From an uncultured Clostridia bacterium (GTDB lineage Bacteria > Bacillota > Clostridia > Oscillospirales > Acutalibacteraceae), in contig CALAFJ010000017.1 in NCBI GenBank assembly GCA_937891195.1, positions 6,770-70,769 on the forward strand: DNA of 64,000 nucleotides, in the 5' to 3' direction. Of the stretch, positions 1 through 64,000 are shown piece after piece; the stretch's first letter is position 1, and every line of letters starts with the position of its first letter. The notes beneath the pieces were generated by a model. It did no database searches. It saw only the letters and a list, made by a program, of their open reading frames with translations, and was not told the DNA's origin. A program made the position numbers and the translations under genes.

Positions 1-495
<495 letters not shown>

Positions 496-499
496 TCGG

Positions 500-799
500 T
501 TTTCGGCTATCGCGGCTCGTGCGGATCGCCCGCATCGGACGTTTTGGTCCGTCGTTTGGCGGTTCTCCGGGCTGTGTAGTATAAATGCGGTTGCTGTTCT
601 TCCACAGACAGCAGGTGTGTGACCCATCCAGGTCATGCGTAAATCGCCCTTGCGGTGTGCCTGCCGAGGAGTGAAACAAAGCCCTGCCCGCGCTTCTGTG
701 CGGCAAACGGTGCGTTTTTTCACCTCTCCTGTGGAATCACGGGAGAGGTTTTCTTTTGGGATGAATGGCGATCATCCTGTATTCGGAGGTGAAATCATT
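500..799 (+). promoter_or_regulatory. rplJ leader region (L10-leader-like) with an attenuator-type hairpin plus U-tract at 723-757
   Basis: This is a 300-nt untranslated gap between rplA and rplJ. A CCTCTCC/GGAGAGG stem is followed by TTTTCTTTT just upstream of the rplJ RBS. The position matches the known L10/L12 autoregulatory leader of Firmicutes. No covariance model could be run. Confidence 0.45.
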
Positions 800-1372
800 A
801 TGCCCAGCGAGAAAGTTCTGCAAGAAAAGCAAGCCTTCGTGGCGGATCTGACCAAAAAGATCCAGGGCGCCGTCTCCGGTGTGATCGTGGATTACAGCGG
901 TATCACCGTGGCGGACGATACGGCGCTGCGCCGTAAGCTGCGTGAGGCTGGCGTTGAGTATTCCGTTGTCAAGAACACCCTGCTCAAGCGTGCCGTGGAT
1001 GCGGCCGAGATGGCCGGGCTGGACGACGTGCTCAACGGCACCACCGCTCTGGCGCTCAGCGACGATTATGTGGCTGCCGCCAAGATCCTGTGCGAGTATG
1101 CCGAGGGTAAGGACAATTTCAAGGTCAAGGCCGGTTTCATGGATGGCTCTGTCATCGACGCCGCCAAGGTCATTGAGCTGTCCAAGCTGCCTTCCAAGGA
1201 AGGTCTGCTCTCCATGCTGCTCAGTGTGCTGAACGGACCCATCCGTGGTCTGGCTGTCGCTCTGAAGGCTGTTTCCGAGAAGGAGCCGGCCGCCGAGGAG
1301 GCAGCACCTGCCGAGGAGGCCGCTGCCCCTGTTGAAGAGGCTGCTCCCGCCGAAGCCCCCGCCGCCGAATAA
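800..1372 (+). CDS. rplJ: 50S ribosomal protein L10, with an Ala/Glu/Pro-rich C-terminal tail
   Basis: An ATG at 800 is preceded by GGAGGT. The translation MPSEKVLQEKQAFVADLTKKIQGAVSGVIVDYSGITV is typical L10. The upstream part of the 635 ORF is leader sequence. Confidence 0.93.
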   Translation: MPSEKVLQEKQAFVADLTKKIQGAVSGVIVDYSGITVADDTALRRKLREAGVEYSVVKNTLLKRAVDAAEMAGLDDVLNGTTALALSDDYVAAAKILCEYAEGKDNFKVKAGFMDGSVIDAAKVIELSKLPSKEGLLSMLLSVLNGPIRGLAVALKAVSEKEPAAEEAAPAEEAAAPVEEAAPAEAPAAE

Positions 1373-1447
1373 GCGGCTGCCCGTTATCATTGGTCTGCAT
1401 ACAGACCCGGGCACAACAAAATCATCATGTATTGGAGGAAATGAATC

Positions 1448-1816
1448 ATGTCTGAGAAAATCACTGCTATGATCGAGGAGATCAAGGCTCTGACCGTTCT
1501 GGAGCTGGCCGATCTGGTCAAGGCGATCGAGGAGGAGTTCGGTGTTTCCGCCGCTGCTCCCGTGGCTGTGGCTGCTGCCGCCGCTGCTCCCGCTGCCGAG
1601 GAAAAGACCGAGTTCGACGTGGTGCTGGTTGAGGCCGGCGCTGCCAAGATCGGTGTCATCAAGGTTGTTCGCGAGATCACCGGCCTGGGCCTGAAAGAGG
1701 CCAAGGAGCTGGTTGACGGCGCTCCCAAGGCGGTTAAGACCGGCGTGTCCAAGGACGACGCCGAGGCTGCTAAGGCGAAGCTGGAAGAGGCCGGCGCTAA
1801 GGTCGAGTTGAAGTAA
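1448..1816 (+). CDS. rplL: 50S ribosomal protein L7/L12
   Basis: The translation [33 protein letters not shown]...[12 protein letters not shown]...[12 protein letters not shown] is typical L7/L12. A GGAGGA RBS is present. Confidence 0.96.
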
Positions 1817-1946
1817 TTTTCAACTCGGTTGAAGTAATTTTCGACTCGGATGAAATAGCTTTCGACTTAGTTGAACTAAATTTCAATCCGGCGGAAGTGA
1901 ATGTAGCTCGGTTGAAGCGAGTGCAACCCGGCTGCAAGTGAATGTG
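1803..1946. repeat. Degenerate tandem array, about 6-7 units of ~21 nt, seeded on the last codons and stop of rplL
   Basis: Read directly from the sequence: TCGAGTTGAAGTAATTTT / CAACTCGGTTGAAGTAATTTT / CGACTCGGATGAAATAGCTTT / CGACTTAGTTGAACTAAATTT / CAATCCGGCGGAAGTGAATGTA / GCTCGGTTGAAGCGAGTG / CAACCCGGCTGCAAGTGAATGTG. Confidence 0.6.
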
Positions 1947-1996
1947 CCCCAGGTTGGATAGACTTTGGTCCAGTGGGACAAAGTCCATCTGGAATT

Positions 1997-2030
1997 GAAA
2001 TGTATGGCAACTTGAGTTGCCATACATTTC
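1997..2030 (+). other. Perfect 15-bp stem hairpin (GAAATGTATGGCAAC-TTGA-GTTGCCATACATTTC) in the rplL 3-prime region
   Basis: The inverted repeat was read directly. A second imperfect hairpin lies at about 1961-1990. There is no clear U-tract. Confidence 0.6.
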
Positions 2031-2163
2031 GGATCGCGTCGGGGGTAGGTTTACCGCAAGCGAAGGGTTCTGCTTTTCAGGCGGAGCAAAGTTCGGCTTG
2101 TTTTTTGGCCGTGCCGTCGGTGTCGGAACTGTCTCGACGCCGCCGGTTGGCAAAACAGAAGAG

Positions 2164-2204
2164 GTCCGGGGAATCGCAGGAATGCGGTTCCCCGGACTTT
2201 TTTG
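2164..2204 (+). terminator. Rho-independent terminator
   Basis: A GTCCGGGGAA...TTCCCCGGAC 10-bp stem is followed by TTTTTTG. Confidence 0.7.
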
Positions 2205-2534
2205 TTGGCTTTGAAAACCACCGACTACGCCCGGTGGAGGTATCCCGTAAAAAGCGTTAGTTTCAAGCATCCGGCGAAGCACGCCGATAATGCCGGCCCA
2301 ACAAATGCGTATACACTCGACATTACCGGCAGAGGCCCGTTTGCGGGCGGCGAAACATTTGGTGCAAGGGAAAGATAACGCGGCGCATCTTTGGATGTCG
2401 GTCGGTGAAAGCCCTTCTCGGGCTTATTCAAGCCACCGGCTTAGCGGTGGCTGACCACGCGAACTTTCGGCCGAGAGCTCCCGCCGACGGCGGTGATCGG
2501 CGGGGGACACCGAATGATCCGCACCGGCATCGTT

Positions 2535-3860
2535 TCAAATCAGCCGGAACTGTGTCCACTTGCCGGATTTCAGCCGCCAGACGAAAATCGCGCCGCGCAG
2601 CACCAGGTCCACGCTCATGCCGATGGCGACCCCAATGGCCCCCCAGCCCAGCCACAGGCCGAACAGCGCCGAGAAAAAGAGCCGTGCGACGATGGTCAGC
2701 GTGATAGACACAATCATGGTGAATTTCACGTCCCCTGCGGCACGCAACCCATTGCCAAGGGAGCCGGCAAACGGATAAGCCAGGGCGCTGAAGACGTTAT
2801 TGATCAGAACCAACCAGATGACCAGTGCTTTCGCCTCCGATGAAATGGCGGAATATCGAACGATCAGCGGCGTGACGGCGAAGATCAGGGCGTTCCATAG
2901 GATGGACAGCACCAGCGTGATTTTGTTGAGCTTTTTGAAATAGAAGTCGGCGGCATCCACATCCCCTGCGCCCATGCACTGCCCGATGACCGTTGTATAA
3001 ACCGGCGCCATGGCAAGACCCATGATCGCTGCCAGAGACCAGATGCTCTGCGCCACTCCGTTGGCGGCGATTTGGTAGGTCCCGAACAACGCCACCATGC
3101 TGGAAAGTGCCACCTTCACCAGCTGATGCACGCCGTTCTCCACCCCGTTCGGCAGGGCGATACCCATAACTTTTTTCAGCAAATTGCCGTCCCACGCCCA
3201 TATATCCGCCATACGGTAGCGCACCGGGTTTCGTTTTTTGAAGCAATAAATCGTGACCAGCACAGCGGAAAGCACACGGGAGAAGAGCGACGGCCAGGCC
3301 ACGCCCGCCGCCCCCATGTTCAGTACGAACACGCCCATGCAGTTCCCCACCACATTGATACCGTTGGCAATAAGGGAAATATTCATGGTCGCATTGGTTT
3401 TTCCGATGCTGCGGCACAGTGCTGCCCCGGCGTCATAGACGGCCAGGAACGGCAGCGACAGTGTGGTGATCCACAGATAGGATTCGCAGGCTGCCATCAC
3501 GTCTGCTGCAATCTTCCCGAACAGGAGCCGCAAAAGCCGGGTGTGGAACACCAGAATCAGCGCCGCCATGATCACAGAGATAACTGCGGAGAGCATCAGC
3601 AGCTGCCCGGCCGAACGGGAGGCTGCTGTTTCATTTTTGTTGCCGATATACTGACTGATGATGACCGCTCCGCCGGAGGACAGGGCTGTGAACAGAAAAA
3701 TCAGCACCGTATTGAAGGATGTGACCAGCGACACGCCGGACACATCCGCCTCGCTGGAAAAACTGACCACAAAGGTATCGGCAATGCCGACAAACATCAA
3801 TAAGAACTGCTCGATAAACAGCGGGAAGATCAAATTCCGCAGGTCTTTATCCGAAAACAT
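2535..3860 (-). CDS. MATE family efflux transporter
   Basis: The product is a ~440-aa polytopic membrane protein with a MATE-like N-terminus (FSDKDLRNLIFPLFIEQFLLMFVGIADTFVVS). The start is chosen at the second ATG (3860) because the first ATG (3872) abuts the GAGGA RBS. The start is uncertain by 12 nt. Confidence 0.85.
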   Translation of the reverse strand: MFSDKDLRNLIFPLFIEQFLLMFVGIADTFVVSFSSEADVSGVSLVTSFNTVLIFLFTALSSGGAVIISQYIGNKNETAASRSAGQLLMLSAVISVIMAALILVFHTRLLRLLFGKIAADVMAACESYLWITTLSLPFLAVYDAGAALCRSIGKTNATMNISLIANGINVVGNCMGVFVLNMGAAGVAWPSLFSRVLSAVLVTIYCFKKRNPVRYRMADIWAWDGNLLKKVMGIALPNGVENGVHQLVKVALSSMVALFGTYQIAANGVAQSIWSLAAIMGLAMAPVYTTVIGQCMGAGDVDAADFYFKKLNKITLVLSILWNALIFAVTPLIVRYSAISSEAKALVIWLVLINNVFSALAYPFAGSLGNGLRAAGDVKFTMIVSITLTIVARLFFSALFGLWLGWGAIGVAIGMSVDLVLRGAIFVWRLKSGKWTQFRLI

Positions 3861-3938
3861 ATTACACCCCATTCCTCTTTGCTTTGTCTACGGCTGCGCC
3901 TGTGTGTGACACGGCCGCGAGCGCTGCGCAACGCCCGT

Positions 3939-4283
3939 TTATGGTTCGGTTTCCTCATACTGTTTCTTATACTCCGTACCCCAGATGACCATGGAATCCA
4001 GGATGGGTCGGAGACTGTGTCCTAACGCGGTGAGCGAGTATTCGACCCGCGGCGGAACCTCCGCATACACTTTCCGATTAACCAGCCCGCTTTCTTCCAT
4101 GGCCCGCAGCTGAGCGGTCAGCACCTTCTGGGACACGTTGCCTACGGATCTCTTCAGTTCGCCGAAGCGTTTTGTTCCCGTCAGCAGATCCCGGAGGATC
4201 AGCACCTTCCACTTGTCACCGATCAGCGTCAGGGTCGTCTCTACCGGGCAGGCCGGCAGCGGAGTTTTTGTTTTTGTTTCCAT
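3939..4283 (-). CDS. HxlR family (MarR-like) transcriptional regulator
   Basis: The translation [71 protein letters not shown] is the HxlR signature. The ATG at 4283 has a GGAGGGA RBS. The gene is divergent from a flavoprotein gene. Confidence 0.87.
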
Positions 4284-4500
4284 CGTGGCGATCCCTCCGA
4301 AATTTTTCCGTGGCTTTGAAGTGCCGGAGGATCCGGCAGCGGCGCTATTGTTTCCCGGCGGCAACTTGTCGATTAGTTTCCCCTGGGTAACTACGGCACA
4401 ATATAGTGCCTACTTCGCAAAACGGATGTACGGTGCTATTATAATGCCAACGAAAGGAAAAAGCAACCTTTCGGAGACAAGAACTATTTTGGAGGTACGT

Positions 4501-4899
4501 ATGATGAACAAAGTTGTCGAATTCCTGCAAGCCAACCCGGTGCAGTATCTGGCCACCGTTGGCCGTGACGGCAAGGCCAAGTGCCGTCCCTTCATGTTCG
4601 CCGGTGAGCTGGACGGGAAGCTGTGGTTCTGCACCAACAGCACCAAGGACGTGTATAAGGATATGCAGGAAAACCCGGAGATCGAGCTGTCTGTCTCCGG
4701 CCCGGACTATGCATGGATCCGGCTCCACGGCAAGGCGGTGTTTGAGAACGACATGGCCGCCAAAGAAATGTGCATCCGGAATCCCATCGTGCAGGGACAG
4801 TACGGCGAGGCCACCAACCCCATCTTTGAGGTGTTCTACCTGGACGATGCTCACGGCGTCATCGCCGACTTCTCCGGCGATCCGCCCTACCAGTTTTGA
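4501..4899 (+). CDS. Pyridoxamine 5-prime-phosphate oxidase-like (FMN-binding split-barrel) protein
   Basis: The translation MMNKVVEFLQANPVQYLATVGRDGKAKCRPFMF...LWFCTNSTKDVYKDMQENP is a general-stress/PNPOx-like fold pattern. A GGAGGT RBS is present. Confidence 0.75.
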   Translation: MMNKVVEFLQANPVQYLATVGRDGKAKCRPFMFAGELDGKLWFCTNSTKDVYKDMQENPEIELSVSGPDYAWIRLHGKAVFENDMAAKEMCIRNPIVQGQYGEATNPIFEVFYLDDAHGVIADFSGDPPYQF

Positions 4900-5040
4900 T
4901 CGACACGCCTGATCGCACATCTTCGGGGCAAGGCGGTATCCCTGCCTTGCCCTTTAACATTCTGAAAGGGCCGGTCGTCGGCGGATTTACCAAGCTGACC
5001 AACCAGCGGCTGACGCCGATTCTGAAAGGGGATTACTGAA

Positions 5041-5655
5041 ATGGACTTTATGGATATTTCCAGGCGTCGTGTGACCACCCGGCAGTTTGCTCCCGTTCCC
5101 GTGGAACAGGAAAAGCTGGACAAAATTCTGGAAGCCGGACGGTGGGCGCCTACGGCGGTCAACGCCCAGCCCCAGCGGATACTCGTATTGAACACCCGCG
5201 AGAGTTTGGAAAAGGTGCGGGCGTTCTGCACCTTCAACTATGATCCCCGGTATGCCGCATTAGACAGCACCTGCGACGATAAGGAACACGAACAGTGCGT
5301 GTATTATTACGGTGCGCCGCTGGTGCTGCTGGTTTGCTATGACCGGGATGCTTGCTGGAAGCACCCGGAAAGCGGAGAGCCCAGCGGCTCCACGGATGCG
5401 ACCATCGTTTCCACCCACATGATGCTGGAGGCTGCCAGCATCGGTCTCGGCACGGTATGGATCAGCTATTTTGATAAGCAGAAAGCCCGTGATCTGCTGC
5501 ATCTGCCGGAAAGCTGGGAGATCAACAACATGATCTACATCGGTTACCCGGCAGAAAATTTTGCGCCCAACCCGAAAATGAGCGGAAAACGGTACCCGCT
5601 GTCCCATTCCGTGTGGTATAATTCCCCGGGAGGTGCGCAACATGACGAAGTATGA
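5041..5655 (+). CDS. Nitroreductase family protein
   Basis: The translation ISRRRVTTRQFAPVPVEQEKLDKILEAGRWAPTAVNAQPQRILV...YYGAPLVLLVCYD is the nitroreductase signature. Confidence 0.85.
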   Translation: MDFMDISRRRVTTRQFAPVPVEQEKLDKILEAGRWAPTAVNAQPQRILVLNTRESLEKVRAFCTFNYDPRYAALDSTCDDKEHEQCVYYYGAPLVLLVCYDRDACWKHPESGEPSGSTDATIVSTHMMLEAASIGLGTVWISYFDKQKARDLLHLPESWEINNMIYIGYPAENFAPNPKMSGKRYPLSHSVWYNSPGGAQHDEV

Positions 5656-6250
5656 CTATCTGAAACGGCTGGTGGAGCATATGCATTCCGCCACGGTTGC
5701 CACCATCGGCGCAGACGGACACCCCCAGACCCGCGTGATCGACATGATGCTGTGGGACGAACAGGGCGTATATTTTCTCACCGCCAGAGGTAAGGCGTTC
5801 TATGCGCAGCTCATGGAGCAGGGCTATATCGCTCTGTCCGCTGTCAGAGACAAACGTTCAATCTCCTTGCGCGGCAAAATCCGAAACATCGGCAGCGAAA
5901 AGCTGGACGAGATATTCGCGAAAAACACGTATATGCAGTCTATCTACCCCGGGGATACCCGCAGCGCGCTGGAGGTGTTCTGCCTGTACGAGGCGGAGGG
6001 GGAATACTTCGACATCTGCGATCCGGCGCACATCGTCCGGGACGGTTTCTCCATCGGCAAGGAGGGGCAGGAAACGCCGGGCTACTACGTGGGCGATGGC
6101 TGTATCGGCTGCCAGCGATGCTACGCCGTTTGTCCGCAGAAGTGCATCGACATCACCAGAAAGCCGGTAGTCATTGACCGGCACCATTGTCTCCATTGCG
6201 GACGGTGCGCGGAGACCTGCCCCAGGCGGGTCATTGAAAAGAGGACTTGA
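5642..6250 (+). CDS. PNPOx-like flavoprotein fused to a 2x[4Fe-4S] ferredoxin domain
   Basis: The N-terminal split-barrel-like region reads ATVATIGADGHPQTRVIDMMLW. The C-terminus carries CIGCQRCYAVCP and CLHCGRCAETCP cluster motifs. The ATG at 5642 lies 8 nt after GGGAGG. Confidence 0.75.
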   Translation: MTKYDYLKRLVEHMHSATVATIGADGHPQTRVIDMMLWDEQGVYFLTARGKAFYAQLMEQGYIALSAVRDKRSISLRGKIRNIGSEKLDEIFAKNTYMQSIYPGDTRSALEVFCLYEAEGEYFDICDPAHIVRDGFSIGKEGQETPGYYVGDGCIGCQRCYAVCPQKCIDITRKPVVIDRHHCLHCGRCAETCPRRVIEKRT

Positions 6251-6252
6251 CC

Positions 6253-7062
6253 ATGAACCAAAGTGAAAAACGGCTGTTTTTGATTCGCTCACTTTTGATG
6301 GAGCAACCGGAGTGCCGGGACATCGCCATACCGGCGGATGCACAGAGTCAACGCCGGCTCCTGCGGGGACTGATGAACGTGCGCAGGCCGTCGGACATCG
6401 GAGCGGATTTTCTGCGCGTGCAGGACGCCTATCTGCAAGAGGAAACCGCCGCAAAAGGCATTACCGATGTGGCGGATCTGACGCCCATCCGGCCGGGGCT
6501 GTATCTCTGGCAGGGGGACATTACCACGTTCAAATGCGACGCCATCGTCAACGCCGCCAACAGCGGCATGACCGGCTGCTATATCCCGAATCATCGCTGC
6601 ATCGACAACGCCATCCACACCTTTGCCGGGGTGGAGCTGCGGCTGGCCTGCGAAGAATTGATGGAACGGCAAGGGTATCCGGAACCTGCCGGACAGGCAA
6701 AAATCACCCCGGCGTTCAATCTGCCCTGCCGGTATGTATTGCACACCGTCGGCCCCCTTGTCCGGGGGCCGGTGACGCCGCATGAGCGGAAATTGCTTTC
6801 CTCCTGCTATCGCTCCTGTCTGGAGCTGGCGGCGGAGAACGGTCTGGAAAGCGTGGCATTCTGCTGCATTTCCACCGGGGAATTCCATTTTCCCAATGAA
6901 TTGGCGGCGGAAATTGCCGTGGCGACAGTCAAAGATTTTCTGAAAAAGCCAACCCATGTCAAGAAGGTGATCTTCAATGTTTTCAAGGATCTGGACAAAG
7001 CCGTCTACGCCCGGCTGCTCGGGGCAAACGGAACGGCTGAAAACGGCTCTGCGGGAGTGTGA
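6253..7062 (+). CDS. Macro-domain protein (ADP-ribose/protein-ADP-ribose hydrolase type)
   Basis: The translation LWQGDITTFKCDAIVNAANSGMTGC...IDNAIHTFAGVELR...VLHTVGP...AFCCISTGEFHFP is a macrodomain core with an N-terminal helical extension. The ATG at 6253 follows an AGAGGA RBS. Confidence 0.85.
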   Translation: MNQSEKRLFLIRSLLMEQPECRDIAIPADAQSQRRLLRGLMNVRRPSDIGADFLRVQDAYLQEETAAKGITDVADLTPIRPGLYLWQGDITTFKCDAIVNAANSGMTGCYIPNHRCIDNAIHTFAGVELRLACEELMERQGYPEPAGQAKITPAFNLPCRYVLHTVGPLVRGPVTPHERKLLSSCYRSCLELAAENGLESVAFCCISTGEFHFPNELAAEIAVATVKDFLKKPTHVKKVIFNVFKDLDKAVYARLLGANGTAENGSAGV

Positions 7063-7849
7063 CGCCGTGGTGATCGGCGCCGGTTCCGGGCTGTCTACGG
7101 CTGCGGGATTCACCTACACCGGCGAACGGTTTGAACGGTATTTCTCCGATTTTGCGGAGAAATACGGCTTTTCCGATATGTATTCCGGCGGATTTTATCC
7201 GTTCGTCACAGCGGAGGAGCGTTGGGCGTATTGGAGCCGGTATATTTATATCAACCGCTATGTGGATACCCCCAAGCCGGTCTATGAGAGCCTTTTGGGG
7301 CTGGTGGCCGATAAGGACTATTTCGTGATCACAACGAATGTGGATCATTGCTTCCAGAAAGCGGGCTTTGATAAAAAGCGGCTGTTCTACACCCAGGGGG
7401 ATTACGGACTGTTCCAATGCAGCGAGCCGTGCTGTCCGGAAACCGTTGAGAATGAGGGCGCGATCCGCGAAATGGTCACGCAGCAAAAAGATATGCGGGT
7501 GCCGACCGGGCTGCTGCCCGTCTGTCCCCGCTGCGGCAAGCCCATGACGATGAATCTGCGTGTGGACGATACGTTCGTGGAGGACGAGGGCTGGCACCGG
7601 GCGGCAGAACGGTATGGGAATTTTCTCCGCACCCGGGAAGGACAGCACGTTCTTTTTCTCGAACTGGGAGTCGGCTATAACACCCCCGGCATCATCAAAT
7701 ACCCGTTCTGGCAAATGACGGCGCAGAACCCTAACGCCGTGTATGCCTGCATCAATTCGGAGCAGGCAGCTTGCCCGCCGGAGATTGAGCGGCAGTCCAT
7801 CGGTCTCTATGCGGATATCGGCGCTGTTTTAGCGGAACTTGTCCACTGA
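6977..7849 (+). CDS. SIR2-family protein of the macrodomain-linked (SirTM-like) type
   Basis: GAGSGLSTAAG and TTNVDH nucleotide-binding motifs are present, together with CxxxCC...CPRC cysteine pairs. The gene lies immediately downstream of the macrodomain gene. The only ATG/GTG/TTG start in frame is 6977, which overlaps the macro gene by 86 nt, so the start is uncertain. Confidence 0.78.
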   Translation: MFSRIWTKPSTPGCSGQTERLKTALRECDAVVIGAGSGLSTAAGFTYTGERFERYFSDFAEKYGFSDMYSGGFYPFVTAEERWAYWSRYIYINRYVDTPKPVYESLLGLVADKDYFVITTNVDHCFQKAGFDKKRLFYTQGDYGLFQCSEPCCPETVENEGAIREMVTQQKDMRVPTGLLPVCPRCGKPMTMNLRVDDTFVEDEGWHRAAERYGNFLRTREGQHVLFLELGVGYNTPGIIKYPFWQMTAQNPNAVYACINSEQAACPPEIERQSIGLYADIGAVLAELVH

Positions 7850-7906
7850 GAACGCCCCCGGAGATTTTTCGTCTCCGGGGGCGCTGCATCGTTGTGTGAA
7901 GTTCGG

Positions 7907-8659
7907 TCAGGGCCGATCCAATTCAAAATGTGCCGCGAACCTTTTGAAAAGCGGCTTGAACGTAAAGCTGCGATCCAGCAGCCCGGAGAAGCAGCCGATG
8001 ATTGTTCCGTTCAGGACGGCCATGATCAGCGTGCCCCAGGATAAGCCCACGAACCGCCCGAAAAAGCACAGCGTCATGACCGTGCTCGCCAGCAGCAATG
8101 TGAGGTCAACGCCGGTCTTGAACCGGGATATCCGGATACCGTACTTGAGCGAGACGGCCTTCACGAAAAAATCGTAGACCTGCGGATACAGGTAGGTCTT
8201 GAAGAACAGCGCCACCGAAAAGGAGGTGAGAAGAACGCCGACGACAAACAGGACAATGCGCAGCCACAGCGCCATGCTGCCCGGTGGGGTGATGGAGGGG
8301 TTCAGCCAGGGGAGCCGCCGCCACAGGTCCAGAACCGCTCCGTAGATCAGGCAGGTGACAAAGGACATCAGATACACGGGACGGAATTTTCTGAGCACAA
8401 GACACAGTATAAGGAACACCCCCGCTTGCAGGATGTATTCCGCCTGCCCGAATGTGATCACGCCCAGCTTCAGGCTGAGCAGATAGGCGGGGGCCACGAT
8501 CATGGAAATGCCGAAATCGGCGGCTGTCAGTATGGACACGGCGAGCGCCAGCAGAATAATGGCCAGACCGTATGCCAGCTCCGACGGTATGCAGAGCTTT
8601 GTGGCCGTGATGACTTTGCTGTGTGTCTGCTTTTCTGACTCCTTGTGTGTGTATGTCAT
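7907..8659 (-). CDS. Polytopic membrane protein (YczE/YitT-like, DUF6198-type)
   Basis: The product is hydrophobic with multiple predicted TM segments (LAYGLAIILLALAVSILTAADFGISMIVAPAY...). The start is uncertain: ATG at 8659, 8665 or 8695. 8659 has the best spacing to the GGGGGG RBS. Confidence 0.6.
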   Translation of the reverse strand: MTYTHKESEKQTHSKVITATKLCIPSELAYGLAIILLALAVSILTAADFGISMIVAPAYLLSLKLGVITFGQAEYILQAGVFLILCLVLRKFRPVYLMSFVTCLIYGAVLDLWRRLPWLNPSITPPGSMALWLRIVLFVVGVLLTSFSVALFFKTYLYPQVYDFFVKAVSLKYGIRISRFKTGVDLTLLLASTVMTLCFFGRFVGLSWGTLIMAVLNGTIIGCFSGLLDRSFTFKPLFKRFAAHFELDRP

Positions 8660-9192
8660 ATGCATTCCCCCCGAATATGAAGAAACGCCATGCACCCAGC
8701 CGGTGCATGGCGAAAAATGAGCGATCAGGCTCCGAAAAATCCATACCGATTTTACAGCTTTATTATACGGTGGGGGATGCCGCCTGTCAATGGGGGAAAT
8801 GACGATTCTGCGGTCTGCCCCGGGCGGTTCCCTCGTGCAAATGGGGAAACCATATACGGTATGCTATTTGGCGGAGTGGCCGGTTACGATCGGATAATCG
8901 GTATTGTCGGGGCGGTTTCTGCGAGGGCATTCCGCTGTCCTACTCGGAATCCGCCAGGAAACAGATGCTTAAAAAGCAGCAATTGCCGTCAGACCGAATT
9001 TCTAACGCAAAGCCGCGTTGCGCGTGATGCGCCAGTTTGATTTGTTTTCGCGGATACACCGCCGTCAGGCTGTGTCTGTGCGCCCGGAGCCGTGCGCAAA
9101 AATGGCTTCGGATCATCGAAGCGGCGGGATGCTGTTGTCAACTGTTCATATCACGAAAGGTAGGGGGCAAATAATAAGTAGTATATACCCTC

Positions 9193-9648
9193 CTACTCGA
9201 TAATGAAAACATTAGAAGTCAAGCCAAAATGTATTATCCTGTAATATCCTTTATCCAGAGGAATATCAAAGTTGCTTTTAATGGTTATACTTTCGTTTGT
9301 TGACTCTCCTTTCGACAATGTAAATGTATAATCCTCGTAAGTATAGACTCTATCTTTTTTGAACGGATAGTTTTCCCAATTATTTTTCCCATACTTTTGT
9401 AACACGAAATCCTCTTTGCTTTTAGAAAAAACCGTATCGGAGTGATTGATTATCTGATATCGTATAAACGTATCTTTCGTTGTGTATTTTGTCTTTTCGG
9501 TGACGATATAGACCGCATTGGAAGTATCCGATGTATTCAAATCCGATTCTGGCGGTGTAGAATAATCGTTTTTACACGCAGAAAGAGTGAAAATAATCAG
9601 CGATAGCAAAATCATAATTATAGAAGTCCTTTTAGGGTGGATTTTCAC
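9193..9648 (-). CDS. Hypothetical lipoprotein in an AT-rich islet
   Basis: A GTG start lies 7 nt after AAGGAGG. The signal peptide has the lipobox LSAC (IMILLSLIIFTLSAC). I recognise no family. Confidence 0.7.
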   Translation of the reverse strand: MKIHPKRTSIIMILLSLIIFTLSACKNDYSTPPESDLNTSDTSNAVYIVTEKTKYTTKDTFIRYQIINHSDTVFSKSKEDFVLQKYGKNNWENYPFKKDRVYTYEDYTFTLSKGESTNESITIKSNFDIPLDKGYYRIIHFGLTSNVFIIE

Positions 9649-10074
9649 GAGTTCACCTCCTTAGTGTACAAAAACCGAATAGACTCTGTTTTGGAATAAA
9701 GACGTATGCGTTGACGGCGATTTCAATGTCACCTGACCGTTAAATAAAGCGGTAGCTTCGCACAAGTCCGTATATTACACAAAAAGCAGTTAGTTTATCG
9801 TTGCTTTTGTGTTTAATATTATTATACTGAATTAGCTGTATTTGTCAAGAAAATTTTGGTAAATACAGGGAAATACATAGATCGCTCTACATAAATCGTA
9901 TTAGTCGCTCAATGCTCTTTCGGCTTTTCATCGGACGGTACGGGGCTTGTCTAAAACGCCATACTGGTTGCTGTATCGGCTGTGTAAGCATTTTCGTGAG
10001 CGCTTTGAAAAACGGGTGTGTCCACATGGCAAATCCGATCGTCTATTGATCTCAGTTGCCATACGTGTTTTCTA

Positions 10075-10103
10075 TTGAAAAATCGAATGCCGTGTGCTAT
10101 ACT
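10075..10103 (+). promoter_or_regulatory. Sigma-A type promoter (TTGAAA-17-TGcTATACT)
   Basis: The -35 TTGAAA is at 10075-10080 and the extended -10 TGC-TATACT at 10095-10103, with an exact 17-nt spacer. About 290 nt of leader follow before the next CDS. Confidence 0.55.
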
Positions 10104-10399
10104 GAAACCGAACGGGCGGTTACGGCCCTGGGGATGCAAAAGCGCCGAGGGGCGCTTGCCGCAGCGGTCGTCTCGCCGATCTGCCCGGCGTCTGCATGGG
10201 ATATAGGCGCTTAAAAAGCAGCAGCTGCCGCAAGGCGGCTTTTTAAGCGGTCATCAGTTAGCGTTCACTAACCGATGGGGCCGGTGGGGTTCGGGCGCAG
10301 AAAGGCAAGGCGATCTGTCGGAACCGCGCCGGATGGACGGTCTGCGGCGCGTGGATCGGCCACCTGTATGAGAGTTGGAGAGAAAGGGAGAGATGCAGA

Positions 10400-11035
10400 A
10401 TGAAATACATGGGGATGCCCCTGGGTATGTGGGCGCTGTTTGCCGGATCGTTCCGAAAGCAGCTGACGGCGGTGTTCGGATACGATGTGGCCACGGCGAA
10501 AGCCATCGCCAAAAAAGCAAAGCCGCAATACAGGAAAATCATCCGGGAGCTGCCGGAGTTTGAAAAGGACGACCGGTTTAAGATGAATATTGTCAACAGC
10601 GCCATGCTGGGGGCGTTTATCCTTTCCATGCCGGAGCGTCCGGACGTGGAACGGCTGACCGTCTACTATGCCGATGCCATGATGACAAAGCCGATGAAGT
10701 GGTTCTGCCGCAAGGGCGGAAAGGGCAAATTCACCGATAAGGATATCGCCGGTATGAAAGCAACCGCCGCCCTGAAGGCAGCCGACCGCAACCCGTATTC
10801 GTGGAATATGGAGTTTTACGAATATCCCGACGGCAGCGGGTATGAAGGGCGTTTCACCCGGTGCGGCATCTGTGTGTTGATGGAGCGGCTGGGGCTGTAC
10901 GATCTTACCCCGGCTCTGTGTCATCTGGACTACACCATGAGCGAGGCGGGCGGCGCGACGGAGTTTGTGCGGGAATACACGCTCGCCTCCGGCGGCCCCT
11001 ATTGCGACTGCGGATACAGGAGGAAACGCCTGTGA
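10400..11035 (+). CDS. L-2-amino-thiazoline-4-carboxylic acid hydrolase-like protein
   Basis: The C-terminal pattern F.RCGICVLMERLGLYDLTPALCHLDYTMSEAGG...REYTLASGGPYCDCGY is as I recall for the ATC-hydrolase-like family. This is assigned from memory, not from a search. Confidence 0.55.
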   Translation: MKYMGMPLGMWALFAGSFRKQLTAVFGYDVATAKAIAKKAKPQYRKIIRELPEFEKDDRFKMNIVNSAMLGAFILSMPERPDVERLTVYYADAMMTKPMKWFCRKGGKGKFTDKDIAGMKATAALKAADRNPYSWNMEFYEYPDGSGYEGRFTRCGICVLMERLGLYDLTPALCHLDYTMSEAGGATEFVREYTLASGGPYCDCGYRRKRL

Positions 11036-11727
11036 CAGACTTTAACGACATCGGCATCGCATCCACGCCGGATGTGCCGCGCATCAAAAAACTGCTGTCC
11101 ATCGGACTGTGCGCATCCCTGCTCCATTTTGTGGGCGATATGATCCTCGGATGGGGCACGGAGGACGAGACGCTGACCGGAATCGAACGGATGCTTTCGG
11201 CCTATACGGGAACCTCCGACGGCGGCATTTTCGCCGCGGCGCTGCTGGGGCTGTTCGGCATGACGTTGGAGGGGCTTGCCTATTTCGGCATCTATCGGAT
11301 GATCGTACCGTACGCACCCCGGTATGCCCACCGCTACCGCACGGGCATTTTCGGGTATCTGATGTTTGGCGCCTGCGGGTTTCATGTGCCGACCTGCGCC
11401 CTTGTGTTTCTGACAAAACACGGCTGCGGGGCTGCGACGGTGCTGCGGTATGCCGGGTATTTTCTTCTGCCGGCGTTTATGCTGTTCTGGATATTCTTTC
11501 TGGTGCTTGCGGTTGCGCAGATCCGGGCCTTCGCTAAGGGGTACACCCCCTGCCCGCGGTGGGGCTGGGTGTTTTCGCTGCCGGTGGGTATGCTGATTGC
11601 CATGCTGCCGGGTGTGTGCGGCAATTTGCCGGTTGCCAACGCGCTTTCCTGTGCATGGATCGCTTTCGGTAACCTGTGGATGTTCGGCGGGCTGCTGGTT
11701 TTGCTGTGCCGCGTTCGGCGGGATTGA
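11032..11727 (+). CDS. Hypothetical polytopic membrane protein
   Basis: The GTG at 11032 overlaps the upstream stop (GTGA) and lies 9 nt after AGGAGG. There are about 6 hydrophobic segments, and the gene appears translationally coupled to the previous one. Confidence 0.6.
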   Translation: MTDFNDIGIASTPDVPRIKKLLSIGLCASLLHFVGDMILGWGTEDETLTGIERMLSAYTGTSDGGIFAAALLGLFGMTLEGLAYFGIYRMIVPYAPRYAHRYRTGIFGYLMFGACGFHVPTCALVFLTKHGCGAATVLRYAGYFLLPAFMLFWIFFLVLAVAQIRAFAKGYTPCPRWGWVFSLPVGMLIAMLPGVCGNLPVANALSCAWIAFGNLWMFGGLLVLLCRVRRD

Positions 11728-12139
11728 GAGACCGACTGTCCCCGTGCATATGTGCAGGCTGAGATGGCGGCGCGGCGGCGTGGAAACCGACGCTTTTGGC
11801 AGGACGGACACGCTGTCCGGTATGGGAAATCCCCTGTAAAGTGTCCCGCGCTATGTACGTTCATGCAGACAGGCGGAGCGGGTGGCGCGTCGACGGAAAA
11901 CCCGGATTTTTTGCGATGCGGGTCGTTCCGGTGCGCTTTCCGGCGGCGGTGAGGGGCGGGGGATGCCTGCCGCGCGTCCCGGCGACAGGGCGTGGCGCTC
12001 CCGTGCGGTATGTCCGGCCGGGGCCGCCGGTCACAGGCCTCTTGTCGGTGTGGGGTTCTTTACGGATGACCGCTCCCGGAGCGGCCGAGAAGCAGCCGAT
12101 GCCCCGCCGAAGAAGACGCGGCACCCCGTGCAGCGAGCG

Positions 12140-13015
12140 CTATCGGTTTTCATAGATACGGATCGCGCCCACGGTGGCGGCGCGGGCACAGACATCCTCC
12201 GCAAGGCAGCGAGCGCTTTTCTGATAATACCGTTCCAGCAGATACCGCTCCGGTCGGGCCAGCTCCGGCTTGCCGCCGAATATGTATTCCTCAGCGGGGA
12301 TGGCAGCAACGGCGCGTACTTCGTCATGCAGCACGACTCCCAGCAGGAAGCTGTACACCTCCTGTCCGGAGCAGCCGCACAGGGTGTCCAGCACCCGGCT
12401 CCGGAACAGCGCCCGGTTGATGCCGGCGCTGTCGCAGCACTCGAATCCCCGACACAGGTAGGCGGGATCGACCGTGTCGCCGTAGGAAAAGCTGCGGCCC
12501 AGGATCGTGCCCTCGTGCAGGGCATGGAGCAGCTCTCCCGTCATATAGGTGCAAAAATCCGCGATGCATCCGTCCGGATCGGTGAGGATGCATTTGGTGT
12601 GGGTGCCGGGCAGCAGATAGACCGCGTCGGGACGGATTGTCGTTTCCAGACCGTACAGCTCGGTCTCCTCTCCCCGCATCACGTCGGCGGCGGTTTTCAC
12701 CCCCGGAATGAAATGGAGGGGGAAGGGGGCGATGTCCGGCAGCGTCGCTGCCCGGATACCGGCATGCAGCGCGGCGATACCGGCCGGGACGGGCAGATGC
12801 GGCATGGGGTACAGCCCCTGTTCGCTGCCGATCATGCCGGAGGCCAGCACCGTGTCTCCCGTGCGGACGAACTGTGCCAGCGCTCTGCGGACAAACCCGG
12901 TCAGCCCCGCGGGGTTTCCGGCGCCGACGGGAGCGGTGGCCGCCAGCCGCACACCGGTGCTGTCCTGCCGATACAGGCGGGTGTTGGTGGTGCCGCCGTC
13001 AATGTGCCAGTACAT
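12140..13015 (-). CDS. dgoK: 2-dehydro-3-deoxygalactonokinase
   Basis: The translation MYWHIDGGTTNTRLY...SGMIGSEQGL...VMRGEETELYG...LLPGTHTKC is the DgoK pattern. The ATG at 13015 has a GGAGGA RBS, and the gene overlaps the upstream aldolase gene. Confidence 0.8.
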   Translation of the reverse strand: MYWHIDGGTTNTRLYRQDSTGVRLAATAPVGAGNPAGLTGFVRRALAQFVRTGDTVLASGMIGSEQGLYPMPHLPVPAGIAALHAGIRAATLPDIAPFPLHFIPGVKTAADVMRGEETELYGLETTIRPDAVYLLPGTHTKCILTDPDGCIADFCTYMTGELLHALHEGTILGRSFSYGDTVDPAYLCRGFECCDSAGINRALFRSRVLDTLCGCSGQEVYSFLLGVVLHDEVRAVAAIPAEEYIFGGKPELARPERYLLERYYQKSARCLAEDVCARAATVGAIRIYENR

Positions 13016-13670
13016 GGGATCCTCCTTTCGCCCGTGCCGCATAGTGGGCCGCCAGCGTTCGGATCCCGTCAAAATCCCGGGCTGCCACGCGGGCGCGGTT
13101 GACGAGATTCGAGCCGATCCCCACGCTGCCTGCCCCGGCGGCGAAATACTCCGCCATATTGTCCGGGGTGATGCCGCCCACAGCCATGATATTCAGCTGC
13201 GGCAGCGGCCCGCGCAGCGCCGCCAGGTAGCCGCTGCCCAGGCTGGCCGCCGGGAAGAGCTTGATGATGTCGCCGCCGGCAGCGTCGGCGGCCTGCACCT
13301 CGGTGGGGGTGAGCGCGCCGGGCACAGACACCAGCCCCAGTGCCCGGGTGCGGTCGATCACCGCCGGGTCGGTATTGGGAGACAGTACGAACCCGGCGCC
13401 CGCCGATGCGGCCAGCTCCGCCTGCTGCACCGTCAGCACCGTGCCGGCGCCTACCAGCAGCCGTCCCGCAAAGCGGTCGACCGCCAGGGCGATGTCTCCG
13501 GCGGTGTCGCGGTCAGAGCGGCTTTTGTCGGCGCGGAAGGTGATCTCCACCAGCCGGATGCCGCCGGCATACAGCGCCTCCAAGGTGTCGGGCAGAGCCG
13601 CCTCCGGGATGCCCCGCACAATGGCGACCAGTCGATGCTGCCGGATGGCATGAAGAACCGTTTGACGCAT
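12999..13670 (-). CDS. eda: KDPG/KDPGal (4-hydroxy-2-oxoglutarate) aldolase
   Basis: The translation LVAIVRGIP...GGIRLVEITF...GAGTVLTV.QAELA..AGA.F.LSPN...PGALTPTEV...A.AGGDIIKLFPA is the Eda/DgoA family pattern. Confidence 0.85.
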   Translation of the reverse strand: MRQTVLHAIRQHRLVAIVRGIPEAALPDTLEALYAGGIRLVEITFRADKSRSDRDTAGDIALAVDRFAGRLLVGAGTVLTVQQAELAASAGAGFVLSPNTDPAVIDRTRALGLVSVPGALTPTEVQAADAAGGDIIKLFPAASLGSGYLAALRGPLPQLNIMAVGGITPDNMAEYFAAGAGSVGIGSNLVNRARVAARDFDGIRTLAAHYAARAKGGSHVLAH

Positions 13671-14275
13671 ACAGAACTCCTCCGTTTATGCAATGATAGC
13701 CGTTTGTATCCCGACGGCTTTGCCCCAGTGTAGCATATGGGAATCGCAAAAACCATTGCATATTCGACGTGAATCCTTGCGGTTTTTGCAAAGCTGCGGG
13801 CGGCGGGAGGGGGTAGATAAAGCGATTCGGCTGCGATTGCTTTGTCGGATTTAAGCGCGCGTATAGCGGCTTTGTTGCTTTCCGTTCAGCATACGTCAGT
13901 ATTCTCCGGTCGGGCAACCCGCCGCTACAACCCGCGGCTTGCCGAAAACCTTCGACCGGATTTTTGTATGATCAGTCGAAGTACACGCAATACTGGCGTA
14001 TGGCGTGTGATGAGACAAACAAAAGGGGAAAACATTTTGTTTCAGGCGCGGTTGTACCGGATCGTTTTGTCTATGGACGGGCATTGTCGGAAAAGGCCGT
14101 TGCTGCGCTCCGGTATGCCGTATGTTCCGGGGCATATTGCGGTGGAAACAGTATATTTTCCTTGCATTATGGAATTAAGTGTGCTACACTGGAAACTACC
14201 GCATGGTCGGTGTTTCTGCTCAGCGGCAGAGACGTCATGCCGCCCGGGCGGAATTTATGCCTGAAAAGAGGAAAA

Positions 14276-14635
14276 ATGATGAAAAAGACCCTGACCGTTC
14301 TCTCCGTTGTGCTGGCGCTGATCCTGATGATCGGCCTTGCCGGCTGCGGCGCAAGTGAGAAAAAGCAGGAAGCCATCGACAAGCATACGCAGGTCGCTGT
14401 GGCGTTCAATGAGGTCGCTACCCTCATCAACGAGAACAAGGAAGTGATCGACAGCGACATGATCGACACCTATCAGCAGATGAGCGATCTGCTCAACCAG
14501 TATACCGAGATCCTGCAGGGGGATACGGAGCTGGAGGACGCGAAGTATGACGAGATGATCGCCTGGTTCGATGAGGTCTCCGACTGGATCACCGAAACAA
14601 AGGACTATATTGATACCGAGCTGAACGCCGGCTGA
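14276..14635 (+). CDS. Small hypothetical lipoprotein
   Basis: The translation MMKKTLTVLSVVLALILMIGLAGCG has a lipobox. The mature part is acidic and helical. An AAGAGGAAAAATG RBS is present. Confidence 0.7.
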   Translation: MMKKTLTVLSVVLALILMIGLAGCGASEKKQEAIDKHTQVAVAFNEVATLINENKEVIDSDMIDTYQQMSDLLNQYTEILQGDTELEDAKYDEMIAWFDEVSDWITETKDYIDTELNAG

Positions 14636-14660
14636 TAGACACCGACCGGTAATTGACGGC

Positions 14661-14722
14661 AAAAAGCAGCGCCCTGCGTTGGGATCCGCGGACGGATCGC
14701 AGCGTCGGGCGTTGCTTTTTTG
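14661..14722 (+). terminator. Compound hairpin with U-tract
   Basis: AAAAAGCAGCGCCC ... GGGCGTTGCTTTTTTG. This is a long stem with an internal palindrome, lying between convergent genes. Confidence 0.5.
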
Positions 14723-14884
14723 CTTTAAGGGGTCGGTGCATAGCGAGCTGTGTGCCCGGCGGCATCCGGCGGGTGATGAACGGGCTGTGTGTCCGGGTTG
14801 CTGCGGCGGTGTTTTTCACACCGGCTCGATCGGGATTTTCCCGCTCCGGGGCCGCGGAATGCCGCGCCCTTTTGGCACGCCGGG

Positions 14885-15427
14885 TTATTCCTCCATCTGC
14901 TTGCCAAGGAAAGCGGCGGCTACCTGCGCCAGCCGCACGTCTCCCTCGGAGGGGATGGAGCCGCTTTCCGGCTGCAGCAGGCACACGATGCCGGTCACAT
15001 CGCCGGAGGCCATGATGGGGGCCGCCACGGAAGCATAGCGGCCGATGGCCTCCACGGGCTGCAGACGGTTGGCGGCCCCGGCATGGGTCACGTACACCTG
15101 TCGGCTGTCCATGACCTCCTCCAGCTGCGCCGACACCCGCCGGTCATAGAAATCCTTGCGGCTGTTGCCGGCGGCGGCGATGACGTGATCCCGGTCGCAG
15201 ATGAGCACGGTCATATTGCAGGCGCGGGACAGCACGTCGGCGTACTGCACCGCGAAGGGGGACAGCTCGCCGACGGGGGAATACTTCTTAAAGACCACCT
15301 CACCGTCTTTTTCGGTGAAGATCTCCAGCGGGTCGCCCTCACGGATACGCATGGTACGGCGGATCTCCTTGGGAATGACGACGCGGCCCAGATCGTCAAT
15401 GCGGCGGACAATTCCGGTTGCTTTCAT
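14885..15427 (-). CDS. spoVT: Stage V sporulation protein T (AbrB-family N-terminus plus GAF-like C-terminus)
   Basis: The translation MKATGIVRRIDDLGRVVIPKEIRRTMRIREGDPLEIF is the SpoVT/AbrB swapped-hairpin signature, followed by about 130 aa of C-terminal domain. An AAGGAGA RBS is present. Confidence 0.9.
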   Translation of the reverse strand: MKATGIVRRIDDLGRVVIPKEIRRTMRIREGDPLEIFTEKDGEVVFKKYSPVGELSPFAVQYADVLSRACNMTVLICDRDHVIAAAGNSRKDFYDRRVSAQLEEVMDSRQVYVTHAGAANRLQPVEAIGRYASVAAPIMASGDVTGIVCLLQPESGSIPSEGDVRLAQVAAAFLGKQMEE

Positions 15428-15559
15428 GGTACTGATTCTCCTTTGCTTCAAGTCACGCTGCTATTGTTTGTCAGCGATGGAGAATTATACCGGTCATTCG
15501 CCGTTTTGAAGGATTCGCCGCTGGAAAAATTCGGAACCGCAGTAAAAATGCCCCGTTTT

Positions 15560-15700
15560 GTCAAGAAGCCTTTGGAGCGGCATGACCGGATAAAACGGCG
15601 GCATCCAAATCGACTCTTTTTCCCGGGGTATGCTGCAAGCCAATGTGCGTAAAATGGGTGGCCATGGCATCAATGTTTAGATATCGTTCTATTCGGCTAT
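15560..15700 (-). pseudogene. Relic of the 3-prime part of a paralogue of the 17522-18277 gene
   Basis: The minus-strand translation ATHFTHIGLQHTPGKRVDLDAAVL matches ATYFTHIGLQYTPEERVDLAAGKR near the C-terminus of the 17522-18277 product. The DNA similarity is visible by eye (ATCGACTCTTT.T.CCGGGGTAT..TGCA.GCC.ATGTGCGTAAAAT.GGTGGC). Confidence 0.5.
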
Positions 15701-15968
15701 GAATATTCCGCCACAATATCCGGTGTGGTACGGAACAGGAACCATGCAAAGCAATATGCGAGTATGCTGTTTTTGTCTATGGACAAAGCGATGTGCTTGA
15801 AAAGTGCTCTGCTTTTTGCTACAATAAAATTGTACAGTTTCTCTTATCCATATAAAGTGTTATTGCAAACGACATTTTATTGAGAACGGATCTCTCGTCC
15901 GTCTCTCCGTGGAGCATACGGTGCTGCAAAATAAAAGACAGTATGCAAAGTCTGTACAAGGGTACGGT

Positions 15969-17270
15969 ATGAGAAAAAGAATAGCGGGACTCAAGAACTT
16001 TCACTGGCGGCTGTGGTTCTCTCTTTGCGCACTTGCGCTCATTCCGGCGGTCTACCAAACGGCCAAAACATTTTTGATCTCCGTCGGCGGGCAGGACGGC
16101 GTATTCGACATCATCGGGCAAATGGAATGGTTTGATTTGATAAATGAAACCCTGCAAGCATTTCTCATCGTACCGCTCTACTCGGTGTTGAACCGTATTT
16201 TTAAAAATCACCGTGACGAATTCGCGGGAGCAACTTTCAAAACAGGGTTATGCGTTCTCCTGCTGTATACGCTTTTCTCGGTCGGCGTCCTTATTTACGG
16301 CTCGGTGCTGGTCGGCGCAATGAGTCCGGGTGAGATAGACATAGCGGTCACCTCTACATATCTCCGTCTTGAAACGGTCGCATTTATGACGGGAATCATC
16401 GTCAGCTTTGCCAATGTGGTCTTCGTCGTGATCGGCAAGGACAAAAATGTGTATATTTTTCTTGCCGTTCGCACAGCGCTGTCGCTTATCGCCGACCTTT
16501 TGCTGATACCAGACTTCGGTGTTTACGGTGTGGTGATATCAAATAGTATATCAAACACTCTGCTTTCCGTCGTGTGCACCCTGCTGCTGTATAAGCAGGG
16601 CTATATCCGGTTTTGCCGTTTCAAAAGACCCGACGGAGCGATGCTCCGTGATTGGTGCAAGACCGGAGTATTCTCCGGGTTTCAGCAGTTTATCGACAAC
16701 CTTATCTATGCCGTTATGGTTTGCAAAATGGTGAATATGATTGCAGAGCAGGGCAACTATTGGATCGCAAATAATTTTATCTGGGGGTGGCTGCTCATTC
16801 CGATCACGGCCCTTGCTGAAGTGATCCGCTCAGACTGCAAGGACGGTTACAAAGAGCTGCATAAATTCAACTACTACTTCATTGCTGCCGCAAGCACGGT
16901 GCTCTGGGCGGTGACCATTCCTGCGTGGATCCCGTTCTTCCGCTATGCGCAGGGGCTTGAGAATGCGGGTGAGATTTTCAGCATCGTTATAAAGCTCGTT
17001 CCGTTTTACATTGCGTATGCCGGTTGCGCCATTATTGATAATATCTTTGTGGGACTTGGGAAAACGGGTTATACCGCAGTCAATTCTCTGATTATAACCC
17101 TCGGCTATTACGGCGTTTTCCATATCCTGTACCGTGCCCATGTCATCACATTTACGATGAACACGATCATTCAGATGTTCGGCTTTGGCATGGTCGTACA
17201 TTATGCCGTTTCGCTGCTTGAGGAAAAGGTGTTTTTCAGAAGGGCGCTTAGAGAGATCAAAACCAAATAA
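15969..17270 (+). CDS. MATE/MOP-superfamily-like polytopic transporter (lower GC than its surroundings)
   Basis: The product is about 433 aa with about 12 hydrophobic segments and has the length and topology of MATE-type exporters. I cannot verify the family. The start is chosen at MRKRIAGLK (15969). Confidence 0.55.
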   Translation: MRKRIAGLKNFHWRLWFSLCALALIPAVYQTAKTFLISVGGQDGVFDIIGQMEWFDLINETLQAFLIVPLYSVLNRIFKNHRDEFAGATFKTGLCVLLLYTLFSVGVLIYGSVLVGAMSPGEIDIAVTSTYLRLETVAFMTGIIVSFANVVFVVIGKDKNVYIFLAVRTALSLIADLLLIPDFGVYGVVISNSISNTLLSVVCTLLLYKQGYIRFCRFKRPDGAMLRDWCKTGVFSGFQQFIDNLIYAVMVCKMVNMIAEQGNYWIANNFIWGWLLIPITALAEVIRSDCKDGYKELHKFNYYFIAAASTVLWAVTIPAWIPFFRYAQGLENAGEIFSIVIKLVPFYIAYAGCAIIDNIFVGLGKTGYTAVNSLIITLGYYGVFHILYRAHVITFTMNTIIQMFGFGMVVHYAVSLLEEKVFFRRALREIKTK

Positions 17271-17404
17271 AGCGAAAACTCCTGGCACCTCTTACGAAGT
17301 ATGCGGTACGAGGAGTTTTTTGACATTTCATTTTCCGAGCCGTGAAGTGAGTTTCCCCACGGCTGTTTGGAACCTTTCGAGCGGTGTCCGTGTTTATCGG
17401 CGGC

Positions 17405-17502
17405 CGGTCGTCTCACGGATACGCAAGGTGCGTTGGGTCTCCTTGGAACTGACGACGCGGCCCCGGATTGTCAATGCGGCGGACAAATCCGGTTGCTTTC
17501 AT
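17405..17502 (-). pseudogene. Frameshifted duplicate of the spoVT 5-prime end
   Basis: The minus strand reads MKATGFVRRIDNPGPRRQ..., and the DNA aligns with 15330-15427 (ATGAAAGCAACCGGA.TTGTCCGCCGCATTGAC). A 1-nt insertion (CCGGGGCCGCG versus CTGGGCCGCG) destroys the frame. The upstream AAGGAAAG RBS region is also duplicated. Confidence 0.75.
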
Positions 17503-17521
17503 GGGACGGACTTTCCTTTGC

Positions 17522-18277
17522 TTAAAGTCGGTCAATATAACTGCTGAGTATTTCCAGATCATACCGATTGGCGGCATTCCATTCTTCGTACGTAAAGTCT
17601 GTTTTGTCGTCCGGCAGTTCATCGAATACGCCGCGCTTGCCGGCGGCCAGATCGACTCTTTCTTCCGGGGTATATTGCAGGCCGATGTGCGTAAAATAGG
17701 TGGCATACCCGTTTTCACCGTTTTTTATCTGCGCATTGATATAGGGAACACTTAAAACACCGTATTTACTCAGAGCCTCCAGTTTATCTTCAACCGGCTG
17801 CGGAGAAGCCATGATTGCCGGTATGGCTGTTTTGGATTCCTGAATGAGTTTTTTGATGCCGGCATATTCGGGGTGGATCGAGGAAGATTCATCAAAGTAT
17901 TCCGAGTTCAGAAGAATGTCCATACGGTCAATGGCCAACAGGGTATAAAGGCCCTCAATGTAGAATGCAACCCTGTATCCCTCCCGAATGTTGCCGCTTT
18001 CCAGTTTTTCCATAAGTAAGGGAATGCCCCCGATTCCAATACCGGCCAACTCTTTTGATTCATGTATGAGCACTTTTGTATCCGATGACGCACGGATATT
18101 GGACAAATCAATATCGTCTATCGTTGATTCCACTTTTGAAAAATTCTTTTCTATTTCTTGCGCTCTGGCATCCATTCCGGTAGGAGAAAGCAGAAAAACA
18201 GACACGGTGATCATCATTGACAGGATCAATACGGAAAGAGAGAGACACAATGTGTTTTTTCTTCTGAAGTTAGCCAT
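17522..18277 (-). CDS. Hypothetical secreted or membrane-anchored protein
   Basis: The N-terminus has a TM/signal segment (LCLSLSVLILSMMITVSVFLL). The remaining ~220 aa belong to no family I recognise. Confidence 0.6.
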   Translation of the reverse strand: MANFRRKNTLCLSLSVLILSMMITVSVFLLSPTGMDARAQEIEKNFSKVESTIDDIDLSNIRASSDTKVLIHESKELAGIGIGGIPLLMEKLESGNIREGYRVAFYIEGLYTLLAIDRMDILLNSEYFDESSSIHPEYAGIKKLIQESKTAIPAIMASPQPVEDKLEALSKYGVLSVPYINAQIKNGENGYATYFTHIGLQYTPEERVDLAAGKRGVFDELPDDKTDFTYEEWNAANRYDLEILSSYIDRL

Positions 18278-18565
18278 GATTCGTACCTCCTGTAAATTGA
18301 TTTATTTTGTGTACACATTCCCCCATCTACGGATGGTTTTATTATACCGTTTTTCTTTTCACTTATCAAGTCTTACTATTTAACCAACTGCAAGTGATAG
18401 CCAAGGTATCCTCAAAAAGCGTTTACACACAAATAGCCCCGGAGAAACACATCTCTGTGCTCTTCGGGGATACCCGTTAACTCTCTGACGGCCGCTGCGG
18501 CGGTGGCATATCGCCGGCTATTGACAGCGGCGGGAAACGTTCCCGAGCCGCCGTCCCCGAGCCGT

Positions 18566-18608
18566 CAAAAAACACCGGCGGGACAGCAAACCGGTTGCTG
18601 TCCCGCCG
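18566..18608 (-). terminator. Rho-independent terminator downstream of the MBL-fold gene
   Basis: A CGGCGGGACAGCAA / TTGCTGTCCCGCCG stem is followed on the minus strand by a TTTTTT run. Confidence 0.6.
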
Positions 18609-18643
18609 ATTAACGAGGTCTTTCGCCGAATGGGCGGAAACCG

Positions 18644-19411
18644 TCATATGTTCACCGTCAAACCATCATACGCCAGGTGCAACCCTTCTGCCCGCAGGAA
18701 TGCTTCGGTTTCGGCATGGCTTTTATGGAGCGAGGGCGCAATATGGGAAAGCCAAACCTGTGTGTGCTCGTCGATCACCCCGAAATTCCGAAGCGAGGGC
18801 AACATCAGACGAATCATGGGAATGCTATTGTGTTCCGCCATACGATAGTCTCCGGTATAATCTCCCACCGTGCCGTCGAGGATCATCATATCCAGATGCT
18901 TGTCTTTCAAAAAGTAATAGGTATCCGTTAAAAGCCACGCACCGTCGCAGCCATAAAAGACGCGTTTATGCCCGTCCTCGATATAGTAATGCAGTGGGTA
19001 GCCGGTATGATTTGCGTCCAGAGGGGTGATCTCATACGCGCCGAGCTTGACGGAGCGCAGCGCGGTAAGTCCGATGACCTCGCAATGCTTGAGCGAACAG
19101 GCGCTTGCCGCGGAGCTGTGGATCCAAACGCGCAATTTTTCATTGCGCGGGGCGGCGGCGATTTTTTCGATCTCATCCGGCAGAAAGTGATCTTGATGCG
19201 TGTGCGTGATGAGAATGTCGGTGATATCGGAAAGCGGCACGCCCAAAATCCCCAGCGATCCAACCGTATGATATCCGCAATCAATCTGTATATGCCGATC
19301 CAACAACAGTCCGGAGCTGCGGCGGGCATCCTTCCCGAATGTATGGGCATAGGTCGTTTTCAACAGCGGCGAAAAATCTGCGGCGCTGGTTCCTGTAAAT
19401 ATAAGTTCCAT
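18644..19411 (-). CDS. MBL-fold metallo-hydrolase
   Basis: The HTHQDH metal-binding motif (ILITHTHQDHF) is present, with later conserved His/Asp residues. The product is 255 aa. Confidence 0.8.
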   Translation of the reverse strand: MELIFTGTSAADFSPLLKTTYAHTFGKDARRSSGLLLDRHIQIDCGYHTVGSLGILGVPLSDITDILITHTHQDHFLPDEIEKIAAAPRNEKLRVWIHSSAASACSLKHCEVIGLTALRSVKLGAYEITPLDANHTGYPLHYYIEDGHKRVFYGCDGAWLLTDTYYFLKDKHLDMMILDGTVGDYTGDYRMAEHNSIPMIRLMLPSLRNFGVIDEHTQVWLSHIAPSLHKSHAETEAFLRAEGLHLAYDGLTVNI

Positions 19412-19417
19412 ACAATC

Positions 19418-21517
19418 TCAACCTTGTGTGGTATTTTTTGTTTTTTCGAGCCAACAGAGCACATACGACGCAAAGCAATGATCGCAGCTGGCGCTGGGAT
19501 CGGTATTTTCCCAGAGCGTTCCGGTCCGCTGTGCCATATAACCGAAAAATCCGACGATGTTCTGAAGGACTTCTTCCCGTAGGCCCGCCCGCATCAAGAT
19601 TTCCAGGCGGAGATAATTGCCGATAAACGCATTGGCGGGAGCAATTTCGGGATATTCCGTATCCCGATTTCGTCCGGGGCCGAATTTGCGGATCAAGGTT
19701 TCAAACAGCTCGCGGTCACGCGCGGGCGTTGCCACCCCGAAAAAGAAGGCATAATATTGACAGACCTCTGTTCTGTCGGGCATAGCGTTCAGGACACCGT
19801 TTTCCCGCAGGGCATGGTCGCGGAAAAACGTACCGTCAAACGATTGGCGATACACGGTGCGGCGGATTGTCTCGGCCTTTTCCGCCAGCTCCGGCATATG
19901 GTACAGCTCGGAGATCGCGCCAAGCATGGCGGAATACAGCATATTGGAGGGGTAATTGACGCCGTCGGTCAGATCGTTCGCCCGCGACCATTCCACAAAA
20001 ACCCAGCTCTCGAGATTTTCCAGCAGTCCGTCGCTGTTTTCAAAACGGCGGAAGTATTGCAGCAGCCCCAACGCCTTTGGCCGGAAGCGTTCGACCAGTT
20101 CCCGGTCTCCGGAACGGTCAAGATATTCGCGCAGCTCCAGGAAAAGCCACATGGCCCAGTTGGGAATAAAGGAATGGGGCGTATGATCCGCCGGGTAGCA
20201 CATCGGCAGCATACCGTCCGGAAGATTCACATAGGTTTCTTCACAAAGAAAATTCTCCAGAAAATCGTGTTCCACCGACGTTTCGCCGCAAAGGAGGTAT
20301 TCGGTCCGTCCCGAGAAAAAGCTGTCGCAAAGCCAGCCGGCCCGCTCGCGGGACGGGCAGTCCATAAACAGATCCACGCTGCCCTGACGGAACGTTTCAA
20401 CAGCCGCATCCGCGATCCGGCGGATCGCGGGATCATCAAATGTGGGCACGTGTTTCAGCGGAGGATGCTTATATTCGATCATGGAAAGCTCAATGTCCGC
20501 ATCCCCGCCGCACACCGCCGCCTGGATGTATTTGCAGGTATAGACCTCGAAGAATCGCAACCGCCTCTCGCCGGCCGGCAGATCGAAGATCGCTGCGTTG
20601 CAGCAGCCCCCGCGCAGATAATCCACCCGGTTGCCGTCGCTCAATATCTCATCGAACATTATGTACAGCCGGAGCGGGCGCTGTGCCTTTATGTGGATTT
20701 CAATCATGCCGGTGGCATTATACGGCAGCTCATAAATTCCGTAGGCGCCGTCCGAAAGCGTTTTGACTTCGTTTGCAGTCGGGGTGGAAAGCTGCAGCTT
20801 TTCGCATTCCTCGGTGATCATCAGATCCGGATGCGCAAACAGATACGCGGCCTGCTCGGGCTTTGCCACCAGCGCATCGAATGCGCCGTTGCGCCAGTAG
20901 CTTTCACGCGGCGAAAGCGAAAATTCGCCGCCGAAGATTTTCTTTGCCGCCGTTCTTTCATACAACGGATACGGCGTATGCCGCTGTAAATACCGGGGCT
21001 GCGCCATGGGGGAGAGCGGTTCGGCGCCCGGTGTTGCGTCGGTGAAATATGCATCCTCCGCTTGGATGCGATAAGATTCCGCGAAGGGACGCTGGAAGCT
21101 GTACCGCTGTATTTTCTGAATATACTCCGGGTTGATACGCGCCGTAAAATCTTTGCCGGTATAGGCTGCCACCTGCCCGTCCGCCGACAATTCCGCCGTC
21201 AAAAAGGAATCCTGCTGCATCAGGTAATAGCTCCGCGCGTTATACCCGCAGACCTCGATGATCACCGTGTTCCGTTCCCTGTCCGCAAACCGGGTCAGGT
21301 CGATCTCGTCCACACGGAAAAACCCCCGTCCCCCGCGTGCGGGGCCGTAGCAAACGAATCGGCCGTTTACCGACATCTGGTAAATGCCCGAGGTGGCGAT
21401 CTTGGCGGTAACGGTTTCTCCCTTTCCCAGCATCGCCTTGAATTGGACCCGTAAATTCATTTCCTTTTCCCGGCCCGTTATCCAAACAGGCACCGCTTTT
21501 TCAAAAAAACCACTCAT
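19418..21517 (-). CDS. Alpha-L-rhamnosidase-related (GH78-like) six-hairpin glycosidase
   Basis: The product is 699 aa. DCPSRERAGWLCD resembles the GH78 DCPQRDERLGWTGD motif, and the N-terminal beta-sandwich-like region is typical of this family. The assignment is from memory. Confidence 0.6.
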   Translation of the reverse strand: MSGFFEKAVPVWITGREKEMNLRVQFKAMLGKGETVTAKIATSGIYQMSVNGRFVCYGPARGGRGFFRVDEIDLTRFADRERNTVIIEVCGYNARSYYLMQQDSFLTAELSADGQVAAYTGKDFTARINPEYIQKIQRYSFQRPFAESYRIQAEDAYFTDATPGAEPLSPMAQPRYLQRHTPYPLYERTAAKKIFGGEFSLSPRESYWRNGAFDALVAKPEQAAYLFAHPDLMITEECEKLQLSTPTANEVKTLSDGAYGIYELPYNATGMIEIHIKAQRPLRLYIMFDEILSDGNRVDYLRGGCCNAAIFDLPAGERRLRFFEVYTCKYIQAAVCGGDADIELSMIEYKHPPLKHVPTFDDPAIRRIADAAVETFRQGSVDLFMDCPSRERAGWLCDSFFSGRTEYLLCGETSVEHDFLENFLCEETYVNLPDGMLPMCYPADHTPHSFIPNWAMWLFLELREYLDRSGDRELVERFRPKALGLLQYFRRFENSDGLLENLESWVFVEWSRANDLTDGVNYPSNMLYSAMLGAISELYHMPELAEKAETIRRTVYRQSFDGTFFRDHALRENGVLNAMPDRTEVCQYYAFFFGVATPARDRELFETLIRKFGPGRNRDTEYPEIAPANAFIGNYLRLEILMRAGLREEVLQNIVGFFGYMAQRTGTLWENTDPSASCDHCFASYVLCWLEKTKNTTQG

Positions 21518-21535
21518 GTTATCTCTCCATATCCC

Positions 21536-22574
21536 TTATTTATCAGAGTACATTTCTCTGTACCGTCCGGGGGTGATTCCGCTGTATCGCTTGAAGATTC
21601 GGATAAAGGTGTTGGGGTTTTCATATCCGGTCAGATAGGTAACCTCCTGCACCGATTTTCCGCCGGTCGTCAGCAATTCCTTCACCTTTTCGATGCGCAC
21701 CTTGTGAATATAGTCCAGCAGACCGCTCCCGGTCTTTTTGATGAATTTGGCCGAGAGCGTGCGGGGGTTCTGCTGCATCCGGTCGGCGATAAAGGATACC
21801 GACAGATCGGGGTTGGTGTATTCCTGCTCTACGATCGCGGCGATCTCATCCACAAAATCCACCGTGGTTTTATTGCTTTGTCCCAGCGAAATGATCTGTT
21901 CCAGTGTCTCGTAAAACTGACGTTTCAAGGTCGCCGAATCCCGGCAGTAGAGAATATGATCTATGCGGTCGCTCATGGCGTCGATCAGACCGCTTTTATC
22001 CGAATCGGCGAAGTATTCTCCGCACGTCCTTAAAAGCTCGTAGCATTGCAGGGAAATGAATTCTGCCGAGACACGGCTCCCGTGATTCTTTTTGTCAAAT
22101 ATCCAATCAATCGACTTACGGGCGCCGTCATAATCCCCGGCTTTGATCAGATTCAGAAAATGGAACTTGGATTCGATGATGCGCGCATATTCCGATTGCT
22201 CGTTCCGCTTCCCCGTAATATCCTTAAACAGGCAGACAGACTCCGACGCGTCCAGCGCAAAATCCAGGGCGGCGCAGGCGCGATAATATGAGCGTGCCAC
22301 CGCCGTGAGCCCCTGACTGACGGTGCCGATCCCGGCGCATACCGGATATTCTCCGCGACCCCGTCGTTTCGGGCGGAAAAACATACTCGTTTTCGCGGTT
22401 CACCACGGTGATGTTTTCGTTCAGCGGGAGATTGGAGACCCCCAGCATGGTCCGCAGAGCGGTGCGCTTGAAATTGATGAACATCAGCCCCATGGGGGTC
22501 CCGTCTTTTGTTGAGACGATCTGCCGGACATAGCAGAAGTCGTCCATCTCCCGCTTGCCGAGCTGCTTCTGCAT
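21536..22574 (-). pseudogene. AraC-family regulator, frameshifted and apparently N-terminally truncated
   Basis: The C-terminal HTH_AraC region (LSVSFIADRMQQNPRTLSAKFIKKTGSGLLDYIHKVRIEKVKELL...TGYENPNTFIRIFKRYSGITPGRY) lies in ORF 21536-22384. The upstream sensor-like part (MFINFKRTALRTMLGVSNLPLNENITVVNRENEYVF) lies in a different frame, in ORF 22224-22574. The frame switch is near 22300-22385, next to an A5/T5 run. Confidence 0.65.
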
Positions 22575-22711
22575 TTCTTCACCCCTTCAGACCAAACGAT
22601 CCGGGTATGACCGTTCCGGGAACGGAACGGCTTTCCGTTTTGTTTGTCTCATCCCTTGAAATCCGCCGGACAAGCGACACACCCGAACGGGATCGAGTAT
22701 ACACAGGTATT

Positions 22712-23095
22712 TTACCCTACAATTCCCGATCTTTCAATCCCCTCGGTAAATGTTTTTTGCACGAAGAAATAAATCAGCATCGGCGGCAGGATGACCGGCA
22801 GACAGCCTGCCTGCACACGGATCATGATGAGCTGCTGGTCGCTCAGGGAAACGAACTCGCCGATCGCCATGGAGAGGTGGGATAGCGCGACCGTCAGCGT
22901 GGCGTGCTTATCGGCGAACATACTGTTGAGATAGTAGTCGTTTAATGCCGCCGCCAGCAGCGGAATGAACCGTTCATCGGAAAAGAGAGCGTTTTTGTAG
23001 TAGGTAAGCCCTGCGAACCGGGTGTTTACGCCGCCCTGCACAATTGACATATTGGATCTGGTCGGACTGAATGAAGCGCTCTGAAAGCAGCGCAC
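22712..23095 (-). pseudogene. Possible C-terminal fragment of a sugar ABC-transporter permease
   Basis: The C-terminus LPVILPPMLIYFFVQKTFTEGI..SGIVG resembles the ends of LplB/LplC-type permeases. The upstream part does not look like a membrane protein and no N-terminus is present. Confidence 0.35.
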
Positions 23096-23367
23096 GCCAG
23101 ATATAACGACGGGGCTGTCGCAAGTGAGAGATCACGGGCGACAGCCCCGTTGCTGCTATGCCGCCGGTTGCGCCGGGGATTTGTGCCGCAGGATCATCGG
23201 CGGTGCGGGCATTCTGCGCCTTTTCGTCCTCGGCACAAAGGGCGGAAAGGTGCGGTGGGTGCGGGCTTGCGTCTGCGGGTATGTCGGTAGCCATGGCGAC
23301 GGAATACTGCTACAATGGGCAGGCGGCGCCGCGCAAAGCCGTTTGGCGCGGTTTGGACGGTGCCGCC

Positions 23368-24237
23368 ATGAAAAAATGGAAGGCGGTATACGGGACTGTG
23401 GAAAGAGTGTGGACGGCCGCCGCGACGGCGGCGTATTGGCAGCAACTGATATCGGAGGAAAAAAGCCCCCGGACCATCGAAAAATACCGGCGGGACATTG
23501 GGGTGTTCCGGCGATATGTCGGAAACCGACCCGTCACCAAAGCGCTGGTGTTGGCCTACAAAGCGGAGCTGCAGGCCCGCTATGCCGCCCGCAGCGTCAA
23601 TTCCATGCTGGCAAGCATCAACAGCCTGTTCAGCTTTTTGGGCTGGCACGACCTGCGGGTGAAAGCGCTGAAATGGCAGCAGCCGGTGTTCTGTCCGGAA
23701 GAAAAGGAGCTGACACGGGCGGAATACACCCGGCTGTGCCGGACGGCGGAGCGCAACCGCAACGAGCGGCTCGCGCTCGTCCTGCAAACCATTTGCGGCA
23801 CGGGCATCCGGGTCAGCGAGCTGCAATATATCACCGTGGAGGCGGTAAAACGCAGCGAGGCGGTGGTGAACTGCAAGGCAAAAACCCGGTCGGTGTTTAT
23901 CGTCAAGGAACTGAAACAAAAATTGCTCCGCTATGCAGCGGAGCGGGGGATAAGAACCGGGATGATCTTTGTGACCCGCACGGGGAAACCGGTAAGCCGC
24001 ACCAACATCTGGCGGGAGATGAAAGCCTTGTGCGCCGAGGCGCACGTCGATCCGCAAAAGGTGTTCCCGCATAACCTGCGCCATCTGTTCGCCCGGGTGT
24101 TTTATGGCATCGAAAAGGACATCGCCAAGCTGGCCGATATCCTCGGACACAGCAGCATCAACACCACCCGCATTTATATCATCTCCACCGGCCGGGAACA
24201 TCGGAAGCAGCTGGAAACAATGCGGCTGATATTATGA
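23368..24237 (+). CDS. Small tyrosine site-specific recombinase (XerC/D-like, no arm-binding domain)
   Basis: A core-binding domain (SPRTIEKYRRDIGVFRRYV) is present. The catalytic residues are present: R in GTGIRVSEL, HNLRH (HxxR), and GHSSINTTRIY (H..Y). The start is chosen at MKKWKAV (23368). Confidence 0.87.
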   Translation: MKKWKAVYGTVERVWTAAATAAYWQQLISEEKSPRTIEKYRRDIGVFRRYVGNRPVTKALVLAYKAELQARYAARSVNSMLASINSLFSFLGWHDLRVKALKWQQPVFCPEEKELTRAEYTRLCRTAERNRNERLALVLQTICGTGIRVSELQYITVEAVKRSEAVVNCKAKTRSVFIVKELKQKLLRYAAERGIRTGMIFVTRTGKPVSRTNIWREMKALCAEAHVDPQKVFPHNLRHLFARVFYGIEKDIAKLADILGHSSINTTRIYIISTGREHRKQLETMRLIL

Positions 24238-24263
24238 AAAAAGCCACCGAAACCGGCGGCAGA

Positions 24264-24283
24264 AACATAATTCACATTATGTT
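24264..24283. repeat. Left inverted repeat AACATAATTCACATTATGTT
   Basis: This is the exact reverse complement of 24515-24534. It has 8-bp palindromic arms around an asymmetric TCAC centre. Confidence 0.85.
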
Positions 24284-24329
24284 ATCAATAAGCCGGGACA
24301 AATATCCAAAATATCCCAGCAGCAACTGT

Positions 24330-24358
24330 ATTTTAGCACACCTACGCGCAAAAGTAAA
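24330..24358 (-). promoter_or_regulatory. Candidate sigma-A promoter inside the invertible segment, currently facing left
   Basis: The minus strand reads TTTACT (24358-24353), a 17-nt spacer, then TGC-TAAAAT (24338-24330), which is an extended -10. Confidence 0.45.
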
Positions 24359-24514
24359 GTCTTTTATAATCGAATTTCCCGCTTTTGCGTAAAATCGGCA
24401 ATCTGAATAAGCCCTTTCGGCGGTATCGTCAACGATTTTACCGAGAGAGCTTGTTTTTTGCTGCCTGAATTTCCTGGACACCATCGGAAAATCGTCCGCC
24501 CGTTCGGCGTTTAC

Positions 24515-24534
24515 AACATAATGTGAATTATGTT
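24515..24534. repeat. Right inverted repeat AACATAATGTGAATTATGTT
   Basis: This is the exact reverse complement of 24264-24283, with centre GTGA. Confidence 0.85.
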
Positions 24535-24551
24535 GCAGAGGGGGTGTGGAT

Positions 24552-24680
24552 ATGGAAATGATGTATTGCCCAGTTTGCGGGAAGGTGTTTGATCCGGTTT
24601 TTGTGCAATTCTTAGACAATGGAAACTCTGCTTGTCCGCAGTGTGTGGTGGGTGAGCAAGAACGGGATTGTAAGAAGTAG
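24552..24680 (+). CDS. 42-aa zinc-ribbon peptide (CPVC...CPQC), absent from the supplied ORF track
   Basis: My own translation gives MEMMYCPVCGKVFDPVFVQFLDNGNSACPQCVVGEQERDCKK. A GAGGGGG RBS lies 7-8 nt upstream. It is the first ORF after the right inverted repeat. Confidence 0.5.
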   Translation: MEMMYCPVCGKVFDPVFVQFLDNGNSACPQCVVGEQERDCKK

Positions 24681-24733
24681 ACGTAAAATCTGTCGGGTAT
24701 GCTTGATTCAAAGTTTGAAAGGGGTGAATAGCA

Positions 24734-25375
24734 ATGAACATAAATACTGGAAAAACTAAGAAGTCAACATTGCTGAAATGGAAATCTGTAATGAGAAGGT
24801 TTTTTTCAAAGCACGAGTATATTCCGTATTTGACAGTTTTATTTTTATTTCCGCTTTTGTTAAACATCATTTTTCTTTTAATTCCAACCTCCTTTTTTCG
24901 GATAGAAGAGGGGGAAATGCTTTCATTCTACGGCGTTGCAGCGGGCATTTTTTCCTCGTATATTACCTATCGTAACGCTGTAAGAAAGGAAAAGGAAGAA
25001 AAGAACAGCAGACTTCGACCTTTCATTGGACTGACAGCCAAAAAGGTATTGGACGATATTGTAGAAATTGAACTGACAAGGTATGGGGATGCTGTGGTAA
25101 GAGATGTTTTTCTCTATGACATTCCATTGACGGATATCTTGGAGAATAAATTAAGGCGGAGAGTTTCGTTTCGTGACGACAAAAAAGATGGCGAAACACT
25201 ACATATGTCGCTTTGTGGCTATGATGAGGATCTGATAGACCAAGGAGATGGACTTCCAAAATATATAACGGTATCTTGTTGTGACAGAGAAAATCGACTT
25301 TGGGTACTTGAATATAGAAAACAAACAGATGGAAATGGTTCTATATACATGTTGGCTGAGTCATTTTTAGGATAG
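24734..25375 (+). CDS. Hypothetical membrane protein (2 TM segments plus a soluble C-terminal domain)
   Basis: The hydrophobic segments are YLTVLFLFPLLLNIIFLLIP and LSFYGVAAGIFSSYITY. An AAAGGGGTG RBS is present. The gene is AT-rich and I recognise no family. Confidence 0.6.
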   Translation: MNINTGKTKKSTLLKWKSVMRRFFSKHEYIPYLTVLFLFPLLLNIIFLLIPTSFFRIEEGEMLSFYGVAAGIFSSYITYRNAVRKEKEEKNSRLRPFIGLTAKKVLDDIVEIELTRYGDAVVRDVFLYDIPLTDILENKLRRRVSFRDDKKDGETLHMSLCGYDEDLIDQGDGLPKYITVSCCDRENRLWVLEYRKQTDGNGSIYMLAESFLG

Positions 25376-25385
25376 GAGGGATATT

Positions 25386-27026
25386 ATGAAAAAGGTATTC
25401 GCCATATTTATTTCTTTGCTGATTGTGACCATGTCAATTCCGTTGGGTGGGTTTCAACTGCTTATAAATGCGGCTACTGCCAGCGGTACAACCGGCGATT
25501 GTACGTGGACATTGGATGGAACAGTACTGACTATAAGCGGTAACGGCACAATGCGCAATTATCAGTGGAACGGGAACAATCTTTCACATACACCATGGAG
25601 AGGAAGTATGACGAAAGTTATTATTAAAGACGGTGTAACGAGTATAGGCAATGCCGTTTTTTCCGGTTGTACGGGGCTTACAAGTGTAACGATACCTGGC
25701 AGTGTTACAAATATAGGGGAATATGCTTTTTACGGTTGTACGGGGCTTGTGAGCATAACCATACCCGATAGTATTGTAAGTATAGGTAAATGGGCTTTTA
25801 GTGGTTGCAGAATCAAAGAACTAAATGTTGCGGAAGGCTCAAAAAAGGTGGTCAGCCAAATAATTGTGTGCGAAAGCACACTGGAAAGTGTAACGATGCC
25901 GGACAGCGTTACATGTATAGATGAGGGCGCTTTTACTGATTGTACAGGACTTACAAGTGTAACAATACCGGATAGTGTTACAAGTATAGGCGATAGGGCT
26001 TTTTCCGGCTGCACAGGGCTCAGAAATGTAACGATACCGGATGGCGTTACAAGTGTAAGATATAGGACTTTCTTCGGTTGCACAGGCCTTACGAGCATTA
26101 CCATTCCGGACAGTGTGACTAGCATAGGCAAGGGTGCTTTTGCCAATTGCACAAGACTGAAAAGAGTAGTGATACCAAGCAGGGTAACCAGTATAGACGA
26201 GGCGGCCTTCGCCAACTGCTCGGAACTGAAAAGCGTAATGATGCTGAACGGCGTAACTGGTATAGGCAAGGACGCTTTTCTCGGGTGTACAGGACTGGCG
26301 AGTGTTACTATTCCGGACAGTGTTACAAGCATAAGCGATAAAGCTTTTTCCGGCTGTACAGGACTTACAAGCATAACTATTCCGAACAGCGTAACCAGCG
26401 TAGGCGAGGGCGCTTTTTCCGGCTGTACAGGATTGGCGAGTGTTACTATTCCAGACAGCATTACAAGTATAAGCGATAAGGCTTTTTCTAGTTGCACAGG
26501 ACTTACAAGCATAACTATTCCGAATAGTGTAACCAACATAGGCGAGGATGCTTTTTCCGGCTGTACAGGACTGATAAGCATCACTATCCCGGACGGCGCG
26601 ATCAGCGTAGGCAAGGGCGCGTTTTCCAACTGCACGGGACTGACAAGCGTAACGATACCGGACAGCGTGACAGGACTTAAATGCAGTGTCTTTGATGGCT
26701 GCAATAAACTGAAAGATGTTTACTTTGAAGGAAGTCAGCAAGAATGGGACAATTTTAGGGTGTTTTCGAATACAGTTTCATCTAATCCATTAATGTACGC
26801 ATTTATCCACTTTAATTCAAAATGTATAAATCACCCCGGTAATCTTGATGGCAATTACGTTATCACCGATGCGGATGCGGTATATCTGCTGATGCATACG
26901 TTTTTCCCGGATGACTACCCGGTCAATCAAGATTGTGACTTTGACGGCGATGGAAAAGTGACAGATGCGGATGCCGTATACTTGCTGATGTATACATTTT
27001 TCCCGGATGAATACCCAATACAGTGA
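25386..27026 (+). CDS. Secreted BspA-type leucine-rich-repeat protein with a C-terminal dockerin-like module
   Basis: A signal peptide is followed by about 17 tandem ~23-aa repeats (IPDSVTSIG..AF.GCTGLTSVT). The C-terminus has two EF-hand-like segments, NLDGNYVITDADAVYLLMHTFF and DFDGDGKVTDADAVYLLMYTFF. Confidence 0.85.
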   Translation: MKKVFAIFISLLIVTMSIPLGGFQLLINAATASGTTGDCTWTLDGTVLTISGNGTMRNYQWNGNNLSHTPWRGSMTKVIIKDGVTSIGNAVFSGCTGLTSVTIPGSVTNIGEYAFYGCTGLVSITIPDSIVSIGKWAFSGCRIKELNVAEGSKKVVSQIIVCESTLESVTMPDSVTCIDEGAFTDCTGLTSVTIPDSVTSIGDRAFSGCTGLRNVTIPDGVTSVRYRTFFGCTGLTSITIPDSVTSIGKGAFANCTRLKRVVIPSRVTSIDEAAFANCSELKSVMMLNGVTGIGKDAFLGCTGLASVTIPDSVTSISDKAFSGCTGLTSITIPNSVTSVGEGAFSGCTGLASVTIPDSITSISDKAFSSCTGLTSITIPNSVTNIGEDAFSGCTGLISITIPDGAISVGKGAFSNCTGLTSVTIPDSVTGLKCSVFDGCNKLKDVYFEGSQQEWDNFRVFSNTVSSNPLMYAFIHFNSKCINHPGNLDGNYVITDADAVYLLMHTFFPDDYPVNQDCDFDGDGKVTDADAVYLLMYTFFPDEYPIQ

Positions 27027-27042
27027 AAAGGGAGTTTTGAAA

Positions 27043-28812
27043 ATGAAAAAGGTAATCAGTTTACTCTTCTGCGTCTGCTTTATGCTTATCCTCTGCGTTC
27101 CTGCTTATGCTGCTGGAACGGCGACACTTAACGAAAACGCATCGACAACGGACGGTTCAACCGTAGAATTTATCCTGAATGTCAGCGGTTGCGGCGACGC
27201 AACGTCTGTTGCCGTTGCGGTGAACTTTGACGATGCTTTTGAACTTGTTTCGGCGACGTGGCTGAAAAACGGTTCGCTGAACAGGTTTGACACCGCAACG
27301 AACAAGGGCGTTCTGGGAGGATTGAATTCTCCCAATATCAACGGGGATGTTTTCAAGCTGGTTCTGAAAGCCAAGACCGCTTCTGCCAATGCGCATACGG
27401 TCAGCGTGAATTTTATTGCCAGAAACGGTTCCAATGATATTATGAATGTCACCCCCACAAAGACGGTGAAAATTGCCTGCAGCTCACATAATTACTCGGC
27501 TTACACCAAACTGAACGACAGCCAGCACCAGCGCACCTGCTCCGCCTGCGGCTATGTGGAAACCTCCGGACATACCTGGAACGGCGGTACGGTCGTCAAG
27601 GCGGCCACCTGCAAGGAGACCGGCACAAAGGAGTATGCCTGCACTGCGTGCGGGGCGAAAAAGACGGAAACGGTCGCCAAAACCAACGCTCACACCTGGG
27701 GGGATTGGCACGTCACCAAGCAGCCCTCCTGCACGGCCCCCGGCACCACCGCCAAGACCTGCTCCGTCTGCGGGAAAACCGAAAATCAGACCGTGAACGC
27801 CACCGGACATTCCATGGGTGGCTGGAGCCAGACCAAGGCGCCCACCTGCACCGAAAAGGGCGAGGAGCAGCGCAGCTGCGGCAAGTGCGGCTACAAAGAG
27901 ACAAAAGCGGTGGATGCGCTGGGACACAGCTTTTCCAACCCGACGGTGACGAAAGAGCCTACCTGCACGGAAACGGGCGTGGAGACCGGTAAGTGCAGCC
28001 GCTGCGGACAGACGACCACCAACACGCTGAAAGCGAAGGGGCACAAATTCGGCGCCTGGGCGGATACCAAGGCGGCTACCTGCACCGAGGGCGGCACCCA
28101 GGAGCGGAAGTGCTCTGCCTGCGGCGCGGCGGAAAGCCGCACCACCAAGGCGCTGGGACACGATTTCGAGAATCCCACCATTGTGAAAGAGGCCACCATC
28201 AGCAGCACCGGTCTGAAAGAGGGCAAGTGCAAGCGCTGTGGTGAGACCACCAGCGAGGTGATTCCCTGCACGGCGAAGGACGACGCCACGGGCGCAATCT
28301 TTGAGGCGGATGCGGGGGTGTTCACGGAAGGCACGACCCTGTCCGTGGAGGAGCTGGGGCAGGATAACCCCTCCTATGCGTCGGCGGAGAATGTGCTGAA
28401 GGACACCTGCAAGGACTTTAAGCTGTACGATGTGTCTGCCTCCCGGAACGGTGCGGATGTACAGCCGAATGGCGAGTTGACCGTGACCTTGCCGATTCCG
28501 GATGGATTCGGGACGGATGTGGCGCTGTATCTGCTGTCCAGCGACGGCACCGCCGAGCCGATCGAGGTCACCGTGAGCGCGGACGGGAAAACCCTGACCG
28601 CCAAGCTGACCAAGCTGGGCGAGCTGGCTATCGGTAAGCTGGGCAACGGCGTGTCGGATGACGTGCCCGGAGATGTTTCGACGGATGCGCCGACTGCCGA
28701 GGAACCGGCCGGGGGGAAAACGTCGGTGGTATTATACATTGTGCTGGCGGCGATCGTGCTGGCCGCCGGCGGGGCGGTCCTCGTGGTGGTGATCCGCAAA
28801 AAAGCCAAATAA
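27043..28812 (+). CDS. Membrane-anchored surface protein: cohesin-like N-terminal module, Cys-rich ~39-aa repeats and a C-terminal TM anchor
   Basis: A signal peptide (CVPAYA) is followed by a ~120-aa beta-rich module (GSTVEFILNVSG...VAVAVNFDDAFELVS...GDVFKLVLKAK). Then come 6-7 repeats of the form GH.[WF]...T..P[TS]CTE.G....C..CG. The C-terminus is VVLYIVLAAIVLAAGGAVLVVVIRKKAK. Confidence 0.75.
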   Translation: MKKVISLLFCVCFMLILCVPAYAAGTATLNENASTTDGSTVEFILNVSGCGDATSVAVAVNFDDAFELVSATWLKNGSLNRFDTATNKGVLGGLNSPNINGDVFKLVLKAKTASANAHTVSVNFIARNGSNDIMNVTPTKTVKIACSSHNYSAYTKLNDSQHQRTCSACGYVETSGHTWNGGTVVKAATCKETGTKEYACTACGAKKTETVAKTNAHTWGDWHVTKQPSCTAPGTTAKTCSVCGKTENQTVNATGHSMGGWSQTKAPTCTEKGEEQRSCGKCGYKETKAVDALGHSFSNPTVTKEPTCTETGVETGKCSRCGQTTTNTLKAKGHKFGAWADTKAATCTEGGTQERKCSACGAAESRTTKALGHDFENPTIVKEATISSTGLKEGKCKRCGETTSEVIPCTAKDDATGAIFEADAGVFTEGTTLSVEELGQDNPSYASAENVLKDTCKDFKLYDVSASRNGADVQPNGELTVTLPIPDGFGTDVALYLLSSDGTAEPIEVTVSADGKTLTAKLTKLGELAIGKLGNGVSDDVPGDVSTDAPTAEEPAGGKTSVVLYIVLAAIVLAAGGAVLVVVIRKKAK

Positions 28813-28826
28813 CGAACGTTCCTGAC

Positions 28827-28868
28827 AGCAGTCGGTGTGCTGATTTGCAGCGCACCGGCTGCTTTTTA
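28827..28868 (+). terminator. Rho-independent terminator after the surface-protein operon
   Basis: An AGCAGTCGGTGTGC / GCGCACCGGCTGCT stem with two wobble or mismatch positions is followed by TTTTTAT. Confidence 0.55.
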
Positions 28869-28982
28869 TGTGGGGGTGTTTCCGCTTTTGCCGTGCGCCC
28901 AATGGGTGAGCGTTATACGCGGTGACGTTACGGCGGGCGCACCGGGCTTTCAAACAAATTCGGCGGAATTGCGGGAGAGGAC

Positions 28983-29011
28983 TTGCAGGCGTCGACAACC
29001 TATGGTATACT
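28983..29011 (+). promoter_or_regulatory. Candidate sigma-A promoter (TTGCAG-17-TATACT)
   Basis: The hexamers and the 17-nt spacer were read directly. The site is upstream of the lipoprotein and two-component operon. Confidence 0.45.
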
Positions 29012-29089
29012 TACCCTTGTATATAGATGTGACACCGGGTGGGATTCCGCCCGGCGCCGCCGGAAAAATACGGGCGAGGGAGGGACTCC

Positions 29090-30400
29090 ATGAAACGGCT
29101 ACGGTGGACGGCGCTGCTGCTGGCGATTGCGCTGTGTCTCGGCGGGTGCAGTCTGGATGTGGAGTCCTTTTTGCAGCCGCCCAAGGCGCAGGGGGAGCAG
29201 CAGGCCATCCAGCAGGCGCTGGAGACCTATATCCGAGACAGCGGCAAGACCGGGGTGCGCTACACCCTCCAGTATCCGACGGAGGGGAACTATACCTCCG
29301 CTTTCATCCTCTGCGACGAGACCGGCACTCCGCTGGCGGACGGTGTGGGTTCTCCCGCTATGGCGGTGGCCTTTTACAGTCTCCCCGATGCGGATGAGAC
29401 CCATGTGAACCTGCTGCGGCGCACCGCCGGAGAATGGGTGTCGGTGGGGGACCGCACGGGCTTCGGCAGCCGGGTGCTGCAGGTGCAGTTTTCCGATCTG
29501 GACGGGGATAACCAGCTGGAGCTGATCACCGGCTGGGACACCTACAACAGCCGGGAGCACCGGCTGGCGCTGTTCTCCATCGGCGGCGGCCTGACCGTCG
29601 TGTCCAAGGAGCGGCTGTATGCCAGCCTGTTTGTCGGGGATGTGACCGGCACCGGGCAGGAGGATCTGCTGCTGCTGCGCACTGCCGCCGATAACCGGGT
29701 GACGGCGACCCTGACCCGGTTGGAGAGCGGCGTGTTGCTGGATGTGGACACCGCCCCCATGGACGGGTATATCCAGCAGTTCGGCGCCATGGCGCTGTGT
29801 CGGTTGGGGCGGGGGGTGTCCGGCGTGTTTGTGGACGGACAGAAAAGCGGCGGCATCACCGTCACCGAGCTGGTGCTGTATGAGTACGGGAAGCTGCGCA
29901 CCCCTTTTTATAACGCCACCACCAACACCACCGAGGGCACCGCCCGTCAGTCGGGGCTGTCCTCCCGGGATGTGAACGGGGACGGGCTGACGGAGATCCC
30001 CCGCAGCCAACCCCTGCCCGGCTATACGCCGGGAAAGGATCTGCCGGATTATGCCTATCTCACCACGTGGCGTTCCTGGGATTACGGCACCGGCACCTGG
30101 AGCGACCAGCTGTACACGGTGGTGAATCGGCAGGACGGCTATCAGGTGACGCTGGACGAGACCCGGCGGCAGGGGCTGACCACGGCCTATAATGCGGATG
30201 TGCGTGTCCTCTCCTTTTGCCGGGAGGACACCAATGAGGTGTGGCTGCAGCTGCGGATCGGCAGCTCTCTGCCGGCGGAGAGCGGATATGTCTGGCTGTA
30301 TATGCCGACGGAGGAGCGCGCCGGGTGTATGGCGCGGTTCGACGAGACGCAGCTGACCTCCGACGCCGTACAGTATATGGTCACAAGACTGGACAGTTGA
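29090..30400 (+). CDS. Lipoprotein with FG-GAP/VCBS-like Asp-Gly repeats
   Basis: The translation MKRLRWTALLLAIALCLGGCS has a lipobox. Calcium-loop-like motifs are present: DLDGDNQLELITGW, GDVTGTGQEDLLLL and RDVNGDGLTEIP. The gene lies directly upstream of the RR/HK pair. Confidence 0.65.
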   Translation: MKRLRWTALLLAIALCLGGCSLDVESFLQPPKAQGEQQAIQQALETYIRDSGKTGVRYTLQYPTEGNYTSAFILCDETGTPLADGVGSPAMAVAFYSLPDADETHVNLLRRTAGEWVSVGDRTGFGSRVLQVQFSDLDGDNQLELITGWDTYNSREHRLALFSIGGGLTVVSKERLYASLFVGDVTGTGQEDLLLLRTAADNRVTATLTRLESGVLLDVDTAPMDGYIQQFGAMALCRLGRGVSGVFVDGQKSGGITVTELVLYEYGKLRTPFYNATTNTTEGTARQSGLSSRDVNGDGLTEIPRSQPLPGYTPGKDLPDYAYLTTWRSWDYGTGTWSDQLYTVVNRQDGYQVTLDETRRQGLTTAYNADVRVLSFCREDTNEVWLQLRIGSSLPAESGYVWLYMPTEERAGCMARFDETQLTSDAVQYMVTRLDS

Positions 30401-30416
30401 AAGGAGCGGGTTCCCG

Positions 30417-31102
<686 letters not shown>

Positions 31103-31115
<13 letters not shown>

Positions 31116-32530
31116 GGGAGCGGTCCCGCAGCCAGCGCAATAGCCTGACCCGCCGGTGGATACGCAACGCTTTCGGCATCATCGTCCTGTTCCTGCTGCT
31201 GCTGGAGGGGGCGTTTGCCTTCATGCTGCGGTATTACTATTATCAGAGCGTGCAGAGCGCGCTGGAAAGCCGGGCGGAGCTGTATCAGCGCACGCTGGAG
31301 CTGTCCGAGACCGCCGAATCCCAGACCTGGCAGGCGCGCAGCCGGGAGCTGATCGCCTATTTCACCGATAAGGACAAGATGGAGCTGCAGGTGCTGGACG
31401 CCAACGGCTCGGTGCTGCTGTCCTCCACAGGGTTTGCGCCCATGACGGCGCCCCGCAACGGCCGGGAGGAAACGCTGCCCTCCGGCAGCCGCCTGTGGCG
31501 GGGGCGCAACGACGCCGGGGAGCCGATCATGGCGCTGACGGTGGACGAGACCGACAAAAACAACTCCCGGGTGGGGGGACTGCGGTATGTGGTGTCCCTG
31601 CGGATGGTGAATCGGCAGATATGGCTGCTGGCGCTGGTGATCTTTGGGTTTATTATGCTGGTGGTGTTTTTTGTCTCTCTGTCCGGCTCCTATTTCATCC
31701 GCTCCATTGTCAATCCCGTCACCGCCATCGGCCGCACCGCTCAGCGCATCGCTATGGGTGAATACGACGCCCGGCTGCAAAAACGCTATAACGACGAGAT
31801 CGGCGACCTGTGCGATACCATCAATTTCATGGCGGAGGAGATCGGCGCCACCGAAAAGATGAAGAACGAGTTTCTGTCCTCCGTTTCCCACGAGCTGCGC
31901 ACCCCGCTCACCGCCATCAAGGGCTGGAGCGAAACGCTCCAGTCCTATCCGGAGGACCGGGAGCTGGTCAGCCGGGGGCTGGCGGTCATCGGCAAGGAGG
32001 CGGAGCGCCTCAGCGGACTGGTGGAGGAGCTGCTGGACTTTTCCCGCATGGAGAGCGGCCATATCGTGCTCAAGCGCCAGCGGCTGGATGTGCTGGCGGA
32101 GCTGGAGGAGGCGGTGTTCCTGTTCCGGGATCGGACGACCCGTGCGGGGCTGAGTCTGGAATACGCCGGCGGCGAAACGCTGCAGCCGGTGTGGGGGGAT
32201 CCCGCCCGTCTGCGGCAGGTGTTTGTGAATCTGCTGGATAACGCCGTGAAATACACCCCTCAGGGCGGGCGTATTCGGGTAGAGGCCGCCCAGCTGCCCG
32301 GTCGGGTGCAGGTGGTCATCAGCGATACCGGAGTGGGCATTGCGCCGGAGGAGCTGCCCCGGGTGCGGCAAAAATTTTATCAGACCGACCCTTCCAACCC
32401 CGGCTCCGGCATCGGGCTGGCGCTGGTGGAGGAGATCGTCCGGCTCCACGGCGGCCGGATGGAGCTGGACAGCGAGCCGGGGGTAGGCACCGCCGTGACG
32501 GTGCTGCTGCCGGTTGCCGAATCGGAATGA
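31103..32530 (+). CDS. Sensor histidine kinase (2 TM, HAMP, HisKA, HATPase_c)
   Basis: The H-box FLSSVSHELRTPLTAIKGW is present, along with the N box (LLDNAVKYTP), G boxes (DTGVGI, GSGIGLALV) and a HAMP-like linker. The gene overlaps the RR gene by 13 nt. Confidence 0.9.
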
Positions 32531-32666
32531 GCCGGTCGTTGTGACAGCCTCCCTTCCTGCCGGGCGCGCCCGGCAGGGGCAGACAGGGTGTTTCCGTCCC
32601 GCAAAGCCTGTGCCCGCGTCGGGCGGTCTTTGCAGGATGATTTGAGAAAGAAAGGAACGGACATTG

Positions 32667-33617
32667 ATGGCAGACAAACAGGAAATTCTGAAGAAAACCT
32701 CCATCGGCGGACAGGCGCTGATCGAGGGCGTGATGATGCGGGGGCCGGAAAAGACCGCCATGGCGGTGCGCACCCCCACCGGCGAGATCGCCATGGAGGA
32801 ATGGGAGAACCCGACCAATCACCGCCCGGCGTTCACCCGCTGGCCTTTTGTGCGGGGGCTGTTCAATTTCATCGACTCCATGAAGATCGGCTACAAATGC
32901 CTGATGCGCTCGGCGGAGCTGAGCGGCATGGAGGAGGAGCTGAAGGAGGGGGAGAAGCCCGACCCGAAGCAGCAGAAAAAGGATTCTGCGCTGATGAGCG
33001 GTATGATGATCGTTGCCACCGTTTTGGGGGTGGCGCTGGCGCTGGTGCTGTTCATGTGGCTGCCCATCCAGCTGTTCAGCTGGCTGTGCCGGGCGGTCCC
33101 CGCCCTCAACCATACCTATATCCGGGGCATCTTTGAGGGGCTGCTGCGGATCGTGATTTTCCTTATATACCTGCTGGCGGTCAGCCGGATGAAGGATATC
33201 CGCCGCACCTTCGAGTATCACGGCGCGGAGCATAAGAGCATCTTCTGCTACGAAAAGGGGCTGGAGCTGACAGTGGAGAATGTGCGGATGCAGCGGCGGT
33301 TCCATCCCCGCTGCGGCACCTCGTTCCTCATCCTCATGCTGTTGGTGGGGATCGTCATTTCCATCCTCATTCCCATCTCCACCCCCTGGCTGCGCACGGT
33401 GGTGAAGCTGCTGCTGATCCCGCTGACGGTGGGCGTGGGCTATGAGCTGATCAAGCTGGCCGGACGCAAGGATAACGGGTTCACCCGGGTCATCTCCGCC
33501 CCCGGTATATGGCTCCAGCATCTGACCACCCGGGAGCCGGACGACAGCATGATCGAATGCGCCATCGCCTCCCTCAAGGCGGTGATCCCGGAGGATCCGG
33601 AGGCGGACAACTGGTGA
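32667..33617 (+). CDS. DUF1385 family membrane protein (prmC-associated)
   Basis: The translation GGQALIEGVMMRGP...YHGAEHKSIFCYE...RFHPRCGTSF is the DUF1385 pattern. Its position upstream of prmC is conserved in Firmicutes. Confidence 0.8.
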   Translation: MADKQEILKKTSIGGQALIEGVMMRGPEKTAMAVRTPTGEIAMEEWENPTNHRPAFTRWPFVRGLFNFIDSMKIGYKCLMRSAELSGMEEELKEGEKPDPKQQKKDSALMSGMMIVATVLGVALALVLFMWLPIQLFSWLCRAVPALNHTYIRGIFEGLLRIVIFLIYLLAVSRMKDIRRTFEYHGAEHKSIFCYEKGLELTVENVRMQRRFHPRCGTSFLILMLLVGIVISILIPISTPWLRTVVKLLLIPLTVGVGYELIKLAGRKDNGFTRVISAPGIWLQHLTTREPDDSMIECAIASLKAVIPEDPEADNW

Positions 33618-34483
33618 CCCGCCGGGAATGGCTGACCCGCGCCGCCGCCCGATTGGCGGCGGCCGACTGTGAGGATGCCGCCTTTGACGCCCGGTGTCTG
33701 CTGGAGGATTGCGGCGGCGTGGGACGGGGCGGCGCGATCGACGATACCCCCCTGCCGGAGACGGCGGTCGCCCGGCTGGAGCAGGCGGTGACGGAGCGGG
33801 CGGCGGGACGGCCGCTCCAGTACATTCTGGGCGAATGGGATTTCCTGACCCTCACCCTGTCGGTGGGGGAGGGGGTGCTGATCCCCCGGCCGGACACCGA
33901 GGTGCTGTGCGAGACGGCCGCCGCGGAGCTGCGGGGACGGCAGTGTCCCCGGGTGCTGGATCTGTGCGCCGGCAGCGGCTGCGTGGGGCTGGGGATCGCC
34001 AGCCTGTGCCCCGGTGCGGCGGTGACGGCGGTGGAGCTGTCGGAGGCGGCGCTTGTCTATCTGCGGCAGAATATCGCCCGCTATCCCCAGTGGGATGTGC
34101 AGGCGGTGCAGGCGGATGTGCTGACGGCTGCGGGCGAATTCCCCGGCGGCTACGATGCCATTCTGTCCAACCCGCCCTATATCCCCACCGCCGATCTGCC
34201 CGGATTGCAGCGAGAGGTGCAGCGGGAGCCGCGGATGGCGCTGGACGGCGCGGCGGACGGGCTCCGGTTCTATCGGGCGATTGCGGAGCAGTGGATACCG
34301 AAACTGAACCCCGGCGGCCTGTGCGCCGTGGAGGTGGGCTACGAGCAGGCGGCGGCGGTGACGGCGCTGTTTTCCGCCGCCGGGTTAGCACGGGTCACGG
34401 CTGTGCCCGATGCTGCCGGGATCCTGCGGGTCGTGTACGGAATCGCGGCAAAAAGCGAAAACAAATGTTCGATTTCCTCTTGA
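33614..34483 (+). CDS. prmC: Release factor glutamine N5-methyltransferase
   Basis: The GTG overlaps the upstream stop. The translation PLQYILGEWDFL...VLIPRPDTE...VLDLCAGSGC.GL...ILSNPPYIP carries the NPPY motif. Confidence 0.87.
   Translation: MTRREWLTRAAARLAAADCEDAAFDARCLLEDCGGVGRGGAIDDTPLPETAVARLEQAVTERAAGRPLQYILGEWDFLTLTLSVGEGVLIPRPDTEVLCETAAAELRGRQCPRVLDLCAGSGCVGLGIASLCPGAAVTAVELSEAALVYLRQNIARYPQWDVQAVQADVLTAAGEFPGGYDAILSNPPYIPTADLPGLQREVQREPRMALDGAADGLRFYRAIAEQWIPKLNPGGLCAVEVGYEQAAAVTALFSAAGLARVTAVPDAAGILRVVYGIAAKSENKCSISS
34458..34471. promoter_or_regulatory. Possible LexA (Cheo-type) box upstream of recA
   Basis: AAAACAAATGTTCG matches the Firmicutes consensus CGAACATATGTTCG at 11 of 14 positions. 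It lies 9 nt upstream of the candidate recA -35 element. Confidence 0.35.
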
Positions 34484-34508
34484 TTTTTGGATTTTCATAG
34501 TGTATAAT
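34480..34508 (+). promoter_or_regulatory. Candidate recA promoter (TTGATT-17-TATAAT)
   Basis: The hexamers and the 17-nt spacer were read directly. The site overlaps the last codons of prmC. Confidence 0.5.
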
Positions 34509-34548
34509 AGGGGCAATGCAGACAAAACCCGACAGGAGGTACAGATCA

Positions 34549-35712
34549 ATGGCAGCAAAAGCGGATAAGAGCAAAAAGCCGGCCGAAAAAGCGGAGATGG
34601 ATCAGTCGGAGCGCAAGAAAGCGCTGGATGCGGCGCTGGCGCAGATCGAAAAGCAATACGGCAAGGGCGCGATCATGCGGCTGGGCGAGAACCGGAAGAT
34701 GAATGTGGACGCCATTCCCACCGGCTCCATTTCGCTGGACGCGGCGCTGGGCATCGGCGGTCTGCCCCGGGGGCGGATCGTGGAGATCTATGGGCCGGAG
34801 GCCTCCGGTAAGACCACCCTGGCGCTCCATGTGGTGGCGGAGACCCAGAAAAAGGGCGGCGAGGCGGCCTATATCGACGTGGAACACGCGCTGGATCCGG
34901 TATATGCCCGGGCGCTGGGGGTGGATGTGGATTCCCTGCTGGTGTCCCAGCCGGACACCGGCGAGCAGGCGCTGGAGATCATGGAGGCGCTGATCCGTTC
35001 CGGCGCGGTGGATATCGTGGTGCTGGATTCGGTGGCGGCGCTGGTGCCCCGCGCCGAGATCGAGGGCGAGATGGGCGAGGCCCATGTGGGCGTGCAGGCG
35101 CGGCTCATGAGCCAGGCCATGCGGAAGCTGGCGCCGGTGGTGTCCAAGTCCAGATGTCTGGCGCTGTTCATCAACCAATTGCGCATGAAGGTGGGGGTGA
35201 TCTACGGCAGCCCGGAGGTCACCAGCGGCGGCAATGCGCTGAAATACTACGCCTCGGTGCGGCTGGACGTGCGCCGGATGGAGACCCTCAAGAACGGGTC
35301 TGAGGCCTACGGCTCCCACACCAAGGTCAAGGTGGTCAAAAACAAGCTGGCGCCCCCCTTCAAGCAGGCGGAGTTTGACGTGCTGTACGGCATCGGCATT
35401 TCCCGGGACAGCGAGCTGGTGGATCTGGCGGTGAAGCTGGATATCATTGAAAAATCCGGCTCCTGGTTCTCCTACAACGGCGAGCGGCTGGCGCAGGGAC
35501 GGGATAATGTGCGGGAGCAGCTGCGCAGCCGTCCCGAGCTGGCGGCGGAGATCGAAAAGCTGGTGCGGGAGAATATCGGCCAGCTGAATCCCGCCCCCAG
35601 GGCGGCGGTGGCAGCCGCTCCGGCGCCGATGGAGATTCCGCTGGCGGCCGCTCCGCAGATGACCGGCGAGGCCGCCAAGGCCCAGATCGACATTGTGGTG
35701 GACGACGAATAA
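34549..35712 (+). CDS. recA: Recombinase A
   Basis: The translation [22 protein letters not shown]...[24 protein letters not shown]...[29 protein letters not shown] is typical RecA. An AGGAGG RBS precedes the ATG at 34549. Confidence 0.98.
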
Positions 35713-35841
35713 GCGCCGCACCGATTCCCGATTCCGGACGATACGGAACGGCGCGTTGCGAGGGGCGGAAATATCGGACAGAACCGTGCGCAGGGCAGGG
35801 GGGCAGCACTCCTTGCCCTGCCTTGCTATGGGGGGACGGAC

Positions 35842-36486
35842 ATGAAGATCACGGAAGCGCAGCGGCTGCGGCGGAGCCTGTACCGGCTGACGTTGGATAC
35901 CGGCGAGGAGCTGGCGGTGGATAAGCGCACCTTTGACGAATCCCCTTACCGGGTGGGCGGGAGCATCGACGGGGAGCAGCTGGCGGCGCTGATGGCGCAG
36001 TCGACCTATAACCGCGCCCATGACACGGCGCTCTACTGGCTGGGGCAGCGGGATTTTTCCGGACGGGAGCTGGAGAAAAAGCTGACCGCCGGAGAAACGC
36101 CCCCGGAGGTGGCTGCCGCCGTGGTGGAGCGGCTGCGGCAGGTGGGGCTGTTGGACGATGCCGCCTATGCCCGCCGTGCTGCCCGCAGTCTGGCTCAGTA
36201 TAAGCAGTATCCCCGCCGCCGGGTGGAGCAGGAGCTGCTGCGCCGGGGCATCGACCGCCAGACCGCCCGGGAGGCGGTGGAGGAGACCGATTCCGACGAT
36301 TTTCAACAAGCACTTGCACTTGTGCGAAAAAAATATTATAATAAGCTGACTGACCGCGATTTGCGGCAGAAGACCGTGGCGGCGCTGGCGCGGCGGGGCT
36401 ATTCCTTTGAGGTGGCTCGCCGGGCGGTGGAAACGGCGGCGCAGACGACGGACGATGCAGAGGAGACGGACGAAGAATGGCTATAA
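35842..36486 (+). CDS. recX: RecA regulator RecX
   Basis: It lies downstream of recA. The three-helix repeat pattern reads AL..L..RD.S..EL..KL...G....V...V.RL...GLLDD..YA. Confidence 0.85.
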   Translation: MKITEAQRLRRSLYRLTLDTGEELAVDKRTFDESPYRVGGSIDGEQLAALMAQSTYNRAHDTALYWLGQRDFSGRELEKKLTAGETPPEVAAAVVERLRQVGLLDDAAYARRAARSLAQYKQYPRRRVEQELLRRGIDRQTAREAVEETDSDDFQQALALVRKKYYNKLTDRDLRQKTVAALARRGYSFEVARRAVETAAQTTDDAEETDEEWL

Positions 36487-37820
36487 AAGTGGGGATGGTA
36501 TCCCTGGGATGCCCGAAGAACCAGATGGACGCCGAGCTGATGCTGGCGCGGCTGGAGCAGGCCGGATATGAGATCACCGCCGAGAGCGGATTGGCGGATG
36601 TGGTGATCGTCAACACCTGCGGGTTCATCGAGGATGCCAAAAAGGAGTCTATCGAGAACATTTTGGAGTTTGCCCAGCTGAAAAAAGAGGGGCGCATCAA
36701 GAAGATTCTCGTCACCGGCTGTCTGGCGCAGCGGTATCAGCAGGAGCTGGTGCAGGAGCTGCCGGAATGCGACGGTGTGCTGGGGCTGGGCGCCAACGCC
36801 GATATTGTGGAGGCGGTGGAGCAGGTGACCCAGGATGTGGCATTTTATCGGTTCCCCTCCCGGGACAGCTGGGTGCTGGAGGGCAGCCGGCTGCTGACGA
36901 CCCCGCACTTTTTCGCCTATTTGCGCATTGCGGACGGCTGCGATAACCGCTGCACCTATTGCGCCATCCCCCTCATCCGGGGCAATCTTCGCAGCCGGGA
37001 GCTGGAGGGGCTGGTCAGCGAGGCGACGGCGCTGGCGCAGACCGGGGTCAAGGAGCTGGTGCTGGTGGCGCAGGATACCACCGTTTACGGGCGGGATCTC
37101 TATGGCGAGCCCCGTCTGCCGGAGCTGCTGCGGCGGCTGTGCCGCATCGACGGGCTGCGGTGGATCCGGCTGCTGTATTGCTATCCGGAGCATATCTCCG
37201 AGGAGCTTTTGGACGTGATGGCGACGGAGGAAAAGGTGCTGCCCTATATGGACCTCCCCCTCCAGCACGTCAGCGGACATATTCTCAAGGCGATGCATCG
37301 CCCCGGCGACCGGGAGAGCCTGACGGCGCTCATCGCCCATCTGCGGGAGCGGGTGCCGGGGATCGTGCTGCGCACCACCCTGATGACCGGCTTCCCCGGA
37401 GAGACGGAGGAGGATTTTGGGGAGCTGTGCCGCTTTGTCAAAGAGGTGCAGTTCCAGCGGCTGGGCTGCTTTGCCTTCTCTCCGGAGGAGGGGACGCCGG
37501 CCGCCAAGCTGCCCGACCAGATTCCGGAGGATGTGAAACAGCGCCGCCGGGACATCGTCATGGAGGAGCAGCAGCGGGTGTCCGACCGGTATAACGAGCA
37601 GCAGATCGGCAAGACCGTGACGGTGCTGGTGGAGAGTTATGACCGGTATGCGGAATGCTGGTTCGGCCGCAGCGAGGCGGACGCCCCGGATATTGACGGC
37701 AAGGTGTTTTTCCCCGCCCCGGCGGGGACGGTGCATCCCGGCGATATGCGTCGCATAAAAATTACCGATACCATGGATTGGGATTTGATGGGAGAGATGG
37801 TCGATGAATCTGCCGAATAA
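36477..37820 (+). CDS. rimO: Ribosomal protein S12 methylthiotransferase
   Basis: The MTTase N-terminus is VSLGCPKNQMDAE and the radical-SAM motif is CDNRCTYCAIP. A TRAM-like C-terminus is present. Confidence 0.9.
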   Translation: MAIKVGMVSLGCPKNQMDAELMLARLEQAGYEITAESGLADVVIVNTCGFIEDAKKESIENILEFAQLKKEGRIKKILVTGCLAQRYQQELVQELPECDGVLGLGANADIVEAVEQVTQDVAFYRFPSRDSWVLEGSRLLTTPHFFAYLRIADGCDNRCTYCAIPLIRGNLRSRELEGLVSEATALAQTGVKELVLVAQDTTVYGRDLYGEPRLPELLRRLCRIDGLRWIRLLYCYPEHISEELLDVMATEEKVLPYMDLPLQHVSGHILKAMHRPGDRESLTALIAHLRERVPGIVLRTTLMTGFPGETEEDFGELCRFVKEVQFQRLGCFAFSPEEGTPAAKLPDQIPEDVKQRRRDIVMEEQQRVSDRYNEQQIGKTVTVLVESYDRYAECWFGRSEADAPDIDGKVFFPAPAGTVHPGDMRRIKITDTMDWDLMGEMVDESAE

Positions 37821-38373
37821 ACTGACGCTGGCGCGGTGTGTGATGGCGCCCCTGTTTCTGCTGGCGCTGCTGTGGGATTTTCCGTGGCACTATACGGTGG
37901 CGCTGGTGCTGTTTGCCGCCGCCTCGCTGACGGATCTGTTCGATGGGCGCATCGCCCGCAGCCGGGGGCTGGTGACTAATCTGGGGAAATTCCTCGACCC
38001 GCTGGCGGATAAGGCGCTCACCACGGCGGCGTTTCTGGGCTTTATGACCAGGCGCCCCAGCGTGGCGCTGTGCTGGGCGGTGATGCTGATTCTGTCCCGG
38101 GAATTTATGGTGACCTCCGTGCGGCTGCTGGCGGCGAAGGACGGCGTGGTGGTGGCCGCCAGCATGGCGGGGAAGATGAAGACCGTCATGCAGATGGTGG
38201 CCATCCTGTATACATTGGCGGCTATGCAGATTGCGGAGCTGGTGTCGAACGCGGCGCTGTGTCGGGTGCTGTTGGCGGTCGGCGACGGACTGATCTGGGT
38301 GGCGGCGGTGCTGACGGTGATCTCCGGCATCCAGTATGTGTGGAATCTGCGCCGCTATTTTAAGGAAAACTGA
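37804..38373 (+). CDS. pgsA: CDP-diacylglycerol--glycerol-3-phosphate 3-phosphatidyltransferase
   Basis: The translation NLPNKLTLARCVMAPLF...ASLTDLFDGRIAR....VTNLGKFLDPLADK is the CDP-alcohol phosphatidyltransferase motif. Confidence 0.9.
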   Translation: MNLPNKLTLARCVMAPLFLLALLWDFPWHYTVALVLFAAASLTDLFDGRIARSRGLVTNLGKFLDPLADKALTTAAFLGFMTRRPSVALCWAVMLILSREFMVTSVRLLAAKDGVVVAASMAGKMKTVMQMVAILYTLAAMQIAELVSNAALCRVLLAVGDGLIWVAAVLTVISGIQYVWNLRRYFKEN

Positions 38374-38391
38374 GTTTTTCTCCGAAAACGG

Positions 38392-38420
38392 TAGACAAAC
38401 CGGGCTTTTATGCATATAAT
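38392..38420 (+). promoter_or_regulatory. Sigma-A promoter (TAGACA-17-TATAAT) for the cysE-cysS leader
   Basis: The hexamers are at 38392-38397 and 38415-38420 with an exact 17-nt spacer. Confidence 0.6.
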
Positions 38421-38426
38421 GATGTA

Positions 38427-38750
38427 AAGCGAATGGGAATGCCCCCTGCGGCGCATTCTCTGCGGCGGGAGAAGTACCCGGCCGGCAACGCAACAGAGAG
38501 CGGGTGCCCCGTCTGCGGACGGTGGCTGGAAGCACCCGACGGCGGTTGCCCCGGTGAAATGCACCCGACGGCTGCGGATGGGAAGACGGTTTTTGACAGA
38601 AAACCGCTGCGTATCGTCCGCCGGACGCCCTCCGTTACCGGGGCGGAAACGCTGAAACCGGCGTTTCGCCGAGTGAATGACGGAGTGGAACCGTGAGACT
38701 GGATTGCTCACCCCCGTCGCCCTATGGGGGCGATGGGGGTGTTTTCTTTT
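38427..38750 (+). promoter_or_regulatory. T-box riboswitch leader, cysteine-specific
   Basis: An AGAGAG bulge motif lies near 38494. A specifier-loop-like GAAA-UGC-A has UGC at 38560-38562. The T-box core GGAGTGGAACCGTG is at 38682-38695 and contains UGGA. A terminator CACCCCCGTCGCCC-TAT-GGGGGCGATGGGGGTG plus TTTTCTTTT is at 38709-38750. The leader is located upstream of cysE-cysS. Confidence 0.75.
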
Positions 38751-38776
38751 GTGTTGGAGAGAAGGAGAGTGGAGCT

Positions 38777-39412
38777 GTGTTCAAGCAGATGCGGGAGGAT
38801 ATCGCCGCCATCCGGGAGCGCGACCCGGCGGCACAGTCGAATTTTGAGGTGTGGTGGCTGTATAACGGATATAAGGCGCTGCGCTCCCACCGCCGCGCCA
38901 ATTGGCTGCTGCGCCACGGGCATCCGCTGCTGGCGCGGTGGGTCAGCCAGCGGTGTGTGCGCCGCACGAATATTGAAATTCACCCGGCGGCGGTGATCGG
39001 CAAGCGGTTTTTCATCGACCACGGCACCGGCGTGGTGATCGGGGAGACCACCGAGATCGGCGACGACTGCACCCTGTATCAGGGGGTGACTCTGGGCGGC
39101 ACCGGCAAGGATCAGGGCAAGCGCCACCCCACCTTGGGCAACCACGTGATGGTGGGGGCGGGCGCCAAGGTGCTGGGTCCCATTCATATCGGCAACAATG
39201 TGCGCATTGCCGCCGGGGCGGTGGTGCTGACCGATATTCCGGATAACTGTACCGCCGTGGGCATTCCCGCCCGGGTGGTGCGCCGGGATGGGGAGCGGGT
39301 GCCGGAGCTGGATCAGATTCATGTCCCCGACCCGGTGGCGGCGGAAATCCACCGCCTGGAGGAGCGCATTGAGCAATTGGAGCAGATTGCCGGGAAAGAC
39401 CCGGAACGATAA
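38777..39412 (+). CDS. cysE: Serine O-acetyltransferase
   Basis: The translation IRERDPAA.S..EV...Y.G..AL..HR.A.WL...G....AR..S......T.IEIHPAA.IG.R.FIDHG.GVVIGET.EIG.D...YQGVTLGGTG is the CysE pattern. The GTG at 38777 lies 7 nt after AAGGAGAG. An ATG at 38789 is an alternative start. Confidence 0.88.
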   Translation: MFKQMREDIAAIRERDPAAQSNFEVWWLYNGYKALRSHRRANWLLRHGHPLLARWVSQRCVRRTNIEIHPAAVIGKRFFIDHGTGVVIGETTEIGDDCTLYQGVTLGGTGKDQGKRHPTLGNHVMVGAGAKVLGPIHIGNNVRIAAGAVVLTDIPDNCTAVGIPARVVRRDGERVPELDQIHVPDPVAAEIHRLEERIEQLEQIAGKDPER

Positions 39413-39435
39413 CAAAAACAGGAGGAGCTTGACCT

Positions 39436-40833
39436 ATGCAGCTGTATAATACCTTGACCCGCAAGAAAGAGGAGCTGATTCCCATTGAGCCGGGGAAGAT
39501 TCGCATGTATGCCTGCGGCCCCACGGTGTATAATTTTATCCATATCGGCAACGCCCGCCCCTTGTGCGTGTTCGATGTGCTGCGCCGGTATCTGGAATGG
39601 CGGGGCTACGACGTGACTTTCGTGCAGAATTTCACCGACATCGACGATAAAATTATCCGCAAAGCCAATGAGGAGGGGGTCACCTATCAGGAGATCTCCG
39701 AAAAGTATATTGAGGAGTTCTGGACGGATGCTAAGGGCTTGGGGGTGCGCCCCGCCACGGTGCATCCCCGCGCCACGGAAAATATGGACGGCATCCGGGA
39801 CATCATCGAGACCCTCATCGGCAAGGGGTATGCGTATGTTGCCGAAAACGGGGATGTGTATTTCCGCACCCGGAAATTCGACGAATACGGCAAGCTGTCC
39901 CACCAGAATATTGACGATCTGGAGAGCGGCGCCCGCATCGCCGTGGGCGAGGTGAAGGAGGACCCGCTGGATTTTGCTCTGTGGAAAGCGGCAAAGCCCG
40001 GCGAGCCCAGCTGGCCCTCCCCCTGGAGCGACGGTCGCCCCGGTTGGCACATCGAATGCTCCGCCATGGCGCGGCGGTATCTGGGGGAGACCATCGACAT
40101 CCACGGCGGCGGGCAGGATCTGATCTTCCCCCACCACGAGAACGAGATCGCCCAGAGTGAATGCTGCAACGGGGTGCCCTTTGCCCACTATTGGCTGCAT
40201 AACGGCTACATCAACGTGGACAACAAGAAGATGTCCAAATCCCTCAATAACTTCTTCACCGTGCGGGATGTGGCTAAGGAATACGGCTATGAGCCGATCC
40301 GGTTCTTCCTCATTTCCTCCTCCTATCGCAGCCCCATCAATTACAGCACCGAGATTGTGCAGCAGGGCATCGGGGCGCTGGATCGGCTGTATAACTGCAA
40401 GAATGCCATGGCGTTCGGGCTGAAGAACGCCCCCGAGGGGGCGGAGGACGCCGCTTTTGCCGAGCGGGTGGAGGCGCGGCGGGCGCAGTTCATCGCCGCC
40501 ATGGACGACGATCTGAATACCGCCGACGGGATTGCGGCGCTGTTTGAGCTGGTGAAGGATATTAACCTCATGCTGGCGGACGGCACCGCCACCGCCGCCA
40601 CCATCCGCCGGGGACAGGCGCTGTTCGACGAGCTGACCGACGTGCTGGGCTTTTGCTACGCCCGGCAGGAGGCGGGGAACGACGACGCCGAGATTGAAGC
40701 GCTGATCGAAGCCCGCACCGCCGCCCGGAAAGAGAAAAACTGGGCGGAGGCGGACCGCATCCGGGATGAGCTGAAGGCGCGGAAGATCGTGCTGGAGGAT
40801 ACGCCCCAGGGCGTGAAATGGCACCGGGAATAA
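39436..40833 (+). CDS. cysS: Cysteine--tRNA ligase
   Basis: The translation [14 protein letters not shown]...[18 protein letters not shown]...HIECSAM...[17 protein letters not shown]...KMSKSLNNF carries the HIGH and KMSKS motifs. Confidence 0.98.
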
Positions 40834-40843
40834 ATCGCAGCGG

Positions 40844-41341
40844 ATGGGGGAAAACACCGTGACTGTATCCAAAAAGACCGGGCTGTACTGCCTGCTGACG
40901 GCGGCGCTGACCGCTGTCAGCTGGTGGCTGCAAGCCCCCGTCACTCTGGCGGATCCGGCGCCCTTTCTCCGGGCGCTGGGGGCCGCCGCCGTGACCGGCA
41001 TATTCCTGCTGGCATGGGGCATCGTCCGCCGCCGGGGCGGGGACGCCCACTTCCTGCGGGCGGTGGGGGGTGTGCTGCTCCTGTGCGGGGTGGTGCTATT
41101 CGTGCTGTATGGCGGGATGGAGGATACCACCGCCGCCGGGGCGGACACCGCCATGAATCTGGTGCTGTGCCTGTGGACGGCGCTGCCCCTTGCCTGCCTG
41201 ATTCGCACGGCGGTGCTGTGCGGCGGGGCGCGCCGACCGGCGCTGTGGATTCCGGTGGCGCTGCTGGCGGTGTGGCTGGTGGTGCTGCTTGCCACCGGGC
41301 AGTTGCTGCATTTCGTCCATCTGGCGGCGGAAACCGCGTGA
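40844..41341 (+). CDS. Hypothetical membrane protein
   Basis: The 165-aa product has about 5 hydrophobic segments. The coding call is supported only by position and hydrophobicity. Confidence 0.5.
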   Translation: MGENTVTVSKKTGLYCLLTAALTAVSWWLQAPVTLADPAPFLRALGAAAVTGIFLLAWGIVRRRGGDAHFLRAVGGVLLLCGVVLFVLYGGMEDTTAAGADTAMNLVLCLWTALPLACLIRTAVLCGGARRPALWIPVALLAVWLVVLLATGQLLHFVHLAAETA

Positions 41342-41387
41342 ATGTTTACCATAGACCCCGTTGACTTGCGCAAAGGAGTGTGTGGCT

Positions 41388-41786
41388 GTGAGAAAGCGCA
41401 TCGCCTATTGTATCCTGCCGGTAGCTGCCCTGGTTCTGGAGCTGCTGCCCCTCGGCGCCGTCTGTAACTTTGCCAACCCGAACGGTGTCCCCTGGCGCAG
41501 GACCTTTTCCTATTTCAGCCTGATTCCCTTTGGATATGCCAACGTCGGGCCGCTTCTGACGGCGGTGCTGACCGTCGGGGTTTTGGCGCTGCTGCCGGTG
41601 TTTCTGCTGACGGGGAAACGCCCGGTTTTGCTGTGGGTTAAGATTCTGCTGGGCGTCGGGGTTGTGCTGTCTCTGTGTCCGCTGCTCCTCGGCGTGCATT
41701 TCTTCTCCGTAACGGGGGCGCTGATCACGGCAGTCCTGCTGGCGGAATGGGTTTGGCTGCTGCTGGCGGAGAGAACAGCGGGATAG
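41388..41786 (+). CDS. Hypothetical membrane protein
   Basis: The GTG at 41388 lies 10 nt after AAGGAG. There are 4 hydrophobic segments. The TTG at 41361 in the ORF track is a less likely start. Confidence 0.5.
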   Translation: MRKRIAYCILPVAALVLELLPLGAVCNFANPNGVPWRRTFSYFSLIPFGYANVGPLLTAVLTVGVLALLPVFLLTGKRPVLLWVKILLGVGVVLSLCPLLLGVHFFSVTGALITAVLLAEWVWLLLAERTAG

Positions 41787-41863
41787 TCCCGGTTTTGCCA
41801 CGGAATACTGGCAGAGGACTTATAATACCAATAATTATAGTCATAGTATAGGAGCATAACGGT

Positions 41864-42436
41864 ATGAGTATTTTGGAAATCATTCTCATCGGGCTGGGAT
41901 TGTCTATGGACGCGGCGGCGGTGTCCATCTGTAAGGGGCTGGCCACCGGCGGGGTCAAGCTGCGCCACTGCCTGACCGCGGGGGCGTATTTCGGCGTTTT
42001 TCAGGCGCTGATGCCCGCCATCGGCTATGCGCTGGGCAGCACCTTTGCCCATCTCATCGACCGCTACGACCACTGGATCGCCTTTGTGCTGCTGGCGCTC
42101 ATCGGCGGCAATATGCTGCGGGAGTCCTTTTCCAAGGAGGAGGAGCAGGCCAGCGCCTCCTTTGGTTTTGCGGCGATGCTGCCGCTGGCGATCGCCACCA
42201 GCATCGACGCGCTGGCGGTGGGGGTGTCCTTTTCGCTGCTGGATATGACCTGGCTGGGGATGGTGCGCACGGTGCTGCTGATCGGCTGCGTCACCTTTGC
42301 GGTGTCGGCGGTGTCGGTGAAGCTGGGGGGTCTGTTCGGCGACCGGTTCCAGAAGCCCGCCGAGCGCATCGGCGGCGTGATTCTCATTCTCATCGCGCTG
42401 AAAATCCTGCTGGAAGGGCTGGGCTGGTGGTTCTGA
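41864..42436 (+). CDS. mntP: Manganese efflux pump MntP
   Basis: The translation MSILEIILIGLGLSMDAAAVSICKG...AIATSIDALAVGVSF shows the duplicated MntP/DUF204 motifs. Confidence 0.88.
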   Translation: MSILEIILIGLGLSMDAAAVSICKGLATGGVKLRHCLTAGAYFGVFQALMPAIGYALGSTFAHLIDRYDHWIAFVLLALIGGNMLRESFSKEEEQASASFGFAAMLPLAIATSIDALAVGVSFSLLDMTWLGMVRTVLLIGCVTFAVSAVSVKLGGLFGDRFQKPAERIGGVILILIALKILLEGLGWWF

Positions 42437-42455
42437 GCCACCGGTTTTTGATGGG

Positions 42456-43472
42456 ATGGAGATGAACACAATATACAAAGAAAAATGGTTGCGCTTGTAT
42501 GAGGTGGCTCAGCTGATTGGAGCGCTGAATCCGTGGAGAGATTTTGCGGCATCCGACCGATTCGTGTACTTATCCGGTGAGAAAGCCGAGCCGGTCTATT
42601 TTTCCTTCATTTCGGCCCCGACAGGTGGGCGCGGCATCGCCTGTTATCGCGGTGAAAACGATTATCTCCGCGCCCGGCGGCGTCTGACGTGGAAGAACGA
42701 GAAGGACGAGCCGACCTTTTGCTTGCAAAATGCGTGGATCGCTCTGTGGGATGATCGGACGGCGCTGAGCCGGAACAGCTATACGCAGATCCGGGAATTG
42801 GGTTTCGGTTTTCGCGGACGGGGTGCGTGGCTGCATTTTGATCGCTACGCCGTCGGGTATGCGCCTGTCCCGATAGACGCGCGGGAGACGGATTGGTTGA
42901 CCGATCAGTTCGGAAATCTGCACATGATGCTTCGCGCTGTCTATGAACAGGGATTAAACCCGGAATTCGATGCCGGGAAAGCCCTCGTCCGGTGGTATGA
43001 ACCCAAGGACAAGCTGTACTATACCCATCCGCTGGCTATTCCCCTGAACGAATCAGCGATATTGCGCCCTGTGGCAACGCTACGGGAAAATGACTGGGTG
43101 CGGCAGGTACGCTGGATGTCTGTGTCCGCCTGCTCCGTTGAGATGGACTGGTGGTATCTGGACTGTATCTATGCGGATGACGATGGGCGGGAAACCTACC
43201 CCCGCCTGTTGGTGGCAGTGGATACGGCGAGCGGCTGTATGCTGGCACAGCAGCTGCTTGCCCCCTCTCACAATCAGCCGGGTGCCGCAGTGTCCATGCT
43301 GGGCGATCTCGTGGAACGGTACGGAAAGCCGGCGGAGCTGCGGGTCTGCGATCCGGACCTGCACAGCATCTTGGCCGATGCATGCCGCAAATTCGGAATG
43401 CATCTATTGGTGAAAAAACGGCTGCCTGCCATAAAGGTAGCCCGAGAAACGCTGGCGGCCGATTGGAAATGA
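42456..43472 (+). CDS. Hypothetical protein (338 aa)
   Basis: This is a long ORF with normal codon usage. I recognise no motif. Confidence 0.6.
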   Translation: MEMNTIYKEKWLRLYEVAQLIGALNPWRDFAASDRFVYLSGEKAEPVYFSFISAPTGGRGIACYRGENDYLRARRRLTWKNEKDEPTFCLQNAWIALWDDRTALSRNSYTQIRELGFGFRGRGAWLHFDRYAVGYAPVPIDARETDWLTDQFGNLHMMLRAVYEQGLNPEFDAGKALVRWYEPKDKLYYTHPLAIPLNESAILRPVATLRENDWVRQVRWMSVSACSVEMDWWYLDCIYADDDGRETYPRLLVAVDTASGCMLAQQLLAPSHNQPGAAVSMLGDLVERYGKPAELRVCDPDLHSILADACRKFGMHLLVKKRLPAIKVARETLAADWK

Positions 43473-43534
43473 GCGCCGCTATGGGGGAATTCCCGGCTCT
43501 TTTCGCCAAATTCCGGAAGATTTGCAAAAAACAC

Positions 43535-43563
43535 TTGCATTTTCTGTGCGGGTGTGGTATAGT
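43535..43563 (+). promoter_or_regulatory. Candidate rpmE promoter (TTGCAT-17-TATAGT)
   Basis: The hexamers and the 17-nt spacer were read directly. Confidence 0.5.
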
Positions 43564-43603
43564 CTATCCGTTAGTCTATGGATTCCGAAAGAGGTGACAA
43601 GCA

Positions 43604-43813
43604 ATGAAAGAGGGTATTCATCCTTCCTATGGTCAGACCACGATCACCTGTGCCTGCGGCAATGTGATCACCACCGGTTCCACCAAACAGGACATCCGGG
43701 TTGAAATTTGCTCTAAGTGCCATCCGTTCTTCACCGGTAAGCAGAAGCTGAACGATATCGGCGGCCGTGCGGATCGCTTCAACAAGCGTTTTGGTCTGAA
43801 TGGCGAGAAATAA
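43604..43813 (+). CDS. rpmE: 50S ribosomal protein L31 (Cys-containing type A)
   Basis: The translation [48 protein letters not shown] is typical L31. Confidence 0.95.
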
Positions 43814-43831
43814 GCATCCGATGCTTAACCC

Positions 43832-43864
43832 GGGCAGTGCAAGGAATTTGCACTGCCCTTTCTC
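43832..43864 (+). terminator. Rho-independent terminator after rpmE
   Basis: A GGGCAGTGCAA / TTGCACTGCCC stem is followed by TTTCTC. Confidence 0.7.
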
Positions 43865-43883
43865 GTGTTAGGAGGGGATTGCC

Positions 43884-44528
43884 ATGAGCGGCGACAGCTA
43901 TCGCACGGTGGCCGGAGAGGCCGCCGACGAATTCACCGAGAAGCGCTCCCGGTTCATCGGATATATTCGCCCGGTGCAGACGGAGGAGCAGGCGCTGGAG
44001 TTCATCCGCGCCCGCGCCAAGGAGCATTGGGACGCCCGCCATAACGTGTACGCCTATGTGCTGGAGGGGGGCAATCTGTGCCGCTATTCCGACGACGGCG
44101 AGCCCCAGGGCACCGCGGGGATTCCGGTGCTGGAGGTGCTGCGCAAAACCGGGCTGACCGACTGCGCCGTGGTGGTGACCCGCTATTTCGGCGGGATTCT
44201 GCTGGGGGGCGGCGGGCTGGTGCGCGCTTATTCTCACGCCGCCCGGCTGGCGGTGGAGGCGGCGGGGATCGTGGAGATGCGCCGCTGCCGACAGCTGGAG
44301 GTGCGGTGCGATTATGCCCAGTATGGCTTTCTCCCGGCGCTGCTGGCGGCGGAAAATGCCCGGATCACCGACACCCGCTACGACGATGGGGTGACGGTGC
44401 AGTTCACACTGGAGACGGAGCGGCAGGGGGCGCTGCAGGCAGCGCTGACCGAGCGCAGCGCCGGTCGGCTGACGTTGACGGCGCAGGGGGAGACGTATGT
44501 CCCCTTCCCGGTCGGCGCCGAAGCGTGA
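43884..44528 (+). CDS. yigZ: YigZ/IMPACT family protein (UPF0029)
   Basis: The translation EKRSRFIGYI.PV.TEE.A..FI......H.DA.HNVYAY....G...RYSDDGEP.GTAG.P.L is the IMPACT N-terminal signature. Confidence 0.8.
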   Translation: MSGDSYRTVAGEAADEFTEKRSRFIGYIRPVQTEEQALEFIRARAKEHWDARHNVYAYVLEGGNLCRYSDDGEPQGTAGIPVLEVLRKTGLTDCAVVVTRYFGGILLGGGGLVRAYSHAARLAVEAAGIVEMRRCRQLEVRCDYAQYGFLPALLAAENARITDTRYDDGVTVQFTLETERQGALQAALTERSAGRLTLTAQGETYVPFPVGAEA

Positions 44529-44795
44529 ATATACGCCGCCGTGCGGATATCGACCGACGGTGGAGCCTGCCGACCTGTTGCGCCGGGACGTACCCCGGTT
44601 TTTTGCGGCTTTTAGCTTGCTGCTGCGGCAGACGTGCGCGGTTTACGCGGGGCGGCAATGAGGTTGTCGCAGGGGGCAAAAAAATTTTTGCGATTTTTGC
44701 AGGATTTTGACGGGTGTCTGCGTATAACCCGATGTCGTTCGTTTTTTTGCGGAGATCCCCCGGCCGGATCTCGATACGGAGCGGAGGTGGAGTCT

Positions 44796-45791
44796 ATGAC
44801 CCGATGGGATGCGATCGAAAAGCAGATCTTATCCCCCTATGCGTCTCTGGCGGCGGAATCCCGGGGGCGGGAGCGCCCGGAGAATGACAGCCCCTACCGC
44901 ACCGCCTATCAGCGGGACCGGGATCGGGTGCTGCACTGCAAGGCGTTCCGCCGCTTAAAGCACAAGACTCAGGTGTTTCTGGCGCCGGAGGGGGATCACT
45001 ACCGCACCCGGCTGACCCACACCCTGGAGGTGTCCCAGATTGCCCGCACCATTGCCCGGGCGCTGGGGTTGAACGAGGATCTGACCGAGGCGATCTCCCT
45101 GGCCCACGATCTGGGGCACACCCCTTTCGGCCACGCCGGGGAGCGCACTCTCAATGAGCTGATGGACGGCGGCTTCCGCCACTATGAGCAGAGCGTGCGG
45201 GTGGTGGAGCAGCTGGAAAACACCGGCCGGGGGCTGAATTTGACCTTCGAGGTGCGGGACGGAATTCTGCACCACACCAAAGGGGAGCTGGCCGCCACCC
45301 GGGAGGGGCAGATCGTCCGCTGGGCGGATCGCATCGCCTACATCAACCACGACATGGACGACGCCGTGCGGGCAGGCGTGCTGCGGGAGGAGGATATCCC
45401 GCTGGAGGTACATATGGCGCTGGGGGATTGCGGCTCCGCCCGCATCGACACGCTGGTGTCGGCGATGGTCGAACATGGCGTGGAGGAGATCGGCATGGAT
45501 GCGGCGGTGGAGCCGTATTTCTGGGAGCTGCACACCTTCATGTACGATCATCTGTACCTGAATCCCAAGGCGAAAAGCGAGGAAAGCAAGGTGGGCGGCC
45601 TGCTGTCGGCGCTGTTCGGCTACTATGTGGAGAATCCCGACAGGCTGCCGGAGGAATACGCCCTTATCCGGGAGCGGGATGGGGTGCGCCGGGCGGTGTG
45701 CGACTATATCGCCGGTATGACCGATAATTTTGCGCTGGAGACCCACCGGGAACTGTTCATCCCCCGGGGCTGGGCGATGATCCCGCGATGA
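44796..45791 (+). CDS. dGTP triphosphohydrolase-like HD-domain protein
   Basis: The translation SPYRTAYQRDRDRVLHCKAFRRLKHKTQVF......DHYRTRLTHTLEV.QIARTIAR.L.LNEDL.EAI.LAHDLGHTPFGH is the dGTPase-like pattern. The ATG at 44796 follows GGAGGTGG. Confidence 0.87.
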   Translation: MTRWDAIEKQILSPYASLAAESRGRERPENDSPYRTAYQRDRDRVLHCKAFRRLKHKTQVFLAPEGDHYRTRLTHTLEVSQIARTIARALGLNEDLTEAISLAHDLGHTPFGHAGERTLNELMDGGFRHYEQSVRVVEQLENTGRGLNLTFEVRDGILHHTKGELAATREGQIVRWADRIAYINHDMDDAVRAGVLREEDIPLEVHMALGDCGSARIDTLVSAMVEHGVEEIGMDAAVEPYFWELHTFMYDHLYLNPKAKSEESKVGGLLSALFGYYVENPDRLPEEYALIRERDGVRRAVCDYIAGMTDNFALETHRELFIPRGWAMIPR

Positions 45792-45875
45792 GCGTCCCCG
45801 TGGCCGCCGGTTCCTGTGGGAACGGCGAGAGCCGGGCGCGGCCACCTGCGGCGGATCGGAAAGGAGGGGGCGGCG

Positions 45876-47639
45876 ATGCCTTTGCCGGAAGCCTTTATAC
45901 AGGAGCTTCTGCTGAAAAACGATATTGAGAGCGTCGCGTCCGGGTATATGACCCTCCGGCGCCGGGGCCGCAATCTGGTGGGGCTGTGTCCCTTCCATGG
46001 GGAAAAGACCCCCTCTTTCAACCTCTATCCGGAGAACAATTCTTTCTATTGTTTCGGCTGCGGGGCGGGGGGCGACGTGATCACCTTTGTCAAGCGGATT
46101 GAAAATCTGGACTATATGGACGCCGTGCGGTTCTTGGCCGATCGGGCGGGGATGCGGATGCCGGAGAACAGCCGGGAGAACGATGCCGCCGCCCGGATGC
46201 GGCTGCGGATCTTGGAGGCGAACCGGGAGGCTGCCCGGCTGTACCATAAGGCGCTGTACAGCCCCGAGGGGCAGGTGGCGCTGGACTATTTTCACCGCCG
46301 GGGGTATACCGACGCCACCATCCGCCATTTTGGGCTGGGCTTTGCACCGCCCGGGTGGGATTATTTGCTGAAAGGGCTGCGGGACAAGGGCTTCCACCCG
46401 GAGGAGCTGACCGCCGGATTTCTGGCGGCCAAGGGGCGCAACGGCGGGCTGTACGACGTATTCCGCAACCGGGTGATCATCCCCATCATCGACATTCGGG
46501 GCAATGTGGTGGCCTTTGGCGGACGGGTGCTGGACGATTCCAAGCCCAAGTATATCAACACCGAGAGCACTCCGGCGTACAGCAAGAGCCGCAACCTGTT
46601 CGCCCTCAACTTTGCCAAAAGCGCCGGACGGGAGCTGAACCTGTGCGAGGGCTATATGGATGCCATCGCCATGCATCAGGCAGGATTCACCAATACGGTG
46701 GCGGCGCTGGGGACGGCGTTCCCCGATGAGCAGATTCAGCTCATCGCCCGGTACGCCGACCGGATCAACCTTATTTTTGATGCCGACGGAGCGGGACAAA
46801 AAGCCACCGCCCGTGCCATCGAACGGCTGCGCAAGACCGGGCTGGATGTGCGGGTGGTCTCCATCCCCGATGGCAAGGACCCGGACGAGTTCATCAAGCG
46901 CAACGGTCCTGAGGCCTTTAAGCTGCTGCTGGAGCGCTCCGCCAATGCGGTGGAGCATCAGCTGCTGGGGATCGGTCAGCGCCACGATATCCAAACCTCC
47001 AACGGCAAGATCGCTTATCTGAAAGAGGCGGTGGCGGTGCTGGCGGCGCTGGATAGCCCGGTGGAGCGGGATGTGTATGCCGGACGGCTGTCGCAGCTGC
47101 TGTCCACCTCCAAGGATGCCATCCTGCAGGAGATCGACCGCGCCCGCCGCAGCCGCCAGCGCACCGAAACCAAGCGCCGTCTGCCGGAGCTGATGCGTAA
47201 GGAAACCCGGGAATTGGGACAGGTTAACCCCCAGGCTGCGGCACACCCCCGGGCGGCGGGGGCGGAGGAGAGTCTGCTGGGAGCGCTGCTCCAGCACCCC
47301 GATTATATCGGTCGTGCCGCTGCGCTGATTCAGCCGGAGCAGTTTGTGACGGATTTCAACCGCACGCTGTACACCCGGCTGCTGGAGCGCCATCGGCAGG
47401 GGCTGCTCATTGAGCTGGCGTTTTTGTCCGCCGATTACGATGAGCGGGATATGGCCTATATTGCCCGGATGCTGCGAGGGGCGCAGGAGCGGGCCGACAC
47501 TCCGGAGGATCTGGCGGAATATGCCGCCATCATCCGGGAAGAATACGCCCTGCGGGGCATGAGCGACCCGGCGGCCGTTTCCGATGAGGAGCTGCGCCGC
47601 ATGATGGAGGCTCTGCGGGAGAAGAAGCGCCGATCCTGA
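45876..47639 (+). CDS. dnaG: DNA primase
   Basis: The zinc-finger region is [32 protein letters not shown]. The TOPRIM region is [16 protein letters not shown]...[12 protein letters not shown]. Confidence 0.94.
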
Positions 47640-47730
47640 GACAACACGAAACCAAATGCGCCGGGGGGACTCCCCACGGGATCGCCCCGGCCGTTTTCAG
47701 AACAGACCAGAACAGAAAGGAACATACTCT

Positions 47731-48966
47731 ATGAGCGACAAGAAGGAAAAGAACACCCCCGTTGTGGACGACGACGCGCTGGACGCGGAATTGCAGGCGG
47801 AGCGGGAGCAGCAGGCGCGGGAGGCCGCAGAGGAGCTGGAAGCCGAAGAAGAGCTGGAGGAGGCGGCGCCCGCCCCGAAAAAGGATAAAACCACCCAGCT
47901 CAACGATCTGGTGGAGCTGGGGCGCAGCAAGGGCAAGCTGACGGATCAGGAAATCATGGACGCCATGGAGAGCTTCGATTTCGATCCGGAGCAGATGGAC
48001 AAGCTCTATGAGATGCTGGAGGCCAACCACATTCAGGTGGTGGACGAGTTCGCCAATCTGCCGCTGGAGGATCTGGAGCTGGGCACCGAGGGGCAGGATA
48101 CCGACGATACCACCGAGGTCATTGCGGCGGAGAATATCTCCGTGGATGACCCGGTGAAAGCCTATCTCAAGGAGATCGGCCGGGTGCCGCTGCTGTCTCC
48201 GGAGGAGGAGACGGCGCTGGCCATGCGGATCATGGAGGGCGACGACAAGGCGAAAAAACGGCTGAGCGAGGCCAACCTCCGTCTGGTGGTCAGCATCGCC
48301 AAGCGGTATGTGGGACGGGGGATGCAATTCCTGGATCTGATCCAGGAGGGCAATCTGGGTCTGATCAAGGCGGTGGAAAAGTTCGACTATACCAAGGGCT
48401 TTAAGTTTTCCACCTACGCCACCTGGTGGATCCGGCAGGCCATCACCCGCGCCATCGCCGATCAGGCGCGCACCATCCGCATCCCGGTGCACATGGTGGA
48501 GACCATCAATAAGGTGAAGAAGGTGTCCAGCCAGCTGTTGCACAAAAACGGTCACGAGCCGTCGGCAGAGGAGATTTCCGAGGAGCTGAATATGCCGGTG
48601 GATAAGGTGCGGGAGATCATGCGGGTGGCCCAGGAGCCGGTATCGCTGGAAACCCCCATCGGCGAGGAGGAGGACAGCCATCTGGGCGATTTCATCCCCG
48701 ATGATGAAGCCCCCGCCCCGGCGGAGGCAGCCTCCCATACCCTGCTCAAGGAGCAGCTGGACGACGTGCTGATGTCTCTGACGGAACGGGAGGCCAAGGT
48801 GCTGCGCCTGCGGTTCGGTCTGGAGGACGGCCGTCCCCGTACGCTGGAGGAGGTCGGCAAGGAATTCGACGTGACCCGGGAGCGGATCCGTCAGATCGAG
48901 GCCAAGGCGCTGCGCAAGCTCCGCCACCCCAGCCGCAGCAAAAAGCTGAAGGATTTTCTGGATTGA
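47731..48966 (+). CDS. sigA: Primary RNA polymerase sigma factor
   Basis: The translation [22 protein letters not shown]......[77 protein letters not shown] is typical SigA. The gene lies downstream of dnaG. Confidence 0.96.
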
Positions 48967-49203
48967 ACTCAGATGTGCCGTCCCCGCAGGGGACGGCACG
49001 GCCGAGCGTCGGCGGAATGCCTGTCGGCCGGCGCAGCTGAGCCCGGTGTATCCCCCGGACGCGCGCTTTCGGGCGCTGCGGCCGGGGGTTTTTATGCTCT
49101 GCCGAAAAATGAAATGAAAAACGAGAATCGGAGCAAACGGTAGCAAAATCGAGAGAAAACGAGAGATTGAGGGATGTAAATGAAAAATTCCGGATTTTAG
49201 GGG

Positions 49204-49232
49204 TTGACAGCCGTTTTCGCCTGTGGTATGAT
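49204..49232 (+). promoter_or_regulatory. Sigma-A promoter (TTGACA-17-TATGAT) for rplM-rpsI
   Basis: A consensus -35 is at 49204-49209 and the -10 at 49227-49232. An A-rich UP-like tract lies upstream. Confidence 0.6.
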
Positions 49233-49239
49233 AGCGAAC

Positions 49240-49365
49240 GTTCCGCAGAAAAGCGGCGTTTTCCCGCACGTCTCACGGTGTCGGACGAGCCGCCCGTATG
49301 CAAGATATCCGGTACCGTCGGTTGCCCCGACGGTGCGCTCAACGCTTAATTAGGAGGAAACTACA
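49240..49365 (+). promoter_or_regulatory. rplM 5-prime leader (possible L13-leader-type autoregulatory RNA)
   Basis: A ~125-nt structured untranslated leader lies between the promoter and the rplM RBS. It is assigned only by position, by analogy with Firmicutes L13 leaders. Confidence 0.3.
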
Positions 49366-49791
49366 ATGACTTTTATGGCAAAAGCTGGTCAGGTCGAGCG
49401 TAAGTGGTACGTCATCGACGCTGCCGGTAAACCCCTGGGCCGTGTCGCTGTGCAGGCCGCCGTGCTGCTGCGCGGCAAGCATAAGCCCACCTTCACCCCT
49501 CATGTGGATTGCGGGGACAATGTGATCATCATCAACTGCGCCCAGGCCGTGCTGACCGGCAAGAAGCCGGAGCAGAAGCTGTGGCAGCGCCACACCGGCT
49601 GGATCGGCAACCTGAAGACCACCAAGTACGCCACGCTGATGGCGCAGCGCCCGGAGAAGGCGATGGAGCTGGCTGTGGGCGGCATGATCCCCAACAACAC
49701 CATCGGCCGCGCGGCGGAGACCCGTCTGCATTGCTATGCCGGCGCGGAGCATCCCCATGCGTCCCAGAAACCCGAAGCGATCGAGCTGTAA
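49366..49791 (+). CDS. rplM: 50S ribosomal protein L13
   Basis: The translation KWYVIDAAGKPLGRVA...A.LLRGKHKPTFTPH.D.GD.VIIIN is typical L13. Confidence 0.96.
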   Translation: MTFMAKAGQVERKWYVIDAAGKPLGRVAVQAAVLLRGKHKPTFTPHVDCGDNVIIINCAQAVLTGKKPEQKLWQRHTGWIGNLKTTKYATLMAQRPEKAMELAVGGMIPNNTIGRAAETRLHCYAGAEHPHASQKPEAIEL

Positions 49792-49815
49792 TTGAGATTG
49801 AAGGAGGCTATTACA

Positions 49816-50220
49816 ATGGATTACAATGCAAGACCCTTTTTCTATGGCACCGGCCGCCGGAAATCCTCTGTTGCTCGGGTGCGCCTGTACCAGGGCACCG
49901 GCAAGGTGACCATCAACGGTCGTGACATCGACGACTATTTCGGCCTGGAGACCCTGAAGCTGATCGTGCGTCAGCCGCTGGCTCTGACCGGTCTGACCGA
50001 GAAATTCGACGTGGAATGCCGGGTAGCCGGCGGCGGTGTGACCGGCCAGGCCGGCGCCATCCGTCACGGCATCGCCCGTGCGCTGCTGCAGTATGACAGC
50101 GAGAATCTGCGCTCTTCTCTGAAGAAAGCGGGCTTCCTGACCCGCGATCCTCGTATGAAGGAGCGGAAGAAATACGGCCTCAAAGCCGCCCGTCGCGCTC
50201 CGCAGTTCAGCAAGCGCTGA
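49816..50220 (+). CDS. rpsI: 30S ribosomal protein S9
   Basis: The translation [18 protein letters not shown]...INGR....YF........RQPL.......FD....[18 protein letters not shown]........[28 protein letters not shown] is typical S9. The ATG at 49816 follows GAAGGAGG. Confidence 0.96.
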
Positions 50221-50295
50221 TCACCCGCGATTTTACAACCAAATTGCTTCAAAAGCCCCGGAAAATCAAGGTTTTCCGGGGTTTTCTTATATCCG
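50177..50295. repeat. Left direct repeat (attL-like): the last ~44 nt of rpsI plus its terminator
   Basis: It is repeated at 56543-56662 with only about 3 substitutions over the first ~105 nt. Confidence 0.85.
50256..50287 (+). terminator. rpsI rho-independent terminator (duplicated at about 56622-56653)
   Basis: A CCCCGGAAAA / TTTTCCGGGG stem is followed by TTTTC. Confidence 0.72.
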
Positions 50296-50622
50296 CCGCG
50301 TTTGTTCTGCTTTCAAAAAATCTGATGGGATCAGACCCGGTTTGACGCGATCATTTCATGTTAATGATGGGCTAAGTGCCGTTTTTGACCCCGAAACTGT
50401 TAACGGATGGGCTAATTTTGGGGGGGTGCTCATGCGGTCATCCGGAGCAGATCGCCTCTGCATAAAAAATGAATAAAAGCTCCGAAAAACGGTTTCACCG
50501 GGTTTGAAACGGTTTGACCAAACCGAATGAACTTTATCATTTTTCGCAGGGCAAATGCCGCCGCAGGATCGATAAGTTGAGTACGGCCTGCTATGCTGAC
50601 GGCAGAAGGGACGGTATTGAGA

Positions 50623-50663
50623 AAAGCATCTCGAACCCTATCATATAGGGTTCGAGATGCTTT
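50623..50663 (-). terminator. Perfect 19-bp-stem hairpin downstream of the ATPase gene
   Basis: AAAGCATCTCGAACCCTAT-CAT-ATAGGGTTCGAGATGCTTT. A T-rich run follows on the minus strand. Confidence 0.6.
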
Positions 50664-50688
50664 CACTTTTAAACCAGCACTTTTGGGT

Positions 50689-52038
50689 TTAAAACTTGAA
50701 CCTATCCGCGGAAATGTCAACAAATTCGATCGGATCGTCTTGTAGGAACATTACCATATAGATAGGGAGATAGGTCAGCTTTCCATTGGTCCTTATATTA
50801 TCGTTTGTAAAAATGTAAGCTTCTTCTATTCCGTATTCTGTGACGGCCATCACATTGTCCAGTGCCGAGTGCTTTTCATAATCTTTTCCGCTCTTTACCT
50901 CAATAGGAAGCACCCGCCCTGCGTGCTCGACTACAAAATCAAGCTCGCCCTTTTTCTTGCTGTTGTAATAGTACAGCGGATAGCCGTGGGCATGAAGCTC
51001 TTGCGCCACCACGTTTTCATATACAGCACCTTTGTTGACATCCTTTTCCTTGCTGACGATCTTCAGCTTGCAGGCTTTTCCGTATATGGTCGTGAGCAGT
51101 CCTACATCTGACAGGAACAGCTTAAATAGTGTGCTCTTTTCATTCAGCATAAGCGGCACTGTGGGTTCCGTAGTGTTAAATACGCCCAAAGCGACACCGG
51201 CTTTCCAAAGCCATATGAAGCTGTCCTCGACCCGATCATAGCGCAGTCCTTTTTTAATGTCCGCGATCATAAACCGCTTGTTCTTCTCGTTCAGCTCCGC
51301 CGGGATAAGCTCGTAGATATGCGCGATGATCAGCTTGCGGTTTTCCGCTTCATACTGCGTAAAATCCAATTTATACTGCTCAATGATGGCTCTGTGCTCA
51401 TCCATTACATCGTCGATACTGCCAGTCATCCGATACTTTTCCACCGCAGCAGGCATACCACCGATGATCAAGTAGAGATTAAACATCTCCATGATCTTAC
51501 CGTGGATCACATCGTCTACAGGTGTTTTCGCGGCAAACGCTTTCCGCAGCACGTCCAATACAGGCTGGCCTACATTGAATACTTGCAGAAATTCTTCAAA
51601 GTCCAGGGGGTACATATTGAGCGTCTGCAGATAGCCGACCGGTGCGGACCTCAAGTTCACGATCTCCACGCCTAAAAGTGAGCCGGACAGAATATATCGA
51701 AACCGCTTATCCTCCACAAGGAATTTAATTTTAGTAACGATCTCCTTATATTTCTGAATTTCATCAAAGAAAAAGAAAGTCTTGCCGGGAACGATCTTCT
51801 TATCGCTGTACAGAGACAGCTTGAGAATTAGGTCGTCTATACCCGTCGCTCCGCTTAGGATATCTACAATTTCCGGTTGCCGTATCAGATTAAATTCGAT
51901 GTAGTCGCAGCCTGCAGTCTTTAGGCATTCACGGATAATAAATGTCTTTCCTGCTTGGCGGACACCATATACCAGCAGAGCTCGGTCACTTCCCTCGATC
52001 CAGTGCATAATGTCCTTCTCGATTTTTCTTTTCAGCAT
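50689..52038 (-). CDS. AAA-family ATPase with a DUF4143-type C-terminus
   Basis: A Walker A motif is present (LLVYGVRQAGKTF). A Walker B-like motif is FFFFDEIQ. The length and architecture are those of the common ATP-binding protein (AAA_14/DUF4143) family. The ATG at 52038 follows GAGGTGAT. Confidence 0.8.
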   Translation of the reverse strand: MLKRKIEKDIMHWIEGSDRALLVYGVRQAGKTFIIRECLKTAGCDYIEFNLIRQPEIVDILSGATGIDDLILKLSLYSDKKIVPGKTFFFFDEIQKYKEIVTKIKFLVEDKRFRYILSGSLLGVEIVNLRSAPVGYLQTLNMYPLDFEEFLQVFNVGQPVLDVLRKAFAAKTPVDDVIHGKIMEMFNLYLIIGGMPAAVEKYRMTGSIDDVMDEHRAIIEQYKLDFTQYEAENRKLIIAHIYELIPAELNEKNKRFMIADIKKGLRYDRVEDSFIWLWKAGVALGVFNTTEPTVPLMLNEKSTLFKLFLSDVGLLTTIYGKACKLKIVSKEKDVNKGAVYENVVAQELHAHGYPLYYYNSKKKGELDFVVEHAGRVLPIEVKSGKDYEKHSALDNVMAVTEYGIEEAYIFTNDNIRTNGKLTYLPIYMVMFLQDDPIEFVDISADRFKF

Positions 52039-52275
52039 TATTATCACCTCTACGGCTATTCTGTGCATTTTCCAAGAATACTATACCACGATTTTGACAT
52101 TTTTCAAGGGGCTCAGACCTGTAAATTGACATTTTTTCTTTTATTATGGCATCAATGAGGAAAACTGTGCAGCTGGCAAAAGCAAAAGCCACACGGCTTT
52201 TTCTGTACCCGGCATTACATAGCTGTCCGCCATCGCCGCAGGCAGCTAAATTTACAGACAAGGAGGAATCCCAAA

Positions 52276-53097
52276 GTGGCGAATGGTAAAGTGATCGCCG
52301 TAGCCAACCAAAAGGGCGGCGTCGGCAAAAGCACCAGCGTCTATTGCATCGGCGCGGGGCTTGCCATGGACGGCAAACGAGTTTTGCTTGTGGATGTTGA
52401 CCCGCAGGGCGATCTCACCAAGATGCTCGGTCAGCGCAAGCCCCATGAGCTGCCGCATACCCTGTCGGAGCAGATGAACGCCGTTGTGCAGAACAAAACC
52501 GAGCCGGAGCACCCGGAGATCCTGCACCATCATGAAGGCTTTGATTTTGTCCCTGCCAACCGCAGCCTATCGGCGGTGGAGGTGGGGTTGGTCAATGTCA
52601 TGAGCCGTGAAACCGTGCTCAGACGCTATCTGGACGGCATCAAGCAGGATTACGACTATGTGCTGCTGGATTGCCGCCCGTCGCTGGGTATGTTGGTCAT
52701 CAATGCCCTGTCGGCTGCGGATCATGTACTCATCCCGGTGCAGGCGGACTATCTGGCCGCTGAGGACATGACGGAGCTTGTGGGTACGGTGCAGAGCATC
52801 CGGCAGCAGATCAATCCCAAGCTGAAAATCGGCGGTGTCTTTCTGACGATGGCGAATGACACAAACTTCCGCAAAGACATTGTGGTCGGGGTAAAAGAAA
52901 ACTTTGGCAAGCATCTGCCCGTACTGGATGCCGTCATTCCCGCTACGGTGCGGCTGGCGGAGATCAGCACGGCAGACAAGAGCATCTTCCGGCATGAGCC
53001 GCGCGGACGGGCTGCCGCGGCCTACGGTGCGCTGGTAAAGGAGGTGGAACGCATTGGCGAAAAGCAACGCATCCGAGATGCTGACATCACTCGATAG
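52276..53097 (+). CDS. parA: ParA/Soj-family partition ATPase
   Basis: The translation KVIAVANQKGGVGKSTS carries a deviant Walker A motif. ...VLLVDVDPQGDLT...YDYVLLDCRPSLG is also present. A GTG start follows AGGAGGA. Confidence 0.9.
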   Translation: MANGKVIAVANQKGGVGKSTSVYCIGAGLAMDGKRVLLVDVDPQGDLTKMLGQRKPHELPHTLSEQMNAVVQNKTEPEHPEILHHHEGFDFVPANRSLSAVEVGLVNVMSRETVLRRYLDGIKQDYDYVLLDCRPSLGMLVINALSAADHVLIPVQADYLAAEDMTELVGTVQSIRQQINPKLKIGGVFLTMANDTNFRKDIVVGVKENFGKHLPVLDAVIPATVRLAEISTADKSIFRHEPRGRAAAAYGALVKEVERIGEKQRIRDADITR

Positions 53098-53989
53098 CCT
53101 GTTTACCACACAGGAGCAGCGGGACGAAGCCAAGCGCGACAGTGTGCAGGACATCCCGCTTGCCCAAATCAGCGATTTCCCCGAACATCCCTTCAAGGTA
53201 AAGCAGGACGAGGCCATGATGGAAATGGCGGAGAGTGTGCGGCAATACGGCGTCTTGGTGCCGGGGCTTGTGCGGCAGTTGGAGGACGGCAGTTATCAGA
53301 TGGTATCGGGACACCGGCGCAAGCTGGCTAGCGTCCTGGCAGGACGGGACACGATCCCCTGCATCGTGCGCAACCTGACGGATGATGAAGCCGTTATTAT
53401 CATGGTGGACAGCAATCTCCAGCGCGAGCGCGTATTGCCGTCGGAAAAGGCATTTGCCTATAAAATGAAGCTGGATGCCATGCGAAGGCAGCAAGGAGAG
53501 CGGACAGATTTAACTTCTGCCCCACTGGGGCAGAAGTTTGACGGAAAGACTTCCCGTGAGCTTCTGGCGATAGAATCACCGGATAGTCACAGCCAAATCC
53601 AGCGCTATATCCGCCTCACCAACCTCATCCCGGAAATTCTGGACATGGTGGATGAAGGTCGGATCGCCTTTCGCCCTGCGGTAGAGCTATCCTACCTTGC
53701 CGAACAGGAGCAGCGCACTCTTTATGACACCATGGGGTGTGAGGACTGCACGCCGTCGCTTGCACAGGCCATTAAGATGAAGGCGTTCAGCCGCGACGGG
53801 AAGCTGACTGATGCGGTGATCCTGTCCATCATGGAGGAGGAAAAGCCCAACCAACGGGAACAATTCCGCTTGCCGCGAGATCGTATCAATAGATTTTTTA
53901 AGCCGGGGACGCCCGCGCAGACGATCGAGGATACGATCATCCGGGCATTGGAGCTGTATCGCAAGCGGCAGCGGGATATGGAACGATAG
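53054..53989 (+). CDS. parB: ParB-like nuclease-domain protein (mobile-element type)
   Basis: The translation DIPLAQISDFPEHPFKV.QDEAMMEMAESVRQYGVLVPGLVR....G.YQMVSGHRR..A...AG.DTIPCIVRNLTDDEA.IIMVDSNLQRE is the ParB pattern. The start is uncertain: TTG at 53054 or ATG at 53078. Confidence 0.85.
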   Translation: MAKSNASEMLTSLDSLFTTQEQRDEAKRDSVQDIPLAQISDFPEHPFKVKQDEAMMEMAESVRQYGVLVPGLVRQLEDGSYQMVSGHRRKLASVLAGRDTIPCIVRNLTDDEAVIIMVDSNLQRERVLPSEKAFAYKMKLDAMRRQQGERTDLTSAPLGQKFDGKTSRELLAIESPDSHSQIQRYIRLTNLIPEILDMVDEGRIAFRPAVELSYLAEQEQRTLYDTMGCEDCTPSLAQAIKMKAFSRDGKLTDAVILSIMEEEKPNQREQFRLPRDRINRFFKPGTPAQTIEDTIIRALELYRKRQRDMER

Positions 53990-54168
53990 ATTTTTCCGCC
54001 AAGGGACAGGTCTGCCCTGCAAAATGCGGATGTATCGGCGCGGCGCTTCACCGCTCCCCCTCTCCACACCTCACCCCCTCAAAAACCTGCTGTACCTGCC
54101 GAAAAAAGAGATAGCGTTGCGTCGATTTCAGCCTTCGGGTACAATAACGGCGAAAGGAGGTCGTTTTC

Positions 54169-54873
54169 ATGAAACAGATCCTGGTTTTTGTGTTTTCGGT
54201 GGGTATCCTGCTGCTTTCCGCCTGTGCCGCGCAGTCAAATGCGCCGGAAACATCCACAGCAAGCGACCGGGCAGGCATAACAGAGAGCACCTTGCCCCGA
54301 CAGGAGGAGCCAATTTATTCTTCGGCCGGTAATGAAATCGCTGAAACCATCCCCACAGAAAGCACGATGCAACCGACGCAGCCCACAGAACCGCAACCGG
54401 GCGTTACCGCAGAACCGCCGCTCACAACAACACCGCCGACGCAAAAGCCCACGCAGCCGCCCCAAGCGCCGCAGGAAACGGCAGAAACAAAGCCGCCCGA
54501 AATCATCACACAGCCCTCCGAAGCGCCGACCGAGCCACCGGATACAGCATCTGATCCCGTCTACACACAGGCAGACTTTGACAGGATCATCTCGGAAGTC
54601 AGAGCTTATGCGGAAAGCTATGCGGCACAGGGCTTTCGCTTTATCTGGACGGACAGTATGGCGTTTTCCCAGGATGTCGGATACTTCGGGACGCCGTATC
54701 TCCGACAGGAAGGCGTGGACGGCACGATCAGCCGACTGCAATACCATGTGGATAAGATCGTCAAAACTTCCACCGATCCGGCCAACGGTGTGACCGTATC
54801 CGAAATGAGCTACAAGGTCGTACAGATCGAACGGAACGGAGAGATCGCTTTTGCCGTCATTTACGGCGGCTGA
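54169..54873 (+). CDS. Hypothetical lipoprotein with a Pro/Thr/Gln-rich linker
   Basis: The translation MKQILVFVFSVGILLLSAC has a lipobox. It is followed by a PTQPTEPQP...TQKPTQPPQAPQ linker and a ~110-aa C-terminal domain. Confidence 0.7.
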   Translation: MKQILVFVFSVGILLLSACAAQSNAPETSTASDRAGITESTLPRQEEPIYSSAGNEIAETIPTESTMQPTQPTEPQPGVTAEPPLTTTPPTQKPTQPPQAPQETAETKPPEIITQPSEAPTEPPDTASDPVYTQADFDRIISEVRAYAESYAAQGFRFIWTDSMAFSQDVGYFGTPYLRQEGVDGTISRLQYHVDKIVKTSTDPANGVTVSEMSYKVVQIERNGEIAFAVIYGG

Positions 54874-54894
54874 ACAACTTCATATCAAGCAGAA

Positions 54895-54925
54895 GCACCG
54901 TCTTTTTTCGGACGGTGTTTTTTTG
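54895..54925 (+). terminator. Rho-independent terminator
   Basis: A GCACCGTC / GACGGTG stem is followed by TTTTTTT. Confidence 0.65.
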
Positions 54926-54952
54926 CGCCCAAAACAAGGAGGAACGAACAGA

Positions 54953-55504
54953 ATGAACCGAAAAATCACCAAGCTCGGCAGCTTGCTGCTTGCCTTTACG
55001 CTGCTGCTGTCATCCATGCTCCCCATCACCGCCTCGGCGGCATCCGGCGTGACCATGGATCTGACTAACTGCCATGTCAGCTGGGACTACACACTGACCG
55101 ACGAGGACGGCAACGCTTTCACCGCTGCATACGGCGTCAGGGCCGAGGACAATCCTTTCGGCGGAGCCGTATCACCCGCCGTGCGGAAAATGCACGACTA
55201 CACCGCCAAGCGAAACGGGCTGACCGGCTCCAGAGCGGATTGGACTTACGGAGCAGACTATGTGTACTGCTTTTGCATCGAACACGGTGTACCGCTCCCG
55301 AACAATTACGAATATGCGGGGTCAAGCGATCCGAACCACGGCAACAAATATCAGATGCTTTCCAACGAGCAGAAGGATCTGTTGGCGCTGGCACTGACCT
55401 ATGGCTACCCCAACCGTGTGGGCTTGCAGACCAGCAAGGACGCAAACGCCTGCTACGCCGAAACATCATTCCGTATCTCGGAGAGAAGAAGATCGCGGAT
55501 GTGA
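54953..55504 (+). pseudogene. N-terminal ~170-aa stub of a large secreted surface protein (thioester/TQXA-type adhesin-like), truncated by deletion
   Basis: A signal peptide MNRKITKLGSLLLAFTLLLSSMLPITASA is present. YCFCIEHG and LTYGYPN...ANACYAET resemble the thioester-domain N-termini of conjugative-element adhesins. The frame runs into out-of-frame integrase sequence after about 55460 and stops at 55504. Confidence 0.5.
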
Positions 55505-56430
55505 CTTTGGATGATATTCAGCTTGCCCTTGTGCCGGTTTCCCAAAAATCCGCTTCGGTGTATAAGTCGGTCATCGTGATCTATAAGTGCATTTTCCGTG
55601 CGGCAGAGGAAAGCCGGATCATCAGCAAAAATCCCACAGTGTATTTGTCGCCCCAGGGCGGCGGTGTCCCGCAGGGAGAGAAGCAGCCGTTGACGGATGA
55701 ACAGGTGCAGCGGCTGTTGGATGCGGTTCGTGAATTGCCGCCCTATGTCTTTATCATGCTGGGGCTATACGCCGGTTTGCGGCGGGAAGAAATTCTCGGT
55801 CTGCAATGGGATTCGGTCTACCTGGACACTGAAGCGCCGTATTTGACTGTGCGCAGAGCGTGGCATGTGCCGACCCCATATATTTCTGTCCGGCGTGCAT
55901 GGCGGGGAAGCCACCGGAAAGAGCCGGAGATCTCTACCGTATTAAAAACTCCGGCATCCAGAAGGGATATTCCCATTCCAAAGTGTTTGGTAGAGTGTCT
56001 GCGAGAGGCAAAGCGATCTTCCAAATCTGCCTTTGTGATTTCAAATCGTAAGGGTGGCCCCCTTTCTGAGGGAGAGTTTGTGGGAGTTTGGTACCATGTT
56101 AAAAGCCGCACCGCAGGAGAGAAAATCAGCTACAAGTATGTGAATGGGGAACACATCCGTTATACGACCTGCCCCATTCTCGGAAGCCATCGGAAAGGCT
56201 TCCCGAACCATGTGTATAGTCTGGATTTCCATGTGACCCCGCACCAGCTTCGCCACACATACATTACGAACCTCTTATATATGGGTGTAGACCCCAAGAC
56301 CGTGCAATATCTCGCCGGGCATAAAAACAGTAAAACAACTATGGACATTTATGCAAAAATCAAGTATAATAAACCTCAAGAGCTTTTCCCTGTCGTAAAC
56401 GCTGCGTTACGGCCTGTCGCAATGCCTTGA
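55462..56430 (+). pseudogene. Tyrosine integrase lacking its N-terminal (~70-90 aa) arm-binding region and its own start codon
   Basis: From NIIPYLGEKKIADVTLDDIQ onward there is a typical core-binding domain plus a catalytic domain (LYAGLRREEILGL, HQLRHTYITN, LAGHKNSKTTMDIY). The upstream in-frame residues are an out-of-frame read of the surface-protein gene. Confidence 0.7.
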
Positions 56431-56542
56431 AAATACCCGTTTTTAACGATGCTTTCTGTTAATGTACGGGCTAAGTCCAGTTGCGACATCCTCAAAAGTG
56501 TTGGAATATCAAGGGGAATCGGGATTTTTTCAGCCCAGTACA

Positions 56543-56662
56543 GCCTCAAAGCCGCCCGTCGCGCTCCGCAGTTCAGCAAGCGCTGATCACTCGCGATTTT
56601 ACAACCAAATTGCTTCAAAAGCCCCGGAAAATCAAGGTTTTCCGGGGCTTTTCCTTATCCAC
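56543..56662. repeat. Right direct repeat (attR-like): duplicate of the rpsI 3-prime end plus terminator
   Basis: See 50177-50295. The spurious minus-strand ORFs 50064-50252 and 56376-56618 both begin [24 protein letters not shown]. Confidence 0.85.
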
Positions 56663-56743
56663 TCGGCAGATGTGGCTTGATCAGTTTTGATTTCTGCTGG
56701 GATCGGGGGGAAGAAAAAATGACCGAAATTTGCAAAAAACCTC

Positions 56744-56793
56744 TTGACAGGTAACCGTTCGGTTGCTATACTAATAGTAACCGAACGGTTACT
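56744..56793 (+). promoter_or_regulatory. Promoter (TTGACA-17-TATACT) with two TAACCG-NN-CGGTTA operator palindromes
   Basis: GTAACCGTTCGGTTGC fills the spacer at 56751-56766. The perfect palindrome AGTAACCGAACGGTTACT is at 56776-56793. Both lie directly upstream of a TetR-family gene. Confidence 0.62.
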
Positions 56794-56813
56794 GCTGACT
56801 TGGGGGTGAGATC

Positions 56814-57443
56814 ATGGCCGGAGATACCAAGGAGCGTATTTTGGAGACGGCGCTCGCATTATTCGCCCGGAGCGGGTATTTGGGCACCTCTATGAGCGAC
56901 ATTGCCCGGGAACTGGGGATTACCAAGGGTGCCTTGTATAAACACTATACGAGCAAGCAGGAGATTTTGGACAGCATCGTGGAGCGGATGAACAAAATGG
57001 ACTATGAGCGTGCCGAAGAATATGAAATGCCGGAAACGGAGCCGGACGGCTTTGCGGAGGCGTATCTGCACACACCGATCGAAAACATCCGCACGTACAG
57101 CATGGCGCAGTTTGACCATTGGACGAAGGAGCCGTTCTCCTCGAATTTCCGCAAAATGCTGACCTTGGAGCAATATCGCGACCCCAAGCTCGCCCGGCTG
57201 TATCACGAGTATCTGGCCACCGGCCCGACCGCGTATATGGCGGCGATCTTCCGTAAGCTGACGGATTCCGACGATGCCGCCATGCAGCTGGCGTTGGGAT
57301 TTTACGGACCGATGTTCCTGCTTTACAGTGTTTACGATGGAGCAAGCGAGAAAGAACGCATAGCTCCCATGCTGCGTGCCCACATCGACCGCTTTATTGC
57401 GGAGATCGAATCCGGGTATAGAAAGTCAGGGACAGACGCATGA
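56814..57443 (+). CDS. TetR/AcrR-family transcriptional regulator
   Basis: The translation TKERILETALALFARSGYLGTSMSDIARELGITKGALYKHY is the TetR HTH signature. Confidence 0.88.
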   Translation: MAGDTKERILETALALFARSGYLGTSMSDIARELGITKGALYKHYTSKQEILDSIVERMNKMDYERAEEYEMPETEPDGFAEAYLHTPIENIRTYSMAQFDHWTKEPFSSNFRKMLTLEQYRDPKLARLYHEYLATGPTAYMAAIFRKLTDSDDAAMQLALGFYGPMFLLYSVYDGASEKERIAPMLRAHIDRFIAEIESGYRKSGTDA

Positions 57444-57634
57444 AAGAGACCGTAGAAGAAAAGCACTGGGTCCTGTGCCCGCTGTGCGGAGCCAAAACGC
57501 GCCTGCAGCTCTTGCCGGAAACGGAGCTGAAAGCATTTCCGCTGTTTTGCCCGAAATGCAGGCGCGAAAGCGTTATCAACGCCAAACATTTTATTGTTGA
57601 AGCCAGACAGCCAGACGCTGAGACGCAGTGCTGA
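57440..57634 (+). CDS. Cysteine-rich KTR-type small protein
   Basis: WVLCPLCGAKTRLQL...FPLFCPKCRRE contains two CxxC pairs with KTR. The ATGA overlap with the TetR stop suggests translational coupling. Confidence 0.7.
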   Translation: MKETVEEKHWVLCPLCGAKTRLQLLPETELKAFPLFCPKCRRESVINAKHFIVEARQPDAETQC

Positions 57635-57685
57635 TCGCAAAGCCGATCATGCGCTGCGTCTTGTTTTTTGAACGGAGGAGTTTGT

Positions 57686-58192
57686 ATGTACGCGCTCATT
57701 TACACCACCAACACCGGCAGCACCAAGCGCTATGCCGAGCTGCTGGCACAGGAAACCGGACTTCCGGTCTATTCGCTTGCCGAGGCGAAAAAGGCCGTCC
57801 CGACCGGAGCGGAGGTCATTTACCTCGGCTGGATCACAGCCGGCGCCGTGAAGGGCTACGCCGGCGCCGCCAAGCGATATCGCATACGAGCGGTCTGCGC
57901 GGTGGGCATGGGGCAGACCGGAACGCAGACCGAAAGCGTGCGGAAAAAGGCGGCTGTTCCGGCAGCCGTTCCGCTGTTCACTCTGCAAGGCAACTTTGAT
58001 GTGAAAAAGCTGCGCGGCCTGTATCGAGTCATGATGGAGATCATGGTCAAGGCGGCCGGTAAAAGTCTTGCCGCGAAGAAAGAGCGCACGCCGGAGGAGG
58101 ACGATATGCTGGACAGGATGCTCCACGGGGGCCAGCGGGTCAAAGCGGAGAATTTAAGCGCTGTGCTCCATTGGTATAACGCACAGCAATAA
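57686..58192 (+). CDS. Flavodoxin-like domain protein
   Basis: The translation MYALIYTTNTGSTKRYAELLAQETGLP is a flavodoxin-like phosphate-binding N-terminus. The ATG follows GGAGGAG. Confidence 0.7.
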   Translation: MYALIYTTNTGSTKRYAELLAQETGLPVYSLAEAKKAVPTGAEVIYLGWITAGAVKGYAGAAKRYRIRAVCAVGMGQTGTQTESVRKKAAVPAAVPLFTLQGNFDVKKLRGLYRVMMEIMVKAAGKSLAAKKERTPEEDDMLDRMLHGGQRVKAENLSAVLHWYNAQQ

Positions 58193-58213
58193 GAATGGGA
58201 GGGATTTATCGTG

Positions 58214-58426
58214 ATGTGTCCGAAATGCGGAAAAGAAATGAAAAGAGGGTATTTATTCAGCAGTAAGGACGGCGCTTTCAGCTTCGCAAATGAAGTGCCG
58301 GGCGCTCTGGAAAATGCCAAATACGCAGAGGGCTTTGTGAGGATTACCGGGCTGAAGGTCGGGGGCCGTACCGGTGTGGCGGCCGGCTGCTGCGATGGGT
58401 GCAGAGTGGTTGCAATGTCATACTAA
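58214..58426 (+). CDS. Small zinc-ribbon protein
   Basis: The translation is MCPKCGKEMKRGYL...CCDGCRVV. The start is either GTG at 58211 or ATG at 58214. Confidence 0.5.
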   Translation: MCPKCGKEMKRGYLFSSKDGAFSFANEVPGALENAKYAEGFVRITGLKVGGRTGVAAGCCDGCRVVAMSY

Positions 58427-58441
58427 GGGGGTGCAGAGAGA

Positions 58442-58852
58442 ATGAAACTCTATTTTGGCAATGCCGTTACGACGGCGACAACCCTGATGATCCTTGTGTT
58501 GCTTGGATTCATCGGGTATTCGGTTTGGGAGCGCGCAAATATTCTATACTGGGGACGCAGAAGTGCACTTCTGCTGATCTTCGGTCTGGTGATCTGCTGC
58601 TTTGCGGCGGCGCGGGATGGCCTGGACAGAACGATTCAGCACGCCATCGACGGCAGCTGTGCGCCGGGGCTGTTTCCGCTCATCAGCGTACCGACCGTCG
58701 TCGGCTGTGTCGGCGCGCTGCTGATCATGGTGGCCGCCGTTGCCACGCCCATCGCCAAAACGCAGCAGGCGCGGGAGGTCTGGTTCTATGTGATGTCCGG
58801 CGGCGCGCTGCTGAAGATCGCGACCATGGAGATCGCGCGGATCGTCCTTTGA
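58442..58852 (+). CDS. Hypothetical membrane protein (4 TM)
   Basis: It has four hydrophobic segments and is the last gene of the TetR-linked cluster. Confidence 0.55.
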   Translation: MKLYFGNAVTTATTLMILVLLGFIGYSVWERANILYWGRRSALLLIFGLVICCFAAARDGLDRTIQHAIDGSCAPGLFPLISVPTVVGCVGALLIMVAAVATPIAKTQQAREVWFYVMSGGALLKIATMEIARIVL

Positions 58853-59071
58853 GGCGGCATGGGGTGCAGGATCCGGTCACGAGTGTCCCGGCCGCATCGG
58901 GGCGCAGGCGGAAAGCCGCGCGGCGGCCGCCCCGGAGTTTTCCGAGAATGGGGGCTGATCCCTCTGCGGCGGCAGCCGCCGGTACAGAACGCAATAGGGT
59001 ATATCAGCCCGGAGAGCGGTTGCCTATGGGCTGATCGACAAAATCATTGATACAGGAAAAGGAGAAAAACC

Positions 59072-59698
59072 ATGTCAAAGAACAATATTCTCATCCGACT
59101 TGAAACCAAGGACGAGTACAGAGCCGTCGAAAACCTGACCCGGGAGGCATTCTGGAATGTCTACCGTCCCGGCTGCATGGAGCACTATGTGCTGCACTGC
59201 TATCGGAACGATCCGGCATTCGTGCCGGAGCTGGACTTTGTGATGGAACTGGACGGCCAGCTGATCGGGCAGGTCATCTATGTGCGGTCGGAGATCGACT
59301 GCGATGACGGACGAAAGGTACCGATCATGACCTTCGGCCCCATCGGCATTGCGCCCGCATACAAGCGGCAGGGTTACGGAAAGCGGCTGCTGGACTATTC
59401 CATGGAGAAGGCCCGGGAAATGGGTGCGGGAGCGCTGGCCATCACCGGCAACATTCTGTTCTACGGCCAATCCGGCTTTGTCCCGGCCAAAACAAAAGGG
59501 GTGCGCTATGCGGACGATCCGGAGGCGGACTATTTCCTCATCAAGGAGCTGACGCCCGGCTTTCTGGACGGTATTTCCGGCACCTACAAAGACCCGGAGG
59601 GGTATTTCGTCTGCGAGCGCGATCCGGAGGGCTTTGCGCGGTTTGAGGCTACTTTTCCGCATAAGGAGAAGCAGAAGCTGCCCGGGCAGCTGTTCTGA
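59072..59698 (+). CDS. GNAT-family N-acetyltransferase
   Basis: [20 protein letters not shown] is the acetyl-CoA-binding Q/RxxGxG/A motif. The product is 208 aa. Confidence 0.8.
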
Positions 59699-59744
59699 TC
59701 GGAAGCAGGACGAAAGAATACCGTTGAAAAAGGAGACGATGACC

Positions 59745-60389
59745 ATGATCCCAACCTGGAAGATCTATCCCCGTTCCCAGGGGCATAGCACGGTATATCT
59801 GAAAAATGTTATCACCGACCCCGCCATTACCGTGGGCGACTATACCGTCTACGACGATTTTGTCCGCGACCCGCGGGATTTTCAGCGCAACAATGTACTG
59901 TATCACTATCCCGAATGCAACCATGACAGGCTGCATATCGGTAAATTCTGTTCCATCGCCTGCGGCGCAAAGTTCCTCTTCAATGCCGCCAACCATACGC
60001 TGGGCAGTCTCTCCACCTATCCGTTCCCGATCTTCTTTGAGGAGTGGGAACTGCCTGCGGATGCGGATTCCATCGCCGATGCGTGGGATAACCACGGCGA
60101 TATTCTGGTGGGCAACGACGTGTGGATCGGCTATGAAGCCGTCATTTTCGCGGGCGTGACCATCGGCGACGGGGCGATCATCGGCACGCGCGCGGTGGTG
60201 ACAAAGGACGTGCCGCCCTATACCATCGTGGGCGGCGTTCCCGCCAGACCCATCCGCCAGCGCTTTGACAAGGCGACGATCGAGAGACTGGAGGCTTTGC
60301 GCTGGTGGGATTGGGACGCGGAGAAGATTCGGCGTAATATCCCGGCCATTCGGTCCGGCGACATTGCCGCGTTGGCGCGCGCGGAATGA
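59745..60389 (+). CDS. Vat-family (xenobiotic/streptogramin A type) hexapeptide O-acetyltransferase
   Basis: There are blocks of clear similarity to VatD as I remember it: [54 protein letters not shown] and WW.W. The start may be 59739 or 59745; 59745 has the better RBS spacing. Confidence 0.8.
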
Positions 60390-60758
60390 ACCGGCCGCGA
60401 TCGCGTCGGACGGATGACGGATACGCGCCGTAAAACCGAAACGATTAGGAGCATCAAAATGGTTCGTTTGGCTTGTTGAGATAATGCGGGAAGATAGGGT
60501 GAAAAAGGGCCGGACACACTTCTCGCCGGGACAAAGACCATGCTCGTGTGCGTGGAGCGGGAGGTCCTGAAGCGGTCGGGCTATGCGGCACGTCTGTCTT
60601 GCCATCGTTCGATCATCGTGCAGAAGAAAATCCCCTTAATGGGGGCGCATCGGGTTATTCCTCCTGCCGGACGGGCTTTGGTGAAAGTGGCCTCTTGATT
60701 TATGAGGCGCTCTGTGCTATGATTCTCTCCGGCAGTTTTGTATGGAGGACGTATAGTA

Positions 60759-62171
60759 ATGGAGAAAAAGGCCAATCATTTTTCCGGGCAGCTGGGGTTT
60801 GTTCTCGCCGCGGCGGGGAGCGCCGTCGGAGTCGGCAACCTGTGGCGGTTTCCGTATCTTGCCGCCAAAGACGGCGGCGGATTGTTTCTGATGATCTATC
60901 TGATTCTGGTGCTCACATTTGGCTTCACGCTGTTGACCTCCGATATCGCCATCGGCCGCCGCACCGGAAAGAGCGCCATCGGCGCCTATGCGCAGATGCA
61001 CCCCAAATTCAAGTTCCTGGGCATACTGACCTTTCTTGTCCCGGTGATCATCATGACCTATTATGCCGTGATCGGCGGGTGGATCACGAAATATGCCGTG
61101 CTGTATCTGACCGGTCAGGCGCAGGAGGCGGCGACGGATAACTATTTTACCGGATTCATTTCTTCCTCCGTCTCGCCGGTGATCTTTGCGCTCGTGTTTA
61201 TGGCCGTGACCGCCTTTGTGGTCTATAAAGGGGTCGAGGGCGGGATCGAACGCGTCTCGAAATTCATGATGCCGATCCTGCTGCTTCTCGTCGTGGTGAT
61301 AGCCGGGTTCTCGCTGACTCTGAAAAACACCAATGCCGCCGGCGAGACCCGCACCGGTCTGGAGGGACTTCTGTATTACATAAAGCCCGACTTCAGGGGA
61401 CTGACCTTGCAGCGGTTTCTGGAAATCCTGCTTGACGCGATGAGCCAGCTGTTCTTTTCGCTGAGCGTTTCCATGGGCATCATGATCACCTACGGCTCGT
61501 ATGTCAAGCCCCAGGTGAATCTCGGCAAGTCGGTCAATCAGATCGAAATTTTTGATACGGGAGTGGCGCTGATCGCGGGCGCCATGATCATCCCTGCGGT
61601 ATTCGTTTTTTCGGGCACGGAGGGGATGAGCGCGGGTCCCAGCCTTATGTTCATCTCGTTGCCCAAGGTGTTTTCCGCCATGGGGAAGGCCGGTGTGTTT
61701 GTGGGGGTCCTTTTCTTTGTGTCGGCGATTTTCGCCACCCTGACCTCCTGCATATCCGTGCTTGAATCCATCGTGGCGAACTGCATGGAAATATTCCATA
61801 CCGGCCGCAAAAAGACCGTGCTGGTCCTGTCCGCCATATATCTGGCGGCGTCCGCCTGCATCGCCCTCGGATACAGCCTGTTCTATTTTGAGGTCAAGCT
61901 GCCGAACGGTTCGACGGGGCAGCTGCTGGATGTGATGGATTATATCAGCAACAGCGTGATGATGCCGTTCATTGCGCTGATTTCCACCATTCTGATCGGC
62001 TGGGTGGTGAAGCCGCAGTATGTCACCGACGAGGTGGAAAGAAACGGAGAAAAATTCCGCCGGAAAAAGCTCTATCGGGTCATGATCCGGTATATTGCTC
62101 CGGTCATGATGTTCATTCTGTTCCTGCAGTCCACCGGCATCCTGTCGAAAATATTGGGGCTGTTCCGCTGA
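60759..62171 (+). CDS. Sodium-dependent transporter, SNF (neurotransmitter:sodium symporter) family
   Basis: The translation FSGQLGFVLAAAGSAVGVGNLWRFPYLAAKDGGGLFL is the NSS family signature. There are about 11-12 TM segments. Confidence 0.9.
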   Translation: MEKKANHFSGQLGFVLAAAGSAVGVGNLWRFPYLAAKDGGGLFLMIYLILVLTFGFTLLTSDIAIGRRTGKSAIGAYAQMHPKFKFLGILTFLVPVIIMTYYAVIGGWITKYAVLYLTGQAQEAATDNYFTGFISSSVSPVIFALVFMAVTAFVVYKGVEGGIERVSKFMMPILLLLVVVIAGFSLTLKNTNAAGETRTGLEGLLYYIKPDFRGLTLQRFLEILLDAMSQLFFSLSVSMGIMITYGSYVKPQVNLGKSVNQIEIFDTGVALIAGAMIIPAVFVFSGTEGMSAGPSLMFISLPKVFSAMGKAGVFVGVLFFVSAIFATLTSCISVLESIVANCMEIFHTGRKKTVLVLSAIYLAASACIALGYSLFYFEVKLPNGSTGQLLDVMDYISNSVMMPFIALISTILIGWVVKPQYVTDEVERNGEKFRRKKLYRVMIRYIAPVMMFILFLQSTGILSKILGLFR

Positions 62172-62219
62172 GCGACAGCACGGAAAAGCCCGGAGTTTTC
62201 CATCGTCCGAAAATCGACG

Positions 62220-62263
62220 CGCCCCCGTTCCCGGCATATTGCCGGAAACGGGGGCGCTTTTGC
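62220..62263. terminator. Bidirectional rho-independent terminator between convergent genes
   Basis: GCGCCCCCGTTCCCGGCA-TAT-TGCCGGAAACGGGGGCGC is flanked by AAAA on the left and TTTT on the right. Confidence 0.72.
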
Positions 62264-62286
62264 GGAGCCGTTGGAGAGAGCGGCGG

Positions 62287-64000
62287 CTACCGCTGCTCGT
62301 AGGGGATATTCTGACGCCGAATGCACGCCTCTGCCCATGGCTTCCACCGGGCATACTCCTCGGCGGTGATGGAGACAAGGTGTCCTCCGTCCTGAGCCAG
62401 ATACAGCATCTCATAGCCGCCGGAGCGGGTGCGTCCGAAAGCAAAGTTGAACAACTCCGGCGTCTGTGCATCGGGCGAGGAACGGCGGATGCGGACGATA
62501 TACATTTCATTGGCGGCAAACCGGCTGGCATAGCCGTTGTCCAGCGGGGCGTCTGTGAACGGCAGCCGATCCACAAAGGTCAGGAAGTTGCGCAGCGCCG
62601 CAATATCCTCCGGGTGATCCAGATTGGTGATCCAACCGGCATCGCTGCGTTCGGGGAAAAGAGAATAGGAAACATTGCCGGACAGAATATGCGCGGAGGT
62701 GTACAGCGACTCGGTGAGTCCTTTCGCATCCACCGTCCCGTCCTTGAGATACGGGAAATCCCGCGTGGCCGTCACCTTGGGCATATGGCAGTCCGCCGCC
62801 AGAGCCGCCGTTTTTTGCGAGGCGTCGGCGGACAGGCGGTTTGCGCAGAGCACCTGCTGCTGCGTACCGGACTCGTCCATAAGATAGAACCACCCGGCGC
62901 TGTAATCCTCGATGGCATAGGTGCGGAAAGAGGGATATCCGCTTCCGCTCCGCCAGAAATCGGCGACCTCCAGATAGGCGTAGCCCGCCCCCTCATACAG
63001 CGCCAGAGAGCCGTTCGGGTAATACTTCTCCACCAGCGGGCGCAGCGAGGCAATCGAAACCACCGCGTCGCCGGTCAGCATTTCGTACCACATGGAGGAG
63101 GGGTATTTGGCCTCCTCCGCCATCTGTTCCTCCGGGGTCACTCGGTCCAGGTGGGTCACATAATAGGTCAGTGTCACACTGCCGTCGGTGTTGGTGCAGA
63201 AATAGAGATGGATTTCTTTGGCGGCGTTTTCCTGCAGCAGCGTCAGGAATTCTTCGGAGAGCGGCAGGGTATACCATTCCCCGGCAAGAAAATCGTAGGC
63301 GTCGATGGCGGTTTTATTGCGATCGAACACATACGCCGTGGTGCCGTCCCGGCTGAGGGCGCTGGCCGACGGATGCCCGCTGATGGGGGTCTCTGCGCCG
63401 GTCAGCCGATCCAGCAGCGCATAATCGGCATAAAAGCTGTTCTGATAGGTCTTGAGCTGCCGCAAGCCATACCGATACTGGAGCGGGCAGCCGCTGTCGG
63501 CAAAGGGCGTCTCCCGCCCGGCCGCAGTATCGTATACGCTCAGCCCGCCGTCGGCCATCGCCACAAAATACCGGTCGTCCGGGGTGCTGTCCAGCAGCTC
63601 GCCGGTGAAGGTATGCACCGCGCGGGTGGCAAGGTGGATGAGCACGTTGGTGCGGGCGGTGGTGTTCGCCTTGTCGTTGTCGAGGATATAGGCGGCGAAC
63701 TGCCCGCCCTTGCTGATTTTTGCCGACGTATCCAGCGCCAAACGGGTGCTGCCGTCGGCGCCCGCCCTTTCCAGATTCTCCACGGTGCGCGCCCGCATCG
63801 AAACGAGGTAATACGTGCTGCGGTCGCCGCTGCCGTTGCCCTCCAGAATGCAATATTCCTTTTCAAAATCGGCGGCGTCCCCCGCCATCACCGTAGCGGT
63901 GCTGCTCAGGTCCGTCGGCACCGCATTTAGCTCGGCGGTGTTCAGGTCGTAGAAATAGGCGCGGCTCCCCGCGGTGAACAGCACCCGCCCCAGGGGGATG
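62287..64000 (-). CDS. Large hypothetical protein (5-prime end probably outside the window)
   Basis: The frame is open to the window edge. The GTG at 63984 is only a possible start. The composition is beta-rich and repetitive, and I recognise no motif. Confidence 0.6.
   Translation of the reverse strand, partial: IPLGRVLFTAGSRAYFYDLNTAELNAVPTDLSSTATVMAGDAADFEKEYCILEGNGSGDRSTYYLVSMRARTVENLERAGADGSTRLALDTSAKISKGGQFAAYILDNDKANTTARTNVLIHLATRAVHTFTGELLDSTPDDRYFVAMADGGLSVYDTAAGRETPFADSGCPLQYRYGLRQLKTYQNSFYADYALLDRLTGAETPISGHPSASALSRDGTTAYVFDRNKTAIDAYDFLAGEWYTLPLSEEFLTLLQENAAKEIHLYFCTNTDGSVTLTYYVTHLDRVTPEEQMAEEAKYPSSMWYEMLTGDAVVSIASLRPLVEKYYPNGSLALYEGAGYAYLEVADFWRSGSGYPSFRTYAIEDYSAGWFYLMDESGTQQQVLCANRLSADASQKTAALAADCHMPKVTATRDFPYLKDGTVDAKGLTESLYTSAHILSGNVSYSLFPERSDAGWITNLDHPEDIAALRNFLTFVDRLPFTDAPLDNGYASRFAANEMYIVRIRRSSPDAQTPELFNFAFGRTRSGGYEMLYLAQDGGHLVSITAEEYARWKPWAEACIRRQNIPYEQR

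Follow-up and report, generated by a model that had tools for sequence, protein, structure and literature searches.

The locus described here raises the question of whether a pair of inverted repeats, lying between a tyrosine recombinase gene and a surface-protein operon, acts as a genetic switch. The whole stretch of DNA that was analysed, referred to below as the window, is 64 kb long. A preliminary description interpreted the locus as an inverton, and this interpretation held up as a whole: its structural predictions are all borne out, and ca. 65 related loci conserve the repeat pair, its spacing and the position of the promoter. We consider it likely that the locus is a promoter inverton, in which the neighbouring recombinase runs a switch for phase variation.

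The left recombination site (IRL, 24264..24283, no strand assigned) has the sequence AACATAATTCACATTATGTT, and its exact reverse complement is the right site (IRR, 24515..24534, no strand assigned), giving a perfect 20-nt inverted repeat. At 92% complementarity the pair reaches 25 nt (24264–24288 and 24510–24534). With up to 3 mismatches allowed, the 20-mer has two matches only in the 64-kb window, and none of 100 shuffles had two. The exact repeat pair is far beyond chance. Each site is an 8+8 palindrome, a dif-like core around an asymmetric 4-nt centre – TCAC on the left (AACATAAT-TCAC-ATTATGTT) and GTGA on the right (AACATAAT-GTGA-ATTATGTT). The stop codon of the recombinase gene is 26 nt from the left repeat, the right repeat is 17 nt from the ATG at 24552, and the two inverted sites are 251 nt apart. 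The preliminary description had given the same perfect pair, the same palindromes with asymmetric centres, and both gaps at the same lengths. The inner flanks of the sites (ATCAA and TTTAC) deviate from the consensus of the related loci described below (TTGTA and TACAA), and nucleotide homology with these loci stops exactly at 24283, the last base of the left site.

The product of the gene at 23368..24237 (plus strand) is an Xer-like tyrosine recombinase; it has a catalytic domain and a core-binding SAM-like domain, and lacks an arm-binding domain. It matches the Pfam families Phage_integrase (PF00589, 1e-22) and N-terminal SAM-like (PF02899). The catalytic residues R, HxxR, H and Y align with those of XerA and XerD and the active site is intact by alignment, which confirms the earlier view of an arm-domain-less recombinase with its catalytic residues present. 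XerA (4a8e) and XerD (1a0p) are also the closest solved structures. The best NCBIfam matches are to Xer models, all below cut-off: 129 bits against a cut-off of 220 for the XerA equivalog, 108 against 330 for XerD, 103 against 335 for XerC and 61 against 267 for XerS. The tyrosine-type DNA invertase (FimB/E-type) models scored 25 bits against cut-offs of 221–222, and the integron integrase models 43 bits against 265 (TIGR02249) and 24.5 against 435 (NF011946). The recombinase has more than 8000 homologues, many of them 78–81% identical. Phage and plasmid collections contain distant homologues only (36–52% identity). Among distant homologues, that of Monoglobus retains the site and that of Pusillibacter has another repeat.

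The start of the recombinase gene is uncertain. Candidates are the ATG at 23368, a GTG at 23398 and position 23203. We propose the GTG from the sequence itself, prompted by the points at which alignments with homologues start, and 23203 is the start of the database gene call, with the position computed. Because this call gives a protein of 344 aa, a look-up of the exact 289-aa sequence found no database record. A candidate recombinase promoter (23288..23316, plus strand, TAGCCA-17-TGcTACAAT) was identified by consensus scan only. The 5’ ca. 200 nt of the gene (before ca. 23548–23590) is outside the nucleotide homology shared with other family members. It is possible that the recombinase acts in trans or depends on further host factors.

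Between the sites is the putative invertible segment of 231 bp (24284..24514, no strand assigned), here in the OFF orientation. The preliminary description found no credible coding sequence in it, and the overlapping ORFs in the ORF list – 24234–24392 (52 aa, plus strand) and 24272–24619 (115 aa, minus strand) – all look spurious, so the segment was taken as non-coding. The minus-strand promoter that had been proposed within it, TTTACT-17-TGcTAAAAT at 24358..24330, was recovered by consensus scan, and its position is conserved across the family. This predicted sigma-A type extended -10 promoter (24330..24358, minus strand, TTTACT-17-TGCTAAAAT) faces the recombinase gene, with the end of its -10 element 48 nt from the 16-nt core of the repeat that it faces.

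Two predicted terminators accompany the promoter. A terminator scan found a leftward intrinsic terminator at 24233..24260 (minus strand), with GCCGCCGGTTTCGGTGGC followed by TTTTTT on that strand. Across 57 loci the hairpin is conserved (86% of cells paired), and it includes many minus-strand G-U pairs that are A-C mismatches on the plus strand. In a covariation test on these 57 loci, pairing was above slid controls and not above shuffles, the stem being for the most part conserved instead of covarying. The prediction of a leftward terminator therefore draws on the conservation of the stem and on its strand-specific G-U pairs. The second is a terminator-like hairpin and T-run predicted on the plus strand at 24411..24460 in the OFF orientation (ViennaRNA dG -15.5 kcal/mol, then TTGTTTTTTG). 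Most family segments have a comparable hairpin at the end distal to the promoter.

Downstream of the right site, four credible ORFs were counted (42, 213, 546 and 589/601 aa), followed by a strong terminator, rather than the five genes reported earlier. The first, at 24552..24680 (plus strand), encodes a 42-aa zinc-ribbon peptide with weak Pfam matches to Zn_ribbon_8 and DUF7575, and has a ribosome-binding site, AGAGGGGG, upstream. An independent assembly has a gene call for it as well, and zinc-ribbon proteins are among the downstream cargo in 5 related loci. Next is a 213-aa protein (24734..25375, plus strand) with membrane segments predicted from the translation and no Pfam family match. 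The third ORF (25386..27026, plus strand) encodes a 546-aa secreted BspA-type leucine-rich-repeat (LRR) protein that matches PF13306 (LRR_5) at 1e-127. Its signal-peptide-like N-terminus and two dockerin-like C-terminal segments were recognised by eye; a dockerin/cohesin assignment of the cargo proteins was rejected on the Pfam results (Dockerin_1 E 0.72, no cohesin match). The last protein, of 601 aa (27007..28812, plus strand; 589 aa from 27043), has ca. 39-aa Cys-rich repeats, a C-terminal membrane anchor, an N-terminus judged by eye to be signal-peptide-like, and no Pfam family match. A predicted intrinsic terminator with a 16-bp stem and then TTTTT (28827..28873, plus strand) closes the operon. 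G+C content falls from ca. 60% to 38–48% directly after the recombinase gene. The operon had been called AT-rich, which is true of ca. 24200–27400 (38–48% G+C) and not of the 3’ part of the last gene (57–64%).

The same module is present in ca. 65 of 80 related recombinase loci of gut Clostridia, taken from species-representative genomes. Its parts are, in turn, the recombinase stop codon, a leftward terminator and a site of the form CATAAT-NNNN-ATTATG, followed by a second site, with an extended -10 promoter inside one repeat. The first site is ca. 10–50 nt from the recombinase stop, as read off the printed flanks. Its partner is 240–385 nt downstream and has the exact reverse complement as its 4-nt centre. 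The arms are invariant across loci (family consensus AACATAAT-Cnnn-ATTATGTTGTA). The centres are variable – there are 28 among 68 loci – and within a locus they are always reverse-complementary and never palindromic. In 43 loci with a clearly scored promoter, the end of the -10 element is 37–50 nt (median 48) from the 16-nt core of the faced repeat; the promoter is on the minus strand in 37 of these and on the plus strand in 6. A co-oriented gene begins ca. 20–120 nt past the right site in most loci. The cargo includes BspA-type LRR proteins, methyltransferases, and GGDEF and SPFH proteins, and is typical of phase-variable genes. Of 71 family cargo proteins, 7 have LRR_5, which also occurs in the P0101 loci.

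Across species-representative genomes, the switch family was found at no fewer than 548 places. For most pairs of family loci, homology at the nucleotide level begins within ca. 200 nt on either side of the recombinase start. Several of the related assemblies sampled have two or three recombinase loci, most of these with a site pair. In a hand tally of 11 multi-copy assemblies, the centres differed in 9 and were shared in 2 (L039/L043 and L038/L065). Random pairs share a centre in only ca. 5% of cases, and the tally thus gives no evidence of selection for avoidance of shared centres within genomes.

Inversion of the segment was observed in homologues. One homologue of 79% identity (P0084) has been assembled in both orientations: eight of its loci (L120–127) have the promoter on the minus strand and are OFF, and two (L128–129) have it on the plus strand and are ON. 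Between the two sets the flanks are 100% identical and the segment is a 100% reverse complement. The same inversion distinguishes L046 from L048 and L054 from L045, pairs that are collinear on both flanks, and L047 from L069, which have only the left flank in common. The prediction, made from the opposed centres, that recombination would cause inversion is thus matched by precise inversion between the sites in natural homologues, with centres that are reverse-complementary in every locus.

At the window’s own locus, both independent assemblies that span it (its own contig and L094) are OFF. This agrees with the preliminary description, which had the locus captured OFF; the promoter faces the recombinase gene, as in the large majority of clearly scored loci. 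No flipped copy of the locus was found among the assemblies reached via the 213-aa, 546-aa and AraC proteins. The locus was also absent from a JGI metagenome scan with the 20-mer, which returned 21 loci, all of them other family members with a TCAC centre. The search of related genomes for both orientations that had been proposed succeeded for homologous loci and gave OFF only for this one. In a third assembly (GCA_002431285.1), contig DJEF01000059.1 ends exactly at the first base of the right repeat, a hint of inversion at this locus that is only suggestive.

The OFF-only assemblies would also fit a locked or decaying switch – the descendant of an active family that no longer flips, for example because its recombinase is poorly expressed or inactive, and whose operon is permanently silent or served by another promoter. 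The 5’ end of the recombinase gene that falls outside family homology and the non-consensus inner flanks point in the same direction. We regard this as improbable, given that the 20-nt repeats are perfect, that the catalytic residues are intact and many homologues are 79–81% identical over 96–97% of the length, and that OFF is the majority state in P0084 too, where flipping is demonstrable; the contig break at the right repeat also argues against it.

Two other explanations do away with the switch altogether. The recombinase could be the integrase of a genomic island carrying the low-G+C LRR operon, with the palindromes as att-type or dif-like integration sites. The two sites, however, enclose only 231 non-coding bp and not the island; they are also inverted rather than direct, their centres are reverse complements in every locus, and it is the segment alone that flips between otherwise identical loci. 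These points make an island very unlikely, despite the abrupt fall in G+C past the recombinase gene, the unrelated flanks of this gene in different genomes, which suggest mobility, and the resemblance of the core to dif, which some integrative elements exploit (PMC5357621). Alternatively, the palindromes could be operators, bound by a transcription factor that loops the intergenic region or represses it, and recombination would play no part. Each site is indeed a palindrome of the kind bound by dimeric regulators, and the pair flanks a promoter. Yet operators have no need of centres that vary between loci and are exact reverse complements within each, they would not always come after a tyrosine recombinase gene, and they fail to explain inverted segments between identical flanks. 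This is the least probable of the three, and we give it hardly any weight.

If the locus is a promoter inverton, the Xer-type recombinase would bind as a homotetramer to the dif-like cores at 24264–24283 and 24515–24534, with ACATAA(T) and TTATGT as arms, T-NNNN-A as the central region and a 6-bp crossover. Since the centres TCAC and GTGA are reverse complements, strand exchange would invert the 231 bp rather than delete it. In the OFF state, the sigma-A promoter (24358..24330, minus strand) would fire toward the recombinase gene, and its short transcript would be halted at the leftward terminator (24260..24233) before running antisense into that gene. The plus-strand hairpin and T-run at 24411–24460 would stop read-through from the recombinase gene. 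With the promoter directed away and both terminators in place, the operon (24552–28812) would therefore be silent. After inversion, the -10 element would be 46 nt before the right repeat, and transcription would pass the repeat into the four-gene operon – zinc-ribbon peptide, membrane protein, secreted BspA-type LRR protein and membrane-anchored Cys-repeat protein – and end at the terminator at 28827–28863. The predicted ON junctions are AACATAATTCACATTATGTT followed by GTAAACGCCGAACGG, and ATTTGTCCCGGCTTATTGAT followed by AACATAATGTGAATTATGTT; the predicted joins are GGCGGCAGAAACATAATTCACATTATGTT to GTAAACGCCGAACGGGCGG and ATTTGTCCCGGCTTATTGAT to AACATAATGTGAATTATGTTGCAGAGG.

The preliminary description matched the locus to no described system, a statement that has to be qualified. 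A 2025 PhaseFinderDC read-mapping survey of the hCom2 community (Microbiome, PMC11892184) links an inverton group, 139, to invertase group 35. Of the 33 invertons in group 139, 32 are in gut Clostridia (17 strains), and nearly every one adjoins a tyrosine recombinase that it cannot regulate (PMC11892184). The two printed examples are ca. 255 bp with repeats of 14–26 nt, and flipping is supported by reads in Clostridium sp. D5 and Intestinimonas butyriciproducens (PMC11892184). The window’s family is probably this group, matched by geometry, taxon and adjacent recombinase (PMC11892184). What the survey’s passages on the group give is a statistical association of invertons with the recombinase; a dif-like core, a variable but matched centre, terminators and promoter geometry are absent from these passages (PMC11892184). 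The locus is most likely a real inverton of an already known kind.

Several better-known switches are similar in part. E. coli fimS resembles the proposed switch: tyrosine recombinases from neighbouring genes, fimB and fimE, flip a promoter segment (ca. 300 bp) between inverted repeats and turn a surface adhesin operon ON and OFF. FimB and FimE are ca. 200 aa and have no SAM-like domain at the N-terminus; the repeats of fimS measure 9 bp, and the switch needs IHF and Lrp. In C. difficile, the tyrosine recombinase RecV flips short stretches that lie upstream of genes for surface proteins and c-di-GMP (PMC2784873, PMC7446863, PMC9286219). The RecV switches named are cwpV, flgB, cmrRST and pdcB; GGDEF and surface-protein cargo is also found in the window’s family. 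Several RecV switches act after transcription initiation. RecV is a single recombinase that serves many scattered sites in trans, their repeats differing, while the window’s family is set apart, by description, in having its own adjacent recombinase for each switch and the promoter inside the segment. In Bacteroides promoter invertons and Mycoplasma Xer1/Vpma, local tyrosine recombinases flip promoters or gene fragments controlling surface molecules. These systems have many switches per genome (PMC11892184, PMC2268961). They were compared with the window by shared Pfam domains only, and differ from it in phylum, repeat motif and promoter type.

The single-recombinase Xer modules most alike are XerA-dif, XerS-difSL and XerH-difH. 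The recombinase gene is directly beside the site, like xerS beside difSL, and the family core AACATAA-TnnnnA-TTATGTT resembles E. coli dif. The latter is GGTGCGCATAA-TGTATA-TTATGTTAAAT, a string that occurs, by full-text search, in papers on dimer-resolution sites. The dif layout is 11-6-11 (PMC5357621). Xer/dif systems have one site per replicon and resolve dimers, while the window has two inverted sites 251 nt apart, and in its family several modules are possible per genome and the outcome is inversion.

More tentatively, the module may be a self-contained, horizontally mobile cassette built from one Xer-derived recombinase type, invariant dif-like arms, a hypervariable 4-nt centre used as an address code, and insulating terminators; we think this rather less likely than not to be the full picture. 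Such a code could let several cassettes share a genome and flip independently, with no recombination among them. Terminators on both sides would make a tight, insulated ON/OFF element that could be placed before any operon. If so, nature already offers one small recombinase dozens of site variants that are mutually orthogonal, and the OFF transcript converging on the recombinase mRNA might feed back on the switching rate. The conserved arms and free centre suggest a compact natural recombination-site toolkit for synthetic biology.

Far less is understood of phase variation in the abundant gut Clostridia (Oscillospiraceae, Lachnospiraceae) than of that in Bacteroides or C. difficile. The rule found here – a recombinase gene, CATAAT-N4-ATTATG, ca. 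250 nt and a reverse-complement site – makes switches annotatable from sequence alone, and also indicates which genes each switch gates: in this family, adhesin-like LRR proteins, DNA methyltransferases and restriction systems, c-di-GMP cyclases and SPFH proteins. The window’s locus is a clean example, and an ordinary member, of a large and barely characterised family of gut Clostridia switches, and from its module only a subpopulation of this organism’s cells would be predicted to express the BspA-type surface protein operon.

The 20-nt sequence AACATAATTCACATTATGTT is found at 24264–24283 in the window and its exact reverse complement at 24515–24534. These two copies are the only matches to AACATAATTCACATTATGTT in the 64-kb window at up to three mismatches, and a pair of matches never arose in 100 dinucleotide-preserving shuffles. 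Both copies are 8+8 palindromes whose asymmetric centres read TCAC and GTGA. The gene at 23368–24237 encodes a two-domain tyrosine recombinase (Pfam Phage_integrase, 1e-22; SAM-like N-terminal domain, 6e-9), and its catalytic Arg, His-x-x-Arg, His and Tyr align with those of the nearest solved structures, Pyrococcus XerA (4a8e) and E. coli XerD (1a0p). The preliminary description had claimed both the perfect palindromic repeat pair and a small recombinase with intact catalytic residues, and both claims held. The top NCBIfam matches of the protein were XerA, XerD and XerC, all far under the equivalog cut-offs; membership in the FimB/E, integron-integrase or Xer equivalog families was rejected by curated scores. 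Upstream of the gene, a hairpin (23109–23150) whose 19-nt arms pair almost perfectly around a 4-nt loop adjoins the start of a divergent small ORF. Elsewhere in the window, a metallo-beta-lactamase-fold gene (18644–19411, minus strand, coordinates computed via the offset of L001, the locus on the window's own contig) has a precomputed Pfam match to PF23023, Anti-Pycsar_Apyc1; just upstream of it, the first ca. 400 nt of the profiled range (18000–18399) have 38.5% G+C.

Database searches at E ≤ 1e-20 gave over 8000 relatives of the recombinase, of which many are ca. 280 aa long and 78–81% identical; at E ≤ 1e-30 it matched 672 clusters formed at the 50% identity level. Scanning one genome per species turned up 548 relatives, and the best 80 of these were used for locus comparison. 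The 80 loci belong to gut Oscillospiraceae, Ruminococcaceae, Lachnospiraceae, Acutalibacteraceae and relatives, in which an assembly commonly has two or three recombinase copies. In ca. 65 of the 80 loci, CATAAT-NNNN-ATTATG lies ca. 10–50 nt past the recombinase stop codon (distances read by eye from flanking sequences), and 240–385 nt further on there is a partner site, its 4-nt centre exactly reverse-complementary to that of the first. The consensus is AACATAAT-Cnnn-ATTATGTTGTA for the left site and TACAACATAAT-nnnG-ATTATGTTG for the right. There were 28 distinct centres across 68 loci, none of them palindromic, and the recombinase-proximal centre began with C in 51 of the 68. In several of the loci L012–L091, both outer arms have an identical A-for-T change (CATAAA...TTTATG). 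Constant arms around a centre that is free yet internally matched fit the form expected of a tyrosine-recombinase core site, in which the crossover region has to be common to both partners.

The core can also be read as ACATAA-TNNNNA-TTATGT, which is similar to E. coli dif. The latter is GGTGCGCATAA-TGTATA-TTATGTTAAAT, a string that a full-text search located in papers on dimer-resolution sites. The layout of dif is 11-6-11 (PMC5357621), and from this resemblance we infer that the crossover region probably spans 6 bp and that a single recombinase acts, as a homotetramer, on two palindromic sites. A CATAAT-type site is kept in Monoglobus pectinilyticus, at 47% recombinase identity. On pMM59_01 of Pusillibacter faecalis MM59 (L140, 4300–4619), the recombinase is 52% identical and the inverted repeat after it is another one, 26 nt long (TCCTATAGACAAAAACAACATTTCGT), with its arms 268 nt apart in the position of the family sites and a third partial copy; it is apparently a sister type of switch that uses another site. 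An S-layer-homology protein gene lies downstream of these repeats.

Both orientations of the module were found among related loci. An identical recombinase, P0084, 79% identical to that of the window, is encoded in ten assemblies, and the 150-nt flanks on both sides are 100% identical in all ten. The 247-nt segment between the sites has one orientation in eight assemblies and is a perfect reverse complement in the other two, which come from other samples. The sites and centres are the same in both, and the promoter, TTTACA-17-TGCTATAAT, shifts from the minus to the plus strand. Two orthologous pairs from different species (L046/L048 and L054/L045) also have the segment inverted between collinear flanks, and a third inverted pair, L047/L069, has only the left flank in common.

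The window locus itself is in the OFF orientation, with the promoter facing the recombinase gene, both in its own assembly (ERZ27300197) and in the independent assembly ERZ808299; it was absent from a JGI metagenome scan. A contig of GCA_002431285.1 (DJEF01000059.1) has its end precisely on the base that opens the right repeat, equivalent to 24515 – the product expected of mixed orientations among reads, but not proof of them. The conservation of the module across the family and the inversions in homologues support the initial reading, that the locus is an active ON/OFF promoter inverton caught OFF, and we consider this very likely. That it is a locked relic of such an inverton is improbable. 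Readings of the repeats as an integration site or an operator deserve little weight; constant arms with a matched, variable centre are not to be expected of an operator or of a chance repeat.

A consensus scan recovered the minus-strand promoter proposed for the window, TTTACT-17-TGcTAAAAT, at 24358–24330. It faces a repeat whose 16-nt core is 48 nt from the -10 end (46 nt when counted to the edge of the full 20-nt repeat); in the 43 loci with a clear promoter call the distance to the core is 37–50 nt (median 48). The promoter points towards the recombinase, the OFF arrangement, in 37 of these loci and towards the cargo in 6. Between the recombinase stop codon and the left site there is a predicted minus-strand terminator, a conserved hairpin followed by a U-run, with 86% of cells paired across 57 loci; it is read leftward because, on the plus strand, its many G-U pairs would become A-C mismatches. 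The OFF-state transcript would stop there at ca. 85 nt, before it became antisense to the recombinase gene. Most family segments also have a plus-strand hairpin with a T-run at the promoter-distal end, at 24411–24460 in the window (dG -15.5 kcal/mol). In the OFF state this predicted rightward terminator would block read-through from the recombinase gene, for which no rightward terminator of its own was found. In the inverted arrangement of the window segment the stretch from the promoter to the right repeat is free of terminators, and the transcript would continue into the ribosome-binding site, AGAGGGGG, and on to the ATG at 24552.

Among 392 pairs of loci with recombinase genes aligning at ≥75% nucleotide identity, homology begins within ca. 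200 nt on either side of the recombinase gene start in nearly all; three pairs have homology reaching well upstream. Downstream, the limit of homology is the left or right repeat with three exceptions, and between the window and family loci it lies exactly at 24283. By these bounds the conserved unit is the recombinase and its sites, ahead of unrelated genes in different bacterial families, which points to a cassette that spreads horizontally or is shuffled.

Downstream of the window cassette, four credible ORFs (42, 213, 546 and 589/601 aa) were found rather than the five genes first described, closed by a strong terminator at 28827–28863. Low G+C was confirmed over about 24200–27400, but not for the remainder of the operon. 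A zinc-ribbon peptide and a membrane protein are encoded first, followed by a secreted LRR protein of the BspA type (PF13306, 1e-127) and a Cys-repeat protein with a membrane anchor. Tandem 69-nt units (25630–26731) encode the LRR repeats, a duplicated 56-nt unit (26865–27016) encodes two dockerin-like segments, 'DGxVTDADAVYLLM.TFFPD.YP', and 117–120-nt units (27597–28128) encode ca. 39-aa Cys-rich modules of the membrane-anchored protein. The C-terminal duplication of the LRR protein had no significant match to Pfam Dockerin_1 (E 0.72).

In most family loci a co-oriented ORF begins ca. 20–120 nt past the right site. By Pfam family, the 71 downstream proteins include SPFH (8), BspA-type LRR_5 (7), zinc ribbons (5), collagen repeats (4) and GGDEF (4), along with Eco57I and N6 methyltransferases, ResIII, dockerin and subtilase, a pattern that the predicted cargo of the window fits. 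The P0101 cassette gates a protein of 1600–1750 aa with LRR_5, Big_3, cohesin and dockerin domains. An MmeI/Eco57I-type methyltransferase system lies downstream of the abundant P0059 (L002–L011) and P0084 (L120–L129) cassettes, followed in the P0059 loci by a T5orf172/ResIII protein. With ON and OFF states both seen, these loci are a candidate phase-variable restriction-modification system. The P0059 cassette is placed on a mobilisable element, because its neighbours include relaxase and serine-recombinase genes; NikA-like genes are also adjacent.

As promoter invertons, fimS with FimB/E, the Bacteroides switches and the RecV switches of C. difficile are alike in function to the window locus. 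According to passages of a 2025 survey that mapped reads from a defined gut community (PMC11892184), 32 of the 33 members of inverton group 139 are in Clostridia, in 17 strains; two printed examples span ca. 255 bp, a tyrosine recombinase adjoins nearly all members, and flipping was seen in culture. On the strength of these passages, group 139 is probably the class to which the window switch belongs; they contain no account of a dif-like core, a variable matched centre or the terminator/promoter layout. The family has probably been flagged in bulk already, and what is added here is its anatomy at the level of the family and a simple rule that locates such switches and their cargo from sequence alone.

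Follow-up and report, generated by a model that had tools for sequence, protein, structure and literature searches.

Can a secreted surface protein and the membrane protein that would hold it on the cell be encoded as one operon behind a DNA switch? The question is raised by a locus of an uncultured gut Clostridia bacterium (GenBank assembly GCA_937891195.1, contig CALAFJ010000017.1), which we examined within a 64,000-nt stretch of the forward strand (positions 6,770 to 70,769 of the contig), termed here the window; all coordinates are window positions. An earlier note, made from the sequence alone, described an AT-rich operon pairing a leucine-rich-repeat (LRR) protein that has a dockerin-like tail with a neighboring membrane-anchored cohesin-like protein, and proposed that the two form a self-contained surface display unit controlled by an upstream invertible switch. 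We find all of the described features in place, with small corrections given below, and the proposed interpretation largely holds.

Gene organization and composition

The operon has four open reading frames, all on the + strand and separated by gaps of 53, 10 and 16 nt. The first (24552-24680) would encode a 42-aa CxxC...CxxC zinc-ribbon-like peptide. Its reality is uncertain: its match to Zn_ribbon_8 (E=1.9e-4) is below the cut-off, it is called by only one of the public gene callers, in one public assembly only (L029), and it is not conserved in related loci. The second (24734-25375) encodes a 213-aa orphan membrane protein of unknown function, which matches no Pfam or NCBIfam family, finds only itself among 5.8 billion protein clusters, and is not conserved in related loci. 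The earlier note gave this protein two transmembrane segments, but only one (aa 29-57) is clearly hydrophobic, the second being weaker.

The third gene (25386-27026) encodes a 546-aa BspA-type LRR protein with an N-terminal signal-peptide-like segment. LRR_5 (PF13306) matches it at E=1.4e-127 in four stretches, and the underlying array (25886-26672) has 11.4 copies of a 69-nt (23-aa) repeat. Its match to the HupY/LrrG adhesin equivalog scores only 157 bits against a cut-off of 1250, so it is not an orthologue of that adhesin; adhesin function itself was not assayed. The fourth gene (27043-28812, 589 aa) has the start chosen by public gene callers, with a ribosome-binding site, GGGAG, lying 8 nt before its ATG. 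The operon is closed by a single intrinsic terminator at 28827-28863 (+), with a 16-bp stem containing 10 GC pairs and followed by a T run.

The fourth gene product is a type I membrane anchor protein, a monovalent anchoring scaffoldin, with, in order, a signal peptide, a 123-aa all-beta module, Cys/His repeats, a beta-rich C-terminal domain, an acidic linker, a transmembrane helix (aa 556-586; 28708-28800) and the basic tail RKKAK. The repeat region (27490-28290) has seven CxxCG units at a 39-aa period, six of them full H...C...CxxCG repeats; it matches no Pfam family but is conserved in related anchor genes. We presume it to be a zinc-binding stalk that spans the cell wall, although this role is inferred. 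The topology of both large proteins is predicted rather than measured, with the dockerin protein secreted and the cohesin protein fixed to the cell.

The mosaic composition described in the earlier note is real. GC content is 0.598 in the upstream recombinase gene, 0.432 in the switch, 0.369 in the 213-aa gene, 0.449 in the LRR-dockerin gene and 0.482 in the cohesin module, then rises to 0.626 in the Cys repeats and 0.625 in the C-terminal part of the anchor gene, against 0.56-0.60 in the flanks.

Divergent cohesin and dockerin modules

The earlier note had proposed that failure of the profile HMMs to hit cohesin or dockerin would count against it, and taken literally this test goes against it. 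Pfam Cohesin (PF00963) gives no hit to the N-terminal module of the anchor protein (aa 24-146; 27112-27480) even at E<=10, and Dockerin_1 (PF00404) scores only 11.6 bits against a cut-off of 22.9 on the tail of the LRR protein. These are nonetheless divergent members rather than non-members. Of 13 close homologues of the N-terminal module, at 53-68% identity, eight hit Pfam Cohesin (best E=1.2e-6), as do 37 of 103 family representatives (best E=3.2e-26); the only PDB hit of the family profile is a cohesin, 2xdh, although at E=0.11. Of 31 close homologues of the tail, 30 match Dockerin_1 at E<=1 (best E=7.5e-8), and the family profile hits solved dockerins at E=1.7e-7, the top 16 hits all being dockerins.

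Structure prediction, for which unrelated folds had likewise been named as a refuting outcome, instead agreed with both assignments. The AlphaFold2 model of the N-terminal module is confident (pLDDT 93.7, pTM 0.84) and all-beta with 11 strands, in line with the flattened beta-sandwich (jelly-roll) fold of about 120-150 residues of cohesins, and its top four Foldseek hits are the cohesins 5n5p, 2w1n and 2xdh (R. flavefaciens ScaB Coh5, C. perfringens GH84C, A. fulgidus; TM 0.71-0.77, E=2.5e-7 to 1.5e-6). The dockerin module is the last 63 aa of the LRR protein (26835-27023). It has the expected duplicated segment of about 22 residues, each a 12-residue calcium loop with D/N at positions 1, 3 and 5 and D at position 12 followed by a helix: NLDGNYVITDAD followed by AVYLLMHTFF, and DFDGDGKVTDAD followed by AVYLLMYTFF. 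The two segments are 70% identical to each other, and the module belongs to a subtype that we term YLLMxTFFPEDYP. Its AlphaFold2 model (pLDDT 90.7) has two helices (12-23 and 44-55), and the top 29 Foldseek hits are all dockerins, with rmsd 2.1-2.9 Å for most.

Conserved pairing with variable cargo

We found that in all 18 related loci where the cohesin opens the anchor gene (16 genome loci and two metagenome loci: L001-L015, L020, L022 and L023), the gene immediately upstream ends in the same dockerin subtype. The ORF carrying it (E=1e-30 to 1e-36) ends within about 20 nt of the cohesin gene or overlaps it. This adjacency holds across 44-93% cohesin identity, and it survives replacement of the cargo, which can be LRR, Listeria-Bacteroides-type repeats (in the closest relative, L001) or a CE2/GDSL esterase with a CBM (in L008). 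The divergence of the cohesin and that of its neighboring dockerin are correlated (Mantel r=0.67, with 0 of 5000 permutations reaching it), although this correlation is confounded by shared phylogeny. Pairing is supported by comparative genomics rather than by a binding test; calcium-dependent binding was not measured, and no prediction of the complex was obtained. Within the 64-kb window, only one cohesin and one dockerin of these families occur.

The cohesin family is broad, with 612 representative clusters. Among the best 150 representatives, 71 also end in a transmembrane helix and none carries LPxTG; 24 are multi-cohesin proteins, and 35 combine this cohesin with a dockerin matching the same family profile (E<=1e-3), as adaptor scaffoldins do. 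The "self-contained" of the earlier note is therefore probably too narrow, and the anchor may also, or instead, hold other dockerin proteins. Carbohydrate-active enzymes are not the main cargo: the LRR array here has no catalytic domain, and only the one related locus, L008, carries the esterase. The system is therefore cellulosome-like in its assembly principle but is not a cellulosome.

A probable inversion switch upstream

The operon follows a gene for a tyrosine site-specific recombinase (23203-24237, +), the candidate invertase. The protein is 344 aa as called publicly, although the ORF is open from 23158, and matches Phage_integrase (PF00589, E=1.8e-22) and Phage_int_SAM_1 (E=1.3e-8); in NCBIfam it is XerA/XerD-like but below the equivalog cut-offs. 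Between this gene and the operon lies a pair of 25-nt inverted repeats (24264-24288 and 24510-24534), 92% complementary and 221 nt apart. The left core is ACATAAT-TCAC-ATTATGT (24265-24282) and the right core ACATAAT-GTGA-ATTATGT (24516-24533), such that the spacers are reverse complements of each other. The core motif ACATAATNNNNATTATGT occurs exactly twice in the window, where none is expected from 100 shuffles.

The only promoter-like site inside the 221-nt segment (24289-24509) is on the minus strand, 24358->24330 (TTTACT-17-TAAAAT with an upstream TG). It points away from the operon as assembled, so this would be the OFF state. A terminator-like hairpin on the minus strand just outside the left repeat (24243-24260) would stop leftward transcription in this orientation. 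The promoter call is a 9-of-12 consensus match and rests on a consensus scan only, which leaves the presence of a promoter in the segment undecided.

One related locus, L007, shares this switch. It has the same half-sites with a different, again co-varying spacer (CAGC and GCTG), a preceding recombinase with a homologous C-terminus (E=4e-20), a best promoter-like site that also points away (250->222, 10 of 12 matches with TG), an equivalent minus-strand terminator at the same place (169->154) and different first genes. Three others (L003, L005 and L013) have a Resolvase-family recombinase (E~1e-25), that is, a serine-invertase switch, with their own inverted-repeat pair directly before the cassette. 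Most related loci with upstream DNA show no recombinase, so switching is not a universal property of the cassette. No inverted (ON) orientation, with a junction reading for example GGCGGCAGAAACATAATTCACATTATGTTGTAAACGCCGAACGG, was seen: the two assemblies that span the switch have the same orientation, and reads of the source metagenomes (ERZ27300197, ERZ808299 and those behind GCA_002431285.1) were not examined. The contig DJEF01000059.1 of an independent assembly of the same strain ends at window position 24515, inside the right repeat and one base before its core, which is compatible with mixed orientations but does not prove them.

Interpretation and alternatives

We propose, with fair confidence, that the region is a phase-variable cohesin-dockerin surface display operon of an Oscillospirales/Ruminococcaceae-like gut bacterium. 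In this view the recombinase flips the promoter-bearing segment, and after inversion one transcript would cover the small zinc-ribbon ORF, the orphan membrane protein, the LRR-dockerin cargo and the cohesin anchor, ending at the downstream terminator. Both large proteins would be exported by Sec; the anchor would stay in the membrane through its C-terminal helix, projecting its cohesin outward on the Cys/His stalk, and the symmetric dockerin of the cargo would bind that cohesin in a calcium-dependent way, presenting the LRR array, a presumed ligand-binding adhesin, on the surface. Our data show the gene order and tight spacing, the identity of the cohesin and dockerin by family profile and by fold, the conserved adjacency of dockerin gene then cohesin gene with cargo swapping between genomes, and the anatomy and conservation of the switch, whereas physical binding of this particular pair, actual inversion and the position of the promoter, and the adhesin and stalk roles are inferred.

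A possible objection is that both modules are real but are not each other's partners, the anchor holding adaptor scaffoldins or enzymes encoded elsewhere and the LRR protein plugging into a different scaffoldin, so that adjacency reflects co-regulation of parts of a larger cellulosome-like network. In cellulosome gene clusters adjacency does not always mean pairing, the dockerin subtype occurs on many unrelated proteins, L008 has three dockerin genes before one monovalent cohesin, and L020 has a dockerin gene on each side. This, together with the breadth of the cohesin family, keeps the objection alive, but we consider it unlikely given the 18 of 18 adjacency, its survival of cargo replacement, the single cohesin and dockerin in the window and the correlated divergence; moreover the cttA-scaE neighbors of R. 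flavefaciens are a cognate pair (the complex is PDB 4iu3, which appears among our fold hits). Much less likely still is that the tail is only a calcium-binding EF-hand-like stabilizing module and the beta module a generic Ig-like or adhesin domain. The window copies do fail Pfam thresholds, EF-hand families also hit the homologues of the tail, and collagen-binding and Ig-like folds appear further down the fold hits, but the collagen-binding domains reach TM 0.59 at most, the top hits are specifically cohesins and dockerins, family members reach Pfam Cohesin at E=3e-26 and Dockerin_1 at E=3.7e-16, and this reading leaves the strict pairing of the modules unexplained.

It is also possible, but again unlikely, that the upstream element is not an expression switch, the recombinase being an integrase or Xer-type enzyme of a horizontally acquired AT-rich island, with the repeats as its attachment or dif-like sites and the operon expressed constitutively or under other control. 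The segment from the switch to the cohesin module has GC 0.37-0.48 in a genome of about 0.58-0.60, the recombinase scores best to XerA/XerD models, every assembly spanning the switch shows one orientation, and each repeat core is itself a palindrome, like a single recombinase-binding site. However, the two cores differ only by a reverse-complemented spacer, the arrangement that gives inversion and not excision, and they lie directly between the recombinase and the first ORF; there is no room for another promoter after the right repeat. The L007 layout, the serine-invertase loci and the contig end inside the right repeat further oppose this reading, no tRNA gene lies nearby, and the recombinase gene itself has the GC of the host.

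Relation to known systems

Among the closest known systems is the cttA-scaE pair of the Ruminococcus flavefaciens / R. champanellensis sca cluster (DocG:CohE, PMC7456326; PDB 4iu3/4iu2), in which a non-enzymatic, substrate-binding X-dockerin adhesion protein is encoded next to a cell-bound protein carrying a single cohesin, ScaE, and the complex tethers the adhesion module to the cell surface. The ScaE cohesin is among the fold matches of the window module (4iu3_A, E=8e-5). ScaE, however, is attached to the wall by sortase (LPXTG), whereas the anchor here ends in a transmembrane helix; furthermore no X module precedes the dockerin here, the cargo is a BspA-type LRR array rather than a cellulose-binding protein, the stalk is made of Cys/His repeats, and to our knowledge no DNA-inversion switch is described for the sca cluster.

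The signal peptide-LRR-dockerin architecture is already known from the R. flavefaciens FD-1 cellulosome, where 28 LRR modules were counted among the dockerin proteins, some in tandem gene arrays (Rincon et al. 2010, PMC2930009). Those dockerins fall in FD-1 groups 1-6 and plug into the ScaA/ScaB/ScaC network, while the dockerin here belongs to the distinct YLLMxTFFPEDYP subtype, although it was not compared residue by residue with the FD-1 groups, and has its own adjacent anchor cohesin. Transmembrane-anchored single-cohesin scaffoldins of human and rumen ruminococci have been found by AlphaFold (bioRxiv 10.64898/2026.02.05.704116); both those and the present system have divergent cohesins that sequence methods miss, use C-terminal transmembrane helices as the anchor, include LRR and Listeria-Bacteroides repeat modules and are thought to promote adhesion. 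Membership of our cohesin in one of the structural groups of that study (4, 5 or 7) was not examined, and a term search of the paper, not extending to its whole text or tables, found no conserved dockerin-cargo/cohesin-anchor gene cassette and no invertible switch. Invertible promoters of surface proteins in gut bacteria, such as Clostridioides difficile cwpV/RecV, Bacteroides capsule and fimbrial invertons and E. coli fimS, place a site-specific recombinase next to short inverted repeats that bracket a promoter, directly upstream of surface-protein genes. The present locus shares this layout, although its promoter rests on a consensus scan only and inversion was not observed. Here the genes that would be controlled form a cohesin-dockerin pair, and two unrelated recombinase classes (Tyr and Ser) occupy the same position in different lineages.

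LRR-dockerin proteins and membrane-anchored single cohesins are already described, while their coupling to DNA-inversion switches and the conserved cargo-swapping cassette appear not to be. The recurrence of this cargo-plus-anchor cassette in many related genomes suggests an on/off, plug-in way of decorating the cell surface.

Gene organization and composition

The window carries four closely spaced plus-strand ORFs, confirming the observation made in the earlier note, which had described this gene order and its mosaic composition. These encode a 42-aa protein with CxxC...CxxC (24552-24680), a 213-aa protein (24734-25375), a 546-aa protein (25386-27026) and a 589-aa protein (27043-28812, a start also used by public gene callers). 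The gaps between them are 53, 10 and 16 nt, GGGAG lies 8 nt before the last start codon, and a strong intrinsic terminator follows at 28827-28863. The 546-aa protein is a BspA-type LRR protein (LRR_5, E=1.4e-127) whose array has 11.4 copies of a 69-nt unit. Inside this array, at 26262-26573, a 138-nt unit (two LRRs) is present in 2.3 copies at 86% identity, indicating a recent internal duplication.

The 589-aa anchor protein consists, in order, of a signal peptide, a 123-aa all-beta module, seven CxxCG units at a 39-aa period, a further beta-rich region, an acidic linker, and a C-terminal TM helix followed by RKKAK. Six of the seven CxxCG units (27490-28290) are full 39-aa repeats of the form H-x-W/F...T-C-T-x-x-G...C-x-x-C-G...G-H, with four potential zinc ligands per unit. 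These repeats match no Pfam or NCBIfam family; they are found in related anchor genes and also occur in the cargo proteins of three related loci (L004, L005 and L020).

The GC mosaic is real. GC is 0.598 in the recombinase gene upstream of the operon, 0.432 in the switch that follows it, 0.369 in the 213-aa gene, 0.449 in the LRR gene, 0.482 in the cohesin module, 0.626 in the Cys repeats and 0.625 in the C-terminal part of the anchor gene. Thus, within 23158-28812, the recombinase gene and the Cys-repeat/TM part of the anchor gene have host-like GC (0.60-0.63), while everything between them, from the switch to the cohesin module, has GC 0.37-0.48. We considered that the AT-richness might merely reflect LRR amino-acid usage, but rejected this as the whole explanation because the non-LRR 213-aa gene and the switch are also AT-rich, whereas the recombinase and the Cys repeats are at host GC. 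The closest related locus, L001, shows the same pattern, suggesting replacement of the middle part by DNA from a lower-GC relative.

The first two ORFs are not part of the conserved cassette. The 42-aa Zn-ribbon ORF is weakly supported, and the 213-aa membrane protein, which has the lowest GC of the region, is an orphan that finds only itself among 5.8 billion protein clusters. A search for homologs of the two in the related loci and in the protein database found none. Other loci carry different small genes at this position, for example a HEPN pEK499_p136-family gene (E=2e-19) at L013:6186-6569, between the serine-type switch of that locus and its LRR-dockerin gene. Rfam and tRNA scans of the region found nothing.

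Divergent dockerin and cohesin modules

The earlier note had proposed profile HMM searches as a test of its dockerin and cohesin assignments, and on the window's own sequences this test fails. Pfam and NCBIfam scans of the whole proteins and of isolated sub-regions gave no Cohesin hit, and Dockerin_1 scored only 11.6 bits against a cut-off of 22.9 (E=0.3-0.8). Searches of PDB with the single sequences (phmmer) gave only marginal dockerin hits (E=0.045) and nothing for the cohesin. These results are not evidence of absence, as the family-level tests show.

For the dockerin, the tail of the LRR protein has 48 homolog clusters, which share the signature GDxDGDxxVTDADAVYLLMHTFFPEDYP, repeated twice. 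Of 31 homologs, 30 hit Dockerin_1 (best E=7.5e-8), and their profile hits solved dockerins at E=1.7e-7, with the first 16 PDB hits all being dockerins. The AF2 model of the tail (pLDDT 90.7) has two helices, and its 29 best Foldseek matches are all dockerins taken from cohesin-dockerin complexes. The same holds for the cohesin. The N-terminal module of the anchor protein has 19 close homologs; 8 of 13 hit Pfam Cohesin, and the only PDB hit of the family profile is the A. fulgidus cohesin. The AF2 model has pLDDT 93.7, and its four best structural matches are cohesins (TM 0.71-0.77). An exhaustive profile search found 612 representative clusters; of 103 scanned, 37 reach Pfam Cohesin (best E=3.2e-26) and 20 carry Dockerin_1. 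Both modules are therefore divergent but genuine family members.

Conserved adjacency and cargo exchange

The comparative evidence that the two modules are partners is strong, although binding was not assayed and no complex was modeled, either from a paired cohesin-(GGGGS)6-dockerin alignment that we built from 17 neighboring pairs or from a natural cohesin-plus-dockerin protein (P0014). A genome scan with the cohesin profile returned 21 loci (L001 onward), all in MAGs of Oscillospiraceae, Acutalibacteraceae or Ruminococcaceae-like Clostridia from animal guts. In all 16 of these where the cohesin opens the anchor gene (L001-L015 and L020), the ORF that ends a few bases before it, or overlaps it, terminates in the same dockerin subtype at E=1e-30 to 1e-36. 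A metagenome scan for more loci returned only two, and the same holds in both.

The cargo in front of the dockerin is not conserved; it includes LRR arrays, Cys-repeat proteins and an esterase. The closest relative, L001, shares 87% nucleotide identity with the window over the dockerin, cohesin and Cys repeats only (L001:3-647 versus window 26862-28238), and its cargo is made of Listeria-Bacteroides-type repeats rather than LRRs, which indicates cargo replacement with a breakpoint just before the dockerin. In L008 (3-10651), three complete genes in tandem, after a further partial ORF at the contig start, each end in the same dockerin subtype and precede one monovalent TM-less cohesin gene; the first complete gene encodes CE2_N, GDSL lipase/esterase, CBM_4_9 and DUF4886, so that here the cassette carries carbohydrate-active cargo. 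The dockerin and the neighboring cohesin are thus inherited together while the cargo is swapped. Their pairwise divergences are correlated (Mantel r=0.67, with 0 of 5000 permutations reaching it), although shared phylogeny contributes to this figure. The two dockerin segments are 59-85% identical to each other, as in dual-binding-mode dockerins.

The proposal in the note that this is a self-contained two-component unit needs qualifying. Among the 150 best family representatives, 71 end in a TM helix, 35 also carry a dockerin matching the same family profile (E<=1e-3), as adaptor scaffoldins do, 24 have several cohesins, and none has LPxTG. The dockerin subtype also sits on many unrelated proteins, and the anchor may therefore serve further cargo encoded elsewhere. 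Within this 64-kb window there is exactly one cohesin and one dockerin of these families. In four rabbit-gut MAG loci (L016:5813-11434 and L017-L019), the same cohesin module, with Cys repeats, lies inside very large proteins (up to 1874 aa) together with fn3 and Big_2 domains and with no dockerin gene nearby; this may be a covalently fused version of cargo and anchor.

A putative invertible switch upstream of the cassette

Directly upstream of the operon lies a tyrosine recombinase gene (PF00589, E=1.8e-22), followed by 25-nt inverted repeats, 92% complementary, that bracket 221 nt (24264-24534 overall). Each arm contains the palindromic half-sites ACATAAT/ATTATGT around a 4-nt spacer, TCAC on the left and GTGA on the right, which is the inverted arrangement that gives inversion. 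The motif occurs twice in 64 kb against 0 expected. The right repeat ends 17 nt before the first ORF, so any promoter must lie inside or before the segment. The only promoter-like site inside the segment is on the minus strand (24358->24330) and points at a minus-strand terminator just outside the left repeat; as assembled, the operon would therefore be OFF.

Locus L007 (1-8590) repeats this design, with a homologous recombinase end, the same half-sites around a different but again reverse-complementary spacer (CAGC and GCTG), and an outward-facing promoter-like site and terminator. Its operon adds a Wzy_C (O-antigen-ligase-like) membrane protein and a PBP transpeptidase-domain protein before the LRR-dockerin and cohesin genes. 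In L003 (6995-7723), L005 (34-813) and L013 (~5400-6167), a Resolvase-family serine recombinase (PF00239, E~1e-25) sits directly before the same cassette, immediately followed by its own pair of palindromic sites, CAAAAGGT-AC/GT-ACCTTTTG, 73-123 nt apart. Two unrelated recombinase classes thus occupy the same position, the second forming another putative invertible switch. Most other loci show no recombinase. In two loci lacking one, L009 (6590-6659) and L011 (6406-6493), a conserved inverted repeat (TTAGTTATTTATCACTAAT / ATTAGTGATATATAACTAA, 32 nt apart) lies upstream of the cassette next to XRE-like genes, and may be an operator or a hairpin.

We searched for the ON orientation, in which an inverted junction would read, for example, GGCGGCAGAAACATAATTCACATTATGTTGTAAACGCC, and did not find it. 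The window is identical to ENA contig ERZ27300197:k119_53936, and a second sample (ERZ808299) spans the switch in the same orientation. All contigs found with the identical LRR, recombinase and 213-aa proteins are either in the assembled orientation or broken at the repeat. A broken contig is DJEF01000059.1 of the NCBI MAG GCA_002431285.1 (L025), an independent assembly of the same strain that is 100% identical to the window; it ends at window position 24515 (L025 position 1), inside the right inverted repeat and one base before its core. This is the kind of break expected if both orientations were present in the reads, and suggests mixed orientations but does not prove them. We also compared the interiors of the serine-type switches to find flipped copies; L003 and L013 are collinear, and L005 is too divergent to call.

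Relation to known systems

Parts of this arrangement are already described. LRR-dockerin proteins are abundant in R. flavefaciens FD-1, with 28 LRR modules among its dockerin proteins (PMC2930009). TM-anchored single-cohesin proteins, and divergent cohesins that only structure prediction detects, were recently described in ruminococci, where they occur together with LRR and Listeria-Bacteroides repeat modules thought to promote adhesion (bioRxiv 10.64898/2026.02.05.704116). The nearest functional analog is the dockerin-bearing adhesion protein CttA bound to the cell-anchored monovalent cohesin ScaE (DocG:CohE, PMC7456326), and ScaE appears among the fold hits of our cohesin module. What we did not find in the literature searched is the conserved dockerin-cargo/cohesin-anchor cassette with this dockerin subtype, or any paper connecting dockerins with phase variation or invertons.

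The interpretation in the earlier note, of an anchored cohesin holding a dockerin-bearing LRR adhesin under the control of the upstream switch, is supported at the level of domain identity, conserved pairing and switch anatomy. Physical binding, actual inversion and the adhesin function remain inferences.

A broader reading, which we put forward only tentatively, is that uncultured gut Oscillospirales may carry a modular, phase-variable "plug-and-display" system. In this view a conserved dockerin (YLLMxTFFPEDYP subtype) and its own membrane-anchored cohesin travel together as a unit, the cargo in front of the dockerin (LRR arrays, Listeria-Bacteroides repeats, esterases) is freely exchanged, and the whole cassette has been placed independently under tyrosine-invertase and serine-invertase DNA switches in different lineages. 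This would be convergent evolution of on/off cohesin-dockerin surface decoration for host or substrate adhesion and immune evasion, outside any polysaccharide-degrading role.

Cohesin-dockerin assembly is known almost entirely as a way of building polysaccharide-degrading complexes. Here the same assembly principle appears as a compact, exchangeable surface-display cassette for non-enzymatic, adhesin-like cargo, which in several lineages seems to be turned on and off by DNA inversion. The case shows again that divergent cohesins and dockerins escape Pfam thresholds, and such systems are therefore probably under-counted. If binding and inversion are confirmed, this would be the first link between cohesin-dockerin display and phase variation; it would also provide a small natural cohesin-dockerin pair with a membrane anchor, useful for engineered surface display, and would add a mechanism for surface variation in abundant but uncultured gut Clostridia.

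Follow-up and report, generated by a model that had tools for sequence, protein, structure and literature searches.

A probable decayed remnant of an rpsI-targeting ICE in an uncultured Clostridia bacterium

Introduction

In a 64-kb stretch of DNA from an uncultured Clostridia bacterium (the whole stretch is referred to here as the window), the ribosomal protein S9 gene rpsI is followed by a segment that ends in a second copy of the gene's own 3′ end. This raises the question of what was inserted here and whether it can still move. A preliminary description proposed an integrative element with its own tyrosine integrase gene, and considered rpsI to be a less commonly reported target. This target is indeed rarer than tRNA targets, but rpsI-integrated ICEs and IMEs have already been published (PMC4701971, PMC5090054, PMC12904643). 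The streptococcal rpsI elements include IMESag-rpsI as well as ICEs whose conjugation module is of the ICESt3 type (PMC4701971, PMC5090054, PMC5357655). According to the FirmiData annotation cited in PMC12904643, an ICE is also found in rpsI of Roseburia hominis A2-183 (ICE_RhoA2-183_rpsI), with relatives in Dorea formicigenerans and Blautia schinkii. The usage of the term dICE and the accretion of ICEs have likewise been described (PMC4701971, PMC9585547).

Results

A repeat search of the 48-59 kb region of the window returned a single outstanding direct repeat of 122 nt at 94% identity, within which blastn delimits a 105-nt core at 99% identity (Table 1). These two copies are the only ones in the entire 2.73-Mb assembly. 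The left copy, attL, covers the final ~16 codons and the stop codon of rpsI, a gene that is conserved at 83-94% across the genus, and both copies are identical up to and including this stop codon, with the first mismatch (C/T) at 50224. The repeat string quoted in the preliminary description was credited with about three differences, whereas it holds only one, the extra differences being located at the repeat edges. Direct folding revealed a strong hairpin followed by a U-run in each copy (-21.8 kcal/mol for attL and -25.0 kcal/mol for attR, z about -5), which a simple terminator scanner had missed. The originally described arrangement, in which the left copy completes an intact rpsI and the right copy is an orphan tail plus terminator, is therefore upheld. 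The segment inserted at the rpsI end measures 6.4 kb.

In element type, the attR terminator matches that of attL. A simple crossover within the rpsI tail does not predict this, and an explanation would need gene conversion, a long segment of identity or the loss of a tandem partner. The ~65 nt following attR were considered as a possible relic left arm of such a lost tandem element; their local alignments with five left arms did not clearly outperform shuffled sequence, with only one of the five beating all 500 shuffles, on an 18-nt match. The source genome (G000) contains no third, diverged orphan rpsI tail.

Table 1. Coordinates of rpsI and of the features of the inserted segment within the 64-kb window
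Feature	Coordinates	Strand	Details
rpsI (ribosomal protein S9), intact	49792-50220	+	Pfam Ribosomal_S9 1-121/121, E=2.5e-51
attL, left repeat copy	50173-50294	+	core 50177-50281; rpsI tail, stop codon, terminator hairpin ~50252-50285
Left arm	50295-50440	+	two direct GTTAA-N4/5-GGGCTAA motifs (50360-50375, 50399-50415), candidate arm-type integrase sites
AAA_14/DUF4143 ATPase, PDC-S01 equivalent	50689-52068	-	Pfam AAA_14 + DUF4143
ParA-type partition ATPase, ICE left end	52276-53097	+	Pfam AAA_31/CbiA
ParB-type protein, ICE left end	53054-53989	+	Pfam ParB_N
Secreted lipoprotein-like ORF	54169-54873	+	234 aa, Pro/Thr-rich, LLLSAC lipobox-like; putative cargo
TED (thioester) surface adhesin, N-terminal stub	54953-55504	+	signal peptide + half TED domain
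int1-derived segment	55461-55865	+	~codons 95-231 of a 404-aa tyrosine integrase, without own start codon
int2-derived segment	55865-56430	+	~codons 217-404
Right arm	56431-56538	+	one GTTAATGTACGGGCTAA arm-type motif (56458-56474)
attR, right repeat copy	56539-56660	+	core 56543-56647; orphan rpsI tail (~16 codons + stop, to 56586), second terminator hairpin ~56617-56652

The association of this integrase type with the rpsI end extends well beyond the window. Across named Bacillota genomes from many genera, an orphan S9 tail is located ~100-115 nt after the integrase stop codon in 78 of 80 homologous integrase loci; in the window, the integrase ORF ends ~108 nt before the attR repeat. In genomes G057, G055 and G054, rpsI lies 43, 50 and 80 kb upstream, respectively, on the same strand, and the intact relatives are ICEs of 43-80 kb, with the order rpsI-attL-ParA-ParB-TED/SpaA adhesin-cargo-MobA/VirD2 relaxase-VirD4-VirB4-CHAP hydrolase-PemK-(HTH_17 excisionase-like)-int1-int2-attR. 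Their conjugation module (MobA/VirD2 relaxase, DUF3801, VirD4 and AAA_10 VirB4), which we take to be Tn1549/Tn5252-like and not ICESt3-like, is present in full in the G055 ICE, whose att duplication is 121 nt at 96.7%; ICE accretion at the rpsI site was also seen in G055. The rpsI 3′ end is therefore strongly supported as the attB of this ICE family, as the preliminary description had proposed, and the intact relatives that it suggested looking for have been found.

The family is common among gut Clostridia and is spread over Oscillospiraceae, Lachnospiraceae, Erysipelotrichaceae and others. Among 37 species of the genus, the integrase is present in G000 only and is lacking in all 36 sister species, while G000 itself has neither another family integrase nor a further att copy. 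Arrays of orphan-tail cassettes in sister species were considered as scars of the window's ICE family and rejected, as they resemble the arms of neither the window element nor the G055 ICE. These cassettes gave zero matches to Rfam families.

The ends of the inserted segment belong to this family. Its attL has a homologue in the attL of the intact G055 ICE, its left arm is conserved with G018 and G055, and its right arm is 93-95% identical to those of L040-L042; each of attL, the two arms and attR is homologous to its counterpart in intact family members. Within the 64 kb, the arm motif occurs three times, each time at an end of the element, and stands at the same position in 51 of 77 family right arms.

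Between the repeat copies, ORF and Pfam analysis confirmed the gene list first given: an AAA/DUF4143 ATPase, a parA/parB pair, a lipoprotein, a surface-protein stub and an integrase ORF. The ATPase has a full-length match to the PADLOC family HMM PDLC04792 (E=1e-181, profile positions 1-436 of 452) and is, judging by its sequence, a candidate single-gene phage defence of the PDC-S01 type, carried as cargo at the left end of the element. It belongs to a low-GC module (~45%) that ends near 52155 in the GC profile, and the ATPase protein has no record elsewhere. ParA is 82% identical to the ParA that adjoins rpsI-attL in the intact G055 ICE, while ParB, in the same position, shares 65% identity with the G055 protein and 53% with that of G054. 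The lipoprotein-like ORF had zero matches in Pfam, NCBIfam or PADLOC. The adhesin stub covers only positions 2-51 of the 102-position Pfam TED profile, and its genuine frame stops near 55459, with nonsense from there to the stop codon; the intact G055 ICE encodes a 1381-aa TED+SpaA adhesin at this place. In the left ends of the intact ICEs that were compared, the stub and the lipoprotein have no close counterparts. No excisionase, relaxase, T4SS, coupling protein, VirB4 or recognisable oriT was found among the ORFs and Pfam matches at 50295-56538. The inserted segment has att repeats that duplicate the end of rpsI with the gene intact, as in an rpsI ICE, and lacks a conjugation module.

The 'tyrosine integrase gene' of the preliminary description is not an intact gene. 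Family integrases are 404 aa long, and protein alignment showed that the window ORF aligns from residue ~96 only, initially with the first (int1) and then with the second (int2) of two tandem integrase types. At the nucleotide level, the int1-derived segment is 88-90% identical to the first of the two genes in L036-L041, while the int2-derived segment is 93-95% identical to the second gene of L040-L042 and 97% identical as a protein to P0011 residues 218-403. Matches in metagenome contigs divide in the same manner, with 55454-55865 corresponding to int1 and 55865-56656 to int2, spacer and orphan tail. Two junctions result. At ~55459/55461 (J1), TED adhesin codon ~169 is joined to int1 codon ~95, a deletion of about 44 kb when measured against G055. 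At ~55865 (J2), int1 and int2 are fused in frame with a 13-codon duplication (EAPYLTVRRAWHV/PTPYISVRRAW). There is thus no functional tyrosine integrase gene by the att site, as residues 1 to ~95 are missing and the remainder is an int1/int2 chimera. The chimeric ORF may have residual core-type activity, because all six catalytic residues (R-K-H-R-H-Y) are kept. The public record at this locus lists a 309-aa 'integrase' and a 183-aa hypothetical protein.

We interpret 50173-56660 as a defective remnant (dICE or CIME-like) of an rpsI-targeting ICE, with a probability of about 0.88. Its internal decay is visible in a TED domain cut at position 51 of 102 and fused to int1, in the fusion of int1 with int2 and in the lack of autonomous recombination or transfer genes. 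In the proposed pathway, a tyrosine-integrase module would act on an attP carried by the element and on the final ~50-120 nt of rpsI with its terminator. Integration would have restored a complete rpsI and terminator at attL, with the displaced tail ending up at attR. One junction reflects the ~44 kb deletion from the adhesin gene to int1, and the other an unequal but in-frame event between int1 and int2. What is left over comprises both att sites, both arms with their arm-type motifs, the PDC-S01 ATPase, ParA, ParB, the lipoprotein and the truncated chimeric integrase. Such a remnant would be unable to excise alone and would be mobilisable only with Int and Xis supplied in trans by a related ICE.

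Alternatively, the segment would be a small, still autonomous integrative (mobilizable) element, with a functional integrase of 309-396 aa that excises and integrates the 6.4-kb unit at rpsI. This is highly unlikely, even though the att sites and arm motifs are intact, the ORF keeps six of six catalytic residues and the public record includes a 309-aa integrase predicted there by a gene caller. The ~95 absent N-terminal residues span the arm-binding domain and the beginning of the core-binding domain, and are conserved in all 149 full-length family integrase genes; the 13-aa duplication of the chimeric ORF falls inside the catalytic domain, the upstream adhesin gene is visibly cut, and the segment has no excisionase-like gene, relaxase or recognisable oriT. 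There is next to no chance that the repeat instead arose when the rpsI end was duplicated, segmentally or in tandem, with no part played by site-specific recombination and with the integrase nearby by coincidence. Tandem arrays of rpsI-tail cassettes do occur in sister species with no integrase nearby, but the layout of int2, ~110 nt and S9 tail recurs in 78 of the 80 loci across many genera, the right arm and orphan tail are 93-95% identical to those of other family members, and intact elements have matching att duplications.

A composite origin, with a PDC-S01 ATPase islet by rpsI (50295-52155) next to a separately acquired ICE remnant (52155-56538), is also quite unlikely. It would account for the sharp GC shift from 45% to 57% and for the ATPase module being common to G018, at ~86-92%, up to 52155, where the similarity stops; at the DNA level, G018 has this module without ParA/ParB or integrase, and DUF4143 ATPase genes are found at varied positions near integrases in other family members. 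However, no att copy lies between the two parts, the genome total being two, and an ICE-type left arm with its arm motifs separates attL from the ATPase gene, which places the ATPase inside the element. The composite reading is compatible with a decayed ICE if it represents a nested cargo insertion at the ICE end. The G018 assembly has the left end in common with the window element and features no integrase or attR, a point against the decayed-ICE reading that concerns the history of the ATPase module.

The ancestral locus had been pictured as rpsI followed directly by the TetR cluster, with an empty site joining rpsI to the sequence from 56663 onward as the proposed check. The ancestral order finds no support in the related genomes and metagenome contigs examined: the TetR cluster adjoined neither rpsI nor the integrase in 37 genus genomes and 80 metagenome loci. 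Adjacency of rpsI and the TetR cluster was likewise absent from informative gut-metagenome contigs (0 of 58). Elsewhere, the TetR cluster occurs in varied contexts, and the cluster itself is mosaic. No empty-site allele of the same species was found, which counts against the decayed-ICE reading: an exact-junction scan of metagenome contigs gave zero matches, and an exact-protein look-up of the right-flank TetR returned the same occupied locus as the sole other record.

Discussion

Since rpsI is an already known target, the window element adds a decayed example to a type of element described before. With the streptococcal rpsI elements it shares tyrosine-integrase insertion in the rpsI 3′ end, an intact gene and att repeats that duplicate the tail, whereas the hosts differ in phylogeny and a single integrase has been described for those elements versus two paralogues in the window's family; the target gene alone is established as common to both groups. 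ICE_RhoA2-183_rpsI, compared by description only, is likewise a gut-Clostridia ICE in rpsI, and the window's family is also found in many Lachnospiraceae and Oscillospiraceae genomes, but the Roseburia element is an ICE and the window copy a 6.4-kb remnant. CIMEs are cis-mobilizable elements. As in CIMEs and dICEs, ICE-family att sites flank the window remnant, which has no working recombination or conjugation modules and probably originated by internal deletion; in contrast to CIMEs, its mobilisation in cis or trans by an incoming ICE remains putative.

The locus provides a coordinate-level annotation of a fossil ICE and illustrates a path of ICE decay, with deletion into the integrase and fusion of paralogous integrase genes while the att sites and a probable defence gene remain. 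It is relevant to the accurate annotation of mobile elements in gut MAGs.

The conserved twin tyrosine-integrase module is a more interesting by-product of this analysis than the remnant. In the ICE family, int1 and int2 share 53% identity, are always adjacent and are conserved together, and each is catalytically complete. Like Tn554-type or XerC/XerD-type pairs, the family encodes two paralogous, catalytically complete tyrosine recombinases side by side and, by analogy, int1 and int2 may form a heteromeric, XerC/D-like or Tn554-like recombinase. Similarity of the family integrases to Xer proteins or Tn1549 Int is weak and covers only the C-terminal ~50-60 residues. The pairing is a feature of the ICE family, whereas the window has a fused fragment only. 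We consider it possible, at somewhat less than even odds, that the parent family requires int1 and int2 as an obligatory pair for rpsI-specific integration and excision, and that the rpsI 3′ end is a hot spot for multiple families in the genus, leaving tandem ~215-nt tail-plus-terminator cassettes. No description of an obligatory integrase pair was found in the literature for ICEs of Bacillota, and the ICE family carries an undescribed and directly testable twin-integrase module. About 30 species-level genomes have identical integrase pairs, which points to this family as a major conduit for gene flow in the gut. The closest int2 is located on an 82-kb metagenome contig.

A duplicated rpsI tail bounds the element

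A single outstanding direct repeat was found in the 48-59 kb region of the window, with two copies of 122 nt (94% identity) that share a 105-nt core of 99% identity, are identical through the stop codon of rpsI (ribosomal protein S9) and first differ at 50224. No third copy is present in the 2.73-Mb assembly of the genome of origin. Contig DJEF01000059.1 of NCBI assembly GCA_002431285.1 represents this locus too. The left copy ends an open reading frame (ORF) that covers the whole Ribosomal_S9 profile; in the right copy, about 16 codons and the stop stand as an orphan rpsI tail. Both contain the rpsI terminator, a hairpin of 15-16 bp with a U-run behind it (-21.8 and -25.0 kcal/mol; z about -5). 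This confirmed the preliminary description, which had seen a repeat of the rpsI tail and terminator whose first copy completes an intact rpsI and whose second is an orphan tail. The genes between the copies were also as listed there: an ATPase, a ParA/ParB pair, a lipoprotein, a surface-protein stub and an integrase. G+C content is about 0.61 around rplM-rpsI, falls to 0.43-0.48 in the ATPase gene and is 0.52-0.60 in the remainder.

Features of the rpsI-associated element and of related loci (window positions unless a genome is named)
Feature	Position	Description
attL (left repeat)	50173-50294	core 50177-50281
Terminator hairpin in attL	50252-50285	
Left arm	50295-50440	just inside attL
Left-arm motifs	50360, 50399	GTTAA-N4/5-GGGCTAA
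ATPase gene	50689-52068 (-)	PDC-S01; low-GC module ends at ~52155
Integrase-derived ORF	55240-56430	
int1-type DNA	55454-55865	88-90% identity to first tandem integrase gene
Junction J1	~55459/55461	fuses the adhesin (codon ~169) to int1 (codon ~95)
Junction J2	~55865	fuses int1 (codon ~231) to int2 (codon ~217)
int2-type DNA	55865-56656	93-95% identity to second tandem integrase gene, 3' spacer and orphan rpsI tail
Right arm	56431-56538	just inside attR
Right-arm motif	56458	GTTAA-N4/5-GGGCTAA
attR (right repeat)	56539-56660	core 56543-56647
Terminator hairpin in attR	56617-56652	
TetR cluster	56711-60400	TetR / Cys-rich KTR / flavodoxin / DUF6487 / membrane protein / GNAT / hexapeptide-acetyltransferase
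int1-int2 pair, example from named genomes (L043-L122)	G055:C1:1327000-1379000	L123-L125
Second ParA/ParB pair	G055:C1:~1377270-1379000	L125
Sister-species locus	G018:C26:26184-30904	L002
Cassette arrays	G005:C3; G022:C45; G014:C53; G002:C6	L027; L032/L005; L031/L012; L007

The hairpin, CCCCGGAAAATCAAGGTTTTCCGGGG, is identical in attL and in the sister species G018 and near-identical in attR, and the attL version also occurs in the attL of an integrative and conjugative element (ICE) in G055, a distantly related host of another family (L123, L125). Its presence in such distant hosts makes the terminator hairpin appear element-borne. With a simple crossover within the rpsI tail, attR should have kept the host terminator, and an element-type hairpin is not predicted there; it is possible that it came from a long identity segment, from gene conversion between the repeats or from a lost tandem partner. 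Just inside attL, about 100 nt of conserved sequence are likewise shared with G055 and G018. The 64-kb window has exactly three occurrences of the motif GTTAA-N4/5-GGGCTAA, all in the arms and in one orientation, and 51 of 77 right arms of the family have a motif of this type in the corresponding position, making these motifs plausible arm-type integrase sites.

A family of ICEs with paired integrases targets rpsI

An integrase profile scan of one genome per species yielded 80 loci, hosted by Oscillospiraceae, Lachnospiraceae, Erysipelotrichaceae, Clostridiaceae and others. In 78 of the 80, the integrase stop is followed at a distance of about 100-115 nt by the final 16-22 S9 codons and their stop. 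The position of rpsI was read in three genomes with long contigs, and in each a complete rpsI lies upstream of the integrase on the same strand, at 43 kb in Flavonifractor sp. (G057), 50 kb in Clostridiaceae bacterium Marseille-Q4145 (G055) and 80 kb in Owariibacterium komagatae (G054). The proposal that rpsI is the attB of this element family is thus well founded.

The G055 element has a 121-nt att duplication (96.7%), a ParA directly after attL that is 82% identical to the window ParA, and a ParB that is 65% identical to its window counterpart. The interval from ParA/ParB to the integrases encodes a 1381-aa TED/SpaA adhesin, a 2848-aa SNF2-type protein, AbiEii, a DUF3991/Toprim protein, a MobA/VirD2 relaxase, DUF3801, a VirD4 coupling protein, an AAA_10 VirB4-like ATPase, a CHAP hydrolase, a sigma-70 region-4 protein and PemK. 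By its predicted gene content this is a bona fide ICE, with a conjugation module that is presumably of the Tn1549/Tn5252 kind. A second ParA/ParB pair immediately follows attR of this 50-kb ICE, so two related elements lie in tandem (accretion) at this rpsI.

The less expected result, which bears on the ICE family and not on the window locus, is that two tandem tyrosine integrase genes are present, int1 lying directly upstream of int2 in 74 of the 80 loci, with four of the six exceptions cut by contig ends. The six catalytic residues R-K-H-R-H-Y are invariant in all full-length genes (69 int1 and 80 int2), and the two types are 53% identical and form two groups with a separation support of 100/100. 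Being adjacent, full-length, catalytically invariant and separately grouped, they point to an ancient, retained pair, which could possibly act as a heteromeric recombinase. No description of such a paired integrase module was found in the literature searched. One identical int1 protein is common to 29 loci across genera and families (the L060-L094 group), with hosts that include Angelakisella, Faecalibacterium sp. An122, Amedibacillus dolichus, Anaerotignum lactatifermentans and Flavonifractor spp. Such identity across genera and families indicates that one rpsI-ICE spread very recently and broadly through gut Bacillota by horizontal transfer.

Streptococcal ICEs that target rpsI were reported in 2016 (PMC4701971), and the streptococcal IMESag-rpsI was studied experimentally (PMC5090054). 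The FirmiData annotation includes an ICE integrated at rpsI in Roseburia hominis, to which elements in Dorea and Blautia are related (PMC12904643). The window element resembles ICE_RhoA2-183_rpsI and the streptococcal elements in its target gene. Since this target was published earlier, the window locus is a new, decayed addition to the already known rpsI-integrated elements, not a new kind of element.

The window element is a remnant with a chimeric integrase ORF

A tyrosine integrase gene had been noted near the right repeat. The ORF there is integrase-derived, but it is not an intact gene: homologues in a 5.8-billion-protein collection are about 404 aa throughout, and their alignment with the window ORF begins no earlier than residue ~96; the ~74 residues at the start of the ORF are an out-of-frame read-through of the adhesin gene. 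The ORF is int1-like (P0028) up to '...EAPYLTVRRAWH' and int2-like (P0011/P0014) from 'PTPYISVRRAW...' on, with a 13-residue duplication marking the joint, and metagenome contigs with both integrase genes match it in the same two parts at the DNA level. As the upstream TED adhesin gene is cut mid-domain (profile position 51 of 102) and int1 gives way to int2, there are two junctions, J1 and J2; we infer the order and number of the deletion events from comparison with relatives only.

Compared with the G055 ICE, the window copy lacks ~44 kb, and the missing DNA includes an excisionase-like HTH_17 gene, present upstream of int1 in the metagenome contig L040. The assembly of the genome of origin contains no second integrase of the family, so nothing in it could act in trans. 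Judged from its sequence, the remnant is probably immobile alone with all cis requirements kept; the nomenclature of Firmicute elements would class it as dICE or CIME-like.

The ATPase matches nearly the whole of PDC-S01 (E=1e-181), a PADLOC candidate single-gene defence class, and its gene belongs to the element, with the left arm on one side and parA on the other. In metagenome contigs L036/L037/L039, PDC-S01-like AAA_14/DUF4143 ATPase genes lie upstream of a broken int1, and in L040/L041 they separate int1 from int2. These varied positions beside the integrase pair suggest that genes of this type are mobile cargo in their own right, carried at the ends of ICEs.

The rpsI locus in the genus and its flanking DNA

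The integrase family occurs in one of 37 species genomes of the genus, that of the window; the other members keep rplM-rpsI, with no conserved gene order beyond rpsI. In G041 the rpsI end is present once, unduplicated, and its terminator is homologous but diverged; this makes it an unoccupied site for the ICE family. In G018 the window segment 47736-52155, with rpsI, att, the left arm and the PDC-S01 ATPase, is matched at 92.6% identity overall, and a second DUF4143 gene comes next before the contig ends. The family integrase and attR are absent from this 97%-complete assembly, and the locus is either a still more decayed remnant or an assembly break. In eight drafts of the genus (G001, G002, G004, G008, G011, G020, G021 and G023) the contig ends a few hundred to ~2000 nt from rpsI, which fits repeated or mobile DNA downstream.

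The preliminary description also proposed that rpsI was ancestrally next to the TetR cluster. This was not supported: homologues of the cluster in the genomes G041 and G051 are not beside rpsI, and in 58 gut-metagenome contigs that extend far enough upstream, TetR never has rpsI or the integrase as its neighbour. The cluster was found again at 75-92% in many human-gut metagenome contigs, where similarity begins every time at 56711-56743, the TetR promoter, downstream gene content is mosaic and shuffled, and upstream contexts differ. It may have been the rpsI neighbour in the immediate ancestor of the window's strain.

Four sister-species contigs (see table) carry two to three tandem cassettes of ~210-230 nt each directly behind rpsI, in the first ~600 nt. 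In each, an orphan rpsI tail with a terminator hairpin of its own is joined by a conserved segment of ~100 nt (GCGGGCGGCCGGATGTATC...GGGAGAATGG-loop-CCATTCTC), and the copies in G005 are 98% identical over 182 nt. The arrays have no similarity to the arms of the window's ICE family and no Rfam match, and a different family targeting rpsI may have left the cassettes, as scars or as miniature elements.
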